Source: Octopus vulgaris (taxonomy: Eukaryota). Taken from it: a stretch of 64,000 nucleotides of DNA. This document shows positions 1 through 64,000 of this stretch, one piece after another. The stretch spans positions 159,340,001-159,404,000 of the forward strand of contig OX597816.1 of NCBI GenBank assembly GCA_951406725.2, written 5' to 3'. The notes under the pieces were generated by a model. It saw only the letters and a list, made by a program, of their open reading frames with translations, did not search any database and was not told the origin of the DNA. The position numbers were made by a program, and so were the translations under genes. Position 1 is the first letter of the stretch. Each line of letters opens with the position of its first letter.

Positions 1-668
1 CAACAATAATCTATTTTTCTAGAAATTTTAATCAGTAAATAAAAATGATTATTATTTAATTTAGAATTTGTTAATCCATTGACCTAATTTCTCAAAACAA
101 CCCATCGGCCCAGTCTGGAAGATCAGTTTAACTAATGAAGAACTGCTATCAATTCTTATTTAAAGAAATAAAATAATATAGGGTTATATATATATTTTGA
201 AGTGAAAGTAATTACCTGAGCCGGAAGTATATGGTATTTTCTTTTTGTTTGGCTATAAAAAGAAATGAACAGTTAGTATAATGTGAAGTCATCAGGAATA
301 TTTTTTAGTGAAGGAAAACACTTAAAACTCATAAAATTAATTAGTATATTATGAAAAATTATTTTTAAACAGATTTTATGGCTAACTGAATATAACATAT
401 TAAAAGATGAGCACATTTTCTATAAAAGAAAGAGCTTTTAACGATGTGACTAAAGCAATATTTAATACACATTTCATACTATTAAAAAATCAGATAATGA
501 ATTGTTCACATCTTCATGTGTGTTTACATATGTATTTTATTAATGGAATTGGAAACAAAATAATGTTTTCAAAAACACTCATTTTATAAACTAAATGAAA
601 TGGATATGTGAAAAGAAAATTCTGAAAAGGTGTATATTACAGACAAATAAAAAAAAAAAAAATCTCAC

Positions 669-789
669 CTGCTCCACCAGAATCTGCATATCGCTTGAAT
701 GTATTTTCATTTTTTGATAACATATTATTCACTGTTATAATATCTTTACGAGATGTGAAGCTAGTTAAAAGATGTCCACGCCAGCTATC
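669..789 (-). CDS. per: PER coding exon, PAS-A continued: DSWRGHLLTSFTSRKDIITVNNMLSKNENTFKRYADSGGA(G). The gene continues beyond the left edge.
   Basis: Acceptor tgtttcag, donor gtgaga, 121 nt, phase 0-1. LGYPK-DSWRG...F...KD matches the PER PAS-A LGYP.D.W.G..F.DF...D pattern. Confidence 0.9.
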
Positions 790-1213
790 CTGAAACAGAA
801 AAAGAAAAACAAAGTTAATTTCCTATGTAACTGATATGTTTACAAGAATTGATCTATATCAGTGGTTCTCAACCATTTTTCACCAGTGGATCCCTTTTTT
901 TGCTATTTTATTCTGGTAGACCCCCATAGTCATTCAATGTTTAGAAACTAATTCAATAAATACTTCTTTCAAAATTTCTATTTTGTTTATTCACTCAGTC
1001 ACTTGTATAGGTTGAAGTATGTAAAATGTTTCTTGCAAAACATTACATGGACCCTACTAAGGATCCCCAATTAACTATTCTGCAAGTGTGAAGCCCCGAA
1101 AATCTTAGGATGGATTAATAGGAAATGGTAGGTCAGAAGAAGGGTGTCTATGGTTGGATGCCATCTCATGAAAAAAAAAAAAACACATTAAAAAAATATT
1201 CAATGAAACTTAC

Positions 1214-1297
1214 TTTTGGATATCCAAGAAATTTCAGTAGAGAAGCATGTACTGAATCCACTCTGCAATCCAAAGTCACAGCTAGAACAAAAGATCC
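1214..1297 (-). CDS. per: PER coding exon, start of PAS-A: GSFVLAVTLDCRVDSVHASLLKFLGYPK
   Basis: Acceptor ctcttag, donor gtaagt, 84 nt, phase 0-0. The F.l.vs..g.v...s....lLGYP pattern is typical of PAS domains. Confidence 0.9.
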
Positions 1298-2076
1298 CTA
1301 AGAGAGAAAAAAAGAACAAAAACAATTTAGCTGATTAGGTAAAATTGAGAAAGAGAAAGATCAATAGAAATTCTTAAAATCTTTTCCTTTTTAGGTAGGA
1401 AATATATATTTTTCCTTTAACTTGTTTCAGTCATAGGACTGCAGCACCATACTCAAGAACTGCCTTCAAGGGTTACTGGATCAACTTTAAACCCAGTCCT
1501 TTTTTTTTTGTATTTATGTCTGGTACCTACATTATCAGTCTCCTTTTGTTATTAGATGTAAACAAACCAACACTGGTTGTCAAGCACTGTGGACACACAC
1601 ACATACACAGTAGGTCTAAATGTGAAATCATGTAGTTGAGAAGACAACTTTTTAAACACAATGTCATTCCTGCACTTTTATGCATATATATTTTGCTTGC
1701 TTCAGTCACTGGACTGCAGCCATGCTGGGGCATGCCATGTTCAAAACTGTCAAAGCATGGAATAAACCACGCTTATTAGTTGTTAGGTAACACTAATTGC
1801 ATCCTTCAGAAATTCCATGCTTTCTATGTCTATCCATCCTTTCTGTTTTGTAGCTCTTTTACTGTTCACTTTTCTAACATTATTCAGTACTACACATGCA
1901 CTTTTGGCTTTCACTGTTGTCTTTCTTTATTTGACTTACTACTGCTTTCTATGCCGTCTTTTAAGCCTTTTCGGACAAGCTGTAGTGCACCTGAGCTTTG
2001 TATGCAATAAGCTCATTATTATTATCATCACTCAGAAAAATAAAACAAAGAAATTGAAAAGTAAGAAAAAACTTAC

Positions 2077-2186
2077 TGGTCGTAGTTCTTCTTCAGCTTC
2101 TTTACTCACAGTACCAGTGCTACTGCAATGGTCAACACTATCAGTTGCACTATCTTCAAAGCTGAATTTTGAATCATCTTTATTTT
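2077..2186 (-). CDS. per: PER coding exon: (E)NKDDSKFSFEDSATDSVDHCSSTGTVSKEAEEELRP
   Basis: Acceptor ttttccag, donor gtaagt, 110 nt, phase 1-0. Open frame consistent with both neighbouring exons. Confidence 0.88.
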
Positions 2187-2314
2187 CTGGAAAAGGGAAA
2201 ATAAATACATAAATAAATAATATAAATTACATGGTATTCCTGAAACTAAAAGCAACAAGCATGTATCATGTTGAACATCTCAATTTGACATACATATACA
2301 TAATACTTAATGAA

Positions 2315-2347
<33 letters not shown>

Positions 2348-3020
2348 ACCGGACCTGTTGTACAAATACGTTCCTCCTGAAGACATCTATAATTTCACTA
2401 ACTGCAGTTCTTCCTTTATACTGCTTCCCTTACTCTACAGAACCAATTCATCTGTTATCCATCCTTCATCCATTACTACTGTTCTCTCCACCCACATTTT
2501 CATTGCTCTGCCTCCTGAGACACTAAATTCTCCTTCCTCCCTCACACCATACATATCTCTGTATTCCTGCCTCTCTCTTCCCATCCACTTCTGCAACCCA
2601 CCCAAACGCATGTATCTCTCTTGTCATTCTCGCCCTTCTCTTATCATTTGTATCACTTTCACTATTCTGCTGCTCCATACTGCCAGTCATCTCCTACTCT
2701 CCCCACCTCCCTCAACTCTTGAATCACTGGTCATTCACCATTCACTACATCCACCCTTCAAACCTACCCAATCTTTACAGTGAGTTGCCTACCTACTGTC
2801 TCCTATTCCCAATCTCCCATACTCTCTCGTCGTCTCCATCCATCCAACACATTCCTAATATGTTTTCAACCACCAGAGTAACTTGGCATTTATTGAAGGA
2901 CAGCTTCGGAAAACAAGCATAGAAATTTAGGACAAACTTATAGAAATGCTTTGGATAGGCAAAGCTTTAAATGAAACAGAAGACAAAAACAGTTAGGTGA
3001 TAAGAAACATGAGAACCAAC

Positions 3021-3187
3021 CTTTTAACTTCTTCAACTTATCAATGACATGTTGAAGAGCAGACAAGGTGCCAGTCTTCTTTCCACGTCCTTTTGATGGA
3101 GGAAGCATAGATTTAATTTGTTGAATATACGCTTTAACTTTTTCTTTCTTGATTTGCCTAAATTCATTCCCGGTAACATGCATGCTA
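3021..3187 (-). CDS. per: PER coding exon: SMHVTGNEFRQIKKEKVKAYIQQIKSMLPPSKGRGKKTGTLSALQHVIDKLKKLK(E)
   Basis: Acceptor ttttgcag, donor gttggt, 167 nt, phase 2-1. LPP..KGR...GTLSALQ aligns by eye with the conserved N-terminal helical region of vertebrate PER (LPPERRGKGRSGTLATLQYAL-type). Confidence 0.92.
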
Positions 3188-3296
3188 CTGCAAAAGAGAA
3201 AACAGAAAAAAAAAAGGGTAATCAAATTAGCCTTTGGTCAATGAAAGAGATTATTTTGATTAAAAAAAAGCATTCATCTAATCATTTTTTTTTTAC

Positions 3297-3695
3297 CTTC
3301 TACTTGTTTCAATCATTAAATGTGGCCATGCTGGGACACTACTTGGAAGGATTTTAATCAAAGGAATTGACCCAAGTACATATATTTTAAGTTTGGGACT
3401 TATTCTGTTAGTTTCTTTACCCAAACAGCTAAATTATGGGACATAAACAAACCAACATCAGTTATCAAGTAGTGGGGAGGGAGGGAAGGGCAAACACATA
3501 TCAACATCACTTATATTCATGCATATATAATGCACTTCCATACAGTTTCCACCTATCATATTCACTCACAAGGTAGTGATTGGCCCAGGGCTACAATAGA
3601 AGATACTTGCCAATGGTCCCAACACAGTAGAAATGAACACAAAACTATATAGTTGCAAAGCAGGCATCTTAAACCACACAGCCATGCCTGCACCT
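3297..3695 (-). mobile_element. SINE family A, decayed copy
   Basis: Reverse-complement similarity to 5086-5475 (TACTTGTTTCAATCATT...ACCACACAGCCATGCCTGCACCTA). Confidence 0.75.
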
Positions 3696-4120
3696 ATATA
3701 TGGATTCAACAGGTCCCTTCCCACTTTTTTGTTTTACTTGCTGGGTTTTTTGGTTGAGAGGAAGAGACAATGTTATGGTCTTTGTAGGCACTCATCAGTA
3801 AAATTGATGCCATTAATGATCCTCTTGAATCTTTCTCAATCAATGTCAAGAGAAAAGACACGAACCAGTGTTGGTATATTCACATCCCTTTAACTTAGCA
3901 GTTTGGCAAAAGAGACTGATAGGACAAGTAGCAAGTCTTGAACAAAAAAGTTGATTAATTTGACTAAAAATTCTTCAAGGTGGTGTCCCAGCATTGCCAG
4001 AGTCTAATGACTGAAACAAGTAAAAGATAAAAGATGTGAATGCAATACTAATTAAGACTATCATTAGTACACACAACAGAGAAGTTAAACTGTAAATAAG
4101 AAAGTTCATTTAAGACATAC

Positions 4121-4195
4121 CTGCAACCACTTGTTGATGGTTGGTCATCAGTAGTTTCACTGCTTAGGGATATGCTTACACTACTAGAACTTCCC
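4121..4195 (-). CDS. per: PER coding exon: GSSSSVSISLSSETTDDQPSTSGC(S)
   Basis: Acceptor ttttcag, donor gtatgt, 75 nt, phase 2-2. PSTSGCSS is the motif found in vertebrate PER N-termini. Confidence 0.9.
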
Positions 4196-5085
4196 CTGAA
4201 AATAAAAACAAATATGACACTTAAGAATATTGAATCACAAAATAATTTCATATTTAATTTGGATGTAATAACATTTAACGTAAACGTTTAAGATTACTGG
4301 ATCTGTAAAATGCAAACCCAGTTCCTTCATTAATGAATTTTCATTTAAATAAGTCAATATTGATAGCAAAAATATTAGTAAGCAATTTAAAAATGATTTA
4401 TTACAAAAAAAAAAAGAAATATAATGAACGATTCTAGTAATTCAGCTTAAATTTAATGCTTTCAGATATATTGATTTGATTGATTAATTTAGTTCTTAAT
4501 TAAAAGCTGGCAGAACCTTCCCTCTCCAAGTTTACAGAACTGTAACTTCAGTAGTGAACCTAAGCACATCATCAGAAGACCAAATTTTATCAGCTATATA
4601 GACATGGGTTTTAATCATTACTTTTATATAAAATAATTAAGCCTAAAAGTATCAAACCTACAATACCTAAAAGTATCCTGATCAGATGCAATTAATCTAC
4701 AGCACAAACTGTTTATTAAATTGTAACTTAGTATTTGCTATTATTTACATTGGATGAAGTTTGATAAAACAATTCTGTTAGAAATTATTATAACTGTGTA
4801 TTGCAAATATAAGTTAGAATAAAAAAGGAATTTGTTTCAGTTGAAAATAAAATAGAAAAATATTTTTTATGCTAAGTAAAACTGTGAGCATAAGGCCATT
4901 TTAGCAGAATTAATTCAGAGATGACATAACTTCAGAAAGAGAATACACAAATCCCTCAAGACAAAAAAAAAAAAAAAAAAAAAAGCGACACAAGTTTGCC
5001 TATCACTGAGTCAGAAAATGATAGTTTCAATTCTTACAGAAGAGATTTGAAGTAAAAATAAGCTAGCGCCTTATAAATGTATATG

Positions 5086-5475
5086 TAGGCGCAGGTGTGG
5101 CTGTGTGGTAAGAAGCTTGCTTCCCAACCACATGGTTCCAACTCAGTCCTGCTATGAGGCACCTTGGCAAATGTCTTCTACTATAGCCTCGGGCCGACCA
5201 AAGCCTTGAGTGGATTTGGTTAACGGAGACTGAAAAAAGCCCATTGTATGTGTATATATATATGTTTGTCCGTCAGTGTTTGTCCCCCCCTACCATTACT
5301 TGACAACCGATGTTGGTGTGTTTATGTTCCCTAAACTAGCGGTTCGGCAAAAGCGACCGATAGAATAAATACTAAGCTTACAAGGAATAAGTCCTGGGGT
5401 CGATTTGTTCGACTAAAGGCGGTGCTCCAGCATGGCTGCAGTCAAATGACTGAAACAAGCAAAAGAATAAAAGAA
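5086..5475 (+). mobile_element. tRNA-derived SINE, family A (octopus-type), near full length
   Basis: tRNA-like head (GGCTGTGTGGTAAG...GGTTCC...CAGTCC) and tail ...GACTGAAACAAG(TAAAAGA)n. Many copies in the window. Confidence 0.85.
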
Positions 5476-8400
5476 TATACATAGATATTTTATTTATTCA
5501 CACGCGCACGCAAAATCTATCTAGAAAACAAAGAACCACAACTCATGAATGTATAAATTGGAGTTACGTCCCATGTTTACAATAATTTTTTTTTTTTTCT
5601 ATAATTGATTTCATATATTGCAGTGGTTATCTTTTGGGTGATGCACGAAAATCAAATTATTATTATTATATATATCGTACGGAAATTAAAAAAAAGAGTT
5701 TGAAAGTTACCCTTCCAATATTCAGTCATTGCATACCTTGTCTTAATAATGATACACGAATATAATTTATGACTAAAACAACATCTCAACACCAGTCGCC
5801 TAACCCATGCAAGCATGGAAAAATGGACATTAAAAACGAACAAATGAACATGTGAGCAAACTATAAGTCTATATGCTATATTCATAAAATTAATGAATTT
5901 GATGGAGAATGTGAAATTAATCAGAGATTGACAAGCATTAAAAAAGATGGATAAAATACATTCAAACTAGTCTGGATGTTAGAACAGTGGTAAGAAGTAA
6001 GGTGATTAGTGGACAGAGATAAGTGAAATTAACAAGTAGTTCATGAAATGTGTAACATTGCATTTGAATTTAACAACCTAACTAAATCTCCTAACAACAT
6101 TCAGACACTAATCTCTTTGCAGTAGATTATATTCAAACTAATCTTTCCACAAGCTTAATGTAATCCCACACTGACATCAACTTGTTTTCACTTTCATCAA
6201 ATCTACAATAACTAAGACTATAATTCTAGATCTCAGACTTAATCAAATCAAGACTATCATCATCATCATTCCCATTTAATGCCTGTTTTCCATGCTGGCA
6301 TGGGTTGGATGGTTCAACAGAAGCTGGCAGCAAGAAAACTGCCCTTCCTAATGCCAACCACTTCACAGAAGTTTTTTTTTTTACATGGCATGAGCATCAA
6401 TGAGATCACCAGGTTAACTTGCAAGTCAAAACAACCTCAATTCAGGTGAAGGTGTACTATTGTGCCAGGTGATGAAAAGTTAAAGTATGATAGAGGGACA
6501 GAAACAAGTGTCTAACAGTAAAGGAGATAAATAGTTACCGCGGTTGGAAAAGTGAGAGGAAAGAGAGAGAGAGAAGATAGTGGTAAAGATGTGTCAGGGT
6601 GAAACCACAAGTTACAGGGAGGTCAGTTTATTAATATTTCAGTTCTAGTGTCTATTGATCTACATTTGTATTCATGCACATTGATGCAACTGAGCAAGTT
6701 GTTTCAATCTACATGTTACTCTGTTTGACACTGGAGACTTAACACTGTCTGCAGCATGTTTAAAAAAAGGCAGTGTTTCCTGCTACTATGAGACAGAATT
6801 TGAACTCCGAATGTAAAGAACATGAATAGATAATGCAAGGCATCTTGTCTTGAGACTAAGAATTTCACTGCCTCTGGCTGGCAGTTATCAATCCTGGAAG
6901 AATGAAAAGCAAAATTGACCTCTACAAGATTTGAACTCAGAATGTCATTTCAAATACTGCAAGTTACCTCCATCCTTAATATAAACTTAAATATAAGAGA
7001 TTCCTTTGGAAACCTTAAATTTGTTAAGTATGTAAGAAGATTGAAAATGAACTGGAGTGTAAGTGGATTCTTTCCATAGAATTAAACTTGTCTATGGAAA
7101 TCTTGAATTAGAAGAAAGAGGAATACTGTTGATCAGTAGGAAGTCTAGAGAGAAATGATGAACCTCAATTTGTAGCTGTTTTTAAGCAATAAACCAAATA
7201 AGCTGATAATTAAGAGCATAATGCATTAATTCTATAAGCTAGCTCTGAAATATTAGTGATATGTCTCATCTATTGATTAACTTAATTATCAAAGCAATCT
7301 TGGTTGTGGTTTATAGCAACAGTGGCCAAACTGCAGCTCTCAAAGCTACCAAGTGTGACTCCATAACATCCTACCGACTGGATTTTATAGTATAAAATAT
7401 AATGAAGAAGACTCGATAAAAGCCTTCAACAAGCAGGCATTAATCAATCTACTTTAACAAGTAAAACTATATCACAATATATTTTCTTATTTGTATTGAG
7501 TGTAAAATATCATGTGGCTTTTCTTATTAAACAAACTGACTACCCTTCGTTTATAGTATCTGAGATACAGAAGTGGTTCAAGATGAGCAACAATGAGAAT
7601 AGATGATTAAACACTACAAACCATGTCAGTATAGAGAGAAGCATGAAATACAATAGTTATTTTATAGTTTATAAAGAGGTTGCAGAAAGTCTTGAGTTTC
7701 AAACACCATTGAAAGACATTACAAGAATAATCAAGTAGCATAAAAATGGATATATTACAATGTATAATTAAAATATAATTTAAGAAATCCATCTTTTCAA
7801 AAAGTATTTCCTACTATATCTTTCGCTGTACAAAATGCACTGAACAAATTTTAAAATAGCTTGGTGAAATTAAGGTAAATTAGTATTCACTGCAAACTCA
7901 ATGATGACAAGAAGCCAAACAGATTTCTATGGAAATTGAAATAAAACAATTCAAAATAGACAAAGCACTAAGAAAAGAAAATTTCAATATTGTTTCTACT
8001 TTAAAAATGTGTAAATTGATCTAATGCAGATTGAATGAGAAATTAAAACGAAGATTAATTATAAGAGAATTGGCATTTCTCATATTATATAACAACCATC
8101 TTTTCACACTAGCAGAGTTAACAAGTCTTTCACATTGTTTTCTATGGTATCCATGGTTATTTTCCCGACACTTTTTTTTTATTATCAAACTTTCAACAAT
8201 CGATTTAATATCATGTCCATACCACTCAAATATTCTAATTAATAATATATGATCTCTTTGCTCACTTAAAAACACATTCTAGCCTTTATGTCTAATATTA
8301 CACTCTTGATTAGTGACATTTCCCTCTATCATCTTCACAAATGACAAACCATGTTTTCTCTATTCATATTTCCTTGAAAAACACCCACATGCTTTAGGAC

Positions 8401-11400
8401 AAAAAGACTCTTCTAAATTCAAAAACAGAATAACTAAAGTTTATTTAAGAAAAGAAAAACACAACTGATATCAGATAAAAGATGCATTTGACATTCACAG
8501 AACCTAGAATTTTCATATTAGCTTCTTTTTCTTCAAATCCTTAAAAAAATCAATCAGAGGAGGAAAAGTAAATTATTAAAGTGATTCAATTAATGTTCAG
8601 TTTGAACTTATGTAGGCTGATGTCTGCAGGAAAAATCAAAGTGAAAAAGAAATTCCAAATGGTTGTAACTTTGGGGAAAATGAGACAGGAAATAAGACAG
8701 TGAAGGATATGGTTGGAAGAGACCACAGTATGAATGATAACAAAAGAGAAATAAGTGTATTAGATGGGATTGAGTATTTTGTCAGCTCTCAAACTGGTCT
8801 GCTTTCTTTCATTTACATTTGTGTAGATGATATAGAAGAGAGGTAATATTAAGAAAAATGAAAGCAGCTCATGTCTCTGGGAGACTCAGTGGAATAAGTA
8901 AAGATTTACAGTGCAAAAGCAAGATTGTGCATCTTCAATCAAAATTTCTTATTTATCTTAATACATCATTGAAAGTAAGAATTAGTGAAAAACTGAACTA
9001 GGGAAACAGTCTTGGAAATATTTTAACATGGGATCACTCTAAAACTAAGAAATTAAAGATTTCTGAATGACTTATAGAATCATATATAGTTCAAGTTTTG
9101 GGATTGGGAAAATGGGAGACTAGTAGATGAAGTGAAAGTGTATAAGTGGAAAACAAAAAGATGATCACCAAAACAATTTCTGAAAGAAATAAGAAAGAAA
9201 AAAACTTGCAAGAAGCCAAACATTTTGGAATCCAGACAATAATCAAACAAAAATAACTAGCTGAAAAGAAAAAAAAGGACTAGTGGAGAATAGTATGGGC
9301 TGTAGATACTGTCTGATGATGTCAGTAGAAAAGAACAGCATAAAGTTTATTTGGTCAATAATAACTGGGTACTATAATCTCAATATTAACCTTTGAATAG
9401 GCTTGGAACATCAGTAACATACAAATGAATTTCTTAAAATTCTAGAGCAATGCAGATAACTATATAACTTGGCAGTCATGGTAGTAGGGACTGATTATAG
9501 AAAATAGTTGAAAAGCAATGTTATAAGTGCTGTTATCCCTAAAAATTAGGTTAGCTAGACAGCTGTGCAATCTATCTAGAATAATAAATGTACTGTTCAC
9601 TGACTGGTTGGGTTGCAACTGTACTTTAAGTACACCCACACAGCAAGCAACACAATACAGAGAAATGTTTGAAAAAAATTAAGAATACTACTCGCAAATT
9701 CATATTAAAAGCTTAAACCAATTTCCAGTTAGATTATTTTTACTTGATTACTATTTAACCTTTAGTAAGGAGTACATAAAGATTTATATAACTTATTATA
9801 TTAATTATAATTATAATAAAATCCAATGTTATATAACAATCTTTCACTGATACTAATTTGAAAACAATCTAATCAGATTTAAAAGTTTCTATGAACAAAG
9901 ACTTAGTAGAAGCAATTCTATTTCTCAGAATGAGATGTTAGTAAATTTTGGATTCAGAATTTTGCTTTACTTATAACTCCCTATTGTACAGACACATTTC
10001 TTTAATAAATTTTGTATGGAAAACTTTTCCATCCTTTACAATATAATTTTCATTACATTCACTTCTTAATAATGACAAAATTATTTTTCTAAATTCTTTA
10101 TTATTTTCAAAATAAATTGAAACAAAGGACAGTGTATTTCAACTGAGATATAGTAACAAAAAGGTTAATAATAATCTCTATATATATAAACGGCAAAATG
10201 ATATTGCTGTTGATGTTGATGTACTACTTGACTCAACAGATCTCCTCAAGCATGGCATGTCACCCTACGATCCAAGGTACTTTTGAGTGGACTGGTTATG
10301 TGACACTGGTGTAGGTTATGGCTGTGGACTCACTTTATTTGCCAAGTCTTCTCAGTCACAGCATACCTCCAGAGGTCTCAGTCTTTTGTCATTGCCTCTG
10401 TGTGACCCAACGTTTGAAGCTCATGCTTCACCACCTCATCCCATGTCTTCCTAGGTCTCTCTCTACCCCGGATTCCTTCCACTGTTTGGGAGTGGCACTT
10501 CTTTTTTCACATAATATGTTTACTTCCTCACATATATCCAATGCCTATTATTTTATATTATATGTATGTTCGTCTCTAGCATCATTGTAATTGCTTTATA
10601 ATTTGCCATAAAAAAATTAACTAAAAGAGTTGACAAACTAACTGAGAAATTATAAAAAATGTACAACACTGACCACCTTCAGATTTCAAATTATGGCAAG
10701 AACTTTTGATTTCCTATGATTAACAGAATTAATTTTTAGATAGAATATTAAACAAATAAATCTTTTTTTTTTTTAATTATAATGAAATCTAATGTTTAGA
10801 TATAAAGCAAAATATAACTTTATGTAAAAATAATTAACTTAAAATCATTTTGTTGTGTATATATTCATTTTTTTATCAATCATTGTCAATGATTCACAAA
10901 TGTTATCCTAATCAAAAGCTTCAGTTTTCAGGTAAAAAGAAAAAAGAAGAGAAAAAAAAAAAGAGTAACCCGAGTTTTAAGTTTTTATCCCCTTTTTGAG
11001 ATAATTTGCAGACTTCCAATTTGCTGATAATCTGAAGGACTACTGCAAATGTTATGCCAACCAAATTCTTTAATTTTTTTGGGAAGAAATATTAATGAAA
11101 GAGAATGCTGTGTGCTGAGTTGATGGTGGTTTTCATAACCAGCTGAGAAATTAATGGCACATATCCTTTTACCAAGACTTTATAGTATCTATAGTCAAGA
11201 CATTTAACTTCCAATGCTTGAGTCTGTTCACCAATTTTTAATTGAAACTATCACTGTAAGAAGTGGGAGGTATGGTAAAAGTCACAAACAAATCATGGGT
11301 TTGTGAAGTACTGAGCTTCATTTTTATCATGGAAAACATTCCCTGTAATATTCAGAAGACATTTGTCCGACATCCGTTTAACATGATATGCACTGGTCCA

Positions 11401-12244
11401 ACAGATTGTAACGGTTTCTGGAAGGAATGACTAGGAGCTGAAGTTTTTATAATATAAATGATTGCAAGTTGAACATATTCCATTTCATTCTAGGTAACCA
11501 AAATAAAATTTGTTTTTGCAACGGTTGAGTTCATACTACAAATAACTTTTAATAAGTCCCTTTTTGACCCGAAAACAAAGTTTGAAACTCTTGAAAGTGA
11601 AGAGAAGCATACATTTATTTGAATTCCAGAGCCACATCTTTGAAAACCAAGGAGCAATGTCCCTAAATTATTACATCTTTTTAAACTCTGAATATCTGTA
11701 GTTGGTTGTATCGTTAAACTGCAATCATTATTCGTAAAATTTAAAAGTGATTTCTGATATTTTCTATTTTATACACAGAATAACTGTCTTCATTATATGT
11801 ACTCAATGTCTTCTGAAAGTACCACATAAATGGGTTTTCACAAAGTAACTGTGGTATCTTGACCAGTGTATTTCCTTTAAACTTGCTCAAATTTATCCCA
11901 AATTCCATTGCCTAGTTCATTAAAAAGTATGAGTAATAGTGCTTTCTAAAAGGTAGAAGGCCTCACATTTGACAGATAGGCATATTTGATAAACTGAGCC
12001 CACAACACAATTGGTATTATTTTATCAACTTAAGCAGGATGAAAGGCAAACTCTACCTTGGTTAGACTTGAACTCAGAAAGCAAAGGGATGAAACTTAAT
12101 CCCACAAGGGATTGTTCAATTTTACTTATTCTGCCAACCCACCACCGTTACGATACAAGTAATATTGACACTAAAATTCTAATGACAAAGTGGGCTATTT
12201 TTTAAGACACTGCATAGCTAGAATGGGAGCTAATTACAACTTAC

Positions 12245-12388
12245 CTCACAGTATCTTCCATATTTGTGAAGAGAAAGTAGATATGGACTTGGGATAACAC
12301 AGATATAAGATCTTTAATAATAACTTAAGTAAATAGTTGAATTTCGTAGGTGCCAGAATCAAACCAAGCAGGGAGACAGCTAAAAAAA
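12245..12388 (-). other. Candidate alternative per exon: 5' UTR plus MEDTV(R), ATG at 12261-12259
   Basis: Polypyrimidine acceptor tttttctctttcag, ATGG start, and strong donor GAG|gtaagt in phase 2, compatible with exon 4121-4195. No transcript evidence available. Confidence 0.5.
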
Positions 12389-14633
12389 CTGAAAGAGAAA
12401 AAAAGTACCTTCAAGTTGTTGTTAAAGGCTAAAAGCATAGGTATAAAAAGACAATATGTGCTTCAAAATGAAAATCATTTCAAGCTATGAGGAAAAAAAT
12501 ACCAAAAGTCTCAGCTGACATTCTCATATAGTTTCAATAACAAATATAATTTAATAAATTGAATATTTTAAAACAAACAGAATTTTGTATAAAAGCAAAT
12601 CCAAAATGCTCAAATCATATTAAACAAAATAAATATTCTATTCAAATTCACTTCAAGCTTTGACTAATTAACAGAGTAAGAAATTTATATTTCTATCTAT
12701 TTTTTTATTTTTCATTCCATGTTCAGTTCAAATTTTACCTCTAAATTATGGAATTTTTACATCCGAGTGTTTTTAAAAAAGTAACTTTGCATCTTAAACT
12801 TTCTCAGCTAATATACATTTCTTACAAATGCACAGATTAATTTCTAAATGTGGGAGGATAGGGGATGAGACTATGTGATGTCCTTATTTTCAAGGGCATT
12901 AGAAGATAAATGAAATGAAATAGTTCCAACCAAGAATTTAAACCAAAATGCAGACTCAGCAGTGCTTAAGTTGCTTTATAAATGTAATATTAAGAATTTA
13001 TTATCAAAGGGTTTATCACGAACTTAAGATTCATAAAAATAGCATGCCCAGTGTACACAAACTCTAATCATAATTACAACTTCATTAAAATGCTACATAT
13101 CATTATCTATACTATAATAAAGCAAGTCTCTTATTAATTAGCTTAAAATATGTAAATTTTACTAAAAGAAACCAATTATCAAAGTCTATATTGTCAAAGA
13201 AATTCTAATAAATTTCAATTTTAATATATTATAAAGGTTGCTTAATTATTTGCAACACTACTTTCTACAGACACGTCAGTAAAAGCATTTTGCCAAATTA
13301 TGTTTAATCTAGCATCATCTGAATTATGTTGATTCCAATCTTTCATATTTGTTGGGTGATGTTGAAGATGGTAATCTGAAGACTTTTACCTGATTTCTTT
13401 GTGAATTCTAATGCGGTATTTGAATGCTAGATATTATTCTGAATTTATTTACTGAATGAGTACTATTAGACAAAGGATACAAAGGAAAATTAAAAGTAAC
13501 ATATCAGAAACATTACACAAATTGAGAAACAAATGTGTACATCTCATTTAGAAACTAGTAAAAATCTATGGGGCAGTTTTTCTGTAAGTGATAAAAATAA
13601 AGGAAACATTCCCCTCCCCTAAATATTGCTCACCCATTTATCTGCATTGTTTAGGAGCATTTGAGAAGGTTGCCACCGAATAAATTAAGAAAAAAATCAA
13701 ATATCAAATAATAAAATTTATTGTAATTCAAAAATGTCACCAGTAGTGCATTAGAGATTTTAAATATTATTTTAAATACATTTTAAATACTGGGTGAAGG
13801 AAATACATACAACCACACACTACATGATAAAGTGTGCTGTGGTGCTTATGACCAAATCTGAAGCATGGTATATGCAGAGTAGTGGACCTGTGAATTACTC
13901 TTGCATATCTGAGCAGCTGTTATTGCTCTACCATAACACTATTGCTTCAGCACAGTTGAACAGGATGTATGCATATATGTATGTGCACTGCAATGATGTA
14001 AACATACCAAGAAAACCAATAAGTATTTAGAAACTTTGAGACATGTGATATAATCTGATTTTAACTGTAAAACTCAAAGTAGATAAAGCTATAAGTAATA
14101 GCATGTAGAATGCTGAGTTATAAAAACCCAGGAACCATAAAATGAAAAAAAAAAAGCCAAAGGGCTTCCAATGAGAGCTGAACTCAAATCTGGGCAGCCT
14201 TTGATTTTTCCTATCCAAAGCCTTTTCTTTTTAACGCAGGATTCTACATACTATCATTTATAGCTATATCTACGAGTTCCACACTTGAAATTGAATTATA
14301 CCAACTAATGTGACTACATATAGAGAGAATAGGGTTAAGTGCAAGTTAATATACTTATTATTTCAGTTGAACAATAAGGAATAAATTAAATGAGATGAAA
14401 TAAAAATGATTTCTTACAAAATCAAATAATTTACAAGTCAATTTTTTGAGAAACAAACAACAAATTTTCTTTTTCTTTGTTTGAAATTTCAAATTATGCA
14501 TGAATAGAGTTTACTTCATTGTTCTGTGATCTTAAGGTTTATCTCTCTGCAAGGCATGTTGGACTTTTCTATTATAGCCTTCAGGTGACCTTGTAAATGA
14601 AATTGGTAGAGGGAATTGTAAGGAAGCTTGTTG

Positions 14634-14670
<37 letters not shown>

Positions 14671-15165
14671 CCATTGTCCATGTTGGTAAGGGCTGGACAG
14701 TCATCACAATCCAAGCTCTTGTTTTGAGTTTTGTTTTCTTGGGTATGGTCCCTTGACCACACATAAAAGAACAGTAACCCAACAAGAACTTCTGTCCATT
14801 TTCATTTCGAATATTTATGGCTGGGTACCTTTCCTAACACCAATTACTTAACCAGTGTACTGGGTGCATATTTTCATAGCACAAGCATAAGAGAAGTTAT
14901 GTTCTCCAAAATACAAGACTATAGAATCCTTCTAAACCCTATAATGTCTTTGTACAACCAGCTTGTTAATTGTATGTATGAATAGTTGGGTGTGTGAGCA
15001 TTTCCGCATTCCACATAAAAGCACTGAGCTAAAAAATGGTGTTGTTTGTTGGCATTTCCTGTCAACAAATCAGGTGTCTTTCAAAGATATTTGAAATAAA
15101 AGATCTCTTGCTTGAAATAGTTAGCGATGGAAAGGGTTTCTGACTCAATATGTATTTGAGTAACT

Positions 15166-16244
15166 CAGTGGTTCTCAATGCGGGTGGCACCATCCTTGTG
15201 GGGCAGAGAAAAGGTCCAGGGGAGTACTGAAGAAAAATGGGGTGATAATGAGGTGGCCAAAAAATATCACTGGATGGCAATGACCCCTTTCTTTTTCAAT
15301 GGCACATTCAGGTTTAGAGAACAGAAAAAAAAAAAAGAAAAATTTAGTGACAAAGCTGGTCATAAAACTACCTAGAAAGCTGAAAACATGACACTGAACA
15401 AAAACAACAACAATGACAAGAATAACATCAACAACAATGACAAGAACAACAACAACAAAATGAAAAGAAAAAAATGAATACATTCCCTCCACTGACCACC
15501 TTTGGTGCCAATGCCAAATACATGTGTATGTGTATATGTAAGTGTACATGTATATGTGTGTGTGCATATATATATATAAAGAATTATTTAAATTAAAGAA
15601 AAAAATTGAATTAAGAAAAAACATCTAAGTTGGGTTCATACAAACATATAAGTATATGTAGATTTGTGCACTTATGTTAGAAAATCTTAGGGGGTGGGGG
15701 GATTTTGGTTGGAGACGGGGGAAGTTTTAGGTAATTTCTAAGTGCTTGTTTAGGTCAAAACTGTAAAAATGCTTTTTTTATGTATATTATGGGGATAGTT
15801 TATGATGAAGGTGAAAGGCGTGAAGTTGGGGAGATATTTTTTAACTGTCACCCCCCTCCCCCAAAAAAAACAAACTAGACAAAAATATTGGTTATTTTCG
15901 ATTAAAAATACCAGTTTGTGGTATCTAGATATCAGTAATGAGTAAGCAAGAATAATCGAGGAAGAACTGGTTTCAATTTTAAAGGACATTGAGCTGTGTC
16001 CAAAGTTCAAAAAATCATATCAGTATTTTTGATTGCAAAAGAATGGTTCTGATTGCTACCCTGCACTGATGAACAAAGACAAAATGTACTTCTTGCTTTC
16101 TGCCTAGCTTCTTTCTAAGCAAAGGAACAGACTGAAAATATTGTGAAATACAATTGTTTTTAATTTGTAGGAGAAAGAGGGGGTACTAGGAATGCGGATT
16201 GGGTACCAAGCAGGTAGCAATCTGAAAAAGTTTGAGAACCACTG
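15166..16244. mobile_element. Non-autonomous hAT (Charlie-like) element in a per intron
   Basis: TIRs CAGTGGTTCTCAA / TTGAGAACCACTG. Degenerate 8-bp TSD gagtaact / gtctaact. Confidence 0.65.
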
Positions 16245-16292
16245 GTCTAACTCATGCCAACTTGGGAAAATGGGTGTTAAATGAAAGAATAA

Positions 16293-16342
<50 letters not shown>

Positions 16343-16809
16343 AAGTAAGATAAAAACAGAGAGGATTGAACAAATATTTTTCAAAATTTTTTTTTATTGA
16401 TTAAAATTTCTGTTTTAGAATCTCCACCCACCCATTCAACACTTTAAGCTTAAGATGTTTTCTGTTAATTTAAGTATTTGAAATTTCAAACTGAGAAAAA
16501 GTTGTACAGGATTGAAGACAAAATTTCTACATCTGATTATATTATCAAAAATTAAATCAAAGAGCATCACTTTGACAATGTGTATTATCATCACTGATGT
16601 AAGAATTTAATATCAAGAAAACTGGACAAAAATGTACCTTATTTCACAATTATCATGTTTGGCTTGCAACAATGTTATAATATACTTTCTACAACTTATA
16701 TCAAGATGAAGGTTCCATATTGTCACCACCAGCCTGGCTTGATATAGTTCAACATAAATCAGGAAAGAAAGTTTTTTTTTTTTCAGTATTGACCAAGAAA
16801 ATGACTTAC

Positions 16810-16859
16810 CTTAGTGTCGATTCATGGGCCGAATCATAGAGAGAACTTATCTGTGCCAT
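16810..16859 (-). CDS. per: Period (PER) homolog, first coding exon: MAQISSLYDSAHESTL(R). The exon spans 16810-16888 including 5' UTR.
   Basis: Minus strand reads ttttag|GATCAG...gccATGG (good Kozak context) and ends CTAAG|gtaagt. The phase-2 end matches the phase-2 start of exon 4121-4195. LYDSAHES resembles the DSAYS motif at the Drosophila PER N-terminus. Confidence 0.75.
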
Positions 16860-19800
16860 GGCAAAACTGCCGACCAGTTGGGCTGATCCTAAAACAAATA
16901 AATTCAACAGTATTACAAATCATTGTCATTATTATTATTGTTATACAGGAGATGATTTACATGCAAGACTCATTTATATATTTTTTTATAATAATAATAA
17001 AAAAAAGAAAAATTTTAGGATCTATGTAGAAATTAATACAAAAATAAAACTAATAAATGCAGTGTATTACAACACATTGTTTCCTGATGAGTCCCAAGTT
17101 GGTCATGATTGAGTAGATCTATGATCAAAGGCAGTCCAACTGTGAACATCCTGTCATTTTAATGTATGCAAGGAACCTAGGATTACATTATCCAATGTGT
17201 GTCTTTTCTAAGATAACAGAGTATGATTCGAAGGGGATTTGGCTCTAACACCACAAAGGCTCCCATGATAACAGATTAACTTCAGTTTACTTTTCAGAAA
17301 ACAGTTTTAACAGCTCAGAAACAACAACAGTACATTCTAGATATAACTTATTTGTGAGATAGGCAGGGTAGACAAAGACATGGCTGCAAGAACAACACAA
17401 TGATAAAATCAATTACCCAACATTCAGATGAATGTTTTGTGTATGAACATGAAGTCTTGCTGAGATGATTTTTGTGGTTAGTGTTAACAAGAGATTCCTG
17501 TGGTGTAAACAATCTTTCATATTTTGGAAAAGGAATGATAACTGTGTGTGTGAAAGAGAGAGGGGGAAGAGAGAAATGGCATGCACACACATACATATGT
17601 GTGCACACAGACAATTTAATACTTGGTGGTGGTTTCTAATTAAACTGCGGAAGATCCATAGGGGTTAGCTAGCAAAATTAAGTTTTGTGAGACTTTTTGT
17701 CACATTAATCCAAATTTTATGCATAACAATTTTATGCATGCATTTTACCTATACTGAGTATTAGAATTATTCTAATAAGAATTGAAATCATAACTAAGCA
17801 GCTGTTAAAACTTGGGCTTTAACAAAAATTCTCAGAGAAAAATGTACATCTTACATACAGCAAATAGATGATTTCATTTATATCGTATTTCCTCCAGTGT
17901 AAGGCTTTAATAAACAAACTATAGATAAACATTTTTTTATAAGTGATACAAAAATATGAGAATATATTTACAGATGATTCTGCAGATCTAAATGTGCTTC
18001 TTTATTACCCTACTAATCTCCCATCATGTCACAAGTTAGAGGAATAGCATCACATTGGATCTGTCAGTATTCAACCCACACCTACCATCATCCAATTTTA
18101 TTACCAACTTCCTCTTGTTCTCACTCTTCCTCTCCAATCATGCACTACTGACATCCATTACTCCAGCTCTCTTACTTTCACCTGCTTTTATCCATCATTA
18201 TCACTCATTCATTCTCTCACCACTGTTTCTACTCATGCTGTTCTTAATTAATCTTCTTACAAACAGCCAGCATTAAGTTATCACTTTCTTTACTATCTCT
18301 CTCTCTTTCACTCACTTTGGTTCTCCTTTAATCACTCTTCTACTTACCAAAGGACAAGACAAGCCAGAGCTTCTAGTGGACAAATGAACACAGACAACAT
18401 AAGACAGTGAAGGCTAATCTAGCTGACTAACACCGCAATGAATGCACACTCAGTACACTGTACTGGTTCCATGTCATTGTGGTCGGTCAATGACTGAAGA
18501 CAACGTAGGGTAGGACATGATGACCTTTCTAGTGCTGATACCATAATAAAATATACTAAGTAGGTTCTGTAAAATTATTAGCAGTAAGAAGGATAACAGC
18601 CATAGAAAATATTGTCAAAAATGGAATATACAAAATATTCTGTATATTCATGTATGTTGAAAATCTAAGCCTCATAAGTGAATAGGAATTCCAAACAGGG
18701 AAGCAGCATCTGGAGACAAGAGGCCTCTCAAAGTAAATCTATCAAGGGCAAAAGTTTTAATTAGCAAGAAAAATCACAAGGCTACTGTCATCAGGGAGGC
18801 AGTCATGTTCAATTTGCAGAAAAGGAGTAGGTAGGAACTCTGCATGAAATGTAAATTGCGGGGGCACAATAGATGCAATTGCAGAAGTATAGCAGTAAAA
18901 GGAAGATGAAAAAAAAAAAAAAAAAGAGAATCAGATGTAGCATAAAAGAGAGGAAATGACACTCATACAAACATGTAATGTATGAATAGAAGAAGACAGC
19001 TAAAGAAACAAGTGCCTAACAAACCAAATGAAAAGAAGCAGTGGAAAAGGAAGGCCAAAGAAGACGTGGAAAGAAGTGCTGAAAGCTGATCTCAAGAGAT
19101 TGACCTCAACGAGGAGATGACAAAAGACCACAACAAATGGTAAGACAATTGGCTCAAGAAAACCTGGCAACCCATGCGATCATGAAAATGACGTAAAATT
19201 GACAATTATCGTAATAGCGATTATATGTACACACACACACACATGCATGTGCACACATCTGCACTTGCATGCATGCACACACACACACTACCTCTAAAAG
19301 AAATACTGTTACCTTCTTTTTTTATGACAGGGGAGAAGGCAGCACCTATGACTTTGACTTTGGCAGGAGGAAATTATTCAAAAACTAGAAACATGGTCTA
19401 AATATTTGCAATGCAGTGTACTTTGCTAAAGGCATCCTAAGGCCAGGTGGTGGTAGAGGTAAACAACCTGGTTAAATCTATTTTAATTCACTAAATAAAA
19501 TTAAGCTTACATTAACCAATTTAATCCAGTTTTGTGTCAAACACAATAGCGTGAGAAGGAAAAAGGACAAAAAAAGTTATTTCTGATCTATATATTCATT
19601 ATTCTCTTAGCTCTCTAATCTTAATAAGAACTTGGAATTTTGTGAAACAAAAGCAAAGTAGTTAAAAATAGACGAAAAAGCTATTTATTTCGTTTCTCCG
19701 TTATATAAAATACAGGTTTAGGAAAGCAGACAGAAAAGAATTATCTAGATTCAATAGACAAAGAAAATAATTCACACTAAGTTCATAAATTATTTATTTT

Positions 19801-22800
19801 TAACTTTCAGCCTGGGAACCTTGTTCTGATAACAGGTTTCTTATGAATGTCCTTTCTTTTTTATTTGGTTACCCGAACATGTGAAAGAGTGAGCAATGAT
19901 TGGTAAAGTTTTTCAATTTCCCCTACCCTCCCTCCAAATCTGATGATTTACAAATCAAAGCAGTATCAAACAATAGTCACAAGAAACAAATTCAGTTTCA
20001 ATATATGATATACTCTACATCAAGTATTGAGTACTCTCCATTCATTTATAAACTTTAACATTTGAATGTTTGTGTGTGCGTGCATGCATGCATGTATTTG
20101 GCACATCTGTATGGTTAAGAAGCTCACATTGCAACATGATTTTGGATTCATTCCCAGTGCGACACCTTGTGCAAGTGTCTTCTATTATCGTCCCTCCACT
20201 GACCAATGCATTGAGAGTGAATTTGTAAGAAAGCCCATCATGTGTGTGTGTGCATGCAAGTTCAACATGTAGCACTGTTAATTCAGACACTTTTTTTTTT
20301 CTCTCAGAAGTGTATAGGGTTGAAATGTCAAAAGTGTTCTTCCATTTTCCCAGAGTGTCAAACTAATACCCCTCCCTACCAATTTGTTGTTCTTTTACCT
20401 GTCTTTTCTTTTTGTAGATTTTTAAACCATAAACACAGTTTGTATGAGTGTGTCTTTGTGTATGTAAGTCTCCCACCCACTGTTTGACAGCCAGTGTTGG
20501 TTTGTTTACATCCCTGTAACTTAGCAATTTTGGCAAAAGAGACAGAATAGGTACCAGACCCTTCAAGGTGGTAACCCAGTTCTTCACTTTTTGAAGCACT
20601 AGAGCCATGAATATGAATCTAATATCTCAGATTTATCTAATCACAAATTATCCTTAGAGAGAGAATACCCAAAATTGATAGAAATAATTATAACAGAGGT
20701 TTTAGACAGGAAACGAGAATCTAAATATAGCTATACGCTGTTCAAAGTTAATATTCTTGCGCTTAGTTATAACATATGTGGTTTTATCTTGGCATGAAAT
20801 AACCATGTTTGTCTGGATACATTTTGGCACTAAATCAAATATATAATTTATTTCAAACTGACTGACTTTCTTCAACTTTGCATATTTTTCTATTTAGAAA
20901 AAACAAAAAATTTTCAATTCTTTTGCATGAAAGATTTGAAACTGCTGAAAGTTTCCAACTGTAAAAACAACATTCTTGGCACAAGTGAAAATCAAGATGA
21001 TAAACTTCATACATGTTAAGTCAATGTCGTAACTTTTATAAGAGAAAATTATCATACTTGTTCCTCCTTTCAAAACAATGATATTTAAAAAAGCAATAGC
21101 CAAAATTAAACCAAATGACAGAAGATAAAATCATTTCTACATACTGTGTTCAAATTTTGGCACAAGATCAGCAATTTCAGGGAGCGGGAATAAGTGAATT
21201 ACAACAAGCCCAGTACTCATCTGGTACTTGTTAGGAGCAACAAAAGAAATATTCCATCCAGTGAGCTATAGATATCATCAAAATCCTGTGTATACCAAAT
21301 GATGTATACATATGGGGAGGTAGTTCAGTTAATCATACAACTTGAATTGTCATCATGAAACTGACAAAGATACCTATCCACAATGTGTGTGCGCGCGCGT
21401 ATATATACATTGAAGGCTCTCACCTCTGTAAAACTGACTTCTAGAAACAATATATGCCATCACAGCGTTTATATGCGTGCACATATGGGCATGCTGTCCA
21501 GTCTCCTCCTAACAGCCTTACCACTCATACTACACCCACTGTAGCTTCCCCTTGATTCCATTCAATTTTCTTGCTACCTAGAGCCATTTAACTGTTAGCC
21601 ATTATTCATTCATTAATTAATTATTGCTCTCTTCACCCACATGACACTGTTCTCCCACCACTGGACCATCAAAGTATTTCCCTTCATGCACTATGCCTAT
21701 TTCTGCCCACTTCTTTTCAACACATTTATCAAAACCATAAATAGCAAAATTTCAGCACTGAAATAGCAGCAAATTGCAAATTCTAAAATAAATGTCCAAA
21801 TTTGGAAACTAGACAAGCTTTCAAAGCAAAAAAATATTCACATTAAAAGCTAAAAATACAATTTTAATTTGTGAAAAAAAAACCGCACATACACACACAC
21901 AATAAAATACTATATGCAGTTAAACGGTTTTCAAATGAGCATGTTTTTAACATCAAAGTAAGAGTATAATTAATCGATTTCCCAAACTGCCAATCCCATG
22001 TTCACACTAATTAATAAACTGTTCACTTAAATCAATCAAACTTTACTTTGGCTGTTGCATGTTATTTCATAGGTTTCAAGGAACCTAATATGCAAATAAG
22101 TATGAATGTACTTCAAGGGATGCAAAAATAAGCAAAGTAGGCAATTATCGATTAACTAACCTAGCCTTACAGGCCAATACCAGGCAATCAATTGCTGATT
22201 ATCTATAATGTAAATATGGACTGTGTATTGTAATTAATCGCCCTCACCATTTAATGATGCCATGACTTGTGATGGTATAGGGCATTCACTTAAGAATTCC
22301 TATATTTGGTTACTAAAGCACTGGGAATGAGATTAAATTACACTGATTAGATTATATGTTCTTGGAAATAGGTTTTAATTTATTATATATATTATTGAAT
22401 CCACTGTTTATAGAATTTCTCTGTAACCCATGGTTTTCTTGCTCCAGCATACATGCCTATCAATAAGAACATAATCTGACTTATACCAAAAGGCTGAAAC
22501 CAATCATTTAGCAAAATGGCTAATTACTTGGTGCAACCATAGCTGCTTTATTAATTAAAATCCTATCTCTATACGTAACCAACAAAAGTTATTTATAAAT
22601 ATCCAGCATAAACATATTTCAAGTAGATGGCATTATCAAAAATTCTTCACCTGTGTATAACCAACATAAACACTTCACTGCAATGTGGAAATGTCAAGAA
22701 GAGATGACATTTCTTTATATCTTTTGATAAAGCATATTCTACTTTGCTTCAATTTTGTTCTTTTTTTTTATCTCTTTCTTGTAAAGCAATGTACAGAAAA

Positions 22801-25800
22801 TGCTAATGTGAAATTAATGGATGTGGTGGAAAGGGGTGGGGAGTCCTTCAATGTGCATGTTTTGAACGTATATCTGAACATGTATTGGCATCAACCATTA
22901 AGTGCTTGTGTATCAATCTATTTTTTTCAGCTTTGGATACTCAGTTTCACATTAACCAAGGAATAAATACTAAACTATTCATCCAAATAAATTAATGTAG
23001 TCAGACTATTCTCAAGTATTGCACTGTATTCTACATGACTCAGTGAAGCTGAAGTGAAATTAATCATTACTGATGCTTCACTGAGCAGCTGGCATTAACT
23101 AAGATCTTTCATTCATAAATAACCAATATAAACACACATGTACACACCATTTGGCTGGCATTAACTAAGATCCTTGAGCTATAAATAACCAGCATAAACA
23201 GGGAACAAGCACAACGGTCAAGTGAACATGACATCAGTTCATTAGTTTATATATATCATTAGACAATTTTTTATCCATGAACAATTTTTTTAAATAAAAT
23301 AAAAATTAATGTTTTCTTTACTTCAATTTAATAGTTAAGTAGACAGGCTCCAACTAATAATTTACAAATTAACATTATGAATCCTAAGAACTATTAAAGA
23401 TCTGTAGCACAATATTTATGTTAAATTAATCTAATCAAGGAGCTTCTAAATAGTTGCTCTAACAGTATTCATTATAGTAGTGAAATATCTTTAAAGCTCA
23501 AAACTCAGACATAACTGCGAGGCTAAGAAGTTTAATTCCCAATCATATGGTTTCATGTTCAATCGCACTGCAAGGTACCTTGGGAAGTGTCTACTTCTAT
23601 AGCTCTGGGGTTGACTAAAGCCTTGTAAGTTTGGTAGAGGAAAACAAAGAGGCCCATTGATATATATATATATATCTGTATAGGTGTGCTTGGTGTGTGT
23701 TAGTGTCACGTTGATCAGTATCAGACAAGCGAGAGTTGATGACATGAAGGACAACCGTCCATAGAAAAGAGGCATCAACAAATTTTGTCCAATCCATGCA
23801 TGGACAGGTGGATGTCAAAATGATGATAACTCTATATTTTAAGGGTCAAACCAACATACCTGCTGATCAGTTCTATGGAGTTGCTCAACAGTTACCTCAA
23901 CTAGAGTACTCAAAGTCAACATTATCACCATTGTTTTAACATCCATTTTTCCATGCTTGGATGATACTTGATGATGCAGAATTTTTATGGCTGGAAGCCC
24001 TTCCTGTCACCAACACTTGCCAGTATTCAAACAAGATTACACTCCCCTATGGCTGGACATGTTTTCTTTGAAAATTTTCAAAGGAAATACACTGTATGAT
24101 TGTGATACTCATTTTACAAGGATTGCATCAGAAATACAAAATCACACACATGCATACATATATAGAGAGGGGTTCTTTCTGTTTCTATCTATCCAATTCT
24201 GCATGAAAAGCTTTGGTTGGCCTGGGGCTATAGTAAATGACACTTGCCCAAGGTGTCCTGCAGTGGAAAATAGCCTGAAACCAAGTGATCAGAAAGCATA
24301 CTTCCTAATCACAAAGCTATTCCTGTACATTGTAGAAGAAAAATAATTAAAACGATGTCATTATGCAAATATCCATGAACAGTAGAAAAATTATCAATTT
24401 GTTATTTTAAATTATTCATTTAGACGTCATCCCTTATTTCTTATCAACAACGGCATTAATTAGAAAAAAGAAAACAAAGCAGTAAAAGTAAAGATATGTT
24501 TAAAAGCATTAGGTAACCATATGTAAACATTTAAACTGCAAGCAGGTGAGAGGAACCTTAATTACTTGGCTTCACAGACATAGGCAGAGAATCTAATCTA
24601 CTTCAAGTCACAACCTACCAATAAAGGACAAGATTAAAAAAAAAATGTAGTTCTAGACATGCTAGGCTGAAAAAGAAAAAAAACAAAACAAAAACCAGAT
24701 TTGTTCTGTCAAGATCAATCAAGAGACGTTTGAAGTTCAACAGCATAACAACATCCCACAGTATAAATTTACCAGTTAGCATCATTAAAATTACATTACA
24801 AACAGAATATGTTCAACCACAGTTCAGAACTGACTGAACATGCCTATGATCAAATGTCTCCCAGCCATAACCAACCCTTCTTGTATTCAAGAGTAGTGTA
24901 ACTAAGACTACATTATTGAATATGTCCTTTTATTTTTGGGTCAGTAGAATGTGATTTGTGGAAGGGAAGGGGGATTTGTTATTTTTAACAAACCTAGCAA
25001 CCACACAGATGCTTCATGTCGTTTGCTATTATTAATTGTCATGAACAGAAGTATAAATTGTAAATAAGAGACACCAATTAGCTATCATCATTGCATAAAA
25101 GATTTTCTAAAATGCATCAAGGCAAAATGGTTCTCTATAGTTTTAACTGTCAACAGACTAAGACTTCATCCTTAGAGCAAAAATTTGAAATGTTCTCCCT
25201 ATAGCCAACAAAGGTTGCTAATTAAAATTATCATTTTTGTCTTCTAGTCAGGATGGAAGGTAGTTCCCATGGCTGCTTCTAAGACAAGCAGAAGGTACCT
25301 TCAAACGAGATATCTGACCTGAATGCTTGCAACAGAATGGACTCTGCTGAAGACACTCAAGGTACTAAGTGGTGGTACTAAACCAGGAGATGGTTTACAT
25401 CTACATTTGAAGTAGGCCAAGAGTCCAAGACATTAAAATTGTGGGCTCATATGTTGACCAAAACTGTGCCAAATATGTAGGTAGTCATCATGAAAACACT
25501 TGATAAGAAACATTACATTCTAGAAACAAAGTTGTAGTTTGGGAACGTTTTTCATTGAGAAAAAGAAAATGGAATACATCAACAACATTTTAGGGTTCAT
25601 TTTTCCATGCTTACATGAGTTGGATGGAGTTAACTGAAGTAGATTTCCAATGACCAGATACCCCTTCTATTGCTAACCTTGCCCATTTCCAAGCAAGGTG
25701 GTATTTCCTGAAGGCCAGACATGATCTTGCAGAATATTGGAAATGAATGATACTGCTTCTATGATGATGACAAAAGACACATGCGCACACACAAATATAT

Positions 25801-27149
25801 GTATAAGACTGGCTTATTTCAGTTTCTATCTACTAAATCCTTTCCAAAGCCTTTGGTCAGCCAAGAGGTTCAAAGGTTACATTTTTTTTTTACCAAATTA
25901 AAACAAGCAGATGCTTTCAAGAGAAACAACTTATATTATCATGTTAATCAACATGACAAAGTGTTTTGTCAATTTGAAACAAAACATATTGAAACTAATA
26001 TAGGACAAATCGCGACACCAAGCTTCCTTTAATTTATTTAAGAAATATAAGAAAGATATTTCATTTTAGGACACAGGGAGACTGATATTTCTTCAGTCTA
26101 AGACTTATCTTTTACTTGTTTCAGTCATAGGACTGTGGCCAAGCTGGGGCACTACCTTGAAGTATTTAGTTGAATAAATCGACCTTAAAGTTACAGGAAC
26201 ATAAACAAACCAAAACCAGTTGTCAAAGAGGTGTGAGAAAGACAAACACAAAGACATATGCACAGACACACATGCATGTCTGTGTGCATATGTACACACA
26301 CACACAATGAGCTTCCAGAGTTTCTGTCAACCATATTCACTGACAAAGCATTTGTCAGCTCAGAGCTATAAGACACTTGCCCAAGTTGCAGTAGAGCTGA
26401 ATCCCAAACTACATGGTTGCAAAGGAAGCTTCTTAACCACAGGGCTTATGCTTTTGTATCACTGTAAAAAAAAAAATTATAGACAATGATCCTTGAAGGC
26501 CCGAAAGCTTGAATTAGGGATCAGGTAGATATGTTAAACCAAACAATGGATTATGCCTAGCACCCAACTAGACCACATTGAAATTTGAAATCAGAACTCA
26601 AAAGAAGATGAAATGCTGCAAGGCATTCTGTCCAATGTTGTAATGATTCTGTCAGTTCACTTTTATCCCAGAAGGATAAAAAGTCAACATGGCAAGATTT
26701 GAATACAGAATGCAAGAAGAAGGAATAAATACCAGAAGGTATTTCATCTAATGTTCTATCAACCTTCAATTAATCTGTAGCCTGTATATATAGTTGAGCC
26801 AACAGAATTCTGCACTGTTTTGATTTCAAATATCAATGGAAAATAACAGTGTAAATGCCTCAAAAAGCTTCTGGTTTTATATTAAGCAGATGAGAGGATA
26901 TATATCCAGCAATTAGTTGAACTGATCTCAAATCCTGTTATAGTCAGCTCTGCCTTTCATCCTGTCAGGGTCAACAAATAAGGTACCAGTCTAGGAGAAT
27001 GAACAAGTGGAATTGTTAGAGCAACTAGGTAAGAGAAGGTGTGATACCTGTTCTATGTATTCTAAGTTCAAACGATTTGCTTACATCTCATTATAGTGAA
27101 GTGGTTTCTTCAAAGAGGATTAAGAGAGAGAAAAAAAAAGAGGTTATGC

Positions 27150-27860
27150 TCTAACTAGGTAGGGATAAGAGAGAGAAACAGGTGCCTTGCGGTAGAGGAA
27201 GTACAAGGTTACTCGGAGAGAGACAGAGAGAGTGGGAAGAGACAGAGAGGAGAAAAAGAGGAGAGAGGGGAAAGAGTGGAGAGAGGAGAAAGAGTGGGAG
27301 AGAGGAGAGTGGATAGAGAGGGAGAGGAAGGAGAGGAGAGGAAGGAGAGAGGAGAGAGATCAGGAATGAAAACAGAAACAGGTGTGCTACCATAAAGGAA
27401 ATACATGGTTACTCAACCTGAGGGAAGTGCAGGAGAAGGAGTGAGTGGGAGACAGCAGGATAGAGATGGTAGCAAAATGCCAAACATACAATGGACGCAG
27501 ATCAGAATATAAATGGGATGGTTGAGTAAAGGAAGAGCAAGATATAGATGGTGGCAAGTGCCAAGGCATACCCTTGAGGTTCGAATGCCACATAATATAA
27601 GTGACATGATATTGCAAGGAAGTGTAATTAAAGAGTGCTGAAGTGGGGAGTGAGTGGTGAAAACTTGGGTATAAATATTTGGGCGGAGGAGGGGGGGGGG
27701 CACCAGATAGCAATGGTATAGAGGAACAGGGCCATGAGGACAGGATTGGGGAGAGAGCTAGGCATAGTGTATGAAGGAGGAAATGTAAGGAAGAGATGTG
27801 GAGATGTAGATTGGTTTGTTGGGGTGAAAACACAAGTCGGGGAGGTGGGGACTAGCAGAT
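27150..27860. repeat. GA-rich low-complexity or decayed interspersed repeat
   Basis: Strong purine strand bias. Similar CT-rich tracts at ~2350-2900, ~18030-18340 and ~21500-21720. Confidence 0.55.
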
Positions 27861-27920
27861 AGCAATAATAATAAGCAAGTATAATTATAATTGAATAACT
27901 AAATCAGTGTAACTTAAGAC

Positions 27921-28120
27921 AAATAAGGAATTATTTGCCAAATAAGGAATAATTTGCCGAATAAGGAATAATTTGCCAAATAAGGAATAATTTGCCAAAT
28001 AAGGAATAATTTGCCAAATAAGGAATAATTTGCCAAATAAAGAATAATTTGTCAAATAAGGAGTTATTTGTCAAATAAGGAATTTTTTACCGAATAAGGA
28101 ATTATTTGCCAAATAAGGAA
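27921..28120. repeat. Minisatellite, 19-bp unit AAATAAGGAATAATTTGCC, about 10 copies
   Basis: Direct head-to-tail repeats with few substitutions and no spacers. Confidence 0.95.
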
Positions 28121-30759
28121 TCATCTATGTTAAACACATGGAAATAAAATCAATAACTGAACAATGGGGATAAAAAAATCAATAACTAAACAATAAAAGA
28201 TTAATGTTTAATGTTTTGCAAGTATCCAATCTCCAGCCAAGGCTTCACATTATTTCCATAAATGGCTATATTACTGTCCTCACTTGATATCGATTATATT
28301 TGGCCTGAGCCACCTACAGCTCTTGTAGCAATATCCTTCTTTGGTCTACTTCTGCACAGAAGGAAAATATAGTTTGTGGAATCTATTTAGTATATGACCC
28401 ATGCATAAAAGAGAAAAAATAATCATTGCCCCCCCCCTGGAAAATTCCAAAATAATTCCCCTTATCAAATACCAATAGGTACAGGTATGGCTGTATGGCA
28501 AGAGGTTTGCTTTCCAACCATGTAGCTTCATGCTCAGTACTACTGTGTGGCACCTTGGGCAAGTGTTTTCTACTATAACCCCAGGCTGACCAAAGTCTTG
28601 TCAGTAGATTTGGCAGTCAAAACAGGAAAGAAACCCATCATATATATGTATGAGTGTATCCTTCCAATACTCTACAAAAGCATGTCTGGCCATGGGAAAA
28701 TATAACTTTGCTTAGAAATAAGCAAGTGTTTGCAGTAGGAAGAGCATCTAGCCATAGGAAATCTGCCTCAATAGATTCCATCCAGCCCATGCAAATGGCT
28801 GTTAAAAAACACTGATCTTTGACTTGATCTTCAAAGGTAAAGTGAAATAGCTTCAAAATATCATTTGACCTTACATCTGACTAGCTATCATGACCTTAAA
28901 TTTTGGCAAAAACAGAATAAATGTTGCAACTGTCAAATCTTCCCACTGGGTATCAGTACTGTAATGGAACCAAACCCAGTTGCAAATTTTGACATGATCA
29001 GGACTTGGTCGCCTACTTTTAAGCCGATTGGCTTCATTATAGGATTACTAATTACCCTCAGTTTTAGAAGTACAACCTTCTCAATCACCTACTACATCCA
29101 CTCTTGTGTTAGTTACTACTAAGTTCATAAATTATTATTTATGTAGGATAGAGCAAACTGCATGACTATAGAGTTATCTATCATGTAATACTTTTGACTT
29201 TTTATCAAGAGGATAACTGAAACAGCAACAACAAATTGAAGCTGACATAAACTTGATCCAGCAGCAGTTTATCCTTGCTTGTCTTAATCGCTTACTACTC
29301 ATCAGCTGAATACAGCTAACTGTATGCACATGTATGTCTGTGTGCGTGCTGAAGTAGGATTGGTGAAGTCATTCATTATGGTGATCGTTTTAATCAGTAC
29401 ACAAACAAGTCTTGTGAAACTCTAGCTTCAACTGGTTTCTTGTGAGAAATATTTTATTGTTTGACCTAGCCACTCTGTTTCTGAGAAAGAAACTTGACTA
29501 ACTCTCATCTGAGTCAACGAGAGACTCTCTACACGTGTGTGGAACATTTTAGAAAAAGCAGGCAAATCAGCCTAAAGTCATACCCTATCTTGACAAAAAA
29601 AAAAAAAAGAAATAAATTGAAACAAGCACATTGGATAATGTAGTCCTTAATAGATTATGTCTGAAAAAAATATCAGAATGGTAACAACTTTGATCAAAGG
29701 TTAAGGTAACAGCTTTGATTATAGGCCTCCTGGAACAACCTGTTCTCACTGGTTTGGTCCAGTTTGCTATTAATGAGCAATAAAGAACACAGTGTTCTAT
29801 AAATGAGAGCACTAGATAATTGATGAGTGTTTGGTTTCTTAAATTCAAAAACTTTGCAATTTGCAACAGATACCTGTTATTGTCCCTGGAAAGACAAAAG
29901 GCAATCCTGGCTAGATTTGAACTCAAAATTAAATGAAGCCCTATTCATTGAAAAAAATATAATAAAGCTATCAATTTTTTTTTTTAAATAAGTACAGTTT
30001 TGACTGGATTGGCAGAATTGTTCAAGCAGTTTAGTCCTAGTTTTTTTTTTTATTTGCATTCTGAGTTTAAATTCCACTGAGATCAAATATGGCCTTTCAT
30101 CCTCTTATGCAAGTAACCAATTAGCTCCTCTGCAAGAAACTTGGTCTACTCTGATCCTTTCTCTCATACCTCTTCATCTAGCATAGTCAAAGGTGATCTT
30201 AGTCCTGCAAGCTGTATGGTGACCTCAAAACTGCAGGTGTCACAAAAAAAGCATCCAGTAAACACTATGGTATGGTTAGGAAGGGTATCCAGCCACAAAA
30301 TCCATGCCATAGCAGACACTGGGGCATGATGCAGTCCTCAGACTCATCGAAATCCTGTCAAACCATCAACCAAAACCAGCAAGGAACATGATCCTTAATT
30401 ATGAGAGTTGGACTGGCAGGATCATTAAGAAGAACTGAAAAGTATTTGAACTCTAAGTTCTGAGTTCAAATCCCATCGAGATCAACTCTGTCTTTCATCC
30501 CTGCAAGGTCAATAAAATTAAGTACCAGTCAAATACTGGCGCTGGTGGTCTCAACTAATCTCTCCCCTGACAAAATTCTTTGAGCTATTTATTCCACTTC
30601 TTTATGCTCAAGTTAAAATCTCTCGCTGAAGTCTCAAGTACTTATTTTATCTTTTCAAGGTTCAGTCAAGTACGAGGGTGTGGGGTGACATCGATTAACC
30701 CTTCCCCTCAAAATTTCAGATTTGGCGTTTATATTATAAACAATCATCATCATCAAGTA

Positions 30760-31500
30760 TTTAGCTTGGTTATGCAAAATCGGTGTGTGTGTTATATATA
30801 TACGTGCGCGCTTAGACACCCTATATATAGAATCACAAATGCCATCAACCGGTTATTATTATTATTATTATTTTTAAAAAAAGCATTGGAAAGTGATCAC
30901 AATATGCGGCTTCCACTGCATATAAATGCACAGCGGGTGCCACGAATTAGAACCACAAGTAATGTTATCGACCGGTTATTATCAAAAACAGCGCCAACAA
31001 ACTTTTCATTTGTTTAATGCCGTCAGGTTTAAAAAAAAAATTTAAACTGATAACAATAAGCGACTTCGACTGTAATATAAAAATGAATGACGTAATGTAA
31101 AAAAGTTCGTCTCCTCGTCACATTTCCAAACGAGTGACTCGCTGATTTGGCGGAAAAAAGAGAATCAAAAAAATTCGGCGCAAGTGGAATAATCAAGCGC
31201 AAGATTTTTTTTTTCTTAATAAAAATAAAATTAAATATATATAATTTGAAAAAAAGAAAGTAAAATCATCGTTCAGCGGTTATTCCTGGTCATTTCTATT
31301 AGTAAGCAGTATTAAACGACACGAGTAGAAAGTAATTCTGGAAAAGTACAGCGAACATGTGAAAGAGACCACCATGACAATGGTCACCCGTCGAAACATG
31401 TGAATTGACAAACATTGCCGTTTCTAGTTGGTCATGAGAGAAGGGGGAGCTAAAGCAAGCAGCTTACTAAAAATAGCAGCAGTCACACGATGATGCAACG
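30760..31500 (-). promoter_or_regulatory. Candidate per promoter / 5' regulatory region
   Basis: Apparently non-repetitive, CpG-retaining segment at the edge of the CpG-depleted gene body. Contains D-box TTATGCAA (30770-30777), CRE/PAR-bZIP-like TGACGTAA (31088-31095) and repeated AACATGTG non-canonical E-boxes. Confidence 0.4.
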
Positions 31501-32211
31501 AATATTGCATTTAGAAGGTGCTTTTTTAAAGTCATTTTGCAATAAATTCTTCTATTTATATTCAATAGTTCTGCAAGTGACACAACAGTAAGAAATAGTG
31601 CAAATATCTGATGCAGTTTACACTCAAACACTTTTTATTAAATTAATAATGTAAATATTTAGGTTGATTATTACTATCTCTAAAAAGTATGATATCGTTG
31701 AATGACACAGCAAGCCAACGTGACTTCGTTCTTTAAATAAATAGCGTGATTTTCTTAAATATTTTGTTTTATCTAGACGCCTATCCCAATTACCTGGGAT
31801 ACCTATCCCAATTAACTGCTATACTTTTAATTAAAAATTCATGATTTACAATTAAAAAAATGTACTTAGTATCAATTATTTTATTTATTTATTGGTTATT
31901 AGAATAAATATATAAAATAAAGATATTGACGTTAAGTGCAGTGTTTTTCAAATTGGATTTTACAGATCCCCAAAGTTTCGCAAGATAAAGGGTCTTTTGA
32001 CAAAATTTAATAGAATTTCATTTTATAACTGCAATTTATAATACCATTTTCAAAACGACAAAAATATATGATTTTTAAATAAATAAATTCCCTCTTAAAA
32101 ACAATATTTCTTTAATTTTATGTTTTAATAAAAGTAGAATGGCAGGGGACTCCAAGACTTTTTCTGAAAGGGATCAGTAACAATGACATCTGTATTAATG
32201 CACTTTTCAGA

Positions 32212-32242
<31 letters not shown>

Positions 32243-32282
32243 TGCAGATGTTTGGCAACACAAAAATATCCAAGTGACTAAC

Positions 32283-32283
32283 A

Positions 32284-32315
<32 letters not shown>

Positions 32316-32470
32316 GATGATAATAATAATAATAATGATAATGATAATAATGATAATGATAATAATGATGATGATAATAATAATAATGATAATAATAAAT
32401 AATAATGATAATAATGATGATAATAATAATGATAATAATAATAATGATGATGATGATACTAATAATAATT
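32283..32470. repeat. (AAT/GAT)n microsatellite
   Basis: Directly visible. Confidence 0.95.
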
Positions 32471-32474
32471 ATAG

Positions 32475-32729
32475 AGCATTATTTCGATATAACTCGACAA
32501 AATCAAAACATTTTACTTCGGGTATTTCCGTGGAAGCAAATGACAGTTCAATTCTGTTTTCTGCTTGGAAATTTGCGAAAGAGGTAAGAACAAAATATGC
32601 AAGGCTTTTTTTCTTCAGGTTTAAAATGAGACATTGCCGGTATAATTTCGTTATATCTATACTCCACAAACCACGGAAATACCCGAAGTGAAATGTCTTG
32701 ATTTTGTCGAGTTATATCGAAACAATGCC
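32475..32729. mobile_element. MITE with ~58-bp TIRs
   Basis: GCATTATTTCGATATAACTCGACAAAATCAA...CCGTGG has its inverse at 32671-32728. Possible 8-bp TSD aattatag / aatgatag. Confidence 0.8.
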
Positions 32730-33329
32730 AATGATAGTAATAATAATAATGATGATGATGATGATGATAATGCGTTCTACTAAAGGCACAAGGCCTGAAA
32801 TTTTGGGAGAGGGGACTAGTCGATTACATCGACCCTAGAGTTCGACCGTTATTTATTTTACCAAACCCGAGAGGATGAAAGGCAATTTTTTTTCCTAATT
32901 TTAACACAAAAGTCAGCAATTTTGAGGAGTGGGCTCAAGTCGATTACATCAACCCAGAAAGGAAGAAAGGTAAAGTTGACCTCGGCGGGAATTGAACTCC
33001 GAATATTTTTACTCTAGGAAGCTTACAGCAAGCTCAGGAAATGTGATGCAAACAAATTCAAATATTCAGCATTCGGTGACGTATGCCCCCAGTAAATTGA
33101 TTTCCCCTTCCCCACTCTTATTTATTTTATAGACAGATGATATTTTCTAATGATAATCCTTTCTACTACTAAGTGCTTAACTTATTTTATCGACCCCGAG
33201 AGGATGAAAGACAAAGTTGTCCTCGAAGGAATTTGAACTCAGGACGTTGACAAACGAAATGCCAACCAAGCGCTTTGTCCGGCGTGCTAACGATTTTGCT
33301 AGCTCGCTGCCTTAATAACTATATTTATT

Positions 33330-33552
33330 GTAAGGCGGCAAGCTGGCAGAAACGTTAGCACGCCGAGGGAAATGCTTTAGCGGTATTTCGTCTATCTTAA
33401 CGTTCTGAGTTCAAATTCCGTCGAGGTCGACTTTGCCTTTCATCCTTTCGGGGTCGATAAATTAAGTACCAGTTGCGTACCGAGATCGATCTAATCGACT
33501 GGCCCCCCCCCTCACCAAAAATTTCGGGCCTTGTGCCCAGAGTAGAAAAGAA
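33330..33552 (+). mobile_element. SINE family B with Meta/MESC-like core
   Basis: GGCGGCAAGCTGGCAGAA head and core GAGGTCGACTTTGCCTTTCATCCTTTCGGGGTCGATAAATTAAGTACCAG. Further copies near 37.4k, 37.9k, 39.9k, 40.2k, 40.7k, 41.0k, 52.5k and 56.7k. The family name is recalled, not searched. Confidence 0.8.
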
Positions 33553-36500
33553 TAATAACAATATTTCCTACTATAGGGACAAGGCCAGAAAATTGGGTTG
33601 GGGAAGGTGACTAGACAATTACATCGACTCCAATGTACGACTAGTTTTTATTTTATCAACCCCGAAAAGATGAAAGGTAAGTTTCTAAACTAGGGCACAA
33701 GGCTTGAACTGTTGGAGGAAGGGGGCAGACGATTAAATCTGAACTTTTATATATGTAACAAATAAACTTTTGCAATGTTTAATATTTTCACACTACTCTT
33801 TTATCAACGAGTCGCCTAAATCTAGACCACTAAACTCTCTAATCATTAACATCTAGTGTGAACAGTGCCGATTATATATCTGCCCTGACAATAGGTGGTG
33901 AAACCACGCAACTAGGTAGACGAAGTAAGAAATGATTTGTTAAGTACACGTGATCTGAAGGAAGCAGGTGACGATGGTGGAAATGGTGGAGGAGGTGGGT
34001 GCGCCTGGTAAACATCGAGTTAAATAGTAGTAATGCAAGATATTATGTAAAAATGCCGTTGTTGTTTAGCCCAGGGTGAACCTGGATTCACCAAACATGA
34101 TTAGATGCATTTTAATCGTAACTATCATATTTTTTGTTAAAAAAATAGTGCATATCAAATGTCACTATTCTTTATTTTTTTTTTAAATACAGGGTGTGTG
34201 GGTTGAGAGATTTGGCTGCTATTTCTTGCAGATCGAGCCAATGGTTCTCGAACTAATCTCTGATTCTTATTTTACTAGGATGGATCCCCATAACCGTTCG
34301 ATGTTTAAAAATTTCTACTATATTTTTATAATCAAAATAAAAACTGTATTTAAAAAATTAAATCATTTTGTGTAGTGTCGAATTATAACCAATTTATTGC
34401 ACAAACCCTGACAATAAAATCTAATATGGCCCCACAAGGAAACCTCAGTCGAGAACCATAAGCTTAGAAGTTCTTTCCCTTGCTGGGTTGCAATTCAGTG
34501 AAAGAGATTAATAAATAGGTTCACTCTGGTATTAAATTTACAGGGATTAGAGAAAAGTTACCTAATAGGTAGATTAATCATGGTTGCAAAGGGCCAATGT
34601 TTTCAACTGTCAAGTCTAAACACAGCATAAATAAGGTTAATGCTTTACATCACTTATATGTGCCCAATATAGTGGATACTTCATATTTTATCAACAAATG
34701 GGGGGAAAAAAACGTACAAAAAAGTTTAAATATTTAGGTTAAGGGCTCAAAGAACTGAAGCATAAATCGGACGACATAATTTCCGAGTCATTTTTCAATG
34801 AACAGGAAAATGCAAATCAAGATATTTTCAAAAGTATAGATTATAATAAAAATTTGGGATTAGTGTCAGTGAAATAAATTTTTTAAAATTTATTTAGAGT
34901 ATAAAGGATATGGATGAGGGAAAGTAACTAAGTAGCGCTAACTTAGGGATGTAACAGGTGAGTTTGTTCGATAGCAAATCAATGATCTTAAGTCAAACTG
35001 ACCCACACTACTACCAATGTCATCTTACAGGCATGGGCACATTTTGGCGGTTGCTTGGTGACCCCACGAGTTTAGGACACCTATGCTTATTGTGTGCACG
35101 CTACAGTTGTGTATGCAAGGGTCCAGTGCAATGGTTTGTGCAGTGGGGAAAGGGCTATAATGTTAAGGTGCACCTGCCTGCAACCCACACAAACAAAAAA
35201 TTTGTTTTAAGTTTTAAGGTTTGTATTAAAATTAAGGGGCAGTGGTGCACAGCTAAATATTGCAGATCCCGATATACAGGTAGGACTTGGGTCACCATGT
35301 AGATCGGTAAAAAATGGGATGCCCATGGAATGTCTTTGAGCACTAAGTGCTAACAAATCAGTTTTTAAAAAGCATAAAAAGGAAGAAAAGGTTTTATAGA
35401 TTAAGTATATATAAAATTGCATCATACATAAAATCTGAAATTAGAAACAAGAATTGTGATGTTCATGCCTTTTCCAAAGATTAGAAACCGAAGTTAATTA
35501 GAACGGTGCCAACAGGTAAACGAAATGCAAAATCAGTTTGTTGCAAACTGATTAACCTTAATGGATTATGGTGCTCACATGAAACTATTTCATATATAAA
35601 CACTTGTTTTAGATTAGGATGACTGGGAAGAAATGAGGTTCATACATTTCCTGAATATTTGCAACATAAATTGCCATGACTCAGATCTTTAAAAACTTAG
35701 CGACCAAGTGCAAATTGTGTTACCCTGAATTTTGTTGAGATATGAAATGATAAAAGTGGCATGTGTCAACAGCACGTAGGCCAAAAAACAATTACAACTG
35801 CAAAACATGTCAAAAATAGTGGCATCAGGAGACATGGTGGGGAAAGGTGGGTTTGGCCCATAATAATGAACGATGTCGAAATGTTTACTTTGATTTTGTA
35901 GACAAATTGAGTGTGTTTGAAATAAACACTCAGAATAGTTTATATTAAAAATACATCAGTAAGGCTTGTATAACATTGTAAAAGGCAATCTGAACACAAA
36001 ATGTAACAATATACGAAGAAATATAAATAAAGTTATATACTTACGGCTTTAGAAACAGTATGTTATAGATCCGTTAGGTGGTTGCGTTTATGGATACATA
36101 TTGATATAATTGTAGTTAAAAAATGATAATAAAGAGGTAATAGTGAAATGGTAATTATAATCCGAGAGAATGAGTGTAAAATATCCAGATATTAGCATTT
36201 AGTAATATATAAATATTTCCTCAAACTCGAACTGGTTTGAAAGATCGAGGCTTGTTTGAAAAGATGGCGTATCCTCCAAGCTGGAAGATCTTTAAGCAAG
36301 CCCACAATTTTCGTATTAAGTTTTTCGGATAGAAGGAAGAAAATTATAGTGTAAAAAAAAGCTAAACTTTATGTAAAAGGAAAATACAATTTAAATGAAG
36401 AATATATTTGATCGTCCGTGATGGATATGACAAAAATGGTAGAGTGTAATTAATAAGCGGTTGTCTTCGGGACGCACTTCCACCATTAATGTTTTCTCTT

Positions 36501-37739
36501 TGCATGGTATTAGAACGATCGGGGGTAGCAGTAGCAACAATGTGTGGGAGTAGCAAACTGTAGAATTGCAATCAGGTAGTTATATCTACTCTTCCTTTTC
36601 CTCGCTCTATACTAGTCAGCCCGTGCGGCTACACGTGAGGCACTGTTATAGAAAAATAACGTAGCTGCGCATGTGTATTCCAAACACACTCAGTGGACGG
36701 CCTCCAACTAAAAATAGAAAGTTGAATCGAGTAATGTATGGAAGTAAATACGGGCTATAATTCACATATATTCATGTGTTCTTTTTATTGGTTTACTATT
36801 GCGCATGCATTTGTGTTATTTTAAAATAAACATTATTTGTAATTTACAACTGATGTTGCAAATTTAAAACTTGCAGAATATATTGAATGCATATGCATAT
36901 AATATTTTTTTTCTCTCTTTAACTTTCATCATTATAACTGTAATTAGTTAAAAATTTAGTTTTTACTACTACTCTCTCAAGCTAATCACCTTTACCATGA
37001 CTTTCGAAGGCTCTCCCACGCTTAGCAGTACACAATTATTTTTAATTGTTTCTCTGAAGCCAATGCTTTGTGCTTTGGCTTTTAAATATGCAATGTTGAA
37101 AATTTTTATTTTTGTTGTTTGCCCGTGAGGGTGGTATTCAAGTTTACTTAATGGCCAAGGAAACTCAACATCAGTTATGTACAACCAATAGAAACAGGAC
37201 TCAGAGCCTAATTATTATCAATGTTTGCTACGACTTGTTACCAATAAATAAGAGTAGGGGTCCCAACGCATTGTATTGCATAGAAGCTTATAATGCTGTT
37301 ACGACAGTCTTAATCACTGGTTCAATTCATGGACTAGCAATGCGATGGTTACTTGAGCAAGGCACTTCATTTTTGGCTCTTTATGTTCTGGGTTCGAATT
37401 TCACCGAGATCGACTTTCCTTTTATCTTTTCGAGATCGATAAAATAAGAATCAGTGGAGAACTGGGGTCGATGTAATCGAATTCCGCCCCAGTTGAAATT
37501 GTTGGCCTTGTACCAAATTTGAAAATGTTATTATAGCTATTGAGGGCGATTGAATAGTAGAATTGTTAAAGAGTCCGGGAAAATGCTTTACAACATCCTT
37601 TCTGACTCTTTACACTCTCGTTTCATATGCCCCTTTGCTTTTTACCTTTCCAGGGCCGCTAAGATGATGTAGCAGTTAAATCGACGAAGTACCTCCATCT
37701 CCGAATTGCTGGCATTGTGCCAAAATTAGAAAGTAAGAT

Positions 37740-39800
37740 CCTGTGAAAATACTGGTTCAGATCACACTCCCAGATGAATAGAAACTATGAAAGGGTTGCC
37801 AGTAGGGTGGCCAATCTCATTCAGAAATGGGCCAAGAGGCTGTTTTCAAAAGGCCGGGGTGGGGAAGTAGCTAATGCATTCATCGCCCCTGAAACCATTA
37901 AGGCAACGGGCTGACGAAATTGTTAATGCTTAGGGACATTTCTTCTGACTTTTTGCATTCTGAGTTCAAATACTGCCGAGGTCCACTTAGCCTTCCATCC
38001 TTTCGGGGTTGGTAAAATACAGAACCAGTCAAGTATTGGCGTCGATGTAATTGACCTCCTGCCCCCTTCCAAAATTGCTGGCCTTGTGCCAAAATTAAAA
38101 AGTAAAATCCAATGAAAATACTGGTTCAGATCACACCCCCAGGTGAATAGGAACTATGAAAAGGTTGCGAGTAGGGTGGCCACTCTCATTCAGAAATGGG
38201 CCAAAAAGCTGTTTTCTAAAAGCCGGGGTGGGGAAGTAGCTAATGCATTCATCGCCTCTGTGGTGTACCACCACCTGACAGTCGTAACTTGTTTTATAAA
38301 ACTTCTGGTTAGATTGGAGGGCTTGTTTTCACGCTTCTAATGGAAGGGTTAGGTTTTGCAGGTCAGAAAATTCGTCTTCTATCAACACCTACTTTGTGGT
38401 GATCTCGGGATCCTATCCTGAATGTGCTGGAACCAGGGTCGGATTAAGCTCTTAAAATATTTTGATGCTCTCATATATATGTAATTCGAAGTATAACAAT
38501 AATAAACCATAAAATACATTTTTATTTTTCAAAACGAATCAAAACAAACAGTAAGATGGAATATAATATTTATTTTTGCATACTTTCATTTCCATGTGAA
38601 AAGTTTTCTCCTACATTTTTCTAATTGCAAAGTCTTTGATCACTATGACACCATGAACACTTCGAAATTATATTTCCGATTATATAAATCAATGGAATAT
38701 TATTTCAGCAAGTTTAAAGTGATTTCTTTTGTACCGTAAACAATTTGCAATTTCTGTGGTGCCCTCGCCTTCCCTCGATGCTCTGTGCACGTATTTATTT
38801 TGCTTAATGGTTAATCCAGCGCTGGCCGGAATGCATTGACGTTGATGCACCTGCAATGAGAGCGAACTGGTGAGGGCGTCTTTCGTGCGACATGTCTTTC
38901 TGCTGCTTGTCTTTTTCACCGAGCTGCAGCTATGGGTCAAGTGTAAACCATGATGGGGCGTTTGGCAACAAAAGTGTTGTTAGGCGCTCACAGCATTGTA
39001 CCAGCTGAAGAAAGTTGTTAGCAAGAAAACAACTCAAGATTGCTATAGCGGGTTAGTTGAGTATATGAGTGATGATGTCCTGTGATTGAGTTTGGGCATC
39101 GACAAGAACAGTCTAGGTGGTTTCTTCTGAAGAACTTTCAGGTCGGAGACTATGGACAACTTACAAAATTATTTGGCATGGTAGCACTACAGAACACAAG
39201 TACCAACAACCGAACCAGTCTGTGATACATACGAGGGGATGAAACTGTTCTACTGGTAATCGTTCAGTTTCCGTTCATAAGTGACTTGTGTGAACTTGTG
39301 TCAAATAGCTACCGTCTCGCCGATCGATGGACAGGTCGAATCCGACCAGTGCATCGGTCGATGCATCAGTTTCCTTTGGCTTCCTTTGTTAGAAAACAGA
39401 GGCAGATCTTCCTCTGCTTAGTGACTGTGTCGAAAGAGGTTGTGCAGAAGCACTTTTCTCTTCAACCAAGCTCCCATCAATATCATCATGTATCACTTAA
39501 AGTGGATGATGAGGGTACAGAGGAAGGTGCTACCTTCTAGATTGGTTATAGAAACGTAGATGTGAGTGGCAAGACTGGTGAGGCTGAATGGACCTACTCG
39601 ACATATGCTTTTCTAAGTAGGAGGGAAGAAACTGAATGAGGGCACTTTCGATGCCTTGGAGACAGTAGAGTAATCTGGGCCTTTTGTGTGTGGGGTCTAC
39701 TCCGAATTACCTAGATGGACTTCTTCGCTATTAAGGATTCTATTTATTTATTTATTTATTTTTCTGAATTCTTTTTTATCTTTCGTTATATCCTTGTTGG
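37740..39800 (+). mobile_element. Decayed L1/Tx1-like LINE ORF2 remnant, interrupted by a SINE and a hAT MITE
   Basis: Translation NYEKVASRVATLIQKW...GEVANAFIASVVYHHLTV...LFSRF*WKG...GDLGI resembles the post-RT region of L1/Tx1 ORF2. Contains stops and frameshifts. Confidence 0.65.
38434..38824 (-). mobile_element. hAT-derived MITE
   Basis: TIRs CAGGGTCGGATTAA / TTAATCCAGCGCTG, 8-bp TSD gctggaac / gccggaat. The minus strand carries a hAT C-terminal-like IKDFAIRKCRRK. Confidence 0.7.
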
Positions 39801-39924
39801 TGTTGTTTCTCTTTGATCGATGAAAACCCCACCTTTTGTGTGTTGCATTTCGTCCTTTGATTTGTCTTCCATATCTTGGGCCCTGTGGCCAATAAAAAAA
39901 ATCATCATCATCATCATTATTATT

Positions 39925-40370
39925 AAGGAGGCGAGTAGGCAGAGACGTTAGCAATCCGGAAAAAAATGTTTAGCGGCCTCTCGTTCGTCTTTACGTTAAG
40001 TTGAAATTCCGCCGAGGTCAACTTTGCCCTTCATCCTTTTGGGGGTCGATAAAATAAGTACCAGTTAAATACTAGGGTGAGTCGATTACTACATCGACCT
40101 CCCCCCTTCTCCAGAAATTGCTAGATTAATGCCAGAATTCGAAAACATTATTATGTTTAAGGTAGCGAGCTGGCAGAATCGTTAGCACGCCGGGTAAAAT
40201 GATTCGCTGCATTTTGTTCGTCTTTACGTTCTGAGTTCAAATTCCGTCGAGGTTGACTTTGCCTTTCATCCTTTAGGAGTCGATGAAATAAGTACCAATT
40301 GAACACTTGAGACGATGTAATCGACTTATCATTTCTCCCGAAATTGCCGGTTTTCTGCCAAAACTTGAAA
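39925..40370 (+). mobile_element. Two tandem SINE family B copies
   Basis: Two consecutive head-core-tail units. Confidence 0.8.
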
Positions 40371-42509
40371 CGGAGAGTATGGCGAAAAAAATAAATGATC
40401 TGGAGGAATTTAAAAAAAAATTAGATCAGTAATATTGATATTGGATTAAAGGATTTAGAGCTTTATTCTCACGATCTACTTTATCTTTATCTTAGGTCGA
40501 TAAAATCACTGCTTGAGATTCTATTGACTCTTCGTTCGTATCTGTAAAAATATATATATAAAAAATTAAGGTGGTTTTCGGGTTGATAAATTTTAAAATG
40601 GTGCAATTTTTGCGCAAGTATTTCAACTACGGTAGATCTTTCTGTCCTTGGTGCACCCCGTAATCCACCTCGACATGTTTGGCTTTGTTGTTATCACATG
40701 GAAGAAGGCTGCAGACTGACAGGATCGTTAGCGCGTCTGGACAAAATGCGTAGCGGCATTTTTTTCGGTTCCTTATATTCTGAGTTCAAATCCCGCCAAG
40801 GTCGACTTTGCTTTTCATCCTTCGGAGGTCAGTGTAAGATAATTACCAGTCATGTACTGGAGTCGCTGGTATAGCCTTAACCCTACCGCTCAGTATAGAT
40901 GGTCTTGTGCCTAAATCAGAAACCGTTATTATCAGAGGGAAGAAGATCATCAGACCGTTAGCTGACATGCCTTTCGGAATTTGTGGCAGCTCTGTATGTT
41001 CTGAGTTCAAATCCTGCTGAAGTCATCTTTACCTTTCATTCTTTCGGGGATAGATAAAATAAAGTATCAGTCAAATACTGGGGTCGATATAATTAACTAT
41101 TCACCTCCCTCCAAAATTTATGGCCTTGTACTTATGTAAGAAATAATTATCACACGGTAAGAATTTGACCCCCGAGTTATTTCTTTGTGTGCGTATGTGT
41201 GTGTGTGTGTGTGGGGGGAGAACGACAAATGAAAGCCGTCTTTGAAATCCACGTGACATAGCCTAATTATTATCTTGCATTGAAATAGTTGATACTCGTA
41301 CAAAAAAAAAGAGAGAAATAAAATATACATAAATGTATATCATCCTGGCAAAAACGGGGAATGTTATCAACTTTCCGACATTATCAATTCTTGAGAATCC
41401 ATTGAGAACAAACCGTATATTTAACAAATAGAACAAATATACAAAGTCAAAAGTGTATCAGATATATGAATACAGAGGAAATTGAGAGCTAAAAAGTGTT
41501 GAAATATTATTTTGTAACGAAATCTTGAAACCAACAGATGTTTATGGTGACAGAGAAATATGGGACTCCAAATTTAAGCAGATAGCAAAACGATCACGTC
41601 AAATACTGGGATCGATATAATTAACTATTCACCTCCCTCCAAAATTTATGGCCTTGTACCTATGCAAGAAAATGATAGATCCTCGCTAGAAATAAGGGAC
41701 AGAGTCCGGATGATCACAAATGTACGGAAGACCGCGAAGAAGACTAGGGTATCTCTCGACAAGGAATATACAAAGAACAAAACTAGGGAACATAAAAGCG
41801 GAGGCAAAAGATGACACAAGAATTGTATTTAGATTTGCAAGCATAGTGGCAGAAAAGAAACTAGTGTATCAACTAGTGATGCAGAGAGGAGTACAAAGAG
41901 GAAAAAAGAAAACTGAAACAGTTCTTTGAATTTGGGAAAGAGGATAATAAACGTAAGAATATTATGCTCGTTTTGTCTTCCTAATTTTGCATGAGTTACT
42001 TGAAATTTAAGCAACACTTCCTGTAACGACAATAACTGTGTTGCACTCCTTTTCCAAGATCAAATTAGTTAAATTTAATGTACGGATTCTATGTGGAGAA
42101 GAGAGGCTCTTCGATCTCATACAGTTTAACATTAATAAGCCTACAGAGTTAAATTAGTATGGACATGTAACACAACTAGCTTATTTATATACAACGGATT
42201 CGTAACAAAAGATGGAAAATACGGTCTTCGTTTTTGCGTCCATTGTTCTCAAAATTTGCACTTAAATGCCGTCATTTTGGGTGAAGCTAAGTTTAATTTT
42301 AGTAAATAAAAGCCATTCAATTCCATTTTTTTGTGACTCAACTCGATTGCAACACAGGTGTATATTCGAGATAACTGTGAAAAATGCCATTTTCCTTCTG
42401 CCACTTTTAGGGAGTTTACTTCTGTCATCTGTGGCGTTCACACTAACAACCTTCTTTCCCATGAGCTTTGCACTCTTTCTCCATCGACACACTTAGTGGA
42501 AGACTACTA

Positions 42510-42726
42510 CGAGGGGTTGCTGAAAAGTTCCTGGCTATGGGTAAAAGAAAATACAGGAAGATCATTTAATAATGATTTTATCCAATATATTCCCATCTCA
42601 GATTCACACACTTATTGCAGCGATCCTTCAGTTTTTCTAGGCTCTGTAAAAGAACTCGGAAGGTTGGGCCTCTAACCAGGCCGTACGGGACACCCTTGAA
42701 GCCAGGAACTTTCTAGCATCCACTCG
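42510..42726. mobile_element. Mariner-type MITE
   Basis: TA|CGAGGGGTTGCTGAAAAGTTCCTGGCT ... AGCCAGGAACTTTCTAGCATCCACTCG|TA: imperfect TIRs with TA TSD. Confidence 0.85.
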
Positions 42727-43307
42727 TACAAGTACTGAACAAGAGATTTTCTTATCACGACTGATTGTCATCCACGATATAAACCTTTGTTTTCTTCCAA
42801 CTTGTCGTAGTTGAATAAATTACGTAACGAATGAATCAAATACGTATGTTATACGTATAGACTATCTTTCGTCAATTCATTTCAATTCATCAGAAATTAT
42901 TAACTTGCCACGTGTATCCTTCCTAATCTTGTTACATCTCTACCTGTTACATCTTACTGGTAACACATAGTTCAAATAATTATATATGCGTAGTAAGCTG
43001 GAAGTAGAAGGTGAATGCTGTAAATGTAGACTGCAGAATGCAATATTAATGGCGTGCTTTTAATACACTTCCTTTTTACTTCACATGTTCTGCGTTTTGT
43101 GTGCAACTATCGATTATTTATAAAAAGAAGATGAAAATAACCATATAATGTTGATTTACATTGGTTTTGCCAAGTACACTTTTGTCTTGTATCTTGCAAA
43201 ATTGTCTCACTCATGCCGGCACTAAAACTGATGTTAAGTTGATAACGGTTACGATGGAAATGCTTTCAGTGAAACTCACCAGTTCCATAATCCTTCAAAT
43301 GGAGTAT

Positions 43308-43680
43308 TTTACTTGTTTTAGTCATTAGACTGTGGTCATGCTGGGGCACCTCCTTGATGAATTTTTAGTCAAACGAATCGACTCCAGAACTAATTTTTCA
43401 ACATGGTACTTATTCTCGTTCGGTCTCTTTTGCTAGATATGGCGACGCAAAGACACCAACACTGGGTGCCAAGCAATGTTGCAGGAAACACACACACACA
43501 CACACAAACAAGTCTGTATACATTATACGGCGGTTTTTTTCTGTTTCATCTACCAAATCTACTCACAAAGTTTTGGTTGATCCGAGGCTATAGTAGAAGA
43601 CGTTTGCCCAAGGAGCCACGCAATGGGACTGAACCCGGAACCATGTGGTTGGGAAGCAAGCTTCTAATCACGCAGCCATA
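43308..43680 (-). mobile_element. SINE family A copy
   Basis: Same consensus as 44797-45175. Confidence 0.8.
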
Positions 43681-44796
43681 TTTTACTTTTTTATTTCTTT
43701 GTTTTTATGCATAAGAAAATATTTCTGTCAATGATTCAAGAATGTATCTCGTATTCACAATTGAGTAGAAGAAAGAAAAGGAAAGTGAATTCATATTCTC
43801 TTTGAATTTGAACATAAAGGTTATAAAAATTCGTTTAATTCTTGGAACTGGATGTGTTTTATATATCTGAGAAAAATACTGACTCTTTGAAGCACGGGTA
43901 CATTTTAGCAGGAGAGATTTAGTTTGGCTTATAACCCTGGAAGACGCAAAAACAAGGGGTCACGTGGTTTTGTGTTTACAGCTGAAAATATCGATGCTTC
44001 TGCCCAATTAATAAGCCGTAAACACAAAACTATGTGGGAAACCGCTTTTGCATCTTCTAGAGCTATATTTAAACGAAATCACACCCGCTGAAGCATACTC
44101 GTAGGATAAAAGGCTTAACAACTAGCCAACAAAGAAATGGATGGATGGGGTGAGACTGGAAGAGTATCTGAGAAAATGTTCGATAAATTGATATTTAAAA
44201 AAATAGTAGAAGATAGGAAATGTTTATCTCTAGACAGACTTACATAAACATTTAGTGGAGATAATAGTATGATAACCACGTGACGAATAAACTCGAAATG
44301 GTACAATCGTTATCATTTTATCAATGATTTTGAATTAAATTGATAAATTTGAAGCTCTCATTTTAATTATTTATTTACAAATCTTCAAAATACTGAACCG
44401 AGCCGAAAGAGTAGTGGTTCCTTTTGCGTTGTTGATGTTGCATTATTTCCAAGACCAAAGAATTTAACCCAGAAATAGTCGAGGTTAATGAAATTTATAC
44501 TTTGCAATATTACATCCAAATGGGTTCAAATCCATCCGAGGTTGTTTTTGCCTTTCATCCTTTTGAGGTTATTAAAATACGAGGGTCGATGGTATCGACT
44601 AACTCCTTCTCCCAAATTTCACTGGTAAATTAAAATTCTGCTCAGAGTTTCGACCCTCAGAAAGATGTGAACGGAAATATTGCGGGGCATTTTTTGCGAC
44701 GCGCTAACGTCTCTGCCAGCTCGGGATTATTTGGGGTGGAGTGGAAATGTTAGCAAGAATTTTCATGGATCACTTTCCTATTTAAGAATGAACATA

Positions 44797-45175
44797 CTCT
44801 CTTTTACTCTTTTACTTGTTTCAGTCATTTGACTGCGGCCATGCTGGAGCACCGCCTTTAGTCGAGCAAATCGACCCCGGGACTTATTCTTTGTAAGCCC
44901 AGTACTTATTCTATTGGTCCCTTTTGCCGAACCGCTAAGTGACGTAAACACACCAGCATCGGTTGTCAAGCAATGCTAGGGGGACAAACACAGACACACA
45001 AACATATATACGACAAGCTTCTTTCAGTTTCCGTCTACCAAATCCACTCACAAGGCATTGGTCGGCCCGGGGCTATAGCAGAAGACACTTGCCCAAGATG
45101 CCACGCAGTGGGACTGAACCCGGAACCATGTGGTTGTTTAGCAAGCTACTTACCACACAGCAACTCCTGCGCCTA
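44797..45175 (-). mobile_element. SINE family A, young full-length copy
   Basis: Intact head, body and tail with CpGs retained. Explains ORFs 44778, 44963 and 44973. Confidence 0.88.
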
Positions 45176-47394
45176 TAAACATGGGTATATTTTTTTTAAC
45201 TTCAGGAAGAATATAAAGAATCAACTTTCAAGTTCACAAGCATTAGTATGGAGAGATAGAAAGGACAAATATATAGGCATAAAAATAGCACTTGAACACT
45301 CGGCTCGCGATCGTAAGGTCGAGAGTTCGATTTCGGCGGAGCATTGTGTCCTTGAGCGAAGCCCTTTATATCATGTTGCTCCACTCCACCCAGTTAACAA
45401 AAATGAGTCGTACACGTATTTCAAAAAGCCAGTCTTGTCATATTCGGGGTGTCACGCTAAATCTCTTTAAGAACTGCGTTAAGAATATGCGTGTCCGTGG
45501 AATACTCGTCCACTTGCTCGTTAATTTCACGAACAGGCTGTTCTGTTGATCGGATCAACTGTAACCCTCGTCATGGTAACCGACAGAGTGCCACTACATG
45601 AACGAAATAAGAAGGATTAATGAACTGAAGATTTTCATCCAAAATAACTCCACATTGGGTTCTATAAAAATGCTTCTGTTTCAAGGCTTTTTGATGTCAG
45701 GTCAAATTGGATGTTTAGAAATCAACAGCTTTCTGTACTTAGTTTTCAAAAATATAGAAAAGGCAAGCTGTTGCGTAAAGACTGCAGTTTTTAAAGCCTC
45801 TGCAGCTTTTCATATCTAGAAAGATGAGAGGTTTGCCATATTCTGAGATTTTATGAATGCTTCATAGCTGGGAAAATTTTAAAAAGTGTTTCTGCTAATC
45901 CTTCTGGATCTTCAAGCAAAACAGCAATTTTACAGTTTCTTTCTGAAATACACTGACTGTGTTTCAAATAATTTTTTTGAAAGTAATGAAGAATTTAGTA
46001 AAATAACTTAGTCGTTATTAAGCTTGTGTTTGGAACATAAATTATCACGAAAGTTTGATGCAAGGTTTTTAGATCACTTTAGAACAAGAAGTTTGTATCA
46101 GAGAGCCAAGAACAGTTTTAGGCGGGTTGGTATCAAAATGGTTAAGTGATTCGAAGACCAACTGACAGTATATCATTCAAGCTCTCGAAATTAATCGAAC
46201 TGCTGCTGAGTTTGATGAGATGCCTTGTAAGTGACTCCTTGATGTCACCAAGGTAAATATTTTCACAATTATCTGGAAACTCTACTAGCTTTGGAATGGT
46301 GGTTATCTTTTGATTCACTTTTTGGTTCCAATACAGAAGCTTTGATACAAATGCTGGAATCCTTCCTCTTACGAAAGTGGCATTGATATTGATCTTTTCT
46401 CCATGCAATTCCGTGTTCAGTGGATTGACGTGCCCAAACATATCCCAAGACACGAGCAATTTGTCATCTAAATGGAGTTAATGAATTCACTAATATTCGC
46501 CAAAAATGTTTTTGATTAGTTTGACAGACCAAACTCTATTGAGAATACTTCCACTTTAAAGTCACCTCACTTTCGTGAGAAAAGGAGACCTATGTGTGTG
46601 TGTGTGTGTGTGTGTGAAAATGTACTTTAAATATTAATTTCGAACCCGGTTTAAATAGTTTCTATAAAAAAATCATGACCCTTCCAAACACCTTGTGCCC
46701 TCTTTCTATATGCTCACCCCTTGTAAGCTCACAAACCCTACCACACCTTTCAAAGAGGTACTATTACTTAGGTAAAGACCTATCGATATAGAGCTTCTTC
46801 GTGCATACGTGACCCTTACTTTAGAAGCTTCTAACATTAATTCATTACTAATTATTTTAAACATTACAATTTTTGAAAATATATTTTTATCAATTGATAA
46901 TCAGTTGATTTTCGATTTTAAAAGGTTATTGGTGATTTAAAATGTAAAGGTCAAAGTTGTAGCCTCTAAAAGGGTGAAATATTGGAACTATATATTTTAT
47001 AAGTATTTATTTATTATTTTATATACGCTGTATAAATGTTGTAGACCTAGTAGTTTTGAACAGAAAAAAGCCATTACTCTTCAAAATGCTCATACCTCAC
47101 TTAATATGAAATTGAATATAAATATTGTTTTGTCTCATTGCAATAAACATATTAAAAAAAAAAGAAAATGAACTTTCAATAACAACAAAAAAAGCTAGTA
47201 ATATCCTAAAAAATCAAAATAATGTCATGTTTACGTAACTAAACAAAATGAATGTATATACGAAACAATCTAAGTACCTTTTCGTTTCGTGATTAAATGC
47301 AACTGACTGAGGCTCTGAGAAGAAAAATATTTCTCATGCAGCATGCATTACCCCAAACTTTTTTTCTTCTCATGCTTATAAAATGAATTTTTTT

Positions 47395-47760
47395 AAAGAG
47401 CACCGCAGTCATGACTTTCGGAAATAATTTTTCACTCGGAAATGTCGAAGCATGGAATGAACTACCGACATCAGTTGTTAGCTGTCAGGACACTGCATCC
47501 TTTAAAAAGAAATGTTATGCTTCCTGAAATTTGCCAAGACTACTCCTGATGTACCCACGCATCCCACCCTTTCCTCTTTATGGCTCGTTTATTCTTCACG
47601 TTCCTGCCTTTGTGTTCAATTCTGTGTGTGTGTTTTTGGCTTTCGTAGTTGTTTTTCTTTAATGCTTTCTGTCTCTTCTTTCCCTCTTTACCGATATGTT
47701 GTAGCGCACCTGAGCACAATAAGCTTATTACTAATACTAAGTAATTTACTCCTGTTCTTT
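47395..47760 (+). mobile_element. CR1/L2-like LINE 3' end remnant
   Basis: Translates to ..DFRK*FF..VEAWNELPTSVV....ASFK, typical of the CR1 ORF2 C-terminus. A related copy lies at ~1740-2020. Confidence 0.6.
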
Positions 47761-48764
47761 AATACCTGCTCTATAGCGTTGAGGTAACGACAAACAAATC
47801 TCTACTTCGTCCCAGAACAGCATAGCCATAGGTAGGAAACGTTGCGAGCTTCCAATGGATGCAGCAAATGTTAAGGAAATGCTTAAGGGAGGGGACATGA
47901 TTTTTTCTTGGAAATATAAATCTGGTGTAATTCTTACATTTTAAACCCATTTTCAAAAATCATCTTTGTCAGAGTTGCAATATGAAGAGGACATTATGTT
48001 GTCAGTGCCCAGAAAGATACGGCTAATGGTGTGTCGTAGCTCAATAAAATTTCGTTATATAAACCCTCGCCTTAGAAATTTCCATAAAAAATTTAACGTA
48101 GAGGGCACTAGTTCACATCAAATCTAAAAAGAGGTGCAGGTTGGCTCGATTAATAAACCTCTGCACAAAATAAATTTCTGTTTGATTAAAATAATTCAGT
48201 GGATTTTTTACTCTTTATTTTCAAAATAAGAAAGAGGCGTTTTGAAAACGTCATTCCGTGAAGGATGGTACTGAACTTCAAAAGGTTGATAATCACTGTT
48301 CTAGAGAAATTGAATTTAGCACTGCAAATCAACGAAACAATGATCCATTTTTGCGCCAGTGAATCTATATACAAGGAGGTGGACCCAGCGTTTTGGCCAC
48401 AGAGACAATGTAGCTAGAGATCTATGAGAGAGGGGAACGTTACGTATACCTTTGTGGACATAGTGGTGTTTTGGCCATGTAGATAGTGCAGCCAGGAGAA
48501 TATAAGAGAGCGGTGTCAGCCTGTACATCTATTTGGAGTTCGGAGAATCATTAAAGAGCTCTCGAATATTTAGTAGGCTCTGGGCTCCTCAATAATAATA
48601 ATAATAATAATGGTTTCAAAGTTCTCCACAAGAGCAGCAACTTTGGAGGAGGAGTTTCAAACAGTGTTCAACTGGTACTATCGACCTCGAAAGGATGAAG
48701 GGAGGCGGCATGAATTTTTCTTGGAAATATAAATCTGGTGTAATTCTTACATTCTAAACCCATT

Positions 48765-49340
48765 AGTGCTGGTGAAAGTCTTGCGCAGAAAAAGTACAAT
48801 CGCAGACACGACAAGGTAGCCCAAAACCTCCATTGGCTGCTATGCCGCGAGCATGATGGGTGCTTGGTACCAACATACCCCGGAAAATGTAATGGACAAA
48901 AAGGGGAAGGCAAAATACGTATGGGACTTTGACTTCGAGACAGGGCAAAGTATTAGAGGGATAAACAAGAGTGTCTAATAATTGACGTGGCAGTGCCAGG
49001 AGATCAACATATCATGAAAGAAAGAGAAAAGGTTGATAAGTATGGAGACCTGAGAATTGAGATCGCTAAGATGTGGCAGCTACGAGAGTAAAACATAAAG
49101 TTCATCCCTGCTGTCATCGGAACATTGAGTTTAATACCACCCAATCTAAAAAAAAAAAAAAACATCTGAAAACTTTGGAAATGCCCTACAATCTAGGTGT
49201 GTTGCAAAACTCGGCATTACTTGGAACTGCACGCATATTGCGTTAAGTACTGTCTATCTGACTTGACAAACAGTACAAACCCTCGGTAGATACAATATCT
49301 TCAATCAACAACCTCACGATAGTGTATACTGTGCGACGTC

Positions 49341-49380
<40 letters not shown>
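48765..49380 (+). mobile_element. 5'-truncated R4/Dong-like (REL-endonuclease) non-LTR retrotransposon with (AAT)n tail
   Basis: LAQKKYNRRHDKVAQNLHWLLC, WDF, CLIIDVAVPGD, EREKVDKYGDLRIEIAKMW, IPAVIGTL and ALLGTARILR motifs, followed by a short 3' UTR and AAT repeats. Confidence 0.85.
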
Positions 49381-49418
<38 letters not shown>

Positions 49419-51226
49419 GAATGCCCTGATGCAGTACTAGACAGTGGCTCTCATGTCTTCTGATCTTAACTGATTGGAAGTGTTATCATGCACATTGTTT
49501 TTTCTTGGTATAAAAGATGGGCTACAGCAAATATTATGTAACAATTCTGAAAACAAGGCGGAGGTAATAATAATAATAATAATCAGTAACTGATGGCGAG
49601 GGGAAGAGAGAGAGATTACATCCTTCATGAATTTTGAGAGGAGTTATTCCTCCGGGGCCCAAAAGCAGTTTTGTTTCACGTTCTGCAAAATTTCTCAAGG
49701 CCCTAAGTATAGGGTACGATTATAGGGTATGAACGCTGTGTCCTTGATTAGTCGTCTGATATGTTATGGATATGCTAGGCTACCAGCGAGAGATAGAATT
49801 TATTTTCTTGATTACAAGCACGTTTCACGAAGCTCTATCTCTTCTCTGTTTCAATGTTTGTATTTTTTTAATTACCTTTGAAGTGAACACGAAAAATAGG
49901 TCATAATATTAAAGTAGGTCATCATATCGATTGCTTCTGTTGTTGTTTTTGTTTAGTTAGATCAATCTAATTGAGCTGGCCTATATTTCAAACGCAATAC
50001 ATTTTATCCCTAACTATCCCGCCATTTTCTTATATATATATATATATATATATATATTCTATTTAATTAGTCTAAATAGTCTCGTTAAAGTATTCTGTAC
50101 CACAGAAACCTCGAGTGAAAAGTGAGAGGTTTATCCGCTGGTTGTAAGGAGAAACCAGAATGTATAGGTATGTGCGCGCGCGTGTGTTTGTGTGTGACAA
50201 CATATATGACTCTTTCTCTCCTCTCTCTCTCTCTCTCTGTACACACACACACACACAAACATACCCACACTCACATATTCGATGTTTTCTATCCAAAGGG
50301 GTTTTTCGCATGCTATTATTTATAAGTTTATGTGTGTCCTCGAGATACATTATTCTAAAAAAAGGTGTGTACACACAAACACACACACACACACACACAG
50401 CCATTGCTAACACTCGTAAGCGAGTATCACTTGACAGCATGGTTTTGTTAATTATTTTAGGTGCTTAATGTTGTCATGAGCCGATATAAACACTTTCTGG
50501 CCGTATCGACTCCAGCTACCCCGTTTTTTAATACCTGACATTGTGCTCTTAGGAGTACATTTTTTTATGTGTCTTGTTAAAGCATCCAAATTTCCCTATA
50601 TTTACACACTACCATCGAAATAAAAAGAGATAAATTGAATAATAAGATATGGTCGTGGCTGCAAAATCATTGATTATGAGTCTGTTCTCTTCAGGTCTGA
50701 CCAAGGGTTATACAACAGCAATAACAAGAACAACCACTCGTCTAATTCTCCAAGACCTAGGAAAATTTCATTACCAGACATTTTATCAAAACCATTGCGC
50801 GAAGAAATGATACTGGTTGAATCAAAGTGCACTGGAATGTTTTCACAAATCAGTAGCGGTTTTATGTTACTGGGAAATGTAACGGATGCAATGGTTATTA
50901 GTATTGATATCGCGTTAGTTAAAACTTGGCGAGACAGTGAGGTATGCACCAAATGAATTAACAGAAGGTAAAAAGTTAATTCTTACGGGTTTTATTTATC
51001 TGTAGCAATTCATCGTTAGGGACGATGAGCAGAGACTGAAGTCGTCGGCTGTTGGGAATGTTAGCAACAAGGTTCGCACAACTTTTGGTAATGTTTGTGT
51101 CAGATGTAGTGGCTAGAAAAAGATAGATGTGCGACGTCTAAGAGCCAAAATGAACTGTCCGCAAACATTCGGAGAGCGTGACAGAGCTAAGGACAGTAGC
51201 CGTGTACTTTTGGCCAAGTGCTAGGT

Positions 51227-51231
<5 letters not shown>

Positions 51232-51320
<89 letters not shown>
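51232..51320. repeat. (GA)n microsatellite
   Basis: Directly visible. Confidence 0.97.
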
Positions 51321-51322
<2 letters not shown>

Positions 51323-51877
51323 AGTGTTGGACTGTAAACAAGATTAATGGTACTGCATGTGATGAGGGGCGCATGAAGCCATTCATAATCTCATTATTAT
51401 ATAATCATCTCATTCATATTCGTTCTATGTATTGCCCCCTCTGTAGTGTCCTGTCTATTCTTGTTTGTCACCCCTCTATTTTGAGCCCTTGTGGCTATAA
51501 TAAAGAAAAAGAGGGGTGTTAACTCTGTTAAATGCTGCGTAAAAGAGAGACAGGTACGTTTCTCTGGCAAAATACCGAATGAAAGAGAGAAAGAATTCTG
51601 TTTGGGTTCTGCATTTATACATGTCCGAAAGTAGAAAGTAGGTTGGTAGAATAAAGATGGCGAATGCATTTATCTGTGTTAAACTAAATTTAACCTAAGA
51701 TGTTAAATAAAAGGATAGGGCTTATCTAAGTTTAACGGGGTATGACAGATGTCCCTCGTAAATTTCCATATACGAATGCCGAAAACAATGGAAAGAAGAT
51801 TACAGAAAAATCTAGGCTAAGGTTTTGGATTCCCAAATTAGTTCAATATTGGAATCGGTCTTCAATAACAATATAAA

Positions 51878-52259
51878 GCAAGAGCACTCAGAAAGCGTAA
51901 ACCTCCGTTAAGGCAATACAAACGTCCTCTCAACAACGATAAATCCAGGGATGATTTTTAAAATGAGAATATCTGAAATAAACTCGATTGCTCTCACAAA
52001 CAAGAATACTAAAAATGAACCCGACCGCTCTCAAAAATTAAGTTAAAAAAAAAAAAAAAAAAACAAACCCTGAAAATTACCCAGAATCCTTGTCCGCCAC
52101 CGGATCGATCGCAAAATCTAATCAGTTTGTGCCAGTCACGAGGCCAAGCACCTCTGAAAGTTTCCTCCGAATCCATCCGGCAGTTCTTGAGATATCTTGT
52201 CCACAGACAAACAAACACGACTGAAAACAATACCTCCGCCTTCGCTAAGGCGGAGGTAA
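51878..52259. mobile_element. Non-autonomous element with subterminal ACCTCCG repeats and terminal hairpin (HINE/Helentron-like)
   Basis: ACCTCCGTTAAGG near the left end. Palindrome TACCTCCGCCTTCGCTAAGGCGGAGGTA at the right end followed by an A-tract. Classification is inference. Confidence 0.5.
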
Positions 52260-53458
52260 AAATACGAAATATAAAAATTGTTACAAAAATACGCACAAAC
52301 AAAAAAATTATATCTGGCTGCGTGATAAAATGTTTGTATACCAACCACATGGTTCCGAGTTCAGTCCCACTACGTGGTACCCTAAGCAAGTGTCTTCTAC
52401 TATAGCCTCGAGCTTACCAAATCCTGTGAATAGATTTGGTAAACGGAAACTGAAAGAATCCCGTCGTATGCGTTTCGGCAATAAGAAACCGATAGAATAA
52501 GTACCAGGCCGTCTTTACGTTCAGAGTTCAAATTCCGCCGAGATTGAGTCACCTTTTATCCTTTTGGGGTCGATAAAATAAGTACTAGTCGAGGACTGGT
52601 GTCAATGCAATCGACTTATTCCATGATCGAACTTGCTGGCATGTACCAAAATTTTTCATCCAACATTTGAATAATAAATGAAAGACAAAATTACATGCTT
52701 TAAGTAATAAAGTAACAGTTAGACTTGAAAAAATTTCAACTGTTGCATCTGATGTTTCGGCAGTTTACTCAAATTTCCAGACTGGAATGTCTGGCCTGTT
52801 TCCTCTTGTCTCGTCAGCATCTGCGACTTCTTTCTTTCTTTCTTTCTTTCTTTCTTTCCTTCCTTCCTTCTTTTTCTTTCTTTTGTCACTTTTCCTTGTT
52901 CAGTAGTCACTAGACATATCCCACTATTACCACCGCTGTTATATCGGAACAATCACTTTGTTTTTTCCTTTCTTTTTCTTGTTGAAATAGTTTTAAAAAG
53001 TGTATATGAAAAAAGGAAAGGAAATACAAATACAAATTATATCTTGCTCCCCTCTCTCTCTCGATCTCTCTTTCTCTCTCTCCCCTCCCCCTTTCTCTCC
53101 CTTTCCCTCTCTCCTTCTCACTTAGTTATTTCCTCAATTAGAATTAAAACTGGCTTCTTCTGTTTTATATTTTCTTTATCATGTCTGGCGATCTTTCTGA
53201 ATTTGTACATATAATATGGCGGGCAAACAGAAACAAAGTAGGCCGATTGAAACTGAAAGATATGCACTATTAGTCATCGTGCACGTGTTTCTAATGCCTT
53301 ATATATATGTATATATATACTTTAACTTGTTTCAGTCAATTGACTGCGGCCATGCTGGGGCACCACCTTGAAGCGTTTTAGTCGAAGAAATCGACCCCAG
53401 GGCTAACATTTTTTTAAAGCCTAGTACTTATTCTATCGGTCTTTTTTGGGCCGAACTG

Positions 53459-53522
<64 letters not shown>

Positions 53523-53542
<20 letters not shown>

Positions 53543-54059
53543 AAAAATTTATATATAAGGAACGTGAAATACACGAAAGGACGAACACGGAAAACAGACA
53601 AGTCATTCGAAGCCTTCAATCTCCAGTCAGAAACCGAATCATATATATATATATATATCCACTCACAAGGCTTTGGTTGTCTCGAGGCTATAGTAGAAGA
53701 CACTTGGCCAAGGTGCCACGCAGTGGGACTGAACCCGGAACCATGTGGTTAGTAAGCAAGCTACTTACCACACAACCACTCCTGCGCAACTTGGCCGCAG
53801 GAGTGGTTGTGTGGTAAGTAGCTTGCTTACTAACCACATGGTTCCGGGTTCAGTCCCACTGCGTGGCACCTTGGCCAAGTGTCTTCTACTATAGCCTCGA
53901 GACAACCAAAGCCTTGTGAGTGGATATATATATATATATATGATTCGGTTTCTGACTGGAGATTGAAGGCTTCGAATGACTTGTCTGTTTTCCGTGTTCG
54001 TCCTTTCGTGTATTTCACGTTCCTTATATATAAATTTTTATTCTATATATATATATATA
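53523..54059. repeat. Perfect inverted repeat, ~264-bp arms with 9-bp spacer
   Basis: Arms 53523-53786 and 53796-54059. The identical ORFs on opposite strands in the track (53564+ / 53830-) confirm it. Confidence 0.95.
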
Positions 54060-54066
54060 CATATAT

Positions 54067-54958
<892 letters not shown>

Positions 54959-55277
54959 GGGGGTTGGACAGTAAAATATAAGAAAAGGGCTTCCTCAGAA
55001 AAAGTGAATTCAAACGGAAGAAGCAAGATGAGACAATCGTGGAGGGTGAGGACGACGAAGACGAGGGCGAGAAGAAGAGGACCGTGCTACTCTGGAACCG
55101 TATGGAATTTCCAGTCCTTTGCGCAGCCAACGAGAGATTGTTGGATGATTCGAACGTATGCAAAAAGGTGAAGGAAAAGACAAAATGCAGACCGCGGAAG
55201 AGATGGGCTTCGCCTATGTGGAACAGACAAGTGAAAGAAATAATGAAAAGTAATTTAAAAGTATACAAACAGTTATA

Positions 55278-55892
55278 CAGGGTGTTCAAAAAGTCTCTCC
55301 GCAGTAAGTATTTTATTGCAAAATAGATATTTATAAGATGGTATAAGACTACAAAAGAATATATTAGACTTTACAAGGCTTTAAAAAACTTTATAAGATG
55401 TATTGAAAGTGTCGGCCTTCATTTTCAATACATAAAATTTAATTTCCTTTTTACTGCCGTATCAGCACTTCCTAGGCTGATTTCCGTTTCCTGTGACAAT
55501 TTGCGTTAGGACTTTGACGGGTTTGCCAACAGTTTATCAGAAATATTGGTGAGTGTTTCGTCTGAAAGAACAGTAGGCTTACCGCTTCTTGCTGCATCTT
55601 CCACTGAGCCTGTGTTTCCAAATTTTCTTATCAAATCCCGCACAGTGTCACGATGTGGAACAACGGTATTTGGAAAAGTTTCACTGAACTGAAAAGTTTC
55701 ACAGTCTCTGTGTATTTGTTCCAGCTTAAAACACCTATTCAATTAAAAACATGGTTAGCATGTTGACATGCTGAAGGGTACACAATGACCGAGGGGCAAT
55801 GGCCGACACCCAGCCACCCACGCAGTGACAGCCAAGTTGCGCATGCGCAGGATGAAAAAAATTCACTGCGGAGAGACTTTTTGAACACCCTG
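55278..55892 (-). mobile_element. Internally deleted Tc1/mariner-superfamily element
   Basis: Perfect 28-bp TIRs CAGGGTGTTCAAAAAGTCTCTCCGCAGT with TA TSD. Minus ORF 55506-55742 (F...FP...P.RDTVRDLIRKFGNTGSVEDAARSGKP) is the N-terminal HTH of a transposase; the catalytic domain is missing. Confidence 0.92.
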
Positions 55893-56163
55893 TATAAATC
55901 AGGTTATACCTTTGTTACCAGGAAGACGTGATCTTTTTACATTCACCTCGACACCTGAATTACACACGGACACTTTCGAGACTTAAACATTTTTGAGTAG
56001 ATCACTGCGAAGTACATGGAGGCGAAAGGTGGTCATGTTTGTGGTTGTGTTGGTGGTGGGAGATCAAATCCGAGTGGTGGCTTCTTCCTAGTTTGCGGGG
56101 TGGTGTGTTCATTTCTTTTTTTTTTGTGTGTTTTATTCATGTATGTCATTTAATTTATAACTA

Positions 56164-56674
56164 CCGTAAATACTCGAGTACAGTCCGCTCTTGAGTATAA
56201 TACGCAGGGGATTTTTAGGGGACTGTACCTCTGACAAACCTAAACCTTGTGTATAATATGCACCCCTTCTCTAACTTGAGTCAAGGAGATCTATATAACG
56301 TCCTTGATTTGTAAAAATGTATACGGTAACGTCCTTTATTATTATTGTATATAAACATAATGCAAACGTGTAGCTTTTTCGTGCATTTTGTTTGCAGAAA
56401 ATAAAGAAATAACACTAATAACGTTTAATAAATGTTGCTTAATGCAAGTTATGGATGATTCTTTTATGACTTCATTGCTTTCTGGCTTAGCTTAAGGTAT
56501 TTTCGCGCCCGACATCACAAAATACGCCTGAATAAACATTGCCGGACAGCAAATAGTGACTCGGACATTGCTTAGAAAATATTTTTCATTTTTAACCTTG
56601 TATATAGTACGCACTAGGGATTTTGACCTTTAAATTTTGGGGAGAAAATGCGGATTATACTCGAGGATTTATGG
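56164..56674. mobile_element. pogo/Tigger-like MITE
   Basis: TA|CCGTAAATACTCGAGTACAGTCCGC ... GCGGATTATACTCGAGGATTTATGG|TA, with internal GTATAATA(C/T)GCA repeats. Confidence 0.8.
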
Positions 56675-56686
56675 TATGTATCTGTG

Positions 56687-56906
56687 TAAGGCGGCGAGCT
56701 GGCAAAATCGGTAAGGCGTCGGACAACAATACTTAGCGGCATTTTTTTCTGGCTCTTCACGATCTGAGTTCAAATACACCGAGGTCGATTTTGCATTTCA
56801 TTCTTTCCGGGTTGATAAAAGAAGTACTAGTTGAGCACTGGGATCGATGTAATCGAATTACCCCTTCCCTTAATATTGCTGGCCTTAAGCCAAAATTTGA
56901 AACCAT
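56687..56906 (+). mobile_element. SINE family B copy
   Basis: Same head and core as 33330-33552. Confidence 0.8.
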
Positions 56907-57119
56907 TAATATCTGTGTATGAATATATTCACTTGGTTACCTGTGTAAATTTTGAATAAGATTGTGCCCTGATATATTACTGTAACGTCCTTGTTGCGCT
57001 CGTGGTATTTTATATAACTACACTTACACATTCCTGCATGTCTTTATAACACGTTGTTGTGTTGTTATAAATACGAACGGGAGCTGGTAACGAGGCAAAA
57101 CAGAAGAAAGGATTAAGAA

Positions 57120-57161
<42 letters not shown>

Positions 57162-57399
57162 TAGCAGCCTTGCTCTTTTTTATTACATGCTTTCATTGCT
57201 ATGTCAAGCACAGCTTTGTGCGTCTTTGGAATGTTCAGCGTTTTGTTTTTAGTTTTACATTTTCTGTTTTTTTGTCAGTCCTCTCCGTAAATATGTGTTA
57301 AATGCCTACTAGCGCAGTTTCTTTTTTATATATGCTTATTTGTATATTTTAAAACATATATTTCCTAAGGCACTTCCTTTTTTTTTTTTTTAATTGTTT

Positions 57400-57830
57400 C
57401 TGTTTACAATCCCTCATTCAGGTTATTTTTATTTCCATGTTTTTCCATATGTGAATAATTTCCCCTCCGATATGAGAGACATTTATTATCTGCTGGAACA
57501 GATACTTCGATTACGAAACAGTTCTTTCCATGGATGTCCTTGGCAACTATTTCTGGACGATTAACTTTGATCTCTTTCTCCACTTGGATTTGCATTCTAG
57601 AGTACAACTTTGTATTTTTCGCGACCTTTTGTGGTGTATGTTTAGCCAACCTCTTTTCTACTGGTATTTGTTAAAGCAGACAACATTTCCAGTGTGTAAA
57701 AAAGCAGAAAAAGCCTCAACTCTATTACGCATGTAGACATGTTTTATAACTATCTTTCTATTTGTACACCTAATTGTCAATCAAATACACACATTTTAGC
57801 ATCTCACTTTTACTATTCTTCAAAGTCACG
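57400..57830 (-). mobile_element. Second, more decayed R4/Dong-like fragment
   Basis: ORF 57404-57649: KHTPQKV...IQVEKEIKVNRPEIV...CFVIEVSVPADN, a REL endonuclease RPD-like motif. Confidence 0.7.
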
Positions 57831-60029
57831 AGCAACCTCCGGCCCTTTTTGATACATTTAAGCTTTTCATTTAAAAGATTGCATCTTTTTTTTTTCTGTT
57901 TCGTTTCATTCTTGCTCATACAGCGTTAAATACGATGCTTGTTGGAAAAGTTTAACAAACTACAAATTTTTTTTAATGGTGTGGCTCGACTCATGACAAG
58001 CAATATCTCACGCAGCCCACTGGTCGAAAAATGTTTCTCGCATCTGTTTTAACCCATGCTCTTGCACATGCCCACTCACGTTTTTGCCTCCAGCACACAT
58101 ATAGAATTAATGAGCACACAAGGAATTAATATATAAGCAAAAAGTTACCAGCCTAAAATAATGTTGTGGTTAATAATCTGATGCAGACCATTTGACAATG
58201 TTGGTGTTATTGGCAGAGACATGCAGCACGAAACTGAGGACCTACCAAAATTAATGGGGGAATAGAGATTCCTGGTGCAACGTAGAGAAATGTATCTTGG
58301 TATCGGATGCTTGGAGGAGGAGGAGGATATCCAACTATGTATCACACTTAATGTAAATACATTGTTGAAAGGCAAGTTTACTGCATTGTTCGTCTTGAGA
58401 TAACATTTCATGCATGTGCTGCATTAAAAAATATAATATATATCGAAGGGTGATGAAGATCGTCTTGTAATTAATCAATCAATTAATTGATTGAAACTTC
58501 TTGGTAAAGAAATTGCTCTTCTTTATTTCTATATTTTGTCACTAACTTATCTACTATTTCTCCTTCATGTTAACTCATTGAAAAATACTTTACTATTCCA
58601 CCATTCTACTGTATATTAATATTAACACGTAGTGCAGGCATAATTGTCTGGTTAAGTTCGCTTCACTCCAAGATCACATGGCACAGCATCCTGATCAAGT
58701 GTTTTTATGTGAGTGAAATTTGGTTCACGGAAAATGTATAATAGCCTGTCAAAGGAACCGTTCCTGTTCTTGGGTGACGTACTTATTCTATCACCTGGCT
58801 GGGGTGTATGGGGTCTCAGGAAGGGATAGCACCTTTGATGGGGGAACACGTCCCATTCTTAGGGATGGCACCCAAAACTTAGCTTTAGCTTCGAGCAGTT
58901 GTTTGCATGCAACCGGGGACACACCTCAGTAAACCGCTTCGAGTAGCCAACGGGTATGTAACTCTTGGTAAGTTAGGGCTTGCCTACCTATGCATGTGAA
59001 GTCTGGCTTCGGTAGACTCTGCGAAAGAAACCTTCATGGTTCAACGAAGAAGAAAGTAACTGCAGCAACGCATTGTGGAGTGCAGAGAGCAAGATGTCAT
59101 CAACTGCATCCATCTCCATACCCACCCCCATCCCCAGGTGTCTTGATCTGGTCTTGCCGCTGGATTAAAGATGGTTACGGACGAGAGAATGAGGTTGACG
59201 GTGCGCCTTCCTCACTTTAAAGAAAGTCACCACACACACAAGTCGCCAGTCATCTCCAGGATAACTTGATGGTCATCGTCGCCCCGAGGGACGAACATGC
59301 ATCGCCCTCTTTAACACCATCACTTGTTCTTTGAACGTCTTTAAGTAGAACTTCTGTGTTGACAATTCGGTCCAGGTCTCCAGTCTGTGAAAAACTTCCT
59401 TCTATTCATCCACCAGTCACGACCTTGAAAGGCGCCATGGTTGCTGCTCATACCTCTCCCACTCAAACTTATCTAAAAATATTGCTACTGACTGAAAGAA
59501 TTATGGGTCATAATACACAAGAGGTGCTCCTGTGTTGAGACATAACTTTCTTAGATGATCAAAACTTTGTGAGTGCAATATTTCTTTGTTACAGTCTTTC
59601 TTCTGCGCTTAAATTTCCTTACAGATATATTAAAAGGTAAGGGTTACGCTAGCACAACCTGATCTAGATAAATTTTCCAGCAGTTTGTCAATAAAAAAAT
59701 AAAAAAATTCCAGCGGTTGTCAATAACTAAATGTATCGGGTGCCTCACAAAAGGTAGCTATTTATAAATAATCTATGAGAATTTTCTTGCTATCTTTAGA
59801 ATCACGGAAAAGTGTTGCTTTGTTTGAGTGAGAAACTCAACATCGTTTATAGCAGCAATTCACATAGAAATAGGAAAAAATAGAAATCAACTAAGTGTCG
59901 CCGGCTATTTTGAACAATAATAGCGGAGAAATTCGGTGATGGGAAAATGCATTTTATTTACAAAACTTGCTTCTGCCAGTTTTGTTAACTTACAATCTCC
60001 TGTCATTTAATTTGATAATATTATGCATA

Positions 60030-60138
60030 TACACATACATACATACATACATACATACATACATACATACATACATACATACATACACATACATATATAC
60101 ATACATACATACATACATACATACATACATACATACAT

Positions 60139-60192
<54 letters not shown>
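60030..60192. repeat. (TACA)n/(CA)n/(TA)n compound microsatellite
   Basis: Directly visible. Confidence 0.95.
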
Positions 60193-60193
<1 letters not shown>

Positions 60194-60196
<3 letters not shown>

Positions 60197-60435
60197 GATA
60201 AATGTTTTATACATAAAGAACGTGAAATACAGGAAGGGACAAACACGGAACACAAACAAATCATTCGAAGCCTTCAATCTTCAGTCAGACACCGAATCAT
60301 CATAGCAAATTTCGCGAAATTTGCTATGATGATTCGGTGTCTGACTGAAGATTGAAGGCTTCGAATGATTTGTTTGTGTTCCGTGTTTGTCCCTTCCTGT
60401 ATTTCACGTTCTTTATGTATAAAACATTTATCCTT
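60194..60435. repeat. Perfect spacer-less palindrome, 121-bp arms
   Basis: Centre TTTCG|CGAAA between 60314 and 60315. The arms match base for base by eye. Confidence 0.95.
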
Positions 60436-60470
60436 ATATTATCGCGGCGTTACGTGCACCCCCCCCGTTT

Positions 60471-60517
<47 letters not shown>

Positions 60518-60601
60518 ATTTCTTTTTTTTTTAAGGCAGTGAATTGGCAGAGTCGTTAGCAAGCAGAGCAAAAGGCTTAGCAGCTATTTGTCCGTCTTTA
60601 T

Positions 60602-62575
60602 GAAATGCAAACAACCATGCATGTTCATGGCCACTTGGTCATCGGCCCCGGAAAACTCCAGGGATGACCACCATTGAATACACTGGTGTCCGGCAAACAC
60701 GATCAACTGCTCCTCTGTGTCCGCGATCGGAGCTCCGGACGTAGGTTCTTAATTGACACAGACGCATAAGTCAGCGTGATCCCAGCGTCAGCAAGGGACC
60801 TCCGTTACGGAAAACGAGGCCAACCTTTAACGGCCGCCAATGGCTCCGCAATCAAGGCGTAAGGTCGCTGCATCCTTTCTCTCAACGTCGGCTCACAAAA
60901 ATACACACGAGCATTTACCATCGCCGATGTCCATCAGCCCATTATCGGGGCAGACTTTCTTCGAGCACACTTGCTATTGATTGATTTGCAGTGGAGACGA
61001 CTCATCAAGAGCAACATGTCTCAGACAATATCTGCACATGTTGCTCTCTGCATAGCAACCGTCTCTCAAACCAAGAACGAATTCTCGAAACTCCTTGCGA
61101 GTCGCCCGACAATCTCCAAACTTACAGCCCGCCACGGAGTGACCCACAACATCCCCACTACCGCTCCCTCCCCCAGTGCACAGCCGCGCACGTTGTCTAT
61201 CACCAGACAAACTTGCTATCGCAAAGGCCGAATTTGACAATATGGAGGCGTTGGGCATTGTTCACCGATCCAGCAGTCCATGTTCGGCACCCCTCCAGGT
61301 GGTACCAAAACCCAACGGAGGTTGTGACCTTGAGAAGATTACCGCCGTCTCAACGCAGACACGACACCCGACTGCTATCCCTATTTCGTACATACAGGAC
61401 TTCTCAGCCCAGCTAGCCGGGTGCTCGGTTTTCTCGAAGGTCGACCTCATCTGACAAAACAAGCCCTGGCTAAAGCAACCATGCTGTCCTATCCTCATAT
61501 GTCAGCTTGGACTGCACTTACAGTCGATGCCTCCGACACAACCATTGGGGGCTTTTGGGATCAGAAAAAACAGTGCTTTTGACAGGGAACTGCTGGCTGT
61601 CCATCTAGGTGTCCGCCACTTTCGCTATTTTCTTGAAGTCCGCACGATTGCAATGTTCACAAACCACTCACCTTTGCTATGAGCAAGCTCTCAGAGCTTT
61701 GGTCTGCACGTCAGCAACGACAGCTATCGACCATTTCTGAGTACACCACGGACATCTAACACATAACTGGAAAAGGCAACCCAGTCGCTGACGCACTCTC
61801 TCGTGCTCTTACCTGCTCTCACACCTAACTAGCTCCAACATCTGAAGGCTTGGATTACGAGGCTATGGCTGCAGCCCAACAGACAGATGACGAGATCAGG
61901 ATCTACGCACTGTCATCACGTCACTTTCCTTGCAGGATGTGCACTTTGGCACCAACGGCACAACCCTACTGTGTGATGCATCCACTGGGAAGCCACGACC
62001 GATTGTCCCATTAGCCTGGCGCGGACTGTCCCACCTGGGTACTAGAGTCACACTTCTTCCGCGGAAATGGTGTTTGGTGCCCCTCTTACAGTGCCAGTAG
62101 AGTTCCTTCCGAACACAAAGTCAGACCCAGATGTCAAAAGGTATCTCACGCAACTGAGAGACAGTGTGGTCTAGTTGCGTCCTATTCCATGTCCACACAC
62201 AGTACACCTAAAACATCCGTACCAAATTACCTCCACACGGCTAAGTTCGTGTTCGTTCGACGTGACACACGACAAAAACCCCTCCAGTCCCCCTACGATG
62301 GCCCATATGAAGTCATATGTCCGGGAGACAAATCGTTCAAACTCCTAATTGGTAGGCAAGACACAGTTTCCATCGATAGATTGAAACCGGTCTGTCTCAA
62401 TATTGACAACCCCGTCCAAGTAGCTCAACCACCAAACAGGGTCGCCCCAGGCAAATCACACCAGTCCTTGGCAAAGAACAGTCACCAAAGAGCCGAGTGA
62501 CGACATGCACGGGCAGGGCAGTTAAAACGCCTTCCCGGTTCCAATGACAGTCAACAGTTCTGTGGAGGAGGTATA
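60602..62575 (+). mobile_element. Decayed Ty3/Gypsy internal region (protease, partial RT, RNase H, integrase C-terminus)
   Basis: RFLIDTDA*VSVIP (protease), AKAEFDNMEALGIVHRSSSPCSAPLQVVPKPNG and FSKVDL (RT), LTVDASD...FDRELLAVHLGVRHFRYFLE (RNase H), FVFVRRD...PLQSPYDGPYEV (GPY/F). Has stops and large deletions. Confidence 0.92.
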
Positions 62576-62869
62576 TGTAGGGCACTGCCCAAGGATTTAT
62601 AATGGACGAACTGTAGACAGGAACTTCGCTGCGGGCTAGCTAGGGAACTGGTCTGCAGCAAAGTGGACTTCCTGTTAAGCGGACTTCTACGAAACAGGAG
62701 TTGACTGGCGGCTGTCGTCCACATGTGTTTAATTAAATAAATTTGTCATTTATACATTCTGGGTCTCCGTTAATTTTTTTGTGTATAGCTTAGCTAAAGC
62801 TATATTAGTCTCCAAACTCAAACTCCATTTGGGCTAAACACAACCCCCTCTTTCCAGTGACATCCTACA
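62576..62869 (+). mobile_element. 3' LTR of the Gypsy element
   Basis: Follows the polypurine tract GGAGGAGG, has TGTAGG...CCTACA inverted termini and an internal AATAAA. No matching 5' LTR seen in the window. Confidence 0.8.
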
Positions 62870-62908
62870 CACACTTTTTTTAAAAACATTTTAATTTTAT
62901 TTTTAAAA

Positions 62909-63922
62909 CTAGCAGTATCGCCCGGCGTTGCTCGGGTTTGTAAGGGAAATAACTATATAAGCATTTTTAGTGAGTTATAGCAAAAAAATAGCAAAAAATG
63001 CATTAAAAATGGAATAAAAAATGATGGTAATTTTTTTTTAAATCGTTGACTCATCGTAGACATTTTTAGAGAGTTACTTCCCTTATATAATAGCGAAAAA
63101 TGCATTAAAATGGAATAAAAAATGATGGTAATTTTTTTTTTAATCGTTGACTCGTCGTAGACATTTTTAGAGAGTTACTTCCCTTATATAATAGCGAAAA
63201 ATGCATTAAAATGGAATAAAAAATGATGGTAAATTTTTTTTAAAATCGTAGACTCATCGTAGACGCGCACTAATACCCAGAAGGGCTCGATATGAATCAC
63301 GACTATAAGATACCCGGTTTTGGTTACACTGCACCGCAAAATGTGTGAGTAGTTAGGAATCTAAATCGTAGGAGACAGACACACAACCTTACTTTTATAT
63401 ATAAAGACCTGTGCAACAACTAAAACATTCGGTTGTGCAAATTGTTTGCACAGGAAACCTGCCCTGTGTGGCGGTAATTGCCGTTTTTGTGGATCTGTTT
63501 CAGCTTTTTTAGCGATTTCTGTTTTGGCGACTTCAAGCCATGAAGTCGTTGTTCTAAAAGAACGCTGGTGTCCTTGACAACGCTTTACGACGTTGATTTC
63601 CTTACACTCCCTTCCCACAGCTTCACGAGGGAGGGAAGAAGGGGGAGAAGCAACACAGGTGCAGATGTGAGCGTGGACGCCAACTCCGCCGCCATCGACA
63701 CACGAAAAAATATGCATTAAAATGGAATAAAAAATTATGTTAAATTATTTTAAAAATCGTAGACTCATCGTAGACGCGCGCTAATACACAGACGGGCTTG
63801 ATATGAATCACGACTATAAGATACCCGAATTTGGTTAAACTGCACCGCAAAATGTGGGAGTAGTTAGGAATCTAAATCGAAGGGGACAGACACTCACACA
63901 ACTACAGTTTTATATATATAGA
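62909..63922 (-). mobile_element. Non-autonomous Helitron with internal tandem repeats
   Basis: Minus strand starts TCTATATATATAAA and ends with hairpin CCCGAGCAACGCCGGG followed by CTAG|T. About 100-bp tandem units at ~62990-63260, and a duplicated block at ~63200-63405 vs ~63705-63920. Confidence 0.75.
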
Positions 63923-64000
63923 TAGATATTAAAAAAACAAATTCATTTTAATTTTGGATTTTTATTTTTTATTTTCTATCCTTCATTTTCACGTTATTTT

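Follow-up and report, generated by a model that had tools for sequence, protein, structure and literature searches.

An intronic segment of the Octopus vulgaris period gene, here called exon B, is spliced into transcripts as a cassette between the exon that carries the main start codon (exon A) and the next coding exon (exon 2). We think it probable that this conserved exon damps the output of the PER clock protein and at the same time swaps its N-terminus, by means of a stop and a restart. All positions given below refer to the window, i.e. the whole 64,000-nt stretch of DNA that was analysed, and the features are collected in Table 1. The gene is identified as period by homology: the translation of exon 3 (3186-3022) is 100% identical over 55 aa to P0001, a protein named Octopus vulgaris PER for which the families PF00989, PF08447, PF14598 and PF12114 (PAS and Period_C) are on record. 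Members of the P0001 cluster bear the name period circadian protein. P0001 itself begins with intron read-through (MKLFCD..., ATG at window 4251), which is probably a modelling artefact.

Table 1. Features of the 5' region of period in the window
Feature	Position	Strand	Basis
Cassette exon B, 144 nt (48 codons), between exon A and exon 2	12245..12388	-	joints in transcript-type contigs
Polypyrimidine tract and AG acceptor of exon B	12389..12410	-	sequence; used in transcript-type contigs
GTAAGT donor of exon B	12239..12244	-	sequence; used in transcript-type contigs
In-frame TAA that closes the exon A reading frame, 80 nt upstream of the exon B donor	12325..12327	-	sequence
Second start, MEDTV and split codon of R, context ACAAAT ATG G, 63 nt after the TAA	12245..12261	-	MEDTVR/MEDTLR proteins
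Exon A, 79 nt, main ATG 16859 (context TTTGCC ATG G), encodes MAQISSLYDSAHESTL, internal with its own acceptor	16810..16888	-	contigs; P0004, P0005, P0009
DSAHES codons, the octopus version of DSx[YFH]xS, a protostome PER motif; putative degron	16818..16835	-	sequence comparison
Exon 2, 75 nt, common to both forms, serine-rich, ends PSTSGC(S), the first part of a D1-type degron	4121..4195	-	sequence and contigs
Exon 3, 167 nt, common to both forms, completes TSGCSS, encodes a basic helix	3021..3187	-	P0001 match and contigs
Probable upstream exon C, weak-context in-frame ATG (MSVKP)	24566..24666	-	gene model P0006 alone

The segment had been singled out, from the letters alone, by a strong acceptor, a GAG|gtaagt donor and a phase that fits the exon at 4121-4195, and all three are found in the sequence. 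On the minus strand its upstream flank is TTTTTTTCTCTTTCAG and its downstream flank is GAG|GTAAGT; its 3' end, ATG GAA GAT ACT GTG AG, joins position 4195 at a phase 2 junction to give MEDTVR-GSSS. The entire minus strand of the window has just two copies of the string AG|GTAAGT, those at the donors 16810 and 12245. Donor strength by itself was dropped as evidence for the exon, because the AGGTAAG 7-mer also turned up in 43% of 300 Markov-resampled versions of the intron and is therefore not beyond chance. The combination of the donor, an in-phase ATG in strong context and a strong acceptor arose in none of them (0/300). The stretch is single-copy in the 2.8 Gb genome assembly that contains the window at C3:159340001-159404000. 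An origin as a processed copy or repeat was rejected on this single match and on the absence of a tandem repeat at the exon.

Splicing was examined in contigs from four of 24 candidate runs, one from each of four studies, all selected as holders of exon B. None of the runs is recorded as RNA and their RNA status is a tool's guess, but they do show joints with CT..AC ends that fall exactly on exon borders. Thirteen runs from five studies share exactly 0.36 of the sequence words, a fraction that fits the exon alone, and three of these 13 are among the runs examined. The two joints by which the original prediction could be checked, 16810->12388 and 12245->4195, are both present in three of the four runs (X5, X8 and X12), so that the predicted cassette order 16810->12388->12245->4195 is seen in every run in which exon B is spliced. 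In X8, exons A, B, 2 and 3 follow one another on a single 2193-nt contig. Three of the four runs (X5, X12 and X1) have the skip joint, 16810->4195, and X1 combines it with unspliced coverage of exon B. Exon B is thus confirmed as a real, spliced exon. An alternative acceptor for it (second AG, 12380) was also considered and is absent from the contigs, which use the 12388 acceptor instead. By contig depth, a rough and poor measure of level, include joints compare with skip joints as 20 versus 21.5 in X5 and 207/126.9 versus 71.3 in X12, while X8 has the include form only. For runs selected as carriers of exon B, these rough figures make the included form a common steady-state product in three of them rather than a trace.

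Exon B had also been proposed to serve alone, as an alternative N-terminal exon. In the three runs with spliced exon B there is no 5' end or joint that bypasses exon A: contigs of X5 and X8 run continuously from exon A into exon B, and the X12 contig enters exon B with exon A letters. Because both flanking joints and the skip joint are seen, and exon B is entered from exon A alone in all three runs, it is a cassette exon and not a stand-alone first exon; no other 5' neighbour was found in these runs, whose contigs drop rare forms. One could nevertheless suppose that short PER comes mainly from transcripts lacking exon A, with exon B as first exon or joined to exon C, and that the form with both A and B is a by-product. 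Clean translation of MEDTVR would then follow. Low-depth intronic contigs lie just upstream of exon B in X5 and X1, and hemipteran and possibly bivalve short ends come from alternative starts; moreover, rare forms would be dropped by contigs, and the read check began at exon A. Weighed against exon A as sole 5' neighbour in 3/3 runs with spliced B, the strong acceptor of exon B, and a gene body that is CpG-poor to about 30.5 kb with no CpG-rich promoter-like stretch near the exon, this supply route seems to us improbable.

Inclusion of exon B changes what the main start codon encodes. The ATG of exon A (16859) becomes the start of a 37-codon upstream ORF (uORF), since the frame read through from 16810 contains exactly one in-frame stop, at 12327-12325; a single TAA upstream of the new ATG had been foreseen, and this is where it lies. 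Exon B holds one ATG, with A at -3 and G at +4, which follows the uORF stop after a 63-nt spacer. The stop lies more than 50 nt before the downstream junction, as in a poison exon, and the upstream ORF ends before an in-frame ATG in strong context, as in a uORF and re-initiation arrangement. Because it places a stop after the normal start and also brings a new in-frame ATG, exon B is formally both an NMD-type stop exon and a source of a new start. In mammals, the spacing optimal for re-initiation is given as ~78 nt (PMC6614817). In HeLa cells it works best after small uORFs, and it gives no robust protection from NMD (PMC10187673).

Our preferred reading, the stop-and-restart cassette, would work as follows. 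When exon B is included, the frame from the normal ATG would stop after 37 codons and a new in-frame ATG would be supplied. This second ATG would be reached by re-initiation (or leaky scanning) after the uORF, and a share of the included mRNA would probably be lost to NMD. The included mRNA would likely yield less PER, in the short MEDTVR form, without DSAHES and with TSGCSS. Given re-initiation at the second ATG and partial NMD, the inclusion ratio would set the PER dose and the long:short ratio together.

Alternatively, exon B could be a poison or attenuator exon, whose mRNA goes to NMD or whose uORF traps ribosomes, so that almost no MEDTVR protein is made. The strong context of the first ATG, a uORF that at 37 codons is long for re-initiation, and a stop 80 nt before the junction would all suit such an exon. 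Its length would be a multiple of three by chance only, and the purine-rich GGAAGA at its end, which we assume could be a splicing enhancer, need not then be kept for coding. In HeLa cells, uORF termination elicits NMD irrespective of re-initiation (PMC10187673). Against this stand an included form that, by rough contig depth, is at least as abundant as the skipped form in three runs, the Met-Glu-Asp-Thr-(Val/Leu)-Arg end that is kept from octopus to cuttlefish with conservation starting at the Met, and the motif-less ends found at the same junction in bivalves. On these grounds we regard a pure poison exon as unlikely.

The conservation of the short end comes from protein records. Two predicted ORFs start with MEDTVR: P0008 (RefSeq XP_036357375.1, O. 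sinensis isoform X3) and P0011 (UniRef A0A0L8GNN8, O. bimaculoides). These are exactly the MEDTVR-GSSS protein predicted from exon B, and the O. sinensis X3 form shows no difference from X1 behind the junction. The product of exon B is therefore already in automatic annotation, but its cassette order, uORF, motif loss and conservation are not mentioned there. In a cluster that includes Sepia pharaonis PER (15 of its 19 members listed), four proteins start with MAETGEFSDSAFGSSSIVIR (P0012, P0014, P0022 and P0023) and two with MEDTLR (P0002 and P0015). The latter ends lie on 3 and 11 contigs, and a third model carries MEDTLR internally; the bodies of the long- and short-end cuttlefish PERs are identical over 1524 aa. 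Before the Met, 3 of 21 residues are shared by octopus and cuttlefish; from the Met onward the figure is 4 of 5, as expected if coding starts there. At the level of protein records, then, two PER ends are conserved from octopus to cuttlefish, and MEDTVR, whose conservation in other cephalopods was to be checked, extends to cuttlefish as MEDTLR. Among the PER proteins examined, no MEDT-type end was found outside coleoid cephalopods. P0003 and P0028, from another cephalopod-type PER cluster, begin differently again, with MSGKRCISLASTSKTPQG, which has neither the motif nor MEDT.

Could exon B still be tolerated splicing noise without function? A consensus donor does arise readily by chance in resampled introns, as noted above. 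High inclusion and a short end that is the same across octopods and cuttlefish speak against noise, which the cross-lineage conservation largely refutes; we consider it very improbable. The exon B event is real, conserved and in part already annotated.

We inspected ten further PER clusters for paired ends at the same junction. Two of them, both bivalve, show both kinds of end, while none was found among the members listed for the other eight. In Mytilus galloprovincialis, X1 (…DSTYGSFSG|FISS) and X2 (MMRKHTIKTVR|FISS) have identical tails. An unnamed bivalve cluster, which its likeness to Pinctada P0029 suggests is oyster-like, pairs …DSTYGSLRSG|MQDSS with MVKFGLQDFNLK|MQDSS. The residues at the bivalve joins would fit a phase-2 junction, as in octopus. 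Since the bivalve short ends share no homology with MEDTVR, the bivalve and cephalopod switches may be parallel solutions.

Loss of DSAHES from the short form had been predicted to remove a motif resembling a beta-TrCP/SLIMB phosphodegron. We surveyed 34 hand-picked molluscan-type PERs (one per cluster, plus three isoforms), leaving out five matches that lack the N-terminal anchor, as well as all non-molluscs. In 20 of the 34, a motif DSx[YFH]xS lies 29-35 aa before D1 (TSGCSS); behind the TSGCSS anchor, the same pattern has 6 matches in 43,659 residues. The motif takes the form DSSYGS in gastropods, DSTYGS in mussels, DSNYGS in scallops and DSAFGS in cuttlefish, and is missing from the remaining 14 PERs, which include all heteroconch and unionid bivalves seen. 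The octopus DSAHES is its most diverged copy, with H and E in place of Y and G. Arthropod-type PERs (e.g. P0202, P0189 and P0210) have DSAYSNS, DSGYSNS or DSAYGS, the P0202 peptide being the fly PER peptide of PMC6372208. By this comparison, DSAHES is an eroded version of a motif of protostome PERs and not a chance look-alike. Vertebrate PERs (P0069-P0100) carry KDSA(L/M)LE(T/S) about 39 aa before TSGCSS, perhaps its homologue by position.

Among known beta-TrCP degrons, those whose third residue is Ala include NFKB2 DSAYGS, NRF2 DSAPGS and WEE1 DSAFQE (Table 1 of PMC10317156). DSAHES matches the pattern D-S-G/A-x-x-S as a DSA variant and not in the strict DSG form, but is two positions off the NFKB2 sequence. 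The motif region is a short, disordered, putative phosphomotif. In fly heads, the phosphosites listed for the matching peptide are S25 and S27, outside DSAYS (Table 1 of PMC6372208), and the SLIMB site of fly PER is given as S44-S47 (PMC9502492; bioRxiv 10.1101/2025.01.17.633578). No functional study of the protostome motif DSxYxS was found in the open-access literature searched. We entertain only tentatively the idea, speculative in itself, that DSAHES might work as a second beta-TrCP phosphodegron, the short form then being more stable. Against a degron role stand these fly sites, the 14 PERs without the motif, the divergence of the octopus copy and the absence of lysine from the 17 aa that the swap removes.

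The degron established in mammalian PER1/PER2 is D1, TSGCSS (PMC11223080), and octopus PER has TSGCSS at the same place. It is present in 32 of the 34 molluscan-type PERs and in both octopus forms. Since exons 2 and 3, which encode it, are kept in both, the exon B switch would remove at most a second, putative degron. The original prediction thus holds in that a conserved, DSA-type match is lost from the short form, and is limited in that the established degron stays. At exon 3, a tandem acceptor CAG TAG (3185-3190, minus strand) offers a second AG that would cut TSGCSS to TSGCSM; this loss was rejected, as the 3187 acceptor alone is used in 4/4 runs and all cephalopod proteins that include the region read TSGCSS.

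Related arrangements are known from other clock proteins. In Neurospora, thermosensitive splicing of intron 6 of frq gives l-FRQ and s-FRQ (PMC2267733). There too, as that source describes it, splicing picks between two starts of a core clock repressor to give long and short N-termini, and uORFs tune output; the difference is that frq splicing removes the first AUG, whereas octopus exon B, by being added, ends the frame of the first AUG and introduces another one. Temperature dependence and function have been demonstrated for FRQ, while octopus exon B is known from sequence and contigs. Hemipteran PER has N-terminal isoforms without a phosphodegron, and its authors speculate on SLIMB sensitivity (bioRxiv 10.1101/2025.01.17.633578). 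In this case the gene is the same and an alternative 5' structure again yields forms without a conserved N-terminal region, but, as reported there, alternative starts and dual-frame exons drop an S47-type degron, whereas the octopus cassette drops only DSxYxS and keeps TSGCSS. Drosophila ls-tim and s-tim use two ATGs 23 aa apart and differ in degradation behaviour (PMC9038958); these are also long and short N-termini of a clock protein, but of another protein and, by that account, through a DNA polymorphism and not splicing. No paper on splicing or degrons of molluscan or cephalopod per was found in the open-access literature searched.

Clock speed is set by PER stability, which also has a central part in temperature compensation. 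To our knowledge, molluscan clocks are known almost solely as gene lists. The present results provide a concrete conserved splice event at the cephalopod PER N-terminus, with parallel motif-less forms in bivalves, and point to a protostome-wide PER motif, DSxYxS, that is degron-like in sequence. Exon B would also be a natural case of a premature-stop exon and a conserved new-start source in one. More boldly, one might conjecture that molluscs share an old switch in which splicing at a single phase-2 junction of period either supplies or omits a second, putative beta-TrCP degron (DSxYGS, as in NFKB2 p100). The cephalopod version would act through the stop-and-restart cassette, with inclusion following temperature or time of day and tuning PER dose and half-life together, as an animal counterpart of Neurospora l/s-FRQ; we put this forward with considerable doubt.

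Further upstream, exon C contains an 8-codon uORF, and its weak in-frame ATG would add 15 aa to PER (P0006) or, on inclusion of exon B, lengthen the exon A uORF to 52 codons. The CpG observed/expected ratio rises from about 0.1-0.3 to 0.9-1.5 at window 30500-31800, and this end of CpG depletion at ~30.5 kb suggests that the period promoter and first exon lie near 31 kb. A CACGTT box (31717-31722) and, near 31468, a possible donor point the same way. The intron between exons A and 2 holds high-copy interspersed repeats at 4800-5750 and 6200-6700 (very high contig depth), and a 19-bp tandem array of 10.6 copies lies at 27920-28121. An out-of-frame 8-codon ORF (with a second ATG) runs across the DSAHES codons at 16811-16837 on the minus strand and stops just before the exon A donor. 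Finally, a variant site is suggested by branching of the X12 contigs at 16818, the third position of the codon for the last Ser in DSAHES.

Follow-up and report, generated by a model that had tools for sequence, protein, structure and literature searches.

A spacer-less 242-bp palindrome in Octopus vulgaris: a probable inverted insertion by a non-autonomous derivative of a Penelope-like element

Penelope-like elements (PLEs) of the EN+ type, which include Penelope/Poseidon, Neptune, Naiad and Hydra, leave partial tandem copies, inverted 5'-truncated copies, a tail of 30–40 bp and a bias toward (TA)n targets, as set out in parts of PMC8557442 and PMC3846280. The purified Poseidon protein of Anolis carolinensis (PAc), predicted to form a dimer, cuts AT-rich DNA on both strands and extends both, and its reverse transcription begins at two sites that bound the tail, according to parts of PMC11167929. 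PLE hammerheads can be of a relaxed form with a bulge before stem II (part of PMC4209133). Octopus vulgaris carries 31 recently active Penelope-like families (part of PMC13282606).

Here we compare these systems with a locus in the window, by which we mean the whole 64,000-nt stretch of Octopus vulgaris DNA that was analysed. As the original prediction had it, 60194–60314 and 60315–60435 are exact reverse complements (121 + 121 nt, spacer 0) that form a 242-bp palindrome, with the fold point between TTTCG and CGAAA. We read this palindrome and its one-sided tail, at a probability of about 0.87, as the product of one insertion event in (TA)n by a young non-coding element of the Penelope type, with enzymes from a full-length PLE. 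The parts of the locus are as follows.

60145..60193, no strand: left half of the (TA)n target, which terminates a longer (TACA)n/(CA)n run in the sequence.
60194..60314, + strand: left arm, the terminal 121 nt of a subfamily Y unit in antisense, directly against (TA)n and tail-free; 99% identical to positions 1–121 of the 704-nt unit in locus L005.
60315..60435, + strand: right arm, the identical 121 nt in putative sense orientation; compared with the unit, the arm–arm joint has neither shared nor added bases.
60344..60365, + strand: hammerhead-like remnant, CTGAAGA-11 nt-GAAT, which fails the type I hammerhead test.
60436..60474, + strand: tail of ~39 nt, which begins a further tandem unit, is confined to the right arm and is followed by (TA)n; in tandem copies the matching sequence is the unit end just ahead of where the following unit starts.
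60475..60517, no strand: right half of the (TA)n target in the sequence.

The strand sense of the arms, deduced from the truncation pattern and not from RNA, is presumptive. The extension at 60436–60474 corresponds to the PLE tail. The expectation that this palindrome and a second one at 53.8 kb are both bordered by (TA)n holds at the left end of the 242-bp palindrome, but the right arm continues into the ~39-nt tail.

The repeat to which the palindrome arm belongs is dispersed, young and non-coding; the arm is its fixed end, and its full units of ~704 nt stand in tandem. Within the genome searched (2.8 Gb, 227 contigs), a 25-mer of the arm has 399 exact matches, a 27-mer has 117, and a 19-mer common to the sister subfamilies has 2939, with no match for the reversed controls. 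Three subfamilies are seen, namely Y (the 60.2-kb arm), O (a 53.5-kb piece) and C. Truncated ends, 140 in number, are scattered over nt 50–672, while the opposite end is common to the copies. The 60.2-kb arm had been called a diverged relative of 53560–53642, and it does match 53548–53642, as well as 53940–54034, at 89.5% over 95 nt, the relative being of the sister subfamily O. This gap of ~10% is a subfamily difference and not age: each piece is near-identical to its own closest copies (98–99% for the 60.2-kb arm, 95–99% for the 53.5-kb piece).

Two sets of loci were used for a census. Set 1 is drawn from the first 100 of the 117 27-mer matches, which fall in 85 loci; 79 were examined, and four of the six left out are near-neighbours on contig C20. 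Set 2 is drawn from the first 100 of the 399 25-mer matches, in 74 loci, of which 15 are already in set 1 and 59 are new. Loci with shared flanks (L003/L004; L270/L272/L313), probably segmental duplicates, are retained in the counts. The 79 loci of set 1 comprise 59 solo, 13 tandem and 7 inverted arrangements, the window being counted among the last, and tandem arrays in set 2 reach up to 4 units. None of the 59 new loci of set 2 is inverted or has an outer tail. Overall, 7 of 138 loci (about 5%) are inverted, a figure that includes the window, itself chosen because it is palindromic. The predicted targeting of TA is borne out: 131 of 137 loci have (TA)n directly against the fixed end (L300 falls under the identity filter).

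Every one of the seven inverted loci has exactly one tailed arm. By comparison, an outer tail is present in 3 of the 72 other loci of set 1, and in 3 of 131 non-inverted loci across both sets; the three are L053, L058 and L096, the last read by eye after the script had missed it. The association of inversion with a single tail in set 1 is strong (Fisher p = 4e-8; p = 3e-7 without the window). One-tail inversion likewise occurs in subfamily C (L093 and L140), and unrelated families in the flanks show it too, two of these cases (L065, L116) with a hammerhead core. As a control for inversion itself, 231 stretches (1.12 Mb) contain 167 and 152 copies of two SINEs, with one abutting inverted pair each, of which one is the window's own 53.8-kb palindrome. 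Copies of the arm are more often palindromic than these other repeats, as had been anticipated (7/138 loci against 2/319 copies, Fisher p = 0.004), a rough control that sets loci against copies.

Inverted loci number 7/79 in the youngest lineage (set 1) and 0/59 in the slightly more diverged one (set 2; p = 0.02), a gap that may reflect palindrome loss over time or the choice of sets. Separately, the solo copy at L022 (G000:C14:71.8 Mb) ends on its truncated side in an 8-nt inverted tail remnant followed by (TA)n. It is scored as solo but may represent an inverted insertion whose second arm is very short.

The one-tail pattern bears on two readings in which the element plays no part in forming the palindrome. 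An assembly or read fold-back artefact, suggested by the perfect arms and the absence of a spacer, is the least credible, since the flank would be mirrored too and a tail on one arm would be impossible. Moreover, in 5 of the 6 other inverted loci the arms differ by 1–3 substitutions, and the two copies of an inverted duplication at 54.07–54.96 kb differ by an indel and 2 substitutions. Only slightly less remote is a host process alone, in which a template switch, or a break capped by a hairpin, mirrored a solo copy later. Exact symmetry and a blunt junction fit such a process, as do host-type inverted duplications 6 kb off (53.5–55.0 kb); however, the mirror ends at the fixed end of the element on one side and enters the element's tail on the other, the arms contain no host DNA, and the one-tail pattern is repeated at six other loci. 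Both palindromes are confirmed at the level of the assembly only. Contigs of public runs are neutral here: among 32 listed of the 558 contig pieces on 60270–60475 none spans the fold, contigs break at repeats, and on 53760–54310 SINE contigs swamp the 53.8-kb fold.

The insertion we favour would proceed in a few steps. A GIY-YIG endonuclease would cut the TA run on both strands, and each cut end would prime reverse transcription of the element RNA. One cDNA would start at the main site and the other ~39 nt further on, giving rise to the tail; both would terminate early and then be joined head to head. In the window, both cDNAs would have halted at nt 121, within a zone of frequent truncation, to produce a perfect palindrome. 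Truncated ends are indeed more frequent at unit positions 119–146 than at 147–202 (29 versus 13, p = 2e-6, for a range picked post hoc and ends taken from BLAST). This pile-up overlies a weak stem-loop.

The arms of the seven inverted loci measure 121/121 (the window), 118/132, 647/163, 328/137, 575/315, 57/146 and 178/492 nt. At the first six junctions, in the same order, the arms share 0, 4, 2, 6 (one of them mismatched), 4 and 0 nt; the seventh has a 25-nt insert that by eye matches the unit interior. The difference between the arms of a locus ranges from 0 to 484 nt, and the shorter arm is the tailed one in 2 of 7. The window junction, with no shared bases, is the only exactly symmetric one, and its exact fold occurs once genome-wide. 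A 35-place pattern search for a shared fold hot spot returned only the window and L013, whose junctions are unlike. Fold points had been expected to cluster at one site; instead there is no fixed fold site, because the junctions vary across the seven inverted loci and the window fold is unique.

A possible if less probable alternative leaves the element and its enzymes unchanged and replaces the second priming event by self-priming, in which a strand folds back and is copied, after which the endonuclease trims the tail from one arm. Self-priming has been put forward for head-to-head Penelope palindromes (part of PMC3846280), and the purified PLE endonuclease cuts its own ORF–pLTR junction (part of PMC11167929). 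The two window arms are identical and share a variant at position 62 that is absent from all other set 1 loci. Between-arm differences across loci are also fewer (8/1022 sites) than those between tandem neighbours (35/2234) or separate loci (2.0%). However, self-priming would have to close loops of 89–484 nt with 0–6 nt of overlap in four loci, and with a 25-nt insert in a fifth, and it demands that one arm, and no more than one, be trimmed at each of the seven loci. In addition, the arms of L013 carry different alleles at a family-variable site, where C is found in 11/97 other copies, although this is a single case. Two separately primed cDNAs are favoured because of these long loops with little overlap, the shorter tailed arm in 2 of 7 loci and the L013 alleles. 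For the window itself, identical arms with a rare variant fit two cDNAs of the same RNA and, equally well, self-copying or a hairpin intermediate; its symmetry would be either two common stops meeting by chance or the trace of such an intermediate.

The second palindrome contains a piece of the same family. A common origin had therefore been proposed, in which the family forms foldbacks on insertion. This region has four parts, including a dispersed ~160-nt repeat at 53657..53925 that we take to be a SINE.

53540..53642, + strand: subfamily O piece in the left arm, 5'-truncated, flanked by two (TA)n runs and without a tail; 96% identical to the O unit in L090.
53657..53925, no strand: SINE mirror pair, two mirrored pieces with a 9-nt spacer, the fold being at the SINE's end.
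53940..54042, − strand: mirror O piece, with the same truncation point as 53540..53642 and no tail.
54067..54958, no strand: second inverted duplication (54067–54425 against 54592–54958) of largely single-copy DNA, with an 8-nt indel and 2 substitutions between its copies.

The 53.8-kb palindrome has arms of 273 nt with 1 mismatch, which lies in the outer TA run. Each arm consists of (TA)n, 103 nt of subfamily O, a further (TA)n and ~130 nt of the SINE. The family thus accounts for ~103 of 273 nt, and the fold lies about 145 nt from the family piece. The proposal that the family made both palindromes by fold-back on insertion is improbable, even though a family piece is present in each and the near-identical 53.8-kb arms are set in TA-rich DNA, which is expected to be cut by PLE endonucleases. 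It also gains from the fact that only 1 of 167 copies of that SINE in the fetched DNA stands in an abutting inverted pair, namely the 53.8-kb one. Four observations count against it. First, the fold is at the SINE end and not at the family piece. Second, the two O copies are truncated at one same base next to mirrored (TA)n, and neither has the tail that other O copies (L077, L090) possess. Third, inversion is found in none of the other 28 closest subfamily O loci fetched. Fourth, the adjoining single-copy duplication at 54067–54958 contains no family sequence.

The O repeat is probably a passenger in the 53.8-kb palindrome, because of the SINE-end fold, the missing tail and the adjoining single-copy inverted duplication. 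Formation of foldbacks by the family on insertion is supported for the 242-bp palindrome and not for the 53.8-kb one, which probably arose afterwards as an inverted duplication by the host and carries a solo copy of the sister subfamily. An ordinary solo O insertion would have been followed by two-sided fold-back repair or a template switch at the TA runs.

The first 150 nt of the 54067–54958 duplication have no match elsewhere in the genome search. Its left copy is likely the derived one, to judge from sequence comparison, because a related organism has a 596-nt contig that agrees with the right-hand copy both in the indel and in the base at 54257. The 53.8-kb palindrome and this duplication are linked via (TA)n, and together they read as two fold-backs, one per side, joined at AT.

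The fold point of the 242-bp palindrome had also been proposed as a hammerhead. That idea does not survive, as CGAAA at the window fold is ordinary element sequence, usually preceded by GAACAGC. A hammerhead elsewhere in the extended consensus was likewise looked for, and the core found there is degenerate. In the arm motif (subfamilies Y and O), GAAT stands in place of GAAA, positions 10.1–11.1 are unpaired and the best stem I has 2 bp. Rfam detects no hammerhead in 52–62 kb or in the full unit, only chance matches driven by repeats or hairpins. Core and stem I fail even under the relaxed PLE description given in part of PMC4209133, and we read the motif as a putative hammerhead remnant. Six stretches near the fold, the tail and the core were folded and show no unusually stable structure, with z-scores between −1.0 and +0.8; DNA folded in the cDNA sense is not unusually stable either (z −0.04). 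Naiads, too, are described as lacking a hammerhead in part of PMC8557442.

The repeat resembles EN+ PLEs in its fixed 3' end and variable truncation, and in its partial tandems, adjacent inverted copy, 30–40-nt tail at one end and (TA)n target (PMC8557442 and PMC3846280, each in part). This agreement supports the view that it behaves as a Penelope-like terminal repeat. It differs in having no ORF, nor was an intact hammerhead, typical of most PLE clades, found in it. MRC1, one of the non-autonomous Chlamys elements, is a similar non-coding PLE derivative with pLTR-like and multicopy head-to-tail insertions, but the Chlamys elements belong to another kingdom and have a 3' end like that of an autonomous family, a partner that was not found for the octopus repeat (part of PMC8557442). 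Animal non-LTR retrozymes are also non-coding tandem units of likely PLE origin (PMC7229834; bioRxiv 10.64898/2026.07.22.740005; both in part). Their monomers measure ~170–400 nt, however, according to part of PMC7229834, against ~704 nt here, and each unit has the defining type I hammerhead that is degenerate in the octopus unit; on these two grounds retrozyme identity is rejected. PAc offers a biochemical parallel in its AT-rich target, the cutting and extension of both strands and the two starts that bound the tail. It is autonomous, though, and of a different clade and host, and the relevant part of PMC11167929 does not demonstrate the formation of inverted junctions. A MITE was also considered and rejected, as 131 of 138 loci lack an inverted arm and arm lengths of 57–647 nt are not uniform. 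Among these categories, the 242-bp palindrome fits best as the inverted insertion of an element derived from a PLE and itself non-autonomous.

The original prediction further suggested looking for an RT/GIY-YIG ORF in the extended consensus. The ~704-nt unit has no RT or endonuclease match, and none of the loci fetched has an RT + GIY-YIG ORF continuous with a family copy; the repeat unit is therefore not an autonomous PLE. The autonomous partner was sought with two queries, GIY-YIG and an RT fragment adjoining one family copy. PLE ORF pieces near family copies are inverted or set apart by (TA)n, as are the RT pieces at L144 and L148, where (TA)n intervenes. Young autonomous PLEs that end in (TA)n are present in the genome in at least two families. 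Family 1 (L181–L198) has many copies and an intact 781-aa ORF with Pfam RVT_1 and GIY-YIG. Family 2 (L229–L248; L230 2711–7190, G000:C8:57.97 Mb) is very young, with ~150 near-identical RT matches scored. Its 964-aa ORF contains RVT_1, and inspection by eye adds a CxxCxxxC cysteine linker and an end that resembles GIY-YIG. The 964-aa element, which we assume to be of the Neptune clade, ends in (TA)n, forms partial tandems and has a degenerate core akin to that of the unit, and its tail starts alike. BLASTN of both families against the ~704-nt unit gives no match. The driver that supplies enzymes to the repeat would be a PLE. At L136, an ORF of 933 aa next to a copy of subfamily C was rejected as partner, as by eye it belongs to an endonuclease–RT LINE in the wrong orientation. 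At L060 1477–2785 (G000:C5:87.64 Mb), a Y arm is joined directly, head to head, to an older Neptune-like 3' end with (TA)n absent; the arrangement may be a chimera made from two templates in one insertion, or it may be coincidental. The supplements to PMC8557442 may name octopus PLE families, this repeat among them.

Two other features lie near the palindromes. A ~625-bp element at 55273–55897 has 33-bp perfect terminal inverted repeats beginning TATACAGGGTG and looks to us like a non-autonomous Tc1/mariner-type element. From ~60530–61300 onward the sequence is GC-richer and, by eye, looks like the pol region of a decayed Ty3/gypsy element; the sole open frame of at least 150 codons in 60.5–64 kb has 161 codons.

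Two palindromes within 7 kb had seemed remarkable. A self-BLAST for inverted repeats (at least 95% identity, spacer up to 1.5 kb) yields 36 rows in 1.12 Mb, five of them involving the family, in a sample biased to TA-rich neighbourhoods of PLE insertions and with a few loci counted as two rows. Near-perfect inverted repeats are common in this sample. Many of the others belong to unrelated families and border (TA)n at one end while running into an extension at the opposite end. Palindromes of this kind occur at L292, L065, L143, L096, L029, L116, L139, L134 and L146, with a spacer of 0 in L292 and L065 and of 1 nt in L143. Palindromes, spacer-less ones included, persist in the octopus genome.

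A wider proposal is doubtful, and we advance it tentatively. Inverted PLE insertions may be twin-priming products in which opposite strands always use different RNA start sites, and the family may do this, and go on amplifying in tandem units, without a working hammerhead. Uncaptured (TA)n cuts may lead to host double fold-back palindromes such as that at 53.5–55.0 kb, and PLEs may be a main source of hairpin DNA in the octopus genome. A limited look at the literature, with older Penelope papers outside its range, found no match for Penelope twin priming with inversion and tail, which does not amount to absence from print.

As an object, the 242-bp palindrome is ordinary PLE debris with a known footprint. 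Its value as data is modest. How PLE tandem and inverted structures form is named as open in part of PMC8557442, and the one-tail rule, together with variable fold points, provides a countable constraint by which copies in the genome can be tied to the pair of start sites observed in vitro. Near-perfect inverted repeats, at ~1 per 30 kb in the sampled TA-rich regions, could feed dsRNA pathways if transcribed.
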